From the NCBI GenBank assembly GCA_951406725.2, contig OX597825.1, forward strand, positions 76,756,001-76,820,000: a DNA stretch of 64,000 nt, read 5' to 3'. Under the pieces are notes generated by a model, which worked only from the letters and a program-made list of their open reading frames with translations, made no database searches and was not told the DNA's origin. Within the stretch, counting starts at the first letter, position 1; every line of letters starts with the position of its first letter. The DNA comes from Octopus vulgaris (lineage: Eukaryota). Shown here one piece after another: positions 1 through 64,000 of the stretch. The position numbers and the translations under genes were made by a program.

Positions 1-84
1 ATTTGAACTCAGAATATAACGGCAGACGAAATACTGCTAAACATTTCGCCCGGCGTGCTAACGATTCTGCCAGCTCGCCGCCTT
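1..84 (-). mobile_element. tRNA-derived SINE family A, 5' head only (cut by window edge)
   Basis: Reverse complement reads aaggcggcgagctggcagaatcgttagcacgccgggcgaaatg...gagttcaaat (A/B-box-like); near-identical to the heads of the copies at 1641-1873 and 63376-63610. Confidence 0.9.
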
Positions 85-349
85 ATCTTGCACAAATAAT
101 TATAGCAATGATAATGTTGGTGACGATGTTGTGAGAACATGCTTTTGTCTAGTAGTGAACAAAGTTGAAGAATTTGCAGTTCTCTAATGAACCATACCAA
201 TCGAAACAAGAACCAGATCGATTCTACTTGTAGTTCTTTCCAAATGAATGGACCCAATCAATAACTGCTCCCTCCCGTACATCCTGCCATAATATTTCAA
301 GTGAAATTAAACCAAACTGATGGGTTAAACTATGGAACCTCTACATGGC

Positions 350-900
350 GATTCAACCTGTTTAAAATAGCAGATAAATCTCCATCAAGTTACAACCTAC
401 CGTCGAGAAAAGAGCAGGAAATAACGGACAACTGTAGTCGTTGAAGGTCAATATTCGAGAGAACTATGAGGTGGTCGGAGCTTGAACACCGTTGCTGTTA
501 GATCTGCTGGAACGAGTCTGACTTAGGCGGGAATTTAAAGAACAACAACAAAATAATCCAATGAAGTAGCTTTAAGTAGTTGCACGATCTATTGCAATAA
601 GCAGACGAACTCCGCTCAAATAGCATTTTACTCTCGTGTGTTGATGGTGCAATCCTTGAAGCGGATCCGCAAAGCTCGAGTGATTGATGAATTGGTCGCG
701 GCTGGAAAGCTTTTGGATAGAAATTTGCCGGACCAGGTCATACCTGTGGATAAAGGATTAACATCAACAGAAATAAGTCAACAAGGAACACATGTGCGCT
801 GTGAATAATAGCAAGCTAGAAATAGTAGCCAAATCACAAATCACAATCCGCTTTCTTGGAAAAGGAAAGGGCTCAGTGGAAAATTATGTTCCGGATGGAG
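350..900 (+). repeat. Decayed fragments of interspersed repeat family E (CAA-tailed, probably retroposed)
   Basis: Motifs gctagaaatagcagccaaatc and ggatggtc(a/g)..gctgg...tgacctgg.gctaaa(caa)n recur at ~4570-4900, 5205-5420, 31945-32100 (+) and ~25470-25600, 63780-63990 (-). Confidence 0.55.
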
Positions 901-902
901 AG

Positions 903-1036
903 ACTACTACTACTACTACTACCACCACCACCACCATCACCACCACTACTACTACTACCACCACCACTACCACCACCACCACCACTACCACTACCACTAC
1001 TACTACTACCACCACAACCACCACCATCACCACCAT

Positions 1037-1093
<57 letters not shown>

Positions 1094-1189
1094 AACCACC
1101 ACCACTACTACTACCACCACCACCACCACCACTACTACTACCACTACTACTACTACTACTACTACTGCAGCAGCAGTAGTAGAAATAAG

Positions 1190-1223
<34 letters not shown>

Positions 1224-1560
1224 ACAGCAGTAGCAACAACAAATGCATCCATAACAACAACAGTCACAACAGCTTCAGCATCAACAACAACAACATGAAG
1301 AAAGCAAAAAAAAAAGAGAAAAAACAACAGCGCTCAGTTAAGAAAAGCTACAGCGCCAATATCATCATCTGCAGCAACAACAACAACAACAGCAACAAGA
1401 ACGGTAACAACAAAAACGGCAGCACTAGTAGCAACAGCAACAGAGGAACCAGCAACAGAAGCAGCAGCAAAAAACAGCAGCAGCAAACGCAGCAGCAGCA
1501 ACGACAGTGTTATTAGTTACAATAGCAGCGACAACAACTGCAACACCAGCAACAGGCAAT
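903..1560. repeat. Compound trinucleotide microsatellite (ACT)n/(ACC)n/(GCA)n/(ACA)n
   Basis: Directly visible; source of the poly-T/poly-V/poly-P ORFs. Confidence 0.97.
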
Positions 1561-1640
1561 AATAAAGAAATAAACAAAATAGGCGGCTGTGAGGTGTGGG
1601 GAGGGGGTGGGGGTGGATTGTTCCCCAATTATTTGGTAAT

Positions 1641-1873
1641 TATTTCTTTACTACCCACCAAGGGCTAAACACAGAGAGGACAAACAAGGACAGACAGACG
1701 GATTAAGTCGATTATATCGACCGCAGTGCGTAACTGGTACTTAATTTATCGACCCTGAAAGGATGAAAGGCAAAGTTGACCTCGGCGGAATTTGAACTCA
1801 GAACGTTGCGGCAGACGAAATACGGCTACGCATTTCGCCCGGTGTGCTAACGTTTCTGCCAGCTCGTCGCCTT
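1641..1873 (-). mobile_element. Full-length SINE family A (Nin-domain-like core) with 14-bp TSD
   Basis: tRNA-like head plus gcctttcatcctttc.gggtcgataaa..aagtaccag core; flanked by aattatttggtaat at 1627-1640 and 1877-1890. Confidence 0.93.
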
Positions 1874-2007
1874 CCGAATTATTTGGTAATGTCGATAACC
1901 TGGTTCGGTTTTGAATAAATGAAAAATTTGGCGAATTAAAGCGAAATCAGGAATCTAAAAATAGCAACAGAAGAAGAGTTCAACGTTTTACAAGCTGGTG
2001 TTGTGTC

Positions 2008-2261
2008 GTTGCCATGGATATTGGTTGGATTCGAAGTCATGAATAGATAATTATCCATCTACCCGTCCTTCTTCTCTACCGATTATTCGAGGGAGGGTCC
2101 GCGGAGTTCCTCAGGTACTTCGGCACGTTTTCCAAAGGGTCGCATCAGAAGCAATCGTCATTTGACTTTCCGACTGGATTTCGAAGTGTGACCGGCTGAA
2201 ACCATGGATTTTATTCTGCCATGTCGTTTTGGCTTACTCGTAGGTCTCTTGCTGATTGGTT
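2008..2261. promoter_or_regulatory. Candidate cis-regulatory segment (RFX X-box-like site plus CCAAT box)
   Basis: GTTGCCATGGATAT at 2008-2021; CTGATTGGTT (reverse AACCAATCAG) at 2252-2261; in non-repetitive, CpG-containing sequence. Confidence 0.3.
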
Positions 2262-2319
2262 CCGCTTCAAGGGAGAATCCGCTTTGCGATTCTTTTCTGC
2301 ATCCTCCAAGGAAAAATAG
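2211..2319 (-). CDS. Possible short terminal exon of an unidentified gene (YFSLEDAEKNRKADSPLKRNQSARDLRVSQNDMAE*)
   Basis: Minus-strand acceptor-like ...caaatttattcag| followed by an open, protein-like frame ending in TAA; no recognisable homology. Confidence 0.2.
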
Positions 2320-2346
2320 CTGAATAAATTTGAAAATGACGAAACA

Positions 2347-2428
<82 letters not shown>

Positions 2429-4184
2429 ACACATACATACACACACACACGCATACACACAAACACACACACACACATAGACGAATCAAAACAGCAACGA
2501 AAGTCTCCCAATATTTTTTCTTTTTAAAGAAAGGAAGAAAAAGGAAATAAGTTATTTTGGGGTCATTCTTGTATGGAATGAAGCATCGCATGAGATATGT
2601 TGAAATTAGGGACAATGGCATCATAGAAGAAACTGGATAAACATTTAAAACACGCAAAATTACCCATTCATGTATGTATGTACGTATGTATGTATACATG
2701 CACGTACGTATGTATGTATGTATGTATGTATGTATGTATGTATGTATGTATGTATGTATGTATGTATGTATGTATGTATGTATGTATGTATGTAGGTAGG
2801 TAGATAGGTAGGTACATCACGTACGCACGCGTTTATGCATATATTTATATATGAAAGTACTTAGTAAAATCAACAGCCATCCAATAGATGAGCATGAAAG
2901 ACCCCTATTTTTAGGGGATAGGGTTTTCGAAATTACGAAGCCAGAAATCTTGCTCTTTGCTTGTATCTGGACCACTTGACTTTGTAGGTTAGAATCTTAG
3001 CGATGTTTTGAAACCTGTTACTGACTTTAAAATTTCAGTACAAGCATTATTGATAGACTTTGTCTTTAACATTTAACGTAAGATAATTTGTCTGTGGTGG
3101 TCTTACGCATTTACAAGCTGACAACCTCCATGTATGTATGCGTGTGTGCGTATATCTGTATCTGTGCATGTATGCGTATGTGTGTGTATGTGTGTGTGTG
3201 TAACTGTGTGCATGTATATATGTAACCATTTATATCTATATCTATATGCACGTATGTATCAATCAATCTTTCTATCTCTCTCTCTCTCCACCTGTCTGTG
3301 TGTCTGTCTGTCAATCTTCCTATCCGTTTATGTACCACTATATTCATTTCTGTTTTATTTCGTGATAGTAGCCATTCGGTTAGAGCGAACCTTCAAATCT
3401 TCATGTTTAATACTATCCTTGCAAATGCCATCGTAGGATATATTGTTCACACTTGGGCGGTGACGATAATTTACGGGCAACCAACTTCCATCGCCCATCT
3501 TAGGAACTGTTCCATACCAATCTCAGTAGTGTCGAGTAACTGTCAAGAATGACATCAGGAATGCCTTTCGTCTCTCGGATAACGCAAGGAAGAGGATTAC
3601 ATAACATAAAAGCCATACATTTCGACGTACATCTGGTCAGTAAAGTATATAAAAAAAAAGCAAGAAAGAAAAGAAAGATCGCATTAAAATATTTTTATTC
3701 AAAGAGTCAGTACCAGCTGGCTGAAAAATAGCTATGAATTGGCAGTTTTAATCCATTTTCTAGCAGACTGTGAGCAGTCGTGAAGAATCAATGTGTTGGA
3801 ATTAAAGAACCTCTTTGATGTTTCCCAAACATGAGAAGCATAATAATTGCATCAGCTAATGACTAGAAGTTATGATGTATATATTTTCGAAACCATCTTA
3901 ATGCAGGAACACTCTCTGTCGTCTAGCTTCCAAATAACATCATCTGAGCTATGGAACATCTCCACGCAATGTAATGAGAAGAGAGACTGCTGGAAATAAC
4001 AGCAACATTTATTCCTATTTATTTCATTTAATGGAAAGGAAGGATACATAAAATGATATCGTCTGAGATACCTGGGGATTTTAATAAAGGATGGGATTGT
4101 CATGGCTAGAATGTCTTTGATCATACGTCTGCTCAACTGTGATTGAATCTATCTACATTAAATAATGTAGGCTTAGATTCAATC

Positions 4185-4530
4185 TTTTTTATCTGTTATT
4201 TGTGTCAGCCATTGGACTGTGGCCATACTGGGGCATCGCCTTGAAGTGTTTAGCCAAACAAACCAGCTGCAGTAATATTATATCAGTCTCTTGTCGAACA
4301 GCTTAGTCACGGGGTCGTAAACAAACCAGCACCGGCTGTCAAGCAGTGGTGAAGGTAGGGACAAACACAAGCGCGAAGATACACACACACACTCATATGA
4401 CGCGCTTCCACACAGTTTCCATGAAACAAATTTACTCACAAGACATTGGATGGCTATAGTAGAAGGACTTGCCTAAGGTGTCGCATAGTCGGCATGAATC
4501 TAAAGCCACGTGCTTCCAAAGCGAGCTTCT
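4185..4530 (-). mobile_element. SINE family B (CORE-like), diverged
   Basis: Similar along its length to the reverse complement of 47833-48257. Confidence 0.8.
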
Positions 4531-5466
4531 TAACCCCATAGCCGTTCCTCTATGTGTATGAATAACAGACGGGATGGTCGTGGCTGGATCGGATCTGTTT
4601 GAGGTTACAGAATTGCCACTTCAGCGACAACAGCATCGGCAACAACAAAAGTAATGCGTTAAATAGTGCGGTCCTCGGTACATTGCGTCTGAATAAAAGA
4701 CGGAAAGGTCATGGCGAGATTGACTTTGATTATAGGTCCGCTCAATTCGAACTGACCTGGAGCTAAATAGCAGCGACAACAACTAAATATGCTTTGAATA
4801 AAGAGACCTTAGATACACTATGAGTCGACATAAGAGAGGATGGTCACGGCGGGAAAACTTTTGATCATAGATCTGCAGTATCGCATTTGACATACAAGCC
4901 CCAGTGCCACCATCACTGCGAGTGGTACCTTCCTCCTCCTCCTCCTCCTCCTCCTCCTCCTCTCCTCCTCCCTCCTCCTCCTCCTCCTCCTCCTCCTCCT
5001 CTCCTCCTCCTCCTCTCCTCCTCCTCGTAATCATCAGTAGCAGCAGCAGTAGCAGTATTGCTACTACCACTACCACTGCTACCATTACAATCATCACCTA
5101 CCACACACAATCATAACTACCAATGTCGCCGCCACCGCTGCCGCAACCACCAATACTACTATACTCTGGAACCACAGAGTCAACTTGGGATGCTGTCCGT
5201 CGACGCTGGGTGTGCTAGAAGCAGCAAGCAAATCTGTTACAAGTCTCCCTCAAATCATGTGTTGTTTTTGAAATACACATTTGTGACATATTAGATAAGA
5301 AAAACAAGAACAAAAAAAAAACACACGCAAATGAAAATAGAACAAAACATGGAAGACGCCATAAAATGTATTGAATATCCTTGATCATTGTTCTGCTTGA
5401 TCAGGACTGACCTGGGGTTAAACATTAGTAATACAAACAAGAACAATAGAACATATTTCTCTCTCT

Positions 5467-5525
<59 letters not shown>

Positions 5526-5572
5526 TAAATAAATAAATGGAGTTGAGCGAAGATGTTAATAAAATTCCTTTA

Positions 5573-5654
5573 CTTTCGACATATGTTTCGAAGACAACAT
5601 GGTTTTATTCCAAAGGAATAAACGGTGTAAGATGCAATCTTCTCATCAGGAAAG
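5573..5654 (-). ncRNA. Minimal type-I hammerhead ribozyme, complete core, 43-nt loop II insert
   Basis: Minus strand: CUUUC-CUGAUGA-GAAGA-[43 nt]-UCUUC-GAAAC-AUAU-GUC^GAAAG. Stem I 5/5 bp, stem II 5/5 bp, palindromic short stem III (ACAUAUGU). Predicted cleavage between 5578 and 5577. Confidence 0.85.
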
Positions 5655-5720
5655 AAAGGGAGCCTCTCTCAACAACAAGACATCTTACACCGTTTATTCC
5701 TTTGGAATAAAACCATGTTG
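5595..5720. repeat. Perfect 40-bp inverted repeat with 46-bp spacer
   Basis: 5595-5634 caacatggttttattccaaaggaataaacggtgtaagatg is the exact reverse complement of 5681-5720. Confidence 0.95.
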
Positions 5721-5753
5721 ATGGTAAACATAGGATAATTCATTCATCCATCG

Positions 5754-5787
<34 letters not shown>

Positions 5788-5866
5788 ATAGTAATGGTAA
5801 GATAACAAAAGAATGAATGAAATCTCGATATTATGTAAATAGAGGAATTTATCTGTGATTGCCTAG

Positions 5867-5925
5867 ATAACAGACGAGATGCCGGACCAGTTTTCCTCCC
5901 CGACATCCGAAACTCGGAGTCTTAT
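5867..5925 (+). ncRNA. Hammerhead ribozyme motif, core mutated (CAGACGA)
   Basis: AUAA-CAGACGA-GAUGCCGG-[14 nt]-CCGACAUC-C-GAAACU-CGG-AGUC^UUAU. Stem I 4/4, stem II 7/8, stem III 3 bp; the U4A substitution probably inactivates it. Confidence 0.7.
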
Positions 5926-5998
5926 TATGGCAACCGAATAATTGTCACATATATTATATTATGTTATATTACATTACATTATATTATATTATATTTGT

Positions 5999-6047
<49 letters not shown>

Positions 6048-6244
6048 ATATATATATACGTATATATACAGATATATACATATATATACATGTATATATA
6101 TATACATATATGTATATATATACATATATATACATATATAATACATACATACACACACACACATATATATATACACAGGCACACAGACAAACACAGTGTG
6201 AAACACTGTGTATCATAACACATATATATCATTACATATATGTG

Positions 6245-6293
<49 letters not shown>

Positions 6294-6404
6294 GCATATA
6301 TGCAAACACACACACACATATATATATGATTGTACGTATGCTTATGTAACGAAATCGAATTTAATTAGAACGATGATGGTTCTAAACTAGCAACACACAC
6401 ACAC

Positions 6405-6463
<59 letters not shown>

Positions 6464-7291
6464 GAGTCAAAGACAAATGGCAACAACCAAAATTACTCAA
6501 TGCTGGTCAGTCGACGGAGCAATCATGTGTGAAGAAAAATTTTATAGAAAAGAACCATCCCGAAACTTAACGAGGAAGCCTTTGAAAAACTTAAACAACG
6601 ACTGACGTGTCCGAATCAACTATTTTATACCCCAAAAGAAAGAAAATTCTCAACATGCAAAAAATTAAAGAAGGAAACAAATAAATAAAGCATAAAAATA
6701 AATATGAAAAATGAAAGACAAAAAAAAAACTGAAATAAAATCTACTGACGGCATTTCCCTCATGAACTAGATAGTTCAATAGATTTTTGTTTGAGAGAAT
6801 ATATAATCAATGATTAAGAGCATTTTTTGGATCACAAGACAAAAGTTGGTTGCCACCATCCCAGGTCAGTGCAAGATAGACATGTTAAATTGCATCTTAT
6901 CAAGAGGCCAGGGAACAGCAACAAAACACTGCAGACCGATTATTATCGTATTTTATTTTTATATATTTATTTCTTTATTTTGTTATGTTTTAGTAGAGAA
7001 TCTGGCAATATTAACTTTGAAGGAATATATTCCGGTTAAAAGATCTCAAGATAAGATCTCGTGAGATCTCGTGCGAAGTCTCATAAGGAGAGATTGTCTG
7101 CGCACAGAAAGAAAAAAATATAATAGCATAAAAATAGGTGTAGATCTGTGGTTTGCTCCCAACTACAGAGTTTCGTGGCCAGTTCCACTGAGTGGCCCCT
7201 TGGTACATTGGATACTGTCTTCTATTATACCTTTGGACCGACCAACGCGTAGCGAGTGAATTTGAAAGAGCTGAAAGAAACCCGTCGTGTC

Positions 7292-7409
<118 letters not shown>

Positions 7410-7715
7410 CCTATCTAACACGCACACATATGCCTAACTGTCAGACTGCATTAGCAGTCTGACAGGCGTTTAACAAAACCAAGTGCTCCAATAATTATTG
7501 GTATAAATATAAATTTGTATGTATGTATGTATATATCCAAAACAAGTTTTAATTAAATCTTCAGTGTAGGTTTTATTCATTTAATACATGCTTCATTTTG
7601 ATGCCTCACGTTCCACTTTCGAGTAAAAGATATGCTAAACTTAAACTAAATCCATTTATACTTTTATGGGTGAAATAAATATCAGAGATGCTTCGCCTCA
7701 CGCAGAAACTGTGGG

Positions 7716-7986
<271 letters not shown>

Positions 7987-8082
7987 TGCATATCTACACA
8001 CGAACCCAAAGCAATCCCTTTATCTACCAACCAGCCTTCCAACATACCTTTCTGCCTATAGTCCTGTCCACACCTTAGTGCA

Positions 8083-8115
<33 letters not shown>

Positions 8116-8647
8116 GTCTGTCTGTCTGTCGAACTAATTATCCATCTATCTCTTTCGTCCTAAGCGGAAGGAAGGAAGGAAAGCAGCTGACGGCCACTTT
8201 ACATCTGCACGTGTTGACGTCATGGTCGAGCCAGTTGCTAGGCATGGCACTAAAGTATTTAATATCTAAAAAGGATAATGGCTTTCAATGACGAAACGAA
8301 AGCAGGATTTTGTCTTCCAATTTCACCATCCCTGTACAGGAAGCCACCGTAGAAATAGTCAGACTTTTCTGCTTCATCTTTCACAGATTACTGTCCGTGA
8401 TTGTGGACATGGTGCGGGGACACTTCATTGGAATGCTCTTATGTGTGTGTATGTGCGCGAGCGACGTATCTGTGTGTGTGTGTGTGTGTGTGTGTGTACG
8501 TATATGTGCATACATACTTTCACACACACACACACAGATATATATGTGTAATATATGTACACATAATTATAGCACACATGCACACACACGCATGTATATG
8601 AATATATACATGTGTGTGTGTATTCATGTATGTGTGTTTATAAACAC

Positions 8648-8747
<100 letters not shown>

Positions 8748-9281
8748 TATATACACACGTAATTATGGCACACATGCATAGAAATATATGTATATATACA
8801 CATGCATATACAAGTGTGTGTACATGTGTCTGTGTGTGTGTGTGTATGTATCATGATATGTGCGCACATTGAATATCGATTAAGCTGATTGTCGAGACCA
8901 GGCCATTGGAGAACATAAAATATAAAAAAATATAAAAATGGAGCAAAAGGAAACAAGAAAAATAAAAAAAAAGAAACGAAACAGCAGAAGCGAGAGTCAT
9001 GTAAATAAATGACCATCCGAATAGACACTTGTTTCTAGAAGAATACTCCCCCCTACACACATACATATGCACAAAGAAAAAAAAGAAATATATATATAAA
9101 TAACATAGATGACGAAAAAAAAAGAGTAAAATACAGTAAAAGCAGAAAAATAAAGATGGTAGAAAAGAAAAAGAGGGGACAGCAAGATGGACACCACCAT
9201 AACGATGACGACGTGAAGGATACACGACTACCACCGCCATTACTAGAATCACAAACGAAAATAAAAATAGCAATAATAATG

Positions 9282-9312
<31 letters not shown>

Positions 9313-9336
9313 TAATAATAACAATAATAATAACAA

Positions 9337-9367
<31 letters not shown>

Positions 9368-10032
9368 AGTAATAATAATAACAACTACAATAATAATAAT
9401 AATAATAACAACAACAACAACAACAATGACAACAACAACGACAGCCGCAATAACAACAGCAGCAGCAGCAGCAGTAGCAGCAGTAGCAACTAGAAAATCA
9501 GCTCAGCAGGCGATGTAGGAATCGGACTGAGAATTACTTAGATGATGGCGAGATAATAGTTTTGAAAAGGGGGATATTTAGAAAGCCATGAAAAGACTTA
9601 GAGCAAGAAAAAGGAGATTGTTGCGATGGAAATAAGTTATTCAACGACGCCATTTTCGTTGAAAAGATGGCGCTAAAAGACTTTACTGTTCACTCATTAA
9701 GGAATAGTTTTTGTAGATTTTGTTGTTGTTCAATTTATTGTAATATTGTCATTACCGTTTCAGAGAGTTCATTTTATTATTTCTTAAATGGTGAAATAAC
9801 ACTGTATAAAGCTATAGAATCTGTTAGCACTAGAGTTATGTATGTGTGTGTGTTTGTTTGTGCGTGTGTGTGCATATGTGTGAGCGCGTGAGAGTGTGTG
9901 TCTGTTAGTGTCTATGTGTAAATGTACATTTATATATGTGTGTATATGTACGTGTGTATGCACACATACAGTTGTATATGCCTAATGATGTTTATATGCA
10001 TATGTGTGCCACACACGCATCCGTGGCATACG

Positions 10033-10085
<53 letters not shown>

Positions 10086-10849
10086 TTGTGTGTGTGTGTA
10101 TACATGTATGCATACATGTTTATTTGCATGTATATATTCTCATATACATGCACACGCATATATGTACGAATAATGGCATACATATGTTTGAGCATGTGTA
10201 TGCGAATGTCGCGTATATATATGTGTGTGTGTATGCATATATGTATGTATATACATATATAATTGTAATTATAAAATGCATTAACGTATCTTTATGTACA
10301 TGTACTTTTACCTTTCCCCAGCAGACAAACACACGCACATTCGCGCGCATGTACACACACACACACACACAGACACAGACACAGACACACACACACACTG
10401 GTTTCCCCAGTCCTAATCATTATTCGACGTTTTCTCTTTAAGATTAAGACTATCCGACTCGCTGTTTGCAACCTGATTTCTCGCCTTCATTTCCGTAAAG
10501 ATGACACGCTATATAGGTCCATAGTTACTGCCCCTAAAGGAAACCTCACCCTACACATTCTCCCCTGCTTCTAACCCATCTTGCTACTATACTATGCCTA
10601 ACTTATCCATGGTATGGAATTACAAATGGTAACTGTGGATAATCCGCATGCAACTATTGTTTTTTTTCTTATCATCAACGTGACCCGTGATCCAATAGAT
10701 ATACAGTTAAAGGGATTCCAATTATGACCATCAAGACAGTTATCCACATATATCTACTGTATGATTGTGAAGAATATGCGTTGTGTTGCTATTGTTGTTG
10801 GCATTAAAAGCAAGGTCCTAAAAGCTCAGCTTGGATGGAGCGACCATGT

Positions 10850-11190
10850 GATCCACATGGATCTACCCAGGATGGCGCAACATTTATTCCATGAGTAACT
10901 GGAGAGGGTCAGTGGTTCCGAGGTCACCCAGCATCATGCTCAGACTAAAGTAGGACAAACCCCTGTTCCGCGATCTCTAACGTAATGCAGCTGACCGGCC
11001 CTAATGGTACAATCTATGCTCTAAGGCAAAACACAAATTCCACGCAAACTGGAGTATTCTAGCACCGCAGAGCAAGTCACGATAGATCAAGCAGTGTTCC
11101 TTGCCCAACTAGCGACTGCTATCCATGCGTCTGACTTTAGCCTTCGAAATGACACGAACACACTCGTCTTTGTCGGACTCCAGCAACTGC
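10850..11190 (+). mobile_element. Possible decayed RTE-type LINE 3' end
   Basis: Translation near 10985-11020 gives NAADRP*WYNLC, resembling the AxDRxxW motif at the C-terminus of RTE ORFs; interrupted by stops. Confidence 0.35.
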
Positions 11191-11208
11191 CTAGAAGATA
11201 TCTATCTA

Positions 11209-11270
<62 letters not shown>

Positions 11271-11913
11271 CCTGTCTGTCTGTCAGTCTGTCTGTCTGTC
11301 TGTCTGTCTGTCAGATTGCCTGCCCATCTTTCTATAAAGTAAAGGAATAGGAATTTGGAATCCGGACAGGTACCTTATTAGCACGCTGATTCAATCCGGA
11401 TATGGCTAACTACATTGAATGATAGGAAACATACAGAATTGTTTAAGATAAACAATTGTATGGTACTCCACTGAATAGGTAAATCCTGACCTCAACCCTC
11501 CGCATTGCATACGACATGGAGTTTATAATCAAGACATCATAAAGACATCGAACTATACTTCTCCAAAATTTGTTTATTACGGTATTATTTCAATTAAATT
11601 CCAATCCGGCGCCGGTCTCTGCTGGCTAAGTGTCCTGGTGGCCTTTCATGTAGCGTTTATATGCATTTAGTTGATTCGCTTCCAGTACATATTCATCCAA
11701 GGCAAAAATCCTTATGCAGCTTTCCTCAAGGTTTTAGCCATGTGGGTGTGGCTGAAGCTTCATCTCTCTCTCTACCCACATACAGAGACTGAAAATCTCA
11801 TGTTTTGACAGATAATGATTTTACGAACACTATTTTTCAGTATTTTTCATATTGTAACACCGGAATATGTAAATGTACTTCGAGCAAGGATACAGCTTGG
11901 ATTATAACTCTAC

Positions 11914-11969
<56 letters not shown>

Positions 11970-12124
11970 GTATGAACAGTTGTATGTATGTATGTATGTA
12001 TGTATGTATGTATGTATGTATGTATGTGTGTGTGTATGTATATATATATACATATATATGTATATGCATGTATATATATATATATAGATACATAGAAATG
12101 TACATATACATATACATACATACG

Positions 12125-12214
<90 letters not shown>

Positions 12215-12239
12215 AATATATATATGTTCGATGTGTTTC

Positions 12240-12375
12240 CCTATAGTTTCCGTCTAAAAATTCAATCACAGTAGAAGGCACTAATCAGTCGGGGCCCAGC
12301 GTAGAAGCACTTGATCAAGATATTGCGCAGTGGGACTGAACTCCAAACCATGTACTTGCAAGGGAAATACTTGAG
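12240..12375 (-). mobile_element. SINE family B 5' half, diverged
   Basis: gcgcagtgggactgaactc..aaccatgt matches the reverse complement of the family B head. Confidence 0.7.
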
Positions 12376-12916
12376 CATCCGCCCAGAAGGCAGCTCCACC
12401 TGTTTCACCGTCTTTTCAGTGAAATGTTCTCAGCCGATAACGATCGGCTTATTGATTCCAATTCCTTGTCTATCTATTGATATTACAACGAAATGGCCAA
12501 TAAAAATAGGAGATTGACCGGCAATGAAACGCAATTGGGTGATAAAATAGGTTTCTGCTCTCATCATTAGTAGACAAGGTAGCTATATATATATAAATAT
12601 AACAAAAAGGTCAAAACTTAGCCAGAAGAGTGACATGAACAGGAACTGCAACAACGAGACAAGAAAATGACTGATAACAAAAGGCATAGCAACAAGATTG
12701 CGAACTAGAACATGAGGCCCACCAGTAATATAGATCATGTGAATCATACACACATAATGATGTTCAATAATATCGTGGATGTATAAAGTTAGGGAAATGA
12801 AGACAATATTCGATGAAATCATTGCACGCAATGAATTTTATAGTTGTAGAGAAACAACCATCACACATACATATGTACATACATACGTACATACGTACAT
12901 ATATACATAAATTTAT

Positions 12917-12968
<52 letters not shown>

Positions 12969-12969
<1 letters not shown>

Positions 12970-13368
12970 ATTATTATTTGAGGGAATAGAATCCAAACTT
13001 ACAAGGAAAAAAATTCAATTTAGAAATGCTAAATCAAATTTCACACAATATAATATATATATAAAAAAAATTGAAAAAAAACCCCACCTTTTATCAATTC
13101 TAAATGAACAATTAAATTACACCATCTAGAAAATTACATATAATAGAAATATTAAAATTAAAAAACAATAAAATGTCAATGATTAAGTAAATTGCAAAAA
13201 ATAATAGTAAAAACGTATATAATAGCTAGAATAACGACACGTGTTTCGTGGCTATATTTAAGAAATGATTATAGTAATAGAGAAATCACTTGGATATAAA
13301 TATAAATATAGTCACTCATCAGGTTAAAAATAAACTAGAACAATAAAATAATTAATTAATGAATATAC

Positions 13369-13372
<4 letters not shown>
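12969..13372 (-). mobile_element. AT-rich non-coding hammerhead-bearing element between microsatellites (probable non-autonomous PLE terminus)
   Basis: Contains the HHR at 13232-13326; its minus-strand 3' end (tgtgaaatttgattta...tgtaagtttgga...ccct) is homologous to 47720-47790. Confidence 0.7.
13232..13326 (-). ncRNA. Minimal type-I hammerhead ribozyme, complete core, long stem II
   Basis: Minus strand: UAAC-CUGAUGA-GUGACUAUAUUUA-[42 nt]-UAAAUAUAGCCAC-GAAAC-ACGU-GUC^GUUA. Stem I 4/4, stem II 12/13, palindromic stem III (ACACGUGU). Confidence 0.9.
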
Positions 13373-13424
<52 letters not shown>

Positions 13425-14018
13425 ATACTAAATATACATAAGTGAAAAATAAAATAATACTTAAATTATTAAATACTTTAAAATTAAATAAAATACACGA
13501 AGCTAGTTCAAGTCATTAAATTGTAATCAAAATAAGAAATGGTTCAAATATAGACAAACTCCTTAAATAAGCTAACCATATAATAAATATACATGTGTAG
13601 TATCAATAGATTTAATATAACAATCTATTACAAAGTTGACTAAATAACAAATAATATAATACCTAATTAACTTAAAATTTAATATTACAAATACTAATAA
13701 TAAAATAATATATTGTCTGACGAAATTAATTCTTAAATTAAATTAATGTAGTATATTAGATCCCTTTACATATAAATATATATATACATATACATATATA
13801 TATTTATATATACATATATACATATATAAGAATTAATATCTATCGTAACTTATATCTATCAATATATATAAAAAGATATAATAGCGGGAATAATATGTTA
13901 ATGGAAAGTAAGAAAACCTATCAACCCCAAAAATAAAGAAAGGTGTAATCGACTGGCCCTTCCCCCCAAAATTTCGGGCCTTAAGCATGGAGTGGGAAAG
14001 AATTTTGATGCCTGGGGA

Positions 14019-14230
14019 AAGCGGTGAGCTGACAGAATAGTTAGCATGCTGGACAAATTACTTAGTGGCATTTCGTCCGACTTTACGTTCTGCGTTTAAA
14101 TCCCTCCTCGGTCGACTTTGCCTTTCATCGTTTCGGGGTCGATAAAATAAATACCACTTGAACACGGAGATCGATATAATCGACTTATCTCAAACTTGCT
14201 GGTCTTGTGCCAAAATATGAAACCATTATT
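14019..14230 (+). mobile_element. SINE family A, alternative tail (cttgtgccaaaat.tgaaacc)
   Basis: Head plus gtcgactttgcctttcatc.tttcggggtcgataaaataa core. Confidence 0.88.
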
Positions 14231-14784
14231 GATGATTGAGTTGGGATTCAACGTAGCTATCTAAAGAGTCGATAAACATAAATTTTTATTGTCCTTTATC
14301 AATTTTGTTAAGGATTTTCATTAAGTTTCTTAAATATTTCTTATTAAAAAGCAGTAATGGCACAAAAGAAAGAGAGAATTATTGTTTTTAAATCATAGAA
14401 TATTTTTTTATTAATTATTGTTTTTCCTTTTATTTACGGAATTTACAAGATGAGATCAATAAGTTATCCACAATTCTATGAAGGCGTTCAATGATAAAAA
14501 AATATTTGCCGACTCCTGATCTCTGTTGGTCAAACATCTGCACATATACATGCTGGGATTGGTAATGATACTTTTGTAGAAGTCTAACAGTTACACATGC
14601 GTGCAATTCTCCCTTCTTCACTACATCCGATATTTAACCAAGGAAAGGTTATCGACTTGGGCCGATAGAACTTCATACCAATGTCTTCGCAGACTTCGTT
14701 TTGAGAATGCAAAGAATTGGAAGAGATACCAAAAGGCATCATGCTAAACCCCCTGACTATTCTACGAATTCATCGCCCTGGATT

Positions 14785-15095
14785 GTCACTATCTATTTCT
14801 CAACTTTGAAAGGGATAGTCGATCTCAGCAGGATTTGAACTCACGGCGCGAAGAGCGAGAATAAGTGCAGCGAAGCATACCATCTAACTCTTTAACGATT
14901 CTGTCAATATGTGATCGTTAATGGTTTCAGATAGTTTCAAATTTTGGTACGGGGTCATCGGTTTCAGTGGGTGGGAGTTAATCGATTACATTAACTCCCA
15001 GTATTCAACCGGGAGTTATTTTATCGACCCCGAAAGAATGAAAGGTAAAATTAACTTCGGTGTCACTTGAACTCAGAACATAAAGAGCGGGAAGA
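14785..15095 (-). mobile_element. Two tandem diverged SINE family A copies
   Basis: atttgaactca and ttatcgaccccgaaagaatgaaagg motifs. Confidence 0.7.
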
Positions 15096-15154
15096 CATGA
15101 CACTGACATGAAGGTCTTTTAAGAAAATAGCCTCAATAAAGAAAATTGAAACAA

Positions 15155-15303
<149 letters not shown>

Positions 15304-16053
15304 ATATATGTATATTTATATAAGTATATATATAGTTCTATACACACACACACATTTATACATGAACGCGCGAGTATCTATGTATATGTGAATACGCGCG
15401 TGCGCATGTGTCACGATAGAAAAATCACTTGACCAAGATGGCTAGGCAATAAGATCGATGTCGTAATAATAATAATAATCACGTGGTTGTGAAAGAAACT
15501 TGTTAAATACGCGGTCAAGCCTACGTCCATGATAAAAAATGTCTGTGTGTAGTTTAATAAATATCTAAGTTATGTTTGAAATTTTTGATCGAATTCCTTT
15601 AACAAGAGAAATATCAGTGATGCTAGGAAATCGAACACTCGACTGGTGAATTAGTATAGATTTCAAGGTCAAAATACTGAACAATTTTACAGTCTGGCTG
15701 TTGATATTAAATATTGTAGGAAAAGCAAAGAAAGCGAATATTCGACACTCTCCTCTCTTCGTTTCCGACATAATGTAATATAGCTTGAACATGATAAATG
15801 ATTGTTTCTGTGTGATAAATGGCCGTTAAATGTCTAGAACTTTCTTTAGGCCCATTCATCAAACATCTTCCATTCTTCTACTCCTGCTTTTTTTTTCCTC
15901 TTCTGCTTTCGTTTCTTTCATTCTTTCCTTCTTTCTCTCCTTTCTTTTTCCATTCCATTCTGACCGGTTCGCTTTATATATGTAATATATTTGCTTATCT
16001 TATATATAATTATTAATATATATGTGTGTCTGTGTGTGTTACACACATGTATG

Positions 16054-16087
<34 letters not shown>

Positions 16088-16170
16088 ACATTTTATAAAC
16101 TTATAAACACACAGAATGTATGTATGTATATGTATGTATGTGTCTGAATATATACGTGTGTATGCATATA

Positions 16171-16231
<61 letters not shown>

Positions 16232-16844
16232 GTATATATATACATACATACATACGGACATCCAGCCATCCATCCATCCATACATACATATATATATATA
16301 TATATACATACATACATACATACATACATACATACATACATACATACATACATACATACATACATACATACATACAGGGGTATGGCGGGTGTATATGCAA
16401 TACGAAAAGAAAAAAAGTCTTCACCTTTGTCAGGAGCTTTTGCGTTGCTGCTCGACCTGTTATAAATAGCAGATGAAATCAACTCCAAATCACATCTTAT
16501 CATCTAAAGAAAAGCGGGGAAATTACTTGTTAATATAATCCAAGATACAAAATATATATAAATAATAATAATAATAATTGCGTAGTTATCCGCGAAGCTG
16601 GATCGTCTTTGATAATCTTTTTGTTGAAATAGGGATCATAGTTGAAATAGGGTTAAGATCAGCAAGAACCCTCACCGTTACCCCTTATTAATAAAAAACA
16701 AAACAAAAACAACATTAATTTTGGGGGTGGGAGGTTATATATTTTACGGGTAACAAAGATGAAATCGGCATGAGTCCTAAGTCAGTTACAAGCGGTTAAA
16801 TCTCACATTTAAATTTTAATTATAACTTGTTTTGGAGTCACACG

Positions 16845-16917
<73 letters not shown>

Positions 16918-16963
16918 ATATCAGTATATATATGTGTGTATATGTGTGTATATACACATATTT

Positions 16964-17075
<112 letters not shown>

Positions 17076-17121
17076 GCATGTGTGTATACACACACACACA
17101 CTCACACATATATATGTATAT

Positions 17122-17345
17122 ACAACTGGTACTCAGTCGGTGCGCCAGTTACGATGAGAAGGGTCCAATTTGATCCGGCCAACGAAATGGCCCTCTCCTG
17201 AAATTATCTGCAGTTATAGGTACACCGCATGTAGTTCTGAGGGTTAAGACTGGTCCTTTGAAATAAAGGCGTAACTCATTTTTGCCAGCTGAGCGAATAT
17301 AAGGTGTCTTGATGAAAGACACAGCGTAACGCCGGAAATCGAACG
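17122..17345 (-). mobile_element. SINE family C, diverged
   Basis: Matches the reverse complement of the tail and body of 45236-45557 and 50275-50580. Confidence 0.6.
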
Positions 17346-17616
17346 CAGCGTTGTTTTTCGTCATCGGAGAACAACTCCTCTTTTCAGACGATGTCTGTTC
17401 ACAAAATCAGCGATCCAGCATTATAAGAAGGCTTTTAGACATATTACTACGTGCCTCCTCTGTAAAGGCCCTCCCGCTGGGCCCATGAGTCGAACCAGAG
17501 CATCTGTTCTTGTATATAGGAATTAGCGAACCAGAGTGTGTGCAGAATCTTGCTGATGCCACTTCCCCCCCACACACACGCGCGTACGCACACACACACA
17601 CACACACATATATATT

Positions 17617-17657
<41 letters not shown>

Positions 17658-17744
17658 GCATATATGTGTGTGTGTATGTATGTATGTGTATGTTTGTATA
17701 TGTATGTACGTGTATGTATATATATACATACACACGCACACACG

Positions 17745-17802
<58 letters not shown>

Positions 17803-18050
17803 CATACGTCCCTTAATCTCGTAAAAAACGTCTGCACCTTCCAGTAATCAAATCTATATATATATATATTGCATTTTAAATGAGGCATTCATACGCGCTG
17901 AAAGTTCTGCTGTGTCATATTTGCAGAGTAAGTACGTATTAGAACAAAAAATGGTAAGTTTGATTTATTTTTGGTATTTAGAAATATATGTATATAAAAA
18001 TATACCAAACTTCCCCTTCTTTGTTTTAATACGTACATAGATACATACAT

Positions 18051-18086
<36 letters not shown>

Positions 18087-18276
18087 GTATATATTCATAT
18101 ATACATTTACATATATGCAAAGAGCAGTCGCCATATCTTCTCCACTAATTGCTAACTCTGAAGACCGCAGGGTTAAATAATCGAGCTGTTATCTAACATC
18201 CCGTTCAACCCTTAGTGCGAAATCGATTGACAAGGTCGGCCGTAATGGATATATATTCCCATACACTTCGATTAAT

Positions 18277-18334
<58 letters not shown>

Positions 18335-19026
18335 GTCTATGCTTGCATTGTGCCTATACACATATACTACAAACTCTGAGTAGCTATGGACCCAAACTAC
18401 TGTGGCTTACTGTCATATCAAGTTAGCTCACTGTATGTAAGCTATTTTGCATTCCTTGCATTTTGGGAACTCACCTCTTTACTTTAAAGCGGTCAGCTCG
18501 ACCTTAATGAACGGCCAGAGAGAAAATGGAGAGTAAGGAGAAGGGAGAAGAAGAAGAAAAGGCGGATAAATATCAGATATAATCTTTATACATACATATG
18601 TATCTATATCTATATCTATATATATATATATATATATCAGTGTGCGCGTGCGTGCATGTATGTGTATACATATGTATATATATATATATATGAGATTGAA
18701 AAATAAAAATAATAATAATAATAATAAAGATAAAGACAACTGCTTAGTCAGGCAGACTTTCAGCAACGTAGTAGCTTAAGATCTTTCAGTATTGTTTCAT
18801 TGAGTAGGATTTTCAGTTGTTTGTGTTATTGATCACGTAATTGTATTGATCATCTAATTGTAATTAAGTGAACACAAGACTTACATTAATCTTGCCATGC
18901 TTTCACTTGGGTCAGAGTGAAGAAAAGCCGAAAAGATCTTTTGAATCGATTTGGGTGATGGTAGTGGCTTAGCTTAGCTTAGATCTCGAGCGAGATCTAA
19001 ATAAGTAGCGCTAAGTCTTCGCCCTC

Positions 19027-19070
<44 letters not shown>

Positions 19071-19792
19071 CAATCACCCACATTTATACAGTCGTTGTTG
19101 TTGCTATTGTTGTTGTGGCAATAGTTTGGTCGAAATCGTTTGAACATCGGACGAAATGCTAAACGGCATTTCCTCCGGCTCTTTACATACTCAGTTCAAA
19201 TCTCGTAGAAGGAGACTCTACCTTTTATCTTTTCAAGGTCAAAATTGCTGGCCTTGTGCCAAAATTACGAGTTGTTGTTGTTGTTGTTGTTTTTCTTCTT
19301 CTTCTTCTTCTTCTTCTTCTTCTTCTTCTCCTCCTACCCCTCCTCCTCCTCCTCCTCCTTCTTCTCCTCCCCCTCCTCTTCCTTCTCCCCTCTCTTCCTC
19401 CTCCTCCTCCTCCTCCTCCTCCTTCTTCTTCTTCTTCTTCTTCTTCTTCTCCTTCTCCTTCTTCTCCTCCTCCTCCTCCTCCTCCTCCTCCTTCTTCTTC
19501 ATCTGTCAACAGTTTGGCTGAATGGTTAGAGCATCGGACAAAAAATTCTTATCGGCATTTCCTCCGGCTCTTTTATCTTCTGTTGATATTTTTGGGCCAA
19601 CACTGCTTATTGAGACAATTACAAACAACTCCTCTACGGCGGGATGTTTGCGGACAGAAAAGAAAGAGTCCATTGTATCTAGGTTACAGCTACTTAATGC
19701 ACTTGAATCCAGTAGCTGTGTACCTTCCTTAACAATCAGCAGTTAATACACCAGCGTACACTGAACATTGGCCTATCTAGTATTCTTTAATC

Positions 19793-19916
19793 CAGGTGTG
19801 GGCAAACTGCGGCCCGCGGAGCTTTTGAATGTCACGCCTGAGCGATAAATTGCCATGAAGATTTTGGGTAGTGCGACCCGTTTGATGGTCAGCCACGCCT
19901 TGAGTGTCCATGTCTG
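19793..19916. mobile_element. hAT (Charlie/Buster-type) MITE, ~124 bp
   Basis: Left end CAGGTGTGGGCAAACTGCGGCCCGCGG is typical of this group; right end (reverse complement CAGACATGGACAC) is an imperfect TIR; 8-bp flanks ctttaatc / cttaaaac match 6/8. Confidence 0.65.
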
Positions 19917-20127
19917 CTTAAAACTCTGTTGTTTGTGGCTTTATATGTAATGATATCAAAAGCAACAGCAAGAATAATACCACTACCACCACCACCACCA
20001 CCACCAATAACAACAACAACGGCAACACGATCTGCCAAATGCTAATAGAACAATACAACCATGACTACCACTAGCAACCATCGCCAATATAATCAGCACC
20101 ACAAGCAACACTTCTCCTACTGTAAGC

Positions 20128-20497
20128 AGCTCCACCGCTATCATCATTACCACCACCACCACCACCACCACCACCACCACCACCACCACCACCACCACCA
20201 CCACCACCACCACCACCACCACCACCACCACCACCACCACTACCACCACCACTACCACCACCACCACCACCACCATCACCACTACCACCACCACCACCAC
20301 CACCACCACCAACCACCACCACCACCACCACCACCACCACTACCACTACCACCACCACCACCACCACCACCACCACCACCACCACCACCACCACCACCCC
20401 CACCACCACCACCACCACCACCACCACCACCACCACCACCACCACCACCACCACCACCACCACCACCACCACCACCACCACCACCACCACCACCACC
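20128..20497. repeat. ~370-bp (CAC)n trinucleotide array
   Basis: Directly visible; source of the poly-H/P/V/W ORFs. Confidence 0.98.
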
Positions 20498-20809
20498 AGT
20501 GATCTTTTATTAACTTTCTCGTTCTGTTGACCTGACCTCTGTCCATTTCCAGTTTAAACCCGATGACATTTATAATAAGAAAATAAATAGATATAAATAA
20601 ATAAAAAATCTAAAATGAGCGCTAATTAAATATGTCAGCTTAGTAGAAACTGTATATAGAACTAATTGTAGTAATAGTAGTGGTGGTGGTGGTGGTGGTA
20701 TGTTATCGATGATACTCGTGCATTTTATTGATTTCTTGCTTTGTCGGACAAGCTTAGCTGTCAGATGTAAGGTCCGAGAAAAGACGCAAGAAGCTTTGAT
20801 AGTCCTTCT

Positions 20810-21099
20810 TATCTTTTGTATTTTACATATTTCATTCATCGGATTGCGGCCATGCAGGAGCACCGCCTTGAATGGTTTCGATTGAGCGAATCGTCACCAG
20901 TTCTTTATTCATCTCTTTTAAGCATGGTAATTACTCTATCGAACAAATCGACCTCAGTAATTATTTTTTTAAAGCCTGGCATTGTTCGATCGATTTCTTT
21001 AGCCGAACCGCTAAGCTACAGGGATGTAAACACACCAACACCGGTTGTCAAGCGGTGATGGGGTACAAATACAGACACAAAGACACACACATATGTATA

Positions 21100-21137
<38 letters not shown>

Positions 21138-21270
21138 CATATATACGATGGGCTTCTTTCAGTTTCCGTCTACCAAATCCACTTTACTACGATAGTAGAA
21201 GACACTTGCCCTAGTTGCCATGCTGAGGGACTGAACCCCAAACCACACAGCCAGGATCATACAACCACGA
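20810..21270 (-). mobile_element. SINE family B, near full length, internal (TA)n
   Basis: Both halves are present, separated by a microsatellite at ~21085-21145. Confidence 0.88.
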
Positions 21271-21857
21271 TTTATGTTGTATGATGTTTGACACAGTTTC
21301 GGTCTCTGAAGTCCAGTCATAAGGCGTCGGGTGGCCGGAGGCTATAGCAGAAGTTGCTATCGCTTAGTTCCAGAAGTGCAAAAAAGAGCCCTAGGGTTCT
21401 TTCATGGCCTATAACACTAGTTGGAAAGTTCATTACTCTTTAGCGTTTCCAAGGTAGGCGGATAGGGAATGGAAGGTATTATCCTTAGAGCTGTGGTCTT
21501 CCGCATTTCTTATAACAGAGAAAACTTCGCTAAAATATGCCCAATCGCATGTGGGCTTATTCTATCGGGTGACTAATGAAATTGCAATTCAAAAATAGAT
21601 TTAACCCCTGCGAAGGGGTTCCACATAGTTGCCACCTATTCAAAATTTAACTTAGAAGAATTTAGTCGTACCGAGTTTAAGAAAGAAAACTCATACTGTG
21701 CTTTGAGATCGAACCTCAAACCCTGCTGTAAACTGAAAGTTTTAGTTACTATTTAAAACACTGGGTTTTGCTGAATTATGAAGAATGTTTTTTTTTTAGT
21801 ATTTAATCCTAGAAAAATGGATAGTTCTTTAAGCAGAGTAAGTTATAACACTTTATA

Positions 21858-22073
21858 CAAGGAGGTGCTGAAAAATTCTTGGCTTTGGGTAAAAGAAAAT
21901 ACAGGAGGATCAGTTAATTATGATTTTATTCAACATATTCCCCTCTCAGATCCACACACTTATTGCAGCGGTCCTTAAGTTTTTCTAAGCCCTGTAAAGG
22001 GATTCGGAAGTTTGGGCATCCAACCTGGCCTTTCGCGACACTCTAAAAGCCAGGAACTTTTCAGCAACCCTTG
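21858..22073. mobile_element. Tc1/mariner-type MITE, ~216 bp
   Basis: ~29-bp imperfect TIRs caaggaggtgctgaaaaattcttggcttt / aaagccaggaacttttcagcaacccttg; TA on the left flank; second copy at 45701-45840. Confidence 0.85.
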
Positions 22074-22461
22074 ATAGAAGCCGATTTGACTAATTTTTGG
22101 AATAAGGTTTTGCAGATGGGTTCACGAAAGGAAAAGGGGAGTGAAGGGACATTTCTAAGGAATATACAGTTCACAGTTGGGGTGTGGGGTAATTACCTAC
22201 GTGTGTGTGTGTGTGTGTGGGGGTGTATTCTCACATATGTATGTGTATTCGTGTTACGTTTTAAATAAATATGTCAGTGTGTGCACATGACATGCGTGTA
22301 TATGTGTGTGTGTGTGTTATGTAAATAATGAGAGAAATAAATAACTAAATAAATAAATGAAGCAAACAAGGAAAGAGAAAGAGAAAGAAAGCGAGCAAGA
22401 AAGAAAGAAAGGAAGGGAGGGGTGGAAGACGGTTTGACTATATGTGTTAATATGTTATTGA

Positions 22462-22520
<59 letters not shown>

Positions 22521-22682
22521 TGTGTGCGATAGAGCGTGTAAGGAAAAGGGAAAAAAGAGAGCGAGAAAAGAAAAGTCAAAGCTGCACTAGAGAAAATAGA
22601 GAGAGGTGGAGGAAGGAAAGAGGTAGTGGTAGGAGACAGTGAGAATGAGAGAAAGGAAGAACGAACAAGAAAGCGTGCGAAA

Positions 22683-22739
<57 letters not shown>

Positions 22740-22775
22740 AGACATAGAGAAGAAAAGAAAAAGAGAAAAGGAGAG

Positions 22776-22806
<31 letters not shown>

Positions 22807-23193
22807 TGCCGAAAGACAGTCCTGCGCAAAATCAGAGAAGCAGACGTACATAGAGACGGTGTCGACATTAATACACTAAGACAAAAGGTAATCTTTGAGA
22901 GACTGTCGACCAAGGCTTTGATTTAGTATGGTAATTTATTAATCTGAGCAGCCACTGTATTCAAATGTTGTTGCAGATATTAGGTCAGTCAGTTGTATGT
23001 ATCTTTGTATAGTTACACTGAATTTGCAGACGACACTTTCCACCATTATGTTTTTTAATTTGTCTGTCTCTCCGCATTATTTGCTGGACTATAAGCATTC
23101 TCCTCTGCGATATATGTATATATTCAGATGTGCTTGTATGTGCATAATACATACAAGCACACGCTAACGCACAGATATGTATGTATACATACA

Positions 23194-23245
<52 letters not shown>

Positions 23246-23651
23246 CATACATACATATATACATACATACATACATATATATGTATGTATGTATGTATAT
23301 ATATATATATGTATATATATATATACAGACAAACAAACGTACGTATATATTTACACATACAGGCACAGAGATATTCAAAGATACTCTTTCACACACAGGC
23401 GTCTATAGATATCTGTTACATAAAAATTACGCACACTTTATGCATACACAAATGCATATATGCTTGCATGCTTCTATGTAGTATGTGTGTGTGTGGATGG
23501 GGGGTGATGCAGACTATGTGTCCTTGTGGCCCGCAGTTTGGTTCCTGTTTTTTGTTTTCCATTCAAGTTTTTTTTTATGCTTTATCCAGTCTATTACATG
23601 ATACTATTTATAGCTGTAGTCACTTCAAGATTCACCGTCAAGATTAATTTA

Positions 23652-23712
<61 letters not shown>

Positions 23713-23888
23713 TACACACACAAATGCACACACACAATTTAATATATGTCAAAGGAATAAGATATTAAGCAATGTACTTCATTAGGTTACAGCGGTTTCT
23801 GCTGTAAGATGTAGTGCACTCAGAGGTGTGTTTGTTTGTGCATCACTTTATTGCTTCCTCAGAGCTTATGTAATGCATACATACATAG

Positions 23889-23927
<39 letters not shown>

Positions 23928-24352
23928 CACACACATAATACATACATACATAGACGCATACATACATATCAATCTTGAAAAATTAGGCTTCTCAAAACCA
24001 GAAAGGAGAAAGCTAATTCGAAGACTACAGATTTAATCCATCACTGGAACTGTAAAAATCTGCAAAACATTCCAGAAGTTTATCATTTAAACATATATGT
24101 GCATGTCTAGATATGCAACTATATGCATGAAAATACATACATAAAACATATGAATCTGCACATACATACCTTCATACATAATACATACATACAAACATAC
24201 ATGCATACATACATACATACAAACATACAAACAAAAATACCCTTTTGTTAATGTTGAAATTCCAATAAAGAAGCCTTGGATCTAGATTAGAAACCGGTTC
24301 TTTCTCTGTTGGGAAGAACTCTTGAAATAAACTGAATAATGACACACGCATA

Positions 24353-25120
24353 TACATACATACATACATACATACATACATACATACATACATACATACA
24401 TACATACATACTTATATACATACATACATACAAGCATACAAGCATACAAGCATACATACATACATACATACAAACATACATACATACATACATACATACA
24501 TACATACATACATGCATGCATATATACATACATACATACATACATACATACATACATACATACATACATACATACATACATACATACATACATACATACA
24601 TACATACATACATACATACATACATGCATGCATGCATACATACATACATACATACATATATACATACATACATACATGCATATATACATACATACATACA
24701 TACATACATACATACATACATACATACATACATACATACATACATACATACATACATACATACATACATACATACATACATACATACATACATACATACA
24801 TACATACATACATACATACATACATACATACATACATACATACATACATACATACATACACACACACATACATACATACATACATACATACATGCATATA
24901 TACATACATGCATACATACATACATACATACATACATACATACATACATACATACATACATACATACATACATGCATGCATGCATGCATACATACATACA
25001 TACATGCATACATACATACATACATACATACATACATACATACATACATACATACATACATACATACATACATACATACATACATACATACATACATACA
25101 TACATACATACATACATACA

Positions 25121-25150
<30 letters not shown>
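24353..25150. repeat. ~800-bp (TACA)n tetranucleotide array
   Basis: Directly visible; source of the MYVC/YIHT ORFs. Confidence 0.98.
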
Positions 25151-25151
<1 letters not shown>

Positions 25152-25956
25152 TACATCTCAGACAAACAGCCACATCTTAGTAAATATCCATATGCATGTT
25201 AAAAAAAATCTTCTAATGACGTTTTAACAATGATGACAGACATCTTGGTTTGCTATTTTCATGAACATGACTATGTCCTTCCTTAGAAGTAAACTCTCAA
25301 TGACTTTACAGGTGTCGTTGTTTATCGATCAAACTGTAATAGCAATTTCCTTCATGAGATGAGATTTATTCAGACCTAGTGTACCCGGGCTACATTACTT
25401 ATTTGCACATTCTTTACGGTTGATGTTTAATCGAAGCACAATTTAAGTCCATCAGACGTTCCAGTTGTGGCAATCACCGCGACATATTGCTCAATTCAAG
25501 ACTAGACGGCACTGGGTGTCATTCCTCATTTAAGACAGTAGGGTGAGATTTAAAGGGTGATGCAGCTGTTATTTCTAGCAGGGTGAGAAACCGCATAAAG
25601 GCTTCATCCTTAGCGGGTAGGCATGTGCATTTGTGGGTATGTGAGAATAACAAAGATAAAAATATGACACACCCCTTCTCCCCCCGCACCCACCTCTTCC
25701 TCTGCTACCTCTTCATCCTCCTCTTTTCTCTCCTCACCTACCTCTTCTTCTTCTTCCTCTTCCTCCGCCACTTATTTCAATTCTGTTACTTTTCCTTCTA
25801 CACTGACATCTAACCGAAAGAATTTCGACCTTAGTGTATGTTGTTTACGTAAGTGCATGCTATAATGCATGTGTGTGTGTGCACGCATATGTAAGTCTGT
25901 AGGATGAGTATATTTCCATGCGCATTATGTGTCTATGTGTGTGCGTACATGCGTAG

Positions 25957-25988
<32 letters not shown>

Positions 25989-26177
25989 TACTTTGGGAAT
26001 TTCATTTAGAGAGATGAAAGCATGAGTTAGGTGAAGCGTTACAAAAGACAGTTTTAACGTATCGAGGTTGTACCATCTGCTGACTGCTTACTCGTCTTAC
26101 CGCCACCGTTTTACAATTAACCTATATATTATACCACACATACATACATACGTACATACATACATACACACGTACAA

Positions 26178-26209
<32 letters not shown>

Positions 26210-26220
26210 GTTTATATAGG

Positions 26221-26278
<58 letters not shown>

Positions 26279-26322
26279 TATATATATATACATATATATA
26301 TGTGTATATATATATATACATG

Positions 26323-26377
<55 letters not shown>

Positions 26378-26811
26378 GTATATATATACATTTATGTATA
26401 TATATGTATACACACACATATATATAGTACATGTGTGCATATATGTATGCATGTATGTATATATATATGTACATATATGTATATGCATATGTGTGTATAT
26501 TCATATATATATATATCTATATATATATATATATATATATATGCACATATGTGTGTATACATGTATTCAAATACTGATATATATTCATATGTCCTTCTCT
26601 CTCGCACTCCCTTTCTCCCCACCCCTATTTCTCTCTCCCTCTCCCTCTCTGTCTGTCTGTCTGTCCATCTGTCTGTCTGTCTCTCTCTGTATACATAAGT
26701 ATATAGACACATAAGTATATATCAATATTTGTTCAGTACTATCTATGTCTCTATTTCTGCAAATATATATACATATATACACACATACAGACATACATAC
26801 ATATAGCTGTA

Positions 26812-26823
26812 TGTGTGTATTTG

Positions 26824-26857
<34 letters not shown>

Positions 26858-26935
26858 CAAATACACACACATTTGGGTGTATATATATGTATTTGGGTAT
26901 ATATATATATATATATATATATATACCCAAATACA
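26812..26935. repeat. Two perfect palindromes centred on (TA)n
   Basis: tgtgtgtatttggg(TA)15cccaaatacacaca at 26812-26869; tgtatttggg(TA)14cccaaataca at 26888-26935. Confidence 0.9.
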
Positions 26936-26957
26936 CACACACAGACATATATACATC

Positions 26958-27018
<61 letters not shown>

Positions 27019-27469
27019 GCATATGTGCATATCTGCAGGTATTAGGCATATATATGTTAAAATCAAGCGGCATGTATTTAGAACACATGCCCTAATTAAA
27101 GCGAACAGACTGTGATTTACATCAGATTAATTAGCAACGCTGTATTAGTATTGATTTCTTCATTAGTGGAGTTCACTTATGTGAAACAGTTTATTGTCTG
27201 ATGCCAAAAGAAATCACACAGATCCGGCATGAGTCGAATATAACCAATTCCATCCGATTAAACTCGTTCGTTGAGCGAAATACATGAATGTGTACGTTAT
27301 ACGAATTGGTGGACGTATATGTGTGTTTGAGTTTGTAGGTATGAGTATGTCGATGTTCATATACGTAAACGTACACACACACACACTCATATAAAGCTAT
27401 GTACATACATATATATATATGAATAAATATATATACATATATATATGTACATGGATATGTACCTATGTA

Positions 27470-27508
<39 letters not shown>

Positions 27509-27527
27509 ATATATTCCTCTTGCTCTC

Positions 27528-27594
<67 letters not shown>

Positions 27595-27636
27595 TAATAA
27601 TAATATTAATAATAATAATAATAATAATATACAATA

Positions 27637-27744
<108 letters not shown>

Positions 27745-27759
27745 CTCTTGCTCTATATG

Positions 27760-27813
<54 letters not shown>

Positions 27814-27826
27814 TAATAATAATAAT

Positions 27827-27880
<54 letters not shown>

Positions 27881-28079
27881 GTAGTGTACTAAATATGAAA
27901 AAATAAATAAATGAACATACAGCTAAACTATGTATTTTTATACAGTTATAGAGTACTGTCAATACATCTTATAGCATCAGAGTTGCTTGAAGCAGTTGGA
28001 CATATACAAGCACAAACACTCACACACATGCATATAACATACAGATGAGCGCAAGCGCGCGTGTGTATACATATATATT

Positions 28080-28477
28080 AGGCGCAGGTGTGGTTGTATG
28101 TTAAGAAATTTGCTTCCCAACTATATGCACCCGGTTTCAATCCCACTGCGTGGCACCTTCGATAAGATTCATCCTACAATAAACTCGGCCTGACCAAAGC
28201 CTTGTGGGGCGATTTGGCACAAAGAATCAAAAAAGGATTTCGTCGTATATTGTGAATGCGGGGTTTTGCGTATGTTTGTCCACCACCATCGCTTGACAAC
28301 CGGTTCTGGTGTTTTTACGTCCCACTGACTATGCAGTTCGGCAAAAGAGACTGCTAGAATAAGTACCAGGTTTTATAAAAGAATAAGTGTTGGTGTCTAT
28401 TCATACGACTAAAATTCTTTAAACGGTGATCCAGCGTGGCCACAGTCTAATGACTGAAAAAGTAAAAGATAAAAGAT
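28080..28477 (+). mobile_element. SINE family B, full length, short internal linker
   Basis: aggcgcaggtgtggttgtatg head through tgactgaaaaagtaaaagat tail. Confidence 0.9.
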
Positions 28478-28813
28478 ATATATGTATGTGTATGTATATA
28501 TCTATCTATCTTAGGACATTATTGCCCGAGGTTTCTGTGGTCTTTTCCATAGGCTTTTCCTTCCACGGATAAACCTAATCTGTTTTTCTTTTTTATAACA
28601 TTTATGATATTTTCTGTGATACACAATTCCTTTCGATTGCCCCCCCACTTTTTTTCACGATCCCATTTGATCGAAATTTTACTTTTCTTCTTATTTTCTT
28701 CTCTCAAAAAGAAAAGCTCTACATTGTATTTTGTCCCGTCTGTGTTCGGCCCTGTGTGGCTAATAAAGAAACACATCTATCTATCTGTCTGACTGTCTTT
28801 CTGTCTCTGTCTT

Positions 28814-28862
<49 letters not shown>

Positions 28863-29310
28863 GTCTGTCAGTCTCTCTCTCTCAATCTATCAATCTATCC
28901 ATCCAGCTATTTATATGTCAGTCTATCCTTCAGCTTACATATTTTCTTTCTTTTTCTATTTTAGGTAAGTACCAAGGAATTTTACTATGGACTTAAAGAA
29001 TACTTGCTATGTTATATTTTTGATATTTATCGAATGTTTACGATCGTTGTGAACAATTATTGGTAAGTAAGACCTTCATGATATTCCTCTGGTAATAGGC
29101 AGACATGGAAAGAACTTTTAAAGCCAAGATTCCATTTTGTTCTTAAAAATAACGGCGCAGGGTATTTTCGTTTTGTCTGATTTGTTTTCTAAACTTAATT
29201 TAAGTAAATGATTACTGATATCGATCAACTGCATGTTCTATCATTTATTCAATCCAATAATCGATCTTTCTTTCTGCCTGTTTGTCTGTTTGTCTGTCTG
29301 TTTTTCTCCC

Positions 29311-29462
<152 letters not shown>

Positions 29463-32151
29463 ATTTTTTATATACATATATATATACATTTCCCTAACCA
29501 TAAATACTTATTTCTAGAAAATTGTATTTTTGTCCTTAATGTGCAAAATATTATTGTATTGACTTAAAAAAAAACATATTAGGAAAATCCTATTTGTATC
29601 GATTCTTGGATTCTTGATTGGATATCTTCATCTTCTACATACTTTCTAAACTATAGTCACATAAACACACACACACACACGGATCCATACGTACGCATAT
29701 AATCTTTTATTAGACAGGCTTGTTACTCGAGGAAGCAGTTGCATCAATATGTTGTGCTTTTCGGATAAGCAAGGGAGGCATTTCAATCCATTAACATATA
29801 AGGGCACAGCCTCTATGATCGATCAGTTATTATGAAAATAATGAATGCCTTTGTGATTTAGGCCCCAAATATACTTAGTAAACGTGTCTCAGCCTGAAAG
29901 ACTAAACATATTTGTTAAATCCATTCATCGATGGATTTGAAGTATGTTACTTAATTGGATTATTTTCCTCAGATAATCTCGACGGATATGATGTGGGAGT
30001 ATTTATGTAATAAAAAAATGTCGTATTTGTTGGATGCAAATCCAATATGATGTCTTTGTTACGCGCTGAACTTAGGAAAATCTGATGTATTATGGGGTAT
30101 AAAAGTTTTTATTTTATGTGGGGGATCTTTCTGTTTCTATATCTTTGTCTTTTTAATTAATCGTGCTGAAGCTTTACATGTGCCAATTAATCATATATGC
30201 CATTAACTAGACACATTTAGAATTAAACCCGACCTAATTAAGACAATAAAATATTCTAAGGCAAGAAATAACTGTTGATAATTTTCTATACCTGAATTAC
30301 AGCTAAAATTCTATACCTGAATTTTAGACGTATGTTCAAAACACTTATATTTCGTGGGGGGGGGGGATCTTTCAATATTTTTATATATACTCAACCTCTT
30401 GAGTATTTTTTGCGGAAGACGTTCCGCTATCGACATTTATGGTTAAGGAGGAAACTTCATATAGATGTAGGTAAGCATACCTGTAAATCACAGAGGTACA
30501 CTGGTTTATCTTGGCCACTGGTTTCCTGCCTAATGAGTTTTAGTCTAATGCTGGAACAAAGATTGAATCGCACTATAGTTTAGGTTTTTGAGAGAATACA
30601 AAATTTAAAATTCAGGTAAATACCATCGTGTATGGAAAACGTAACGAAACTCTGCGTTATGTCTACATACATTACTGTCATGCTATGATATTTTATAAAG
30701 ATTGACTTGTGTAATTAAAAAATAAATACCGAATCACTCATTCTGTGAAGACTCCACTAATCACATCACGGAATATAACAACAATACATTACATAAAAAT
30801 AAGCTCACAGAAAAAAATTTTTACGCATAAGACCATTTGCAAAGAAATATTATTTGGTAGAATCCACCATATAACTTAAACATCAGTTCAAGTATCACGC
30901 GATCAATCTAAAATGAGACGGTGATTTATTATCCTGCAAATCATATCTATAAATTCTTAAAAGTAGTATCAATGTGAACAACAGTTGTGCTGATAATTCT
31001 AGACACGAAATGTATAATATGATTGATGAATCGATGTAAATATCACGGTAATTTTCTATGTCTTAATATATAAGTAATTAGGGTAAATATACAGTCAAAT
31101 ATCTATTAATACTCTAAGCAACATAATCTCTCTTCCTATTGTCAGTCTAGAGTTCCTTCTGGTTGTACAGTAAATGTTCGGAAGCGAACATGTTTTTGTT
31201 TTTTTCGCCCGGAAATAGCAACATTAGCTATAACACATCTGAACGAATTGCAGTCATTGACCTTTGAAGACAGGGCGTGGGCATGTGTGTCATATATGTA
31301 TACATTTATACACACATAGATACATATGGTACTGTTATGTGCGTGTGTATACATATATGTGTGTGTGCATGTGTGCGTGATTGTGTATGTATATATGTAT
31401 GTATGTATGTATACACATATATATATAGAAACGGATATCTACACACACGTAATTAGGTGCTTGCAGTCTTTCAGATATCATATATACAGACACACACAAC
31501 CACATGTTCAACGTAATACGGGACTTTTGTGTGTTACTATACATCATCCCATTATCCAATCTGTACTAATAAGTAATAAGAGAGCAAAAAACGCATGAGC
31601 AGAAACAGAGGGCGCTCGTATTCATGCATATCTACGCATACGCCAATGTGTATCCGCTCATCTTAAATTAACAATCTATTTATAATTATATATATTTTTT
31701 TAACTGTAATAAATACACATTCAACATACGCACATAAATTTACCAACAAACATCAAGTTCTGTGAAACCGTGGCAGCATATAGGTGTATCAGCGTGGAAA
31801 AGTTTCTCTGTATCAGGCTCTCTGTGTGTGTGCGTGTGTGTGTATGTGTGTGTGTGTGTGTGTGTGTGCGTGTGTGTATGTGTGTGTGTGTGTGTGTGTG
31901 TACCATATGTTACTTTAGTTTTCTGCTGTTCTTCTTGTTCAAGCTAGCAAACTTATAATCGGTCATTCACAAGATGCTAAAAAAAGAGGCAGCCAGATCT
32001 CCATTAATTTTCTGATAGCAGAAGCACACTTTTCATAATGAACTCTTTTGTTGTAGCTAAATTTGTAATCATTGGAATGGTCACGGCTGGAATGCGCCTC
32101 TTCTCTCGTAATGTTTGGTTTTTCTCTCACTCAGAACAATGGATTTTTATC

Positions 32152-32182
<31 letters not shown>

Positions 32183-32266
32183 TGTATGTATGTATGTATG
32201 TATTTATGTATGTATGTATGTATGTATGTGTTGTGTGTGTGTATATATATGTGTGTTTAATATGTG

Positions 32267-32313
<47 letters not shown>

Positions 32314-32349
32314 GTATGTGTGGGTTTGTGTTTGTATTATATCACCACC

Positions 32350-32530
32350 ACCACCACCACTACTGTCTGGAAACTGGTGCAGGATTGTTTACGATCCCTT
32401 AACTTGAGGTTCGGCAAAAGATATTTTATAGAATAAGTACCGGGGTCGATCTCTTCGCCTTAAAACCCTTCAAAGTAATGTTCCAGCATGACTGCAGTTC
32501 AAAGACTGAAACCGATGGAGAATAAAAGTT
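32350..32530 (+). mobile_element. SINE family B 3' half
   Basis: ggttcggcaaaag...gaataagtacc.gggtcgat...ccagcatg...gactgaaac. Confidence 0.75.
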
Positions 32531-33353
32531 AAAGATGATCTTGCACGAATGTGGATAGACTGAAAATGCAAGAGAGACAGACATATAGAGAGCGAGATAG
32601 GAAGAGGGAGAGTGAGAGAACGAGAAGAGGAGGAGGAGAGAGAGAGTGAGAGAACGAGAGGAGGAGGGTGAGGAGGAGGAGGAGGAGAGAGAGAGTGAGA
32701 GAACGAGAGGAGGAGGAGGAGGAGGAGAGAGAGAGATGAGGAATGAGAGAAAGTGTATAGGTATGTAGGTATGAAAGATAGATAGATAGAGAGAGAGACA
32801 GAGATAGAAAGAGAGAGTGAGAGAGAGAGAGAGAGAGAGAGGGAGAGATTTCAAAGTATTTGGTAGCATGGCCACAATCCTATGACTGAAACAAATATAG
32901 AACAAAAAGTCTAAAATAAAATTCCATAAAACTATAGCAAGGCTCATAACCAGACACAGTGCCATCGGAATTACCACGCGAGACACGGCTTATATTACAA
33001 GCAAGACGTCGATAACAAACTTGAAACTGCACGTTCTCTGTACACAATACATAACCTCTACAATCAGCAGCCAATAAAATGAAAGAAATCACCCTTACAC
33101 AGAGTGTACAGAATTAGCACCAATCAATACAACACAACACATTATCTACACAATCAATAGCCAATAAAATAACACAACACTTGTTCTTACATAATCAATA
33201 CTCGATTCTATAACATCATCAACACTCGCTACTCACAATTCACAACGTTGAAATCTTACAAATCTACACGGTTTCTCTCCTTCGCCATGATATAACGTAA
33301 CGAATCCAAACGGCTTGCACAGAACGCCATCGCTGTCTTGACACTGAAGCGCA

Positions 33354-33584
33354 TACCTATTTCTTTACTACCCACAAGTGGCTAAACATAGAGGGGACAA
33401 ACAAGGACAGACATAGGTATTAAGTCGATTAGATCGACCCCAGTGCGTAACTGGTACTTAATTTATCAACCCCGAAAGGATGAAAGGCAAAGTAAACCTC
33501 GGCGGAATTTGAACTCGGAACGTAACGACAGACGAAATACGGCTACGCATTTCGCCCGGCGTGCTAACGTTTCTGCCAACTCTC
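33354..33584 (-). mobile_element. SINE family A with 12-bp TSD
   Basis: Closely matches 1641-1873; cactgaagcgca at 33342-33353 and 33585-33596. Confidence 0.93.
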
Positions 33585-33873
33585 CACTGAAGCGCACACC
33601 GCATATTACTACACGGCCACACGTGAATTGCAATCACCGTTCAGCAAGAATTACGTGACTCACATTAGACATACTTTAACACAACTGACGAAATAAAGAT
33701 GTAACATTACAAACAAAAAAAAACGAGATCTAACGACACAATAAAATTCATGTAACTGATACAAACACACGCGTAAAAGTCCCTCGAGGAGTATATAACA
33801 TACAACTCGAAAATACCGAGATACTGTCTAAAACCATAACAAGTGATTGTAAACATAATGGTGGTGATGATGG

Positions 33874-33903
<30 letters not shown>

Positions 33904-33905
<2 letters not shown>

Positions 33906-34113
33906 GTTTCAAATTTTGGCACAAAGCCAGTTATTTCGAGGGGAGGGGTAGGTCGATTATATGGATCCCAATTATCAAATGATACTTATTTTACCAACCC
34001 CCAAGAGTATGAAAGGCAAAGTCGACCTCGGCGGAATCAGAACTCGGAACATAAAGGCAGACAAAAGAACCACTAAGCATTTTGTCCGGCTTAATAATAA
34101 TAATAATAACAAC

Positions 34114-34161
<48 letters not shown>

Positions 34162-34290
34162 GTTGATGATGATGATGATAATAATAATGATGGTTTCAAA
34201 TTTTGGCACAAGGCCAGCAATTTCGGTGGTGGAAGAAGTCGATCACATCGACCTCAGTATCTAACTGGTACTTATTTTATCGACCCCGGA
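33904..34290 (-). mobile_element. Two SINE family A fragments with (ATC)n/(ATT)n tails
   Basis: ggtttcaaattttggcacaa occurs at 33904 and 34192, each followed by core sequence. Confidence 0.8.
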
Positions 34291-34311
34291 AGGACGACTG
34301 CCAAGGGCACC

Positions 34312-34385
<74 letters not shown>

Positions 34386-34419
34386 GGGGATAGAGATAGG
34401 GGCTTTCTCTTCATCCTAT

Positions 34420-35130
34420 AGGCGCGAGGTCAGAATAGGTCTGTGAACATCTGCTTGGAATCGTGTCCTTCCTGATCTGTCCACGATCGGAATGTGGTTT
34501 TGCTCCTCTGTCACTCTTGCCCATCGAACAGATTTCGTTCCCTCATGTCTTGTACCACGTGCCGTTGCTCTGATAACGCATCTTTCATAATTCACGTTGA
34601 AGAATTACTTGATGGCCAATTTCGTCGCAAGCATGACAGGCACTGTGCTATTCCTAAGCATCACTTCTAAGTTTCTACGTAGGTCTTCTAGTTTGGGATC
34701 CACTATCCCTATTCTCCGACTAAATCTACTCCAATAGCCCTGTTTGAGGTCTAGCACTCGCCGACTGTCTACGATTACCAGCCTCAGCTCATCACTCCAT
34801 TGCGTGGCCACTGAGTGTTGCAGTGTCAGGGTTTCAGTCTTAAGTAGGACTCCGATTCCACCGAACTGCCTTGCTCTCTGGATACATGCTGGTCGTCCTG
34901 ACATACCTCCCGGTGGAGCCTTCCCAGTTGTATGCTCGTAGCCGTCTCCAGAAGATGACTTTTTAAAGACATCTTTCTTCCCAGCTGTTGCGGTCAGAAT
35001 GTTAGGCAGAGGCACGAAAGCTGTCCTCAATTTTTCTCAATCGAGAGCTATCCTCCAGCTTGGTTCACTAATCTTCCAGTGTGGCGCTGTACGTTTCCTT
35101 ACGAGAATCAACGCGCACGAGTCAGACCTT
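34420..35130 (-). pseudogene. Decayed apurinic-type endonuclease domain of an L1/Tx1-like LINE
   Basis: ORF 34605-35030 has FGGIGVLLK ... WSDELRLVIVD ... PVMLA in the order of the LINE endonuclease motifs (GVAIL, DxxGRxxxV, ILxGDFN); a shifted frame continues MRERNLFD...TTFRSWT. Catalytic GDFN is lost. Confidence 0.55.
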
Positions 35131-36217
35131 GCCAAATGTGCCGCAACAGTTATTTTTGTTGTTGTTGTTGGAGGTTATTGCTTTTTGTTCTGGCATTTTA
35201 ATTGCTTTCATCGCCACAATCACTGCTTCAGTAATTGCTGTCACTGACGTTCGAGTTGTTACTGTTACTACTGTTGTTGCTGCTTCCGATAACACTATTG
35301 TTGTTGCTGTTGTTGTTGTTGTTGTTAAGCAACAAGACGGGTACGGGTGATTAGGTGATGGTCTAGGGCTTAGGGGCGGGAGACCCCAGACCTTGGAAAA
35401 AAAAACTTTGGTCGTCTTGTTGTAGTCAAGGGCTCTTCTTTGACACCCGACACCACTGGGAGGTTGCCCTCGAAGTCGCTGGAAATGGAGATCTCCAGGT
35501 CCAAAGTCTTGAACGGCTGCTGTTGCTGCTGCTACTCCTGCTGCTGTCATTCATGCTGAGTATTTATGCCACTGTTGTTGCTTTTGTTCATGCTTTTATT
35601 GTTGTAATTATTGCTGTTGTTGCTGCTACAGTCGTTCGCTCTGCTAGCAGTGGCGCAATCTTGCTTTCAGGACTTTGAACTTTCAATGAGCGGGCGACTC
35701 CTACGCATCCATGAGCAGAAATAAGAGCCTGGGGATGTGATACAAGTCTCCCTCCAGTTCGATGGCTGTTGAAGTAGACGCTATGTTTGAAAAAAAATGA
35801 CTTACAAACCAATATATGGAAAATCTTTTCTAACAAATTTTGTCCCAGAATGGCGAGACACAAAGAAACCAATCCGCCCTGTGAAGCTGTCTCCGGCTTC
35901 ATTACGTCTGTAATTAAACAAATTACAGACGTTGATAATGAGTATGATGGTAGCATCTAGATTAGTAAAACCTCAAGTTTATTAAAATAGACGTTAATAT
36001 AAAAGAAAACAAAAATAAACCCAAAGAAAACAAAGACATAATTAAAATGAAAAATTTGTACAAAGCAGTTATAAGAAAACTTTGTTATATTAAAAGCAGA
36101 TAACATCCTGAGGACCCCGTTACATAATACATACATATATACATTATGCATGCATACATACATGCATACATACATATGTATTTATATATGAATGTATACG
36201 TATGTATAACTATATCA

Positions 36218-36381
<164 letters not shown>

Positions 36382-36393
36382 GTATATATATCA

Positions 36394-36450
<57 letters not shown>

Positions 36451-36897
36451 AGAAATTGAGATTCATACGTACGTACATGTATATTACATACATGCATACA
36501 TACATACATACATATATACATACATACATGCAAACATACATACATACATACATACATACATACATACATACATACATACATACATACATACATACATACA
36601 TACATGCATGCATGCAAACATACACACACAGAGAAGAGGAGAAAGAGCTTGTTCAGATCACAAAATGTCGCTATTCTTTGAACCTGATGCAACCAATGAA
36701 AGTAGTGTAATCCACTTCTATGTTATGCTGTACATGTTATTATTAAAATGCATTTGCCTGTGGCGCCATCATTTCTAGGTCGGCTTTCTACGCATCCAAT
36801 CCCAGCTATCTCTCCCTCTGGCCTCTCACTCTTCACTCCAACCTCTCTCTCTCTCGGTTCACCCTATATCTTTCTCTCTCTCTCTGTCACTTTCTCT

Positions 36898-36956
<59 letters not shown>

Positions 36957-36976
36957 CATATACATACATACATACA

Positions 36977-37012
<36 letters not shown>

Positions 37013-37278
37013 TGTGTATCTTCATGTCTTTCTCGTTATTGTCTGTTTTTATCTCTTACTATATCCCTCTCTCCGTATCATTGTATCTTTATATTTTCTA
37101 CTCAGGCCATTTGAAACACACATACACACACACACACACACACGCGCGCGCACACACACACATACCTACCACACTTTTATCTGTCCCTGTGTCTTTGTGC
37201 CTTCCATCTATCTGTCTCTTCTTAAATATTCCTTGAGTCCATGCTCCCCACCTCTCTCTCTCTCACACACACACACAC

Positions 37279-37338
<60 letters not shown>

Positions 37339-37339
37339 G

Positions 37340-39250
37340 AAGAATTATAAAAGCCCTAAGAATGTACGGTGACACATACTGAATGTAGGTATTTTGTGTA
37401 TGCTCTTATATATGTATCAAGTAGAAGCTGAAAATGCTCTGAGAATAGTTGAAATATTTCTATTTAAAGATTTAACCGGTTTCACAGTTTGCACTGATTT
37501 TCAAAAGTTGAGATAGAAAGACGTGAGTTATGCCGCAGCTGTCTGACTTTTGATTAGTGTTTGAAACATGTCCTATTTTCATGGCTCAAATTAATATATG
37601 TTTTGGATAGGATTTGGTTGGTAAAGGATAGTTAGATGTTTTGTTGGTTCCCCGTTGTGTCCGAGTGTTAATGTCAAGAAACAATACTTGGCCTCGTAAG
37701 TTAAGCCTGACATGGTTGCGTGGACATGTCAAGTGACAATACTAAACAATCAATGCTCTGAATGTTTTCTGTCAAGTATTGTGGAGAATGAACACGTAAT
37801 TAAGGTTAAAACCTTCTGTACGCTTCCCGCTATGTCCGTGCATTAGTGTCACGTGACAGTATATTTTGCACAAAAAACTAAGGCCAGCACGGTCGAGTGA
37901 ACATGTTTAGTTACAGTCAAAGGACGCTAAATTTAATCTGTTAGGTGGGAGAGTGGGCAAGAGTCGTTTGTCCGTATTCAGTGGTTAAAACTTAGGTTGT
38001 TAGCTGTGTAGATTCCTCATGTGAAGGTGTCAGAATGAATTTTGTGTGTGAATAGTTATTTGTGTATGTACTCTGTTAGTTTGTTAAACCTTGGCTTGTT
38101 CAATATTTTTGTATGAATGTATTTTTCTTTGTTTATCAGTGCTTCATTCATGGTATTTACTGAACAATGGCAGAGTTGGAAGACCTGGCAGTTGAGGGAT
38201 TGTCCTGATTTGAATTAGTATGTTGTGTCCTCAATAAGGTTGATGCAAGTCCTGCAAATCAAGCGGTCGCACTTTTTGACTGTTGGTGTTGGAATTTTGG
38301 AAGGTAGTTTAGCGCTTGTGAGGAATTTTTTTTGAAGAATTTGATTGTCTTTTACTTTTGATCATTTTGTGTGTTTCGAATGCTTTTTCATTCTTTGGTC
38401 TCGTCTTAGTAATGGAATTTTCTGGTCGATAATGTTGTGAACCTCTGTGCTTCTTGGGTTGTGTGTTGTAATAAAGGGTGGAGTACTGGTTGTATCGGGA
38501 GCATTTTTCGTTTTTCGTAGTTGTTGAATATCTATTGCTTTGACACGATCCATTCCGTTGTCTATCAACATTAATGGATATTGTCTTTTAAGTAGTATTT
38601 GCTTTAATTCCTGGAAACTTTTATTGCGAGTTTCAGAGTTTGAGACAATTGTGCAGATTCTTCTTGCTAGATTAATTGGAATATTATTCTTCGTGTGTTT
38701 GAGATGGCATGAGGAGAACAGTAAGAATCATTTTTATGTTTTGATTATTAGCATATCCAGGAATAGCAGTTGAGATTTACAGTATTGCATGGTGAAGTTG
38801 GAACAGTTTATGCTGTTGATTAGGCTTTTGAAATTCATAACTCATTCAAATGTGCGCGTCTACAGAATCAGGGAGTCATCTAAGTAACACTTCCAGTTTT
38901 CTAGTAAATATTTATGGAAGTCCAAACCATATTTTAATTTAGATTGTTCCTATATCTGAACCTTCATGTATGTTATGACTAGATTGGCGTAAGTCGGGGC
39001 AACTTTTGCCACCATCGCACTCCCAGATATTTTTTTGTAAATATTGCCATCGAAGTCAAGAAGTTGTTTTCGAGGATGAATTTTAATCCTTCAACAATGA
39101 AACATTTCTCAGCTATCTGGAATTTCATGAGGAAAATTCTCAAGCCAGAAATCTATTGCCTCTAGTCGATATTGGTGTGGGATTTTGGTATGAAGTTTTA
39201 CCATATCAAAAGATACAATGTGGTGTCTTTGTTTATGGTTTATGTTATCT
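37340..39250 (-). mobile_element. 5'-truncated, decayed Penelope-like retroelement (RT plus endonuclease remnants)
   Basis: Minus-strand motifs in the expected order: VSFDMVKLHTKIPH (~39216), FILENN, AMVAKVAPTYANL (~39020), WKCYLDD (YLDD at 38875-38886), LFLD, SSCHLKHTKNNIPINLARRICTI, PFITTHNP, KKCDRLICRTC. Several frameshifts and stops. Confidence 0.92.
37471..37507 (-). ncRNA. Decayed U3-A8 variant hammerhead motif at the PLE 3' terminus
   Basis: Minus strand: UU-UUGAAAA-UCAGU-GCAA-ACUGU-GAAAC-CG-GUU^AA. 4-bp stem II and palindromic ACCGGU stem III; the 10.1/11.1 pair is lost. Confidence 0.55.
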
Positions 39251-40164
39251 TTGTTTACACACACGCGCGCGCACACACACATATATATATGCGCGCGTGT
39301 GTGTGTGTGTACATTATTAATAACCTTATTATTGCATGTATGTTGTTAATACGTAAGGAGATGTGGCGGTTTTTTGACTGGTAGAGATTCCTTTAGACGC
39401 ATATAGTGTTAACAAATGCAAAATACTTCAAAGCTAGGCAAAGGAAAACCACCCCGGAAGTGAGCGAGTCCGACTAATACCGGTGTTTTTGTTGGTTGTT
39501 AATGTGTTTGAAATTGCCACCCTGAAGTATAAATAGTGTAAAACTGTTCGTTGATTTGCAATAGCAGCGCGCTAGAAGAATAAATTCTTTCGTGTTAGAA
39601 GCATCTTAACTTTCTGATCGGTTTCGTTTCGTCTAGTTTTGATGCATATTGTGTTTTTTCAACATTATACATCTTTAAAGAGATCCCCAATTTAGTCGAA
39701 ACACCGCAGCTTCCGGCGTTTGACAACATACGCAAATTAAACACCTTTATATGGTATGTGTGTATGCGTGTTTGTGTGCGCGTATATAATTTTCTGTATA
39801 TTCGTTGTGCAACACACGTATGTACGTACCCAAATAACGCGCATACATACATATATACTTATAATCGCACGTGTTGTATGCTTATAATTGTACATATATA
39901 ATTATAGTCGTACATGTGTAGACGTTTATATAAATGCTGTTAAGAACTGAATCCGTATTCTATCCGTATTTAAATCGTATTCAATTACACAATTTGACTC
40001 ATGAAAATGCAGTTTGCTTTTGTTTCTATCCTGTATATATAATTTTGCTGCTGATAGATAAAAATAGTAGAAAATTGAAAGGAGAGAGTGACAGAAAGAC
40101 AGAAAGAGATTGAGAGAGAGTAGAGAAAGCAAAACAGATTTGAGAGAATGAGACGGAGAATGTC

Positions 40165-40387
40165 TGTTTCAAATATTAGTTCCAAATTTTGGCTCAAAGT
40201 CAGCAATTTCGTGAGAGGGCTAAGTCAATTACATCAACCACAGTGTTCAAATGCTAATTATTTTATCGACTGCAAAATGATGAAGGGAAAAGTTGAGCTC
40301 GGCGGAATTTGAACTCAGAACATAAAAACGGACGAAATACCACTGAACATTTTTCCCGACGTGCTAACGATTCTGTCGACTCACCGT
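40165..40387 (-). mobile_element. SINE family A
   Basis: ctcggcggaatttgaactcagaac...gtgctaacgattctg. Confidence 0.88.
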
Positions 40388-41476
40388 TCTGTCTGTTTCG
40401 AATACTTTTAGAACAATTTGTTGCAGGAAGTAAACAACTGTACCCAAGACCTGTCTTCTCAACCTCATCATTGCACAAAAACAGCAGCAAATTGCAAACG
40501 ATCCCGTAAGAAAATATTGAGCATTTGTAAAACAAGGTTGTAAAGAAAAACTATATAAAAAAATACATACAGGGTTGTTTGTAGTTTTGGGAATTGTAAA
40601 AATTGTCAAAGAAGATGACTAAAAATCAAATTATCTAAAAATGTTCCTTTGTTCGATTTCTATCAAACTTAAGATGCCACAATTCCAAATATACAACTTC
40701 AAGAGTCAAAGAATGCTCCTGCATTGCAATACGTAAAATAGCAATAGCAGAAAAAGACGCCTTATCTCATTGTACAATATTAAACTCTAATACCTCTGAA
40801 TGCATTGAAGAAATCACTTACTAAAATGCATATCCTTAAATACATTACGTTTCATCAGGATAGTGCACTCGTTTATGCTATAAGATACGTAAAGACTGAC
40901 ATAGCATTAATGATAGTAATTCATTAGGTAACTAGCAATGGCTAGCATATCATTGTCTGATCAAAACCCTGTAGAAAATAAATGGGCTACATATAAGAAA
41001 ATGAGACCTTTATATACTTCATCAATTCTGAATTTAAAGGTGAAGATACTGCAGTTTCGGATCCAATAGACAACCCCATATTCCGATGAAAACCTAGTCA
41101 ACAGCAGGCTTGACCGCATTGTTGCCGTATTAGAAATAACGGGATACCACACCCTCTATTGAACAGAATAACATTGATATTTGCACTTTTGCAAACACAG
41201 GATATCTGTATATTTTGTAAAATACATTCCTTTGTCTGTATCATCAATTATATTATAAAACCATAAATTTGTCAGAGAATTCAGATTTTCATTTAAGTAC
41301 TTACATATGTAGACATAATACATAAATACATACGTATATATATACAAACATATATACGTACTTACATACATACAAATATACGTACATATACATCTATCTA
41401 TATATATGTATATATATGAATTATAAATGCATATATATATATATATATCTGTAAAACAGTACATGATTATACATAT

Positions 41477-41514
<38 letters not shown>

Positions 41515-41787
41515 TTATGTGTGTGTGTGTGTGTACATATACTTATATACAAACATACATGCTTATACGGATATAAATGTATAAATATGTGTGAGTGTCT
41601 AAGTGTATGTTATGATATACTTAACCGTATGTGAGTGCATATATAGTATATAGGTGTGTACGTATGTGTATATGTATATGTACATGTGTATATATATTTG
41701 CATGTATGTATGTACAAGGATCTAGATATTTTCGTTCAATATTATCGAAGACACGAGCGTCCATCTCTGCAGTGATGTAATGGCATC

Positions 41788-41818
<31 letters not shown>

Positions 41819-42126
41819 GTGAAGCTGCTACGGTTATAACTGCTGCTACCGGTGCCACTGCTGCTGTTCTGTTTTTTTTTTATTGTTGTTCTGTTGTTAC
41901 CGTCGTCGTTGTTGTTGTCATTGTTGTTCTGGTTGTTGTTGTTGTTGCCCTCCTCCAGTTTCTTTCTGTCGAACTCATTCTACCCTTTAACGCTGGATTC
42001 ACTCATGCAATATCATGGAATCTAACGGGATAAAGGAATAGGCTTCGTACATACACATCCAGCCCTACATACAAACATACATTCATCTATACTGGGTTAC
42101 CCACATAGCACATAACCACGCACACT

Positions 42127-42170
<44 letters not shown>

Positions 42171-42533
42171 AATTATATATATATAATATATGGCTATACA
42201 TATAAATATATATATATATATATATATACATACATGTATATATACATATAGATGTATATATATATATGTGTGTACATATATATATATACATACATATACA
42301 TGTATATATATATGTATATATATATATACATATATAGAGATTAATATAAAGACATGTATATATATATATCGATATACATGCATATAGACATGTATGTATG
42401 TATATATATATATATATTTATACATACATATATATATATACATATATATATCCATGTGTACATATATCCATGTATATATATATATATATATATGTAATTA
42501 TATATATTCACCAAACAAACACACTCACTCACT

Positions 42534-42580
<47 letters not shown>

Positions 42581-42793
42581 CCCCTCTCACAGTCTCTCTT
42601 TCTCTCTTTCACGTATATATATATGCACGGCAATGATGTTATTCACTCCTCTGTACATTTTCCTTTCATTCAAGTTGGTTCTCATCTCACGCCTTTGCCA
42701 TGGAAAGAACCAAAGAGAGAAAGAAAGGATATAAAATAAAAAATTATGCCAACAGCAACAAGAACAACATCGACAAGAAACAGGAAAATTCGA

Positions 42794-42834
<41 letters not shown>

Positions 42835-42863
42835 CTCACAAATGCCTACCTAATCGCACACAC

Positions 42864-42907
<44 letters not shown>

Positions 42908-43002
42908 TCATATAATAAATTACACACACATATGTATATACATAAATATATATATATATATATCCTTATATGTAAGATATATATATGTGTGTGTGTATAC
43001 AG

Positions 43003-43033
<31 letters not shown>

Positions 43034-43034
43034 T

Positions 43035-43114
<80 letters not shown>

Positions 43115-43199
43115 GTATGTATGTCCGTATGTAAGTATGTATATGTAGAAACAGAAACCCACCACCCTGCTGCCCTCCAATCGCCGTACACATATTTAC

Positions 43200-43274
43200 T
43201 CGTAATACGCCCCCTATCGGTAGTTGTTTTCGGTTGGCAACAGATCAAAGTGCTGAACTCTTCTAGTCTGATCT
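43200..43274 (-). CDS. Possible 75-nt internal exon (IRLEEFSTLICCQPKTTTDRGRIT)
   Basis: Strong pyrimidine tract ccattccatcttccctccttttgtcgttcag|, then 75 nt open in one frame, then a weak donor |gtaaat; no recognisable homology. Confidence 0.2.
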
Positions 43275-43561
43275 CTGAACGACAAAAGGAGGGAAGATGG
43301 AATGGCGGGTGCGCATCTCTGCAACTTGCAGGAGGCTGGCAACCGTAACAAACACAGCGCAGTTTCTTTTGCAAATGTATTGATGGATAATGGATGAATA
43401 TGTGTCTATAAAATGTGCATATATGTGTACATAGACATACATACAAACATACATACACGTATACACACACACATATGTATTCATTATGTTGTTTTACAAA
43501 TATATCTTACTAAAATATATAAAGTATACAAAAATTTAAGGATGCATATCTATACATATAT

Positions 43562-43685
43562 TTCTTTAGCAAGAATGGTATTGACGGTGACTTCGGAGAA
43601 TCGGCCTGCTAAGTCACCATACGACTCAGGGCTTAACTGGCCCAAAAACTTCGAAGTCGCTCTCGATACCATTCTTGTTAACGAA
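43562..43685. other. Nested fold-back element (MITE-like or structured RNA)
   Basis: Outer arms 43566-43584 / 43663-43681 (19 bp, 2 G-U pairs on +); inner ggtgactt/aagtcacc and cgact..gggc/gccc..agtcg hairpins. Confidence 0.6.
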
Positions 43686-43872
43686 TAACTAGAAGATATT
43701 CTACAAAAGGCATTGGATAATCAGTCAGCTGAATGCAAAGTTCTTTTCATTATAATTTATTTGATATAAAATCAAATACGTATGTGTGTATGTGTAAATG
43801 CATGTATATATATATATATATATATATTTGAGTAGAAAAATGGAATATCTTTTTCAACTCCATTCTTTCATT

Positions 43873-43936
<64 letters not shown>

Positions 43937-44057
43937 GTATATACATAAATATATATATATGTGTGTATGGATCACAGATTGGTGTTGTGTATATATATAT
44001 ACATATGTATATACATAAATATATATATATATGTGTGTATGGATCACAGATTGATGT

Positions 44058-44098
<41 letters not shown>

Positions 44099-44424
44099 GT
44101 ATACATATACTGACATATATTCATAAATATAAACATACTTCAGATGCTCTATTTATTACCTACCTACAGACAAACATACATATATATTCATACATTACAA
44201 ATGTTCGATATATATGTACATACATGTGTAAAGTAAGACAGTACACATATTCACAATGCGTTCTATTTTCCATGTCTGCCTGATCATATAATCGACATTA
44301 GGTGCGCATGTGTAAACCTCAGTTTCCGGTTTTCAAGCTGAGTTATTCTTTTAATATTTCAACGATCTATACAGCTATCCATAAACACGCACGTACACAG
44401 AATCAATGTACGCATGTATGTAAA

Positions 44425-44504
<80 letters not shown>

Positions 44505-44520
44505 GATCTATCCATCTATC

Positions 44521-44588
<68 letters not shown>

Positions 44589-44710
44589 ATATATATATAT
44601 ATGTACATATATAAATGGTAACAGTGTATATGCATATATACACATATCAATTTACAAGGACAACCAATACCTCAGGCAAACATATATATGTATATATGTA
44701 TATATGTATG

Positions 44711-44792
<82 letters not shown>

Positions 44793-44889
44793 TATGTGTG
44801 TGTGTGTGTATGTATATATGTATATACATTGTTGAAATTTACAGAAAGGCAAAAGACGAAGACAGGCGTATGAACAACATTTATATATA

Positions 44890-44929
<40 letters not shown>

Positions 44930-45189
44930 TGTGTGTGTGTGTTCTCTCCTACTTCTAGTTATTTGCGGGATTTTCTGCACAAGCTCCATCACTGAACTGT
45001 CGATATCTAAAACAAATTTACAATTTGGACTTGAGAAAAGTTTTGCAGAAAATCATCCAGATTGTCAGTTAGACCTTTAGTCCCAAAACCAAATGCATCG
45101 GTTATTATTGGTATAAACATGAATTTATAATCTGGTTATATTGAAACTGCTGATATATATACATACATACACACACACACACGCAGAAG

Positions 45190-45235
<46 letters not shown>

Positions 45236-45557
45236 GAAGGTGCGTGGCTAATTGGTTAAGATATACTGCTCACGATCGTAAGATCACGCGTTCGATTCTT
45301 AGCGGCACATTGTATTCTTGAGTACGAAACTTCATTTAACATTGCCCCAGCCCACTCAACTGGCAAAAATGCCTTGCACCTGTGAATACAAGGGCCAGGC
45401 CTCGTCACATTCTCTCAGGCTGGGCTTCCTTGAGAACTACGTTAGAGGTACGCATGTCACTGGAATACTCACCCACTTGGCACTTAATTTCACGAGCAGA
45501 GTGTTCCGTTAATCTGATCAACTGGAACGTTCGTCGATGTAACCAACGGAGTGCCAG
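45236..45557 (+). mobile_element. SINE family C, full length
   Basis: gtggctaattggttaag (A box) and gttcgattc (B box); shares body and tail with 50275-50580. Confidence 0.85.
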
Positions 45558-45700
45558 CTATATATATATATACATAAACATTATATATTTACAAACATGT
45601 GTATGTATATCCATCCTTGTATCCATGGTACCATCTATGTATTCATACATATAGTAATGATAAATACACAAAAGGTTCCATACATAATTACATACCTATA

Positions 45701-45840
45701 CGAGGGGGTGCTGAAAAGTTCCTTGCTTTAAGGGTATCGTTAAAAGTTTGGTCGGCAGCCCAAACTTCTAACTTCTTTTACAGGGCTTGGAGAAACTGAA
45801 GAACCGCTGCAATAAGTGAGTGAATCTGAGAGGGGAGTAA
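45701..45840. mobile_element. Mariner-type MITE, truncated second copy in opposite orientation
   Basis: TA|cgagggggtgctgaaaagttcc TIR; internal sequence is the reverse complement of ~21935-22073. Confidence 0.85.
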
Positions 45841-46529
45841 ACCGAACAACACTGAGCGTCAAGCAATATGGGTCAGTAAACACAAACACAAAGACACACA
45901 AATACGTACACACGCATATATATATATAATATATATATATATATATTAGCGGACACTACTTAATTCCAGATCTGAAATTTATAGCAAATGCAAGCACATA
46001 GACAAGTTTCTCTTGTTGAAGTGGAGGAAAACATCCTCTCCGGACTGAGTGACTATCCCACAGACTTTGGTCTCCTGTCCATCATAGTATTCTACCCCAG
46101 TTAAATTAATTATGGTTTATATAGACAAAGGGTACGAAGACTAGTTTTTCTTTTGTTTTATTTTCTCGTTCCACTTTTTCCATCAACTTTTTCCACGATT
46201 TGCATCAACTTTCTTCGCTTTTTTTATTTCTCATTTTTATTTTGCCATAGTCCAGCGTCCTGGTTTTTAAATACATCCAACGTATCAACTTAGCCTGAAA
46301 GATTGCTTGGAGATACATGACATGCTATATAAATCTTTCAATTTATTATATCTGAAAAGCAGGAAATTCTTAATATCGCTTTGTAATTGTGTATATGCAA
46401 TCGATAATCGGAACAGTAACTTTGTAACGATTTTCCAAAGTGCAACGTGTAATTCGCTAGCCTTTTTGTTATCTAAATTCTACTGTCTCTCTGTCTCTCT
46501 CTGTCTCTCTCTGTCAGTCTGTATAAATG

Positions 46530-47004
46530 TCACCAAAAAGGAGAATTACAAACGTCACTTATACATAGCAATGTGGGTGCTTTCTAACACCCTAGTCACA
46601 TTTAGTGACATCCTTAATTCTCCTTTTTTGGTGAAATATTGGAACCTGCTGTTTATATCAATTTTATATATACACATTAGAGAATTGCTAAATCATCCAG
46701 TAATTATGATCGCGAAAACATAAATACTAATGGCGAAGTGAGTCCGGATAGAGCCGAACGGTCGGGTGGTCTTAACTGACGAGGCAACAGAAATTGCCGA
46801 AACTGTCACGTCAGTATTAAAAATTCTCGATTGGCACTTTTCGGACAATTATGGTCCCTGTCAGAGTATATTACATGTTTCCTTTCGTGTGTGTTAACTG
46901 CAGAATTAGAGAGGTTTAGCTCTTATTTCTAGCAATGTAGGTGTTTCCTAACATCCTAGTGACACCTGTAATTCTCCTTTGTTTGTGAAACATTCAAACT
47001 GCTG

Positions 47005-47008
<4 letters not shown>
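46530..47008 (+). mobile_element. Direct-repeat-flanked hammerhead element (PLE pseudo-LTR or retrozyme-like)
   Basis: Direct repeats 46566-46656 and 46930-47008; inverted partial copy at 46530-46559; hammerhead core between the repeats; ends in (TA)n. Confidence 0.65.
46772..46818 (+). ncRNA. Hammerhead core with perfect stem II and poor stem I
   Basis: CUGACGA-GGCAA-CAGAAA-UUGCC-GAAAC-UGUCAC-GUC^AGUA; stem I does not pair canonically. Confidence 0.6.
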
Positions 47009-47085
<77 letters not shown>

Positions 47086-47086
<1 letters not shown>

Positions 47087-47572
47087 TTTAAATTTTTAAA
47101 TTTATTCTGCTTTTTAAAACCATATTATATCTTAATAGATAAATAAATTTTTCTATCTATTTTTTTACCTTGAAAATTAATATTTAACATAATAGGTTGT
47201 ATGACATAATCCTAATGTTTTAAGTTTCTAATTTAGATAATAGAGTTTTTTATAAGAAAAATTATTATTTTATTTATTTATTAAAAAATATTGTTTAACT
47301 CTATTTGCTTATTTATTTAACTAAACTGAAGATTGACTATAATTTTAATTCGAACTTTCAATTGAATTTAAACTTAATTGTAATTCGAATTTAATTATAG
47401 CCATGAAACTTACGTAGTGTTTTTACTTATTATATTATATTTAACTTTTTTATACTTTTTGGTTAGATAAAAAATTTAAATTAAAAGTTTAAAAATTTAG
47501 AATTAAAAAATATACAAATCTAAAAATATGAATATTAAAATAATTTAAAATTTTGATAATCTAAATTTTAAA

Positions 47573-47613
<41 letters not shown>

Positions 47614-47786
47614 TATTATATTAATTATATTTATTTTTTGTTTTTTATGTTTTGGTTTATGTCTATCACTCTTTCAGTTGCCTAATAGTGGTTTTATCTC
47701 TAATTTAATTTATATTTATACTGTGAAATTTGATTTAATCCTAAATCTAATTTTTCCCTGTAAGTTTTGGATATCCTCCCTACTAT

Positions 47787-47790
<4 letters not shown>
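47086..47790 (+). mobile_element. AT-rich hammerhead-bearing element, relative of 12969-13372
   Basis: Shared 3' end and shared stem II base; flanked by (TA)n/(TG)n. Confidence 0.7.
47322..47421 (+). ncRNA. Decayed long-stem-II hammerhead
   Basis: CUGAAGA-U-UGACUAUAAUU-[long hairpin]-AAUUAUAGCCA-U-GAAAC-UUAC-GUA; the 10.1/11.1 pair and stem I are eroded. Confidence 0.65.
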
Positions 47791-47825
<35 letters not shown>

Positions 47826-47832
47826 TGTATAT

Positions 47833-48257
47833 AGGCGTACAAGTGACTGTGTGGTAAGTAGCTTGCTTACGAAGCACATGGTTCCGGGTTCAGTCCCACT
47901 GTGTGACACCTTGGGCAAGTGTCTTCTGCTATAGCCTCGGGCCGACCAAAGCCTTGTCAATGGATTTGGTAGACAGAAACTGAAAGAAGCCCGTCGTATA
48001 TGTGTATATATATGTATATATATATATATGTGTGTGTGTGTGTATGTTTGTGTGTCTGTGTTTGTCCCCCAACATCGCTTGACAACCGATGCTGGTGTGT
48101 TTACGTCTCCGTAACTTAGCGGTTCGGCAAAAGAGACCGATAGAATAAGTACTAGGCTTACGAAGAATAATTTCTGGGGTCTATTTGCTCGACTAAAGGC
48201 GGTGCTCCAGCATGCCCACAGTCAAATGACTGAAACAAGTAAAAGAGAGTAAAAGAG
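47833..48257 (+). mobile_element. SINE family B (CORE-like), full length, best-preserved copy
   Basis: tRNA head (gtggtaag...ggttcagtccc), ccttgggcaagtgtctt CORE-like motif, internal (TA)n(TG)n, tail gtaaaagag repeated. Confidence 0.95.
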
Positions 48258-48293
<36 letters not shown>

Positions 48294-48930
48294 AGCGCAT
48301 ACACAACACACGCATCACACATACACTTTTACAGGCACTTATAAAGTATATATATAGCAATGGCTGATGTTTGTATGTGTTTGGGTGTGTACGTGTGTCT
48401 ATATGTTAGTGTGTATGTGGAACAAACTAATAAATACGGACACACTAGTACATATTGTTCATATATATATATAGTTGTTTGTTTTGAAAGAAGAGACGGT
48501 TTTTAAAGAAGCAAGTAGTAGTAGTAGTCGTAGCAGTAGCAGCAACAGTAGTAGTAGCTGTGATAGTATAATTATTATTATTAGTTGTAGCAGTATTATT
48601 ATTAGTAGTAAACTAGTAGTAGTAGTAAGAGTAGTAGTTGTAGTAGTAATAGTGGTGATAGAATAAGAACAATAAGAACAACAGCAGCAAAAACAACATA
48701 AAAATGCAAGCACAACAACAACAACAAGAAGAATGGACTTATTTTTGCAGATTTTCCAAGATTCCAAGATGTACTTGAATTTCTTGTTTGATCTATGAAA
48801 AGAAACGCCTGATGTATTTCTCGATGCTCGGCAAAGGAATAACAAGAACAATAGCAAAAATAACAACAGCAGCGGGAATAATAATAGTAATAATAATGTT
48901 GTTGATGTTGATGATGATGATGATGATATT

Positions 48931-49055
48931 TGTTTCAAATTTTGGCACAAAGCCAGTAAATTTAGTTTGGGATAAGCGGGTAAGTCGATTACATCGACCC
49001 AAGTGCTCAACTGGTACTTACTTCATCGACCCTGAACGGATGAAAGGTAAAGTCC
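48931..49055 (-). mobile_element. SINE family A 3' part
   Basis: gtttcaaattttggcacaa...ctggtactta...atcgaccctgaacggatgaaagg. Confidence 0.8.
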
Positions 49056-49095
49056 ATGTGTATATATATATGTAAATGTTCATATATATATATTT

Positions 49096-49152
<57 letters not shown>

Positions 49153-49175
49153 CATATATATATGGGTGTGTATAT

Positions 49176-49578
49176 TCTTTTACTCTTTTACTTGTCTCAG
49201 TTATTTGACTGCAGCCATGCTGGAGCACTGCTTTTAAGTCGAAGAAATCGACCCCTGGACTTATTCTTTCTAAGCCTGGTACTTATTCTATAGGTCTCTT
49301 AGGCCAAACAACTAAGTTACAGGGACGTAAACACACCAACAGCGGTAATCTAGCGATTATGGTGGCGTTTACATACACAGATACAAAGACACACATAAAT
49401 ATATACACATAGATGCGACGGCTTCTTTCAGTTTCTGTCTACCAAATCCACTCATAAGGCTTTGGTTGGCCCGAGGCTATAGTAGACGTCACTTGCCCAG
49501 GGTACCACGTAGTGGGACTGAACCCGGCACCATGTGGTTAGGAAGCAAACTTCTTACCACACAGACACACCTGCGCCT
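49176..49578 (-). mobile_element. SINE family B, full length
   Basis: Reverse-complement match to 47833-48257. Confidence 0.93.
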
Positions 49579-49627
49579 ATATACATATATACACACATAT
49601 ATATATATGTATGTATATATGTATATA

Positions 49628-49663
<36 letters not shown>

Positions 49664-49913
49664 TGTATGTATGTATGTATGTATGTATGTATGTATATAT
49701 AAAATGGAACAAAAAGGCAATAGAGGACAATAAGACATTCGGACATATAGATGATACAAAGGCGGACAGAAGAAATAACAATTAGAAGGACAGGCAAAAA
49801 AAGACGGGTTTCGCAGCCTACTTTTCTCAGTCAAGTATACAAGAATTCCTTACTGTTTCGGACAGTTACGCTTGATAGTTCGATCTGGTTGTCCCCACCC
49901 AAAAGTTTTGTAA

Positions 49914-49944
<31 letters not shown>

Positions 49945-49946
<2 letters not shown>

Positions 49947-50165
49947 CGAATTAAAAAATAAAAGAGGGCAAATACAAGGATAACAACAAAAGTCAGAAGA
50001 AGGTACAGAGTGAGTATATTAGATAAGCACTTTGAGGAAGTTTAACATGGAAAGCAAAGCGGCAGGGGTGACATTTCAAGCATGGCTCTTGGTCAGAAAG
50101 AAAATTTCCAGAGAAAAGGAAAATAATAGCCCGAGAGAAGTGATTCGTTACGTGGCGGAAAAATG
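49945..50165 (-). mobile_element. (TA)n-adjacent element with decayed compact hammerhead (50070-50100)
   Basis: Minus strand tttCTGACCAaGAGCcatGCTTGAAATGTC is three substitutions (two CpG-type) from CTGACGAaGAGC-nnn-GCTCGAAACGTC; resembles 60235-60442. Confidence 0.5.
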
Positions 50166-50218
50166 ATAGGTGTATATGTATATATGCATATACATACATA
50201 TATTTTATATATATATGT

Positions 50219-50273
<55 letters not shown>

Positions 50274-50274
50274 A

Positions 50275-50580
50275 GAAGGCGCGTGGCTTAGTGGTTAGGG
50301 CATTCGGCTCACGATCGTTAGGTCGTGAGTTCAATTCCAGGAGACGCGTTGTGTCCTTGAGCATGAACATTATTTCATGCTGCTCCAGTCCACTCAGTAG
50401 TACTTGTATTTCAAAGGGCCAGTCTTGTCACAAGTTGTGTTACGTTGAATCTCCCTGAGAACTATGTCAAGGTTACACGTGTCTGTGGAGTGCTCAGCCA
50501 CTAGCACGCTAATTTCACTACCTAGCTGTTCCGATGATCATATTCGCTGGGACCCTCGTCGCTGTAACCGACGGATTGCC
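50275..50580 (+). mobile_element. SINE family C, full length
   Basis: gtggcttagtggttagg (A box), gagttcaattcc (B box), gtgtccttgagca core. Confidence 0.9.
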
Positions 50581-50581
50581 C

Positions 50582-50639
<58 letters not shown>

Positions 50640-50773
50640 CAATAGGCTAATAAGAAATTATTATTACCAGTGGCCTAGCACAAAATTATCCTTATTCGGT
50701 GGTTTTGAGTTTTCTACTGCTCTTTCTAGCACAAGGCTTTCCTATTTGGAAGCCTCTTATTGTATTTCTCCTC

Positions 50774-50848
<75 letters not shown>

Positions 50849-50854
50849 CTGCTT

Positions 50855-51225
50855 TTAACACCAACAGTCACAATTTGTGGAAATTCCAGAGAGAAGGAAA
50901 TTAATAGTTCAAGAGAAATTCTGTAGAAGAAGGTGGAGTGTTGCTTTTTCTGTGTGTGATTTGTGGGGAGGAGGTGCTTGAGTCGTGCAGACCTGGTCAG
51001 CCATCAGAGAACTCACAGGAATCAACCCATGGTAAATTGTGATACGGCTATTGTTCACAATAGAACATGTGCATCCTGTGGAAAGGTGTGCCTTTCAGTT
51101 GGAGGATTGAAAAAGTATGTCAAAAGAGATCATACCGTGGCACCTGTTTCTTCTGCCAGCCAACACTGTTGTGTATTATGGAATAGAATGTGCAAATCTT
51201 TGGCTGGGGTCAAGTGTCACACAAG
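50855..51225 (+). pseudogene. RTE-type LINE 3' remnant with three C2H2 zinc fingers
   Basis: CVICG(frameshift)RRCLSRADLVSHQRTH, CASCGKVCLSVGGLKKYVKRDH and CVLWNRMCKSLAGVKCHTR, preceded by LWKFQREG; matches the CxxCGRxCxSxxGLxSHxRxH RTE tail; lacks TGEKP linkers. Confidence 0.7.
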
Positions 51226-51353
51226 GGCCTCATATTACATCAACATTGACTCATTTCAGTGATTCTTTCTAGCAATGGCTTTGCTCGTATACGATATATA
51301 CATACATACATACATACATACATACATACATACATACTGAAATAGTCATGTTG

Positions 51354-51429
<76 letters not shown>

Positions 51430-52386
51430 CACGGATAACTGTGAAAGGAAGATATGAATGTAGAATACCGCAAACGCAAGTTCTCCTGGGCCGGGCAAGT
51501 CGCAAAGCTCACAGGCAATATATGAACCGAAGCAGTTATCGATTAGTATCAAAGAAATTAGGGGAGAGCCCTCATAAAAGCTCTCAAGACGGTGGGAGGT
51601 TGACTTAGTTATACAATTCGGGAAGAGAAGGATGCAAATCAAGGGAAGATTGTAAAAGGCATTCTAACCCGCGATATATTAAGCCATGTGACTGGTCGAT
51701 AGAGCAATAGATTGAATAGAAGTACCGATAAAAGAAGGAAGTAAAAGTAACAAAAAAATGTGTTTCAGTCTTCAAGGTGACCCCTAAAAGTAGACGACAG
51801 AAGTCGAATTATCACACAAAGTTGAGAAGAAATGCGAAACGATTTAATCTGCCTTAAATCCTAAAAACTATGGCAAGTTGTCTACAGTAGGTTATGATAA
51901 AATAATGGAAGGGTACAAGTTATATCTTACATGTATAATAAACAAGGAGACGGAACATTGGGGAAATTAATGAAGGAAAAGAGAGGGATCATAATGAAAT
52001 GCAAGTGTGCCTTTTGTTATTACTCTGTTGGATTAGCACTAACTTACGACTAAACAACAAGAACAAAAATAAAAAAAAAATTTCTTCATTGACTTCCGCA
52101 TGACTGGATCGAACTCGGTATTTGCTTCTTGGTCGTTGTATTTTAGAATATTACTTTGAAATAACGGCTAGATCTTTTCTCGTTCGCTTCGACCAATGTA
52201 TATGGCTTCAGTATCTTATTTCTCAACGGAATGCTGATAAGGGTCGATATTGATTATTGGGTGATTATTGATTAGGAGCGGGACACTAATGGTTATTGAA
52301 CTGTTTATCGATCTATTACTGTTTAGAAAAGAAACAAGATAGAATCAATAAACTTTAGCGATATATGTATATATATATATGTGTGT

Positions 52387-52425
<39 letters not shown>

Positions 52426-52585
52426 TGTGTTTGTGTGTGTGTGTTTGTGTGTTTGTGTGTGTGTGTACATATATATAAATATACATGTTTTATATATATA
52501 TATACATACATACATACATACACACATACCTACCTACATATATATATATATACATACATACACACATGCATATATATATATATAA

Positions 52586-52631
<46 letters not shown>

Positions 52632-52650
52632 AACATACACACGCACACAC

Positions 52651-52699
<49 letters not shown>

Positions 52700-53142
52700 G
52701 ACAGATAAGTATAGATAGATAGAAAAAGAGGGAGAGAGAGAGAGAAATAAAGAGAATAATTGCTGGTTTCTTGTCATTCGTATTGTTGTTGCTGCTGTTG
52801 TTGTTGTTGTTTTTGTTGATACCGTCTTGTTGCTGTCGTTTTCCTTATTGTTTACGTGTTGTGTTGTTGTTGTTGTTTTTATTGCTTTTGGCCTTAAACC
52901 TTTAGCGTATGTCTGCCGAACAATGTGAGAATCATTGTCTTATTTACACACAATCCGTTTTTAGTCGGTTGTCTGCCAAGACAACGAATAACGAAAAGAA
53001 AAAAAGAAAACAAAACAAAAAAGAAAATGCTCGATTTACAAATTTCAAACGGGTAAGGAGGTGTATATATTGTTAGAGTCGGTGGAGTTCCACCGATTCT
53101 GACAATACACACATTATCTACTCTTTCGTGTATGTTTCTGAC

Positions 53143-53217
<75 letters not shown>

Positions 53218-53352
53218 GTATGTATGTATGTATATATATATATATATATATATATACATACATACATACATACATACATACATACATACATACATACATA
53301 CATACATACATACATACATACATACATACAGATAGATAGATAGATAGATAAG

Positions 53353-53383
<31 letters not shown>

Positions 53384-53388
53384 TATAT

Positions 53389-53551
53389 AAGCGCACGTGT
53401 GGCTGTGTGGTAAGAAGCTTGTTTACCAACAACATAGTTACAGGTTCAGTCCCACTACGTGGCACTTAGGGCAAGTGACTTTTATTATAGCCTCGGGCTG
53501 ACCAAGCCCTCGTGAGTGGATTTGGTGGGCGGAAACAGAAAGAAGCCCGTC

Positions 53552-53609
<58 letters not shown>

Positions 53610-53820
53610 ATGTATGTCTTTGTGTCTGTGTTTTTCCCTCGTCATCGTTGGACAACTGGTGTTGTGTGTCCATGTAACGATTCGGCAGAAAAGAGCGACA
53701 GAATAAGTACTAGGCTTACGAAAATAAGTTCTGGGCGTTGATTTGTTCGACTGATCCTCTTCAAGGCGGTATTCCAGAATGGCCGCAGTCAAATGACCGA
53801 AACAAGTAAAACATGAAAGA
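53389..53820 (+). mobile_element. SINE family B, full length
   Basis: Head, CORE-like motif, internal (TA)n(TG)n and tail all present. Confidence 0.93.
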
Positions 53821-53863
53821 TGCACACACATATGGATATAGATAGACAGATATATATATATAA

Positions 53864-53940
<77 letters not shown>

Positions 53941-54227
53941 CAGACAGAGATATTTGCGTTTGAAAATAAGGGAAAAATAGAGTTTGCACGCTTTACTAGA
54001 AGTTCAAACATCGTTTTTGGAATCGCTATCGAGAGTTTGACATTACTGACTATTCAAACAATGAAAAGAGGAAGCAATATTTCCCACCTGAAGATTGTTG
54101 AGACATGAAACTGGAGCCGCAAATAGGAATTCAGTTTTATAAAACCATATACTTTATATAATGGATATGTCAATCATCATTTGAATTATATAGGCATACA
54201 CACTTTTATACATATATAAGTGTGTGC

Positions 54228-54258
<31 letters not shown>

Positions 54259-54369
54259 TGTATGTATGTATGTATGTATGTATGTGTGTATGCATGCATG
54301 TATGTATGTATTCATGTATGTGTATGTGTGTGTGTGTCTATGTGTGTGTGTATATATGCACGTTTGTAA

Positions 54370-54411
<42 letters not shown>

Positions 54412-54779
54412 AAATTTGAGTAAAATACTAAAGGGCGATACATAGCTGAAATCGAGAACATTGTGGCATGCATCTCGAGATAGTATAACTCCTAGATGTA
54501 TAATTTTTGGACAAAACCCCCTGCATCGGTGCTTGCATGTCTAAATGAAGCATTTCTGCGTTGTATAGCTTCGTCAGTAAGCATTTACTGGATCAGCCAC
54601 TAACTGAGATACGAAAACAGCAGCAGAAAAAATTCCTTGAGGTCACAATTAGTCGGCAGCGAACACAAACACACACACAAACACAAACACACACACACTC
54701 ACACACATACACACACGCACACACACACATGCTCAGAGGCAGATGCTTGAAATGTATTACACATATCTTTCTTTTATTT

Positions 54780-55125
54780 TATACTTGAAGTGTTCAGTCG
54801 ATCAAGTTGACACCAAAATTCATTTTATTAATTTGATGTTTATTTACTTTGTTGCCGAACCGCTAAGTTGTAAGGACGTAAACAAACCAACACGGTTTTC
54901 AAGCGTTGGTAAAGGAACAAACATAAGCACAAAGCCAAACACATCGATATGTACATAGCTACATATATACATGTATATATATGTATGTGTGTGTGTGAGA
55001 GTGAGTGTATACCCAACCAAACGCGCACACACAAACACATATATATATATATATACATGTATACATACATACGCGGACACACGCACATATACGCACATAT
55101 ATATATGCATGTTTATGTATGTATA

Positions 55126-55162
<37 letters not shown>

Positions 55163-55204
55163 TAAACAATAAAAATAATCTGTAGATAGAATTCTATACA
55201 TGGA

Positions 55205-55280
<76 letters not shown>

Positions 55281-55615
55281 TATTATTATTACGATTATTA
55301 TTAATATATTTATCCTACATTATATCGGCACAGCTCGGTACAACGCCATAAAACTGCTGCTGCAAGTTGGTGCCATTAGGCCGTAGCCGCCATTATAAAA
55401 TAAAATAGGTGCTTTTATATACCAACTCAATAACGATTCCCGTAAAAGAACTTAAAGGATGTATATATATATATTTCGTTTTTTTGATTCGGTTTGCAAT
55501 ACGAAAGGCTTCTTTTAGTTTCCGTTAATAATATCCTCTCACAGGGCTTTTGTCAGCCTGAAGCTATGGCAGAGTACACTCACCCAAGGTAACAACCAGT
55601 GGGACAGAACCCGAA
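54780..55615 (-). mobile_element. SINE family B fragments (3' half ~54780-54945; 5' half ~55505-55615)
   Basis: tgccgaaccgctaagtt and ccaaggt...agtgggacagaacccg motifs. Confidence 0.6.
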
Positions 55616-55980
55616 ATAGTAATATATTTTCTACAGAAATTTGCAGAAACATCAAACGCACAATACTAGGCCTAATATAGAACTATGTCTTACTTCAAAT
55701 ACCCATACATTCCAGTAAGGATTGTTGAGTTATTAAACGCTTAATAATATATATATAATATGGGCATCAATAATATATATCGTATAGACTTTGTAAATCT
55801 ATTAAACATACCCCATTCTGTATGTGTCTATGCCACTGTATATATATATATATATGTATGTATGTATGTATGTTAGTATGTATGAATGTATGTATGTATG
55901 TATGTATGTATATATATGTATATATATGCGTATATGTATATGTATATATATGTATATATATGCGTATATATATATGTACA

Positions 55981-56024
<44 letters not shown>

Positions 56025-56229
56025 CATGGTGTGGTAAATAGCAATACGTCAGTGGCTTTATGATTAATATATTCTTTATGTTCTTGGTGTTGTTTTAAGC
56101 ATAAAATACATAAAATACTCACAAAAAGCGATGTGCAATCATATATATATATGTACATATATGTATATATATATATATATATATTTATATGTGTGTGTGC
56201 GTATGTATGTATGTACGTGTATATATGTG

Positions 56230-56280
<51 letters not shown>

Positions 56281-56614
56281 ATATGTGTGTATGCATGTGT
56301 GTATGTATGTATATGGATATACATATATTGGTGTACATTCATAAATGTCTATATTTTGTGTATTTATATATGTGTATACGTGTGTGTATGTGTGAGAAAG
56401 AGAGTTTGTATATCTACGTATATATATATGTGTGTGTGTGTATGTATATGTGTGCGTATATATATATATATCTTTGTATGTTTGAGTTCGTGTATGTGAA
56501 CACCTAGGGATACCCAAGTATATATACGTTTAATAAATACATGTATATATAAATTCATATATTTGCAAACACATTTATACACACTCACACAAACACCTTA
56601 CACATCTACTCAAA

Positions 56615-56665
<51 letters not shown>

Positions 56666-56739
56666 TTCTTATACATTCATCCATACATTCATGCATAAAT
56701 ATATGCATAGATACATACACACACATATGTACGTACGTG

Positions 56740-56746
56740 CATACAA

Positions 56747-56807
<61 letters not shown>

Positions 56808-57260
56808 TACATATATACATACATACATACATACATACATACACACACATACATACATACATACATACATACACACACATACATACATACATACATACAT
56901 ACATACATACACACACACACATACATATATACATACATACATACATACATACACACACATACATACATACATACATAAGCACATACATACATAAATACAT
57001 ACATACATACGTACATACATACCTACATACATACATACATACATACATAAACACACACACACATACATACATACATACATAAGCACATACATACATACAT
57101 ACATACATACATACATACATACATACATACACACATACATACATACATAAACACATGCATGCATACATACATACACACACACACACATACATACGTACAT
57201 ACATACATACATACATACATACATACATACATACATACATACATACATACACACATACAT
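56740..57260. repeat. (TACA)n/(CA)n compound array
   Basis: Directly visible; a similar array lies at ~59020-59410. Confidence 0.97.
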
Positions 57261-57366
57261 ATTTACTCCTATCGATTTATGAATACTTACGAATTAATAG
57301 GTTTACGCATATGTGAAATTACATATATAACGATTATTCCTTCATTTCGATATTGCTGTTGTTGCA

Positions 57367-57419
<53 letters not shown>

Positions 57420-57699
57420 TTTATTTATTTATTTATTGTTGTTTGTGAAGTAATCAAGGTGCTGATTGAGGAGATCAATAACCATGATCACTAACCTCAA
57501 CCAAATCTATAAACACCCTACCGTTCGCTGTATTAGTAAAACTAATAACTCAGAGCGGTTCACTTGACGTACATATAACTTATATAATTGTATATATTAT
57601 TAAAAAGATGGCGGTGGTAGTGGTGATAGTAGTGGTGGTGATGGCGGCGGTGGTGATGCTTATTGGTGGTGCTGATGGTAGTGATGGTGATGGTGATAT

Positions 57700-57896
57700 G
57701 AATGGTAGCGTGGCGGTGGAATCGGTAAAGAAACGGACTAAATAACTTGGTTACGATTCTTTATATTCAGGGTTCAAATTCTGCCGAGTTCGATTTTGTC
57801 TTTCATCCTTTAACACCACTTCAGTGCAAGCAAGGAATGCAAACAGCTGACCTTTCCCTCCATCAGATTTCTGGGGCTCTTATGATTGTGTGAGAA

Positions 57897-57957
<61 letters not shown>

Positions 57958-58425
57958 CCACCAAGGCAAGGACTTGGCAGAAGTCTTAGCACGCCAGGAA
58001 ATAAATTTTTTAGCGGTTTTTCGCCCGTCTTTACTTTCTGAGCTGAAATTCCGATGAGATCGATTTTGTCTTTGATTCCTTCTGGATCAATGAAATAAGT
58101 ACCTGGTGTGCCCTGGAGTTGAGGTAATTGAGTAGCTACCCTCCCCTAAAAACATTCAGGTTTTGTACCTATAGCAGACAGAATTATCATAATTATTAGG
58201 CTATGCTGGGATTGGAACGTAAAGATCAAGAACTAATATCGCCATGCATCCAACGGGACATTCTTTAGTTCGACCAGTTCCCCGCCTTGGATTGGTGCGT
58301 TTTGCTGGACCTCGAAAGAATGAAAGATAAATTTGTCTTCAGCAGGATTTGAACACAGAACACATAATCGGAACAAATAGCGAAGCATTTTGTCCGCTTC
58401 ACAAACTACCTTGCCAATTCACCGC
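57700..58425. mobile_element. Cluster of diverged SINE family A copies (two on +, one on -)
   Basis: ggttcaaattctgccgagttcgattttgtctttcatcc (~57770), aaggcaaggacttggcagaa (57963), gcaggatttgaacacagaac (~58345). Confidence 0.7.
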
Positions 58426-59510
58426 TTTTTGCGGTTATCTAAATCAGTCCGGTTCTTTGTGATCTGAGATCATCTTTGCCTTTGTTACCGGTTCAATATT
58501 ATGAACTATTCGACTAGATATGCGGACGTTGGGTCTGCTAAGTCGTCGGTTGAGATACTTTGTTACCACATTTTTCGAGTTCTGAGTTCAATTTGCATCA
58601 AAATGCCGATAATTAAGGTTAACCAGCCAAGCAAAGAAGAATCCTCCTCCAAACTTGAAATCGACCAAAGAGGAGAGGTGGGGCTACAAACCGAATGGAA
58701 AAACTGAGATATTGAACCCTTCATCAAGCACTGGATTCGCAACAGCTGAATGAAGCTGAATTGTTGTCGAATAGAAATTGTGGTAGAAGGAAATGGTCGA
58801 GGTTCCGTGCAGTGATATCGAACCTAGAATACGGAACTATGAAATGAACTTCTTAATCCCTCGGTAGCAATGTCGATTCTGCTTGGATATAATCTCAATT
58901 TCTGCATGGATCATGTTGCCATTGCTTAAAAATATCGATGAGATTAGTACAAAAAGTTTTTTAGGGGTATATAGATAGACAGATAGATAGATATAAACAT
59001 GCATATATATATATATTGCATATACATACACACACATACTCTCACACACATACTCTCACACACATACATACCTGCATACATACATACATACATACATACA
59101 TACATACATACATACACACACATGCATACATACATACATACATACATACATACATACATACATAAATACATACATACATACATACATAAATACACACACA
59201 CATGCATACATACATACATACATACATAAATACATACATACATACATACATACATACATAGATACATAAATACATACATACATACACACATACACACACA
59301 CATGCATACATACATACATAAATACATACATACATAAATACATACATACATACATACATACATACATACATACATACATACATACATACATACATACATA
59401 CATACATGCATATATACGTTGGTTTACATCGGACGGATGAGAAGAATGCTCATTACATGCTACAAAGGATATATTGTTTTATTGAAACTGAATGCTATTT
59501 ATATACATTT

Positions 59511-59548
<38 letters not shown>

Positions 59549-59560
59549 ACACACACACAC

Positions 59561-59606
<46 letters not shown>

Positions 59607-60037
59607 ACACATACACGCACACACACACAGAGGCAATCAAAGGTTTTATTTTGATCATCGATTGAGATGACTATTGTTTTTGTTTTATTCAGCAGAGTGT
59701 ATAATGATTTTTTATTTATGTTTAAATATGCTCACTACGAACACACAACAGGTACAGACACATGTAACAATACGAAGCACACACACAGACACACACACAC
59801 ACACACAGAAGCAACATACACATACAATAAAGCACTTCATACATATTTAAACACATACAGACATAGACGTAATACTTACACTTAGAGGCAGTCATCAATT
59901 TTGCAGAACGTGTGCAAATGCGCTTGTATTTACACACGGGACATATATTAATATATAATATAAATATATAAATATAACAATTTTTGCTTAGGTAATAGGC
60001 TGATAAAAATACATCAAACAACCTCGCACGTAATTCC

Positions 60038-60197
60038 GCAGGTTTGGCTGTGTTGTAAGAAGTTTGTTTCTCAACCACAAAGTTCCGGGTTCCAGACCCA
60101 CTGCGTGGCACCTTCAGCAAGTGACTTCTGTCATAACCTTGGGCCAACCAAAGCCTTGTGAGTTGATTTGGTGGACAGAAACTGCAAGAAAACCCGT

Positions 60198-60200
<3 letters not shown>
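60038..60200 (+). mobile_element. SINE family B 5' half (another fragment at 60513-60598)
   Basis: Head plus CORE-like motif ending in (TA)n. Confidence 0.85.
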
Positions 60201-60234
<34 letters not shown>

Positions 60235-60438
60235 TTTCCTTCCGGTCATTCAAAATGTGACCGCGTGTGTACCGTTAGCGATTTTTTTCCTCTGTCTTCC
60301 CTTCTCTGGATCTTTCCTTCTCCTATGTTTCCGACGAAGAGCTCCGCTACCCTCCTTCTTTCCTGAGCGTCCAATAATACTATATTTGTTCCACGTCCTC
60401 GTGTTGTTGTGTTTTTTTGTGCTTTCTTGTTTGGATTA

Positions 60439-60442
<4 letters not shown>
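60235..60442 (+). mobile_element. (TA)n-embedded element with a half-deleted hammerhead
   Basis: tttCCGACGAaGAGCtccGCT at ~60328-60348 lacks the GAAAC half; pyrimidine-rich flanks resemble 49945-50165. Confidence 0.45.
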
Positions 60443-60516
<74 letters not shown>

Positions 60517-60846
60517 CAAGTGTCTTCTACTATAGCCTCAGGCCGACCAAAGCCTTGTGAGTGGATTTGTTGGACGGAAATTGAAAGAAGACCGTCGTAT
60601 ATATGTATATGTATACGTATGTGTATGTATCGCACCTGCTTCAGTTTTTGGCTGATAAAGGACCAGATGGCAAAAGGTTATCAAACAAAATGGAAAATAT
60701 GTAAATCTTTGTATGAAAAAAAGAATGACATAATGACATATTTCACACTAAGATACTGGAAATACTTTCTTGACAACCTAATATATATTTGTGTGCATGT
60801 GTATATATATATATATATTCTTCTCAACCGAATATATATTTGTGTG

Positions 60847-60904
<58 letters not shown>

Positions 60905-60929
60905 TATATATATGTGTGTATATAATGAT

Positions 60930-61185
60930 AAACGTCGCCCTTTTCAAGCCAACCAGGCTCATGGGCCCGGTTTCTGTGGCGTATGTGTGTCCCCACCCCC
61001 AGCTGGACGGGATGCCAGTCCATCGCAGCGTTACTCAAGAAACAGGAAGAGAGAGTGAGAGAAAGTTGTGGCGAAAGAGTACAACAGGGGTCGCCACCTT
61101 CCCCTGCCGGAGCCTCTTGGAGCTTTTTAGGTGTTTTCGCTCAATAAACACACCCATCAGCCTAACCACTGGGCCATTGCACCTC

Positions 61186-61187
<2 letters not shown>
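60930..61187 (-). mobile_element. SINE family D (V-domain-like motif), B box deleted
   Basis: Minus strand: tggaggtgcaatggcccagtggttagg head and ctgcgatggactggcatcccgtccag motif. Confidence 0.7.
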
Positions 61188-61243
<56 letters not shown>

Positions 61244-61576
61244 CATACATGTAAATATGTGAACATATGCGTATACATGACAGACTGTATACGCTCATAT
61301 ACAAATGAATAAATACATACACACACAAACATATATGTATATATGTGTGTGTGTGTGTATTCTGATACACTCAGGAAATTACAGATACCTACACACATAT
61401 TTATGAGTATGATTATGTGTGTATATATGTCAAGGTGAACATATACAATATTTGAAATGGTTTTAATGATACAGTTATTAAGCTAAAATGATTAGATGCA
61501 AAGAACATTGCGAGAAAATCATTAGCCGCATAAAAGCTTCTGACACAAACGTTTTCATTTCCCCCGCTCTCTTTCT

Positions 61577-61611
<35 letters not shown>

Positions 61612-61640
61612 ACAGGTTCATTTATGAAACCAAAGTATTG

Positions 61641-61672
<32 letters not shown>

Positions 61673-61834
61673 TCGTTCCTCCCTTCTGCCCGAGTTTTCT
61701 ATTTCCTATATAATTATCATCTTTTATTTCCAGCCAAAGGTCGCCTCGTCAATTCGTCTACACTCGATTCTGTCAATTTCTGCTCCTCTCTGTCCTCAGC
61801 TAGAATAAATTGTCAACGGACACACGCATTTATG

Positions 61835-61923
<89 letters not shown>

Positions 61924-62237
61924 ATATATATATACATATGTAAACATACATATCTATGCACACGTACATACATACATACATACCATACTCACGTAATACA
62001 TATATATCATGTATATGTGTGAGTGTGTGCATGTATGTGTGTATATACATATAACTGCTTTGCTTTTATATATATGCATACATATATATACATATACATA
62101 TTCATATATGTACATGTATGTATGTACGTAGGTATGCATGAATGTATGTTTATATACATATATACATGCATATATATATATGAATATATACATATATATA
62201 TATCGAGGGAGAGGGATAGAATGAGAGAAAGAAGCGA

Positions 62238-62274
<37 letters not shown>

Positions 62275-62279
62275 TCATG

Positions 62280-62337
<58 letters not shown>

Positions 62338-62698
62338 ATCACACACTCACACACTCACTCACCCACTCACGGATATACATAGATATTCGTCTGTCTACCT
62401 AAACGTAAATGTTGATTTGGCCGCTCCATTTTAGGCTGCTGGTCGATTAATATAAGTACCTGACGAAATGTTGGCGGCGCTGTTATTGACGAGTGATGTG
62501 TACATACGGTTGGTGCCTAAACATGTCCCTAATCGAACAACCAAAAGCAGCGAAGGAAATGATAACTTGATCGTTGTACTGTCACTTGTAATTTAATAGG
62601 AAGTATGAGGCTGTGTTCGTTGACAAGATCGACCATGCAATTCATAACATGTGTTTCAATTGAGTTATTGTGTTAAATTATTTCACATTATTTAACAC

Positions 62699-62858
62699 AG
62701 TCGCAGGAGTGACTGTGTGGTAAGTAGCTTGCTTGCCAACCACATGGTTCTGGGTTCAGTCATACTGCGTAGCACTTTGGGCAAATGCTTTCTGCTATAG
62801 CCTTGGGCCGATCAAAGTCTTGTGAGTGCATTTGGTAGATGGAAACTGAAAGTAGCCC

Positions 62859-62861
<3 letters not shown>
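62699..62861 (+). mobile_element. SINE family B 5' half
   Basis: Close match to 47833-47997; ends in (TA)n. Confidence 0.9.
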
Positions 62862-62909
<48 letters not shown>

Positions 62910-63375
62910 GATGACGCCGTTAATCGCTACACACCAGCCGATGCTAATTGGTCGGTAAAAATTTAAGATGGCTTTTGTGGCTTTTAAGCTTATATAATTA
63001 GTTCCAAGAAGCCAATCATGTCATTTAAGGCTGTGTTTCAAAATTGAAAATCTGAGTAATGAGTTTCGAAACGCGGTAGAGACCCCTTTACAATATGCAA
63101 AATAAAAGAATATATGATAAAAAAAGAATAATAAAAAGTAACACATGAATATATATAAACAAATAATATCTACATATGTCAGAAGTGAACTGCGATGTCA
63201 TAATCGAGTTAAACTATGATCAGAAGACAATACAATCTAGACATATAACCATCCTACAATATACATATAATAGTATATTACCCGACGCATTATTTGTCAG
63301 GGAATTTAGCTGCAACAACTCGTCTGACGAGTGATGTAAAAGATCTATTATTTGCACAGTGGTATCATTAATTGT

Positions 63376-63610
63376 AAGGCGGCGAGGTGGCAGAAACGTT
63401 AGCACGCCGGGCAAAATGCGTAGCCGTATTTCGTCTGCCGTTACGTTCTGAGTTCAAATTCCGCCAAGGTCGATTTTGCCTTTCATCCTTTCGGGGTCGA
63501 TTATATAAGTACCAGTTACGCACTGGGGTCGATATAATCAACTTAATCCGATGGTCTGTCCTTGTTCGTCCCCTCTGTGTTTAGCCCCTTGTGGGTAGTA
63601 AAGAAATAAA
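63376..63610 (+). mobile_element. Full-length SINE family A with 13-bp TSD
   Basis: tatcattaattgt at 63363-63375 and 63611-63623. Confidence 0.95.
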
Positions 63611-63669
63611 TATCATTAATTGTTGTAGTGGTGGTGGTGGTGGTGGTGGTGGTAGTATTAGTAGCAGCT

Positions 63670-63752
<83 letters not shown>

Positions 63753-64000
63753 TGTTGTTGTTGTTGTTGTTGCTGTGAGGTTTTGGCGTTAGCTCTGTCT
63801 GTTCTTCACTGTAGAAATCAGATGTGATATGCATAACAGACCTAAAACCCAAGATATTCCTACTGCGACCATCCCCACTTTTCTTTCGGGCATGCCATCC
63901 AGATTATTCAATATTCCATTGACTTTACAAGACTATAATATTCGGAGAGGTTTCGCTGCTATTTCTAACAAATTCTACGAATGCACATAGTGGCTGTCAT

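Follow-up and report, generated by a model that had tools for sequence, protein, structure and literature searches.

A perfect antisense copy of hammerhead loop II in Octopus vulgaris, probably a by-product of Penelope-like element insertion

A hammerhead motif on the minus strand of Octopus vulgaris contig OX597825.1 lies beside a perfect antisense copy of its own loop II, which raises the question of whether this antisense arm controls the ribozyme or is a scar of the insertion that carries it. The window, meaning the whole stretch of DNA analyzed here, is 64,000 nucleotides long (positions 76,756,001 to 76,820,000). A reading made from the letters of the sequence, the sequence-only reading below, had offered two explanations: a conformational off-switch, or the footprint of a 5′ inversion or template switch at a Penelope-like element (PLE) junction. 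We find that the arm is best regarded as an ordinary insertion scar and that a ribozyme switch is very unlikely. The layout itself is known from PMC3846280 and PMC8557442, as far as the portions of those papers used here describe it, and what is new is the instance of it in this family.

The hammerhead and its antisense arm

Positions 5720-5681 of the minus strand are the exact reverse complement of 5634-5595 (40/40), the pairs flanking the match are mismatched (5594/5721 and 5635/5680), and a spacer of 46 nt (5635-5680) separates the two arms. This confirms the exact antisense match noted before, and a perfect 40-nt inverted repeat is far beyond what chance would be expected to produce. The hammerhead parts also sit at the positions given earlier (Table 1). 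The 104-nt hammerhead fold alone has a z of -1.75, and an Rfam scan of the window returned no matches at the gathering score. The so-called loop II is predicted to be no open loop but an extended stem II with an 8-bp hairpin. Pairs in this region are retained in 110-115 of 115 same-register copies, a count made on copies picked by the core pattern, with 39 of 154 distinct copies excluded for indels. Common variants in these pairs are one-sided changes that keep the pairing (e.g., U-A to U-G), and no two-sided compensatory change is common among the 115 copies.

Table 1. Features of the insertion and hammerhead in window positions; element numbering takes the C of CUGAUGA as +1.
Feature	Position	Strand	Remark
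(TA)n tract, half of likely target site	5756..5785		A few bases at its start also fit the long end of the element
Inverted long arm, last 47 nt of tail, element +242 to +288	5713..5759	+	Mapped on natural copies
8-nt word common to tail (+242 to +249) and loop II (+48 to +55)	5713..5720	+	
40-nt antisense arm, element +16 to +55 inverted	5681..5720	+	32 nt uniquely loop II plus the 8-nt shared word
2-nt overlap, inverted piece and direct arm	5681..5682		Relative to natural reference copies
Direct short arm, 5′-truncated pLTR end, element about -32 to +127	5523..5682	-	
(TA)n tract, other half of likely target site	5470..5522		
Type I hammerhead motif	5573..5654	-	2-bp palindromic stem III; long structured stem/loop II; core and stems present
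Hammerhead stem I	5654-5650 with 5577-5573	-	
Hammerhead CUGAUGA	5649-5643	-	
Hammerhead stem II	5642-5638 with 5594-5590	-	
Loop II region (43 nt)	5595..5637	-	Predicted stem II extension and 8-bp hairpin
Hammerhead GAAA	5589-5586	-	
Hammerhead stem III	5586-5579	-	
Hammerhead GUC	5580-5578	-	
Predicted hammerhead cut	after C5578	-	

Read along the minus strand, the locus consists of a (TA)n tract, an inverted tail end, an inverted loop II piece, a direct truncated arm with the ribozyme, and a second (TA)n tract. The inverted tail piece has 98% identity to the tail of the natural copy L005 (1 mismatch in 46), and the direct short arm has 98.7% identity to the nearest copies compared, with one private change at 5547. 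The two inverted pieces overlap by 8 nt, and in L005 no longer word than this is common to the tail and the upstream part. Of the 70 arms that contain both copies of the 8-nt word, 11 have them identical, and the tail copy falls on the 5′ side of a predicted hairpin stem that immediately precedes the long end. The match of the antisense arm does stop at stem II, as had been pointed out, but the precision of this boundary needs no design. The inverted tail piece has an equal claim to eight of the 40 nt (5720-5713), and since the 8-nt word ends one base before stem II, the edge of the word explains the boundary. We conclude that the locus is probably a 240-base, 5′-truncated head-to-head PLE insertion between (TA)n tracts, with the antisense arm a likely by-product of reverse transcriptase slippage at the 8-nt word. 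The stub at the locus, which has no ORF, is predicted to be inert.

The element family and its head-to-head insertions

This hammerhead forms the end of a Penelope-like element that is present in high copy number and carries Hydra-clade motifs. A 19-nt core pattern has 1332 exact matches in the 2.8-Gb assembly, against none for the reversed control, and the exact 40-mer occurs 66 times. We compared about 250 loci, many of them overlapping, from well over 1300 copies; they were picked by hammerhead, tail or ORF queries, and patterns from the hammerhead region chose the samples, which are therefore not a random draw of all copies. Long copies have the pLTR and tail downstream of the ORF, 10 of the 30 loci retrieved by the 5′ part of the ORF have them upstream of it, and in tandem copies the tail continues to the ORF ATG at +328 to +336. 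A retrozyme or SINE was rejected because the ORF of long copies is directly upstream. No host gene was found around the locus, the frames of at least 120 aa in the window being mostly simple repeats. Fragments of two other high-copy repeats, with very high contig depth, flank the insertion at 5380-5425 and 5800-5950. Elsewhere in the window, a 121-aa frame on the minus strand (38362-38727) may resemble the thumb region of another Penelope-like element.

The element has a single ORF, seen as a 693-aa frame in L123 and others. Clusters similar to its protein carry RVT_1 and GIY-YIG, while the Pfam search itself gave GIY-YIG at 16.3 bits on L014, under the 22.6 cut-off, and no reverse transcriptase match in the three proteins searched. 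Hydra-clade motifs are present in the ORF starts, with SDKT (DKT for DKG) and IRW(L), RWK being only partly kept, and by eye the endonuclease lacks CCHH and has CxxC and CxH towards its end. A CxCX5C linker motif is lacking, with an N-rich stretch at its place in all long frames examined, and we therefore term the family Hydra-like and do not file it as a Hydra-clade member; judged by its motifs, it would be a Hydra-like Penelope-like element. The long asparagine-rich stretch of the L123-L126 ORF lies between reverse transcriptase and endonuclease, where the Hydra linker motif is expected, and it resembles N-rich inserts reported for Adineta Penelope elements. In a tandem cluster at G000:C20, 23.33-23.35 Mb (L240, L243, L247, L248, L250, L251), the core is altered to CUGGUGA, and on visual inspection the ORF start departs from that of other copies by many A-to-G changes, which could be fossil RNA editing.

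Head-to-head arms are the norm for this family. On contig C1, 95 core matches form 81 clusters (one of which, L136, is two insertions merged): 50 are head-to-head, none is tail-to-tail and 31 have a single orientation. A long end (~+288) is paired with a short end (~+130) in 40 of the 50 head-to-head clusters, the other 10 have one end elsewhere, and pairs of two long or two short ends are absent from all 50. Five C1 clusters copy one junction; once these are collapsed, 46 of 77 are head-to-head and 36 of those 46 are long plus short. Thirty of the 50 head-to-head clusters (26/46 collapsed) contain a complete hammerhead opposed by 20 nt or more of its own antisense sequence. Among 63 insertions with the exact 40-mer, a count in which L021 is misfiled as single, 31 are head-to-head, 27 long plus short and 1 tail-to-tail. 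The family has two fixed outer ends, about +130 and +288, and an inverted tail piece of 70 nt or less, as at the locus, is found in 14 of 58 distinct long-plus-short insertions. These same insertions have (TA)4 on both flanks in 47 of 58 cases and on at least one flank in 56 of 58; both flanks of the locus are (TA)n, which leaves the length of a target-site duplication unreadable there. The inverted, 5′-truncated copy with the tail at one end only, a feature of endonuclease-positive PLEs, is found here too.

Three further observations concern these ends and junctions. The stretches +127 to +133 and +283 to +300 hold a few bases matching (TA)n in L236 and other tandem copies. The long end lies ~47 nt upstream of the ORF start, immediately ahead of a pyrimidine-rich stretch ending in CAG, which could be a splice acceptor. 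Locus groups with the same junction (L106-L110 on C1 and L207-L209 on C24) probably arose via segmental duplication.

Origin of the antisense arm

The second explanation in the sequence-only reading, a footprint of 5′ inversion or template switching at a PLE junction, agrees with what was found: the flanking 47 nt are an inverted tail, head-to-head arms are usual in the family, and the pieces meet at an 8-nt microhomology. To ask where the arms come from, subfamily-diagnostic sites were taken as those with alleles at 20% or more. The two arms of one insertion differ at 15 of 544 comparisons of such sites (2.8%; 33 insertions) and at 4.4% of other sites, and random arm pairs differ at 45.6% of the diagnostic sites. 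This low difference within insertions indicates that both arms come from one source and were alike at the start, and 15/544 rejects two different templates as a rule, with insertion L154 (4/22 sites) as an exception. A looser test, which took alleles in at least 8 arms and classed 103 of 268 differences as "shared", was set aside since its threshold admits recurrent mutation. The zero mismatches in the arm had been taken to mean a recent event. The copy is indeed young, with 1 private change in 159 nt, but perfect pairing is simply the starting state of arms from one source. At the 1-in-159 rate, by arithmetic, zero changes in 80 nt would be expected with a chance of about 0.6, and of 32 other head-to-head copies in which both arms cover these 40 nt, 4 have kept the stretch identical.

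We propose that both cut ends of the (TA)n target would prime reverse transcription, one at +288 and the other at about +130. The cDNA that starts from +288 would stall after 47 nt, inside the predicted tail hairpin, and re-anneal 194 nt upstream at the same 8-nt word, where it would copy 32 more nt before being joined to the other arm via the 2-nt overlap. The head-to-head layout has already been published (PMC3846280 and PMC8557442, in the parts drawn on here), and the proposal agrees with the two start sites and the extension on both strands, the hammerhead being unneeded, that are described in vitro in the available part of PMC11167929. Start sites observed in that study did not differ between strands, a result that alone would not predict the strict long-plus-short pairing. 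Self-priming on an antisense template is what PMC3846280 proposes instead, in the portion consulted. A small literature search, which is no proof of absence, found no paper with a jump from tail to loop II.

Each exact junction pattern has one match in the genome, the locus itself. When two mismatches were allowed, one further locus appeared, L253 (G000:C4:77741797 region), which belongs to another subfamily on another contig and has its tail cut at the same +242 with a jump to loop II. The L253 jump has 4 exact shared bases and leaves perfect 32-bp arms separated by a single base. The direct arm of L253 begins at about +14 without CUGAUGA, and so without the catalytic core, and both arms of this locus carry a loop variant absent from all other copies compared. 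L253 is a second, independent junction at the same word. The search of other copies suggested by the sequence-only reading therefore finds the exact junctions only here, but the arm is not strictly unique given the similar, coreless L253, which counts against a pure one-off. The recurrence of an antisense arm at a site without a ribozyme is consistent with a slip-prone word and not with a regulator.

Other three-piece insertions either repeat a stretch (L069, L070) or skip one (L122, L045). About 90-100 nt of one arm are copied twice at L069:1840-2030 and L070:1810-1990, and since a deletion cannot make a doubly copied stretch, template jumps do occur in the family. Among 34 resolved junctions, 14 overlap by 0 nt or more, with a mean of 2.7 nt vs 0.78 in 400 random joins, and 20 have no overlap (extra or diverged bases). 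The scoring was noisy, to the point of mis-scoring the locus's own 8-nt junction, and uncertain or unanchored junctions were set aside, so together with the 20/34 the case for microhomology as a general junction rule in the family is weak. It is possible, and we put it forward tentatively, that the locus and L253 preserve a defined integration route in fossil form: the two cut strands of a (TA)n target would prime on one RNA at fixed sites ~160 nt apart, always a long one with a short one, and the long cDNA would stall in a tail hairpin and jump at the 8-nt repeat. If this is true, the young two-arm insertions of the family, which number in the hundreds, would serve as an in vivo map of how Penelope transposition completes its joining step.

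The same junction could have formed after insertion, if an inverted arm originally running unbroken from +288 to +16 had since been shortened by a 194-nt deletion between the two 8-nt words, which would still make the antisense arm a by-product. Palindromes are prone to such deletions. This is just the junction that loss of sequence between direct repeats would leave, and continuous inverted arms of such length are common in the family, though the tail word lies ~110 nt outside the would-be palindromic part. Microhomology-mediated deletions in Penelope copies are reported in the part of PMC3846280 used here; against this, the re-copied stretches in L069 and L070 show that jumps happen in this family, and the locus copy is young. 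The private loop variant of the L253 arms could point to copying after insertion but is equally explained by one source RNA. An insertion-time jump and a later deletion yield the same sequence at the locus and cannot be told apart there, and on the points above we consider the later deletion the less likely of the two.

An assembly or sequencing fold-back artefact is highly improbable. Palindromes beside microsatellites are hard to assemble, according to the part of PMC8557442 seen, and no read or contig was seen across either junction, the contigs of public runs ending inside the repeat. However, the pieces begin at the two fixed ends of the family and join at microhomologies that the family encodes, and the same junction is found independently in another subfamily on another contig (L253). 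In two public runs (X2, X5), a single contig per run leaves out window positions 5319-5859, including the insertion; it connects 5318 with about 5860, so that ~300 bases beyond the insertion are missing as well, and has ~90% identity to the left flank. This contig was rejected as an empty site, as its gap is too wide and its sequence too diverged.

Predicted folding and comparison with known systems

In predictions that leave out the antisense arm, stems I and II have probabilities of 0.86-0.99, and 1.6 kcal/mol separates the hammerhead fold from the minimum. When the arm is included, the predicted probability is 1.0 for the 40-bp duplex and 0.0 for stems I and II, and the hammerhead fold is 43.5-46.5 kcal/mol higher. 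The earlier structural prediction, that pairing of the arm would trap CUGAUGA and the 5′ arms of stems I and II in a 46-nt loop, thus holds in the folding model. If transcribed through, the 40-bp hairpin would be predicted to leave the ribozyme permanently inactive, and in this model the duplex is a one-way lock and no switch. Stem III, with 2 bp and palindromic, has a predicted probability of 0.01-0.02 in the monomer, and hammerheads with such a stem III are reported to need a dimer in the sections of PMC4209133 and PMC6765202 used here.

A functional conformational off-switch, or a hairpin selected as an ADAR substrate or for small RNA, is hardly credible: the duplex is predicted with full probability, removing the two stems, and the same junction arose twice, but the exact junctions number one each in the genome vs 1332 cores, the second event (L253) has no core, the gap of 43-46 kcal/mol is one-way, the arm would be transcribed first, and a lone motif with a 2-bp stem III is probably inactive as a monomer already (PMC4209133, in part). 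The off-switch of the sequence-only reading is not supported by these points, and neither mark of a cis-antisense switch, an arm kept across copies or two folds of similar energy, was found. Such a switch, if true, would be a rare natural case of cis-antisense control of a ribozyme, and the evidence points away from it. The idea of an ADAR substrate would extend to many copies of the element family. What the locus can offer is a clean example of head-to-head cDNA joining by Penelope-like elements and a caution for scans, in which perfect antisense next to a PLE hammerhead should be read as the default insertion product.

The following comparisons apply to the portions of the cited papers that were available. 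The motif resembles the minimal metazoan PLE hammerheads of PMC4209133 and PMC6765202 in being type I, with CUGAUGA and GAAA and a 2-bp palindromic stem III. It differs from them in its 43-nt structured extension of stem/loop II and in that its core adjoins stem II directly, with no additional base. The 5′-truncated inverted copy beside a direct pLTR is like the inverted-pLTR units of Pen2a_Av from Adineta vaga (PMC3846280) and those in figure 2 of PMC8557442. Shared with Pen2a_Av-type units (PMC3846280) are also the one-ended tail, palindromes or microhomology at junctions, internal microhomology deletions and an N-rich stretch in the ORF. The octopus tail, however, is ~160 nt (+130 to +288) vs their 30-40 nt, its target is (TA)n, so that the target-site duplication is unreadable, and loop II contributes a third piece to the octopus copy.

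The Hydra clade (PMC8557442) is matched in the single ORF, a unit of less than 3 kb, DKT, RW(L) at the place of RWK, GLYRDD, a C-terminal endonuclease with CxxC and CxH, the pLTR hammerhead and the (TA)n target. Unlike that clade, the octopus family has the N-rich stretch instead of the CxCX5C linker. The core word and ORF motif of the octopus family had no matches in the PMC8557442 supplement, where the hammerhead of Hydra-1_Obim has an 8-nt loop 2 and another sequence, making it a different family. Poseidon of Anolis carolinensis (PAc), studied in vitro in PMC11167929, is similar in that two start sites define the tail, the target is AT-rich, both strands are cut and extended, and the pLTR hammerhead is unneeded for insertion, as shown for PAc. 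Its start sites lie 111-118 nt inside the ORF without target homology, whereas both octopus ends are upstream of the ORF, each with a few bases matching (TA)n. The long and short ends, the single source and the recurrent jump site of the octopus family lead to testable predictions for that in vitro system.
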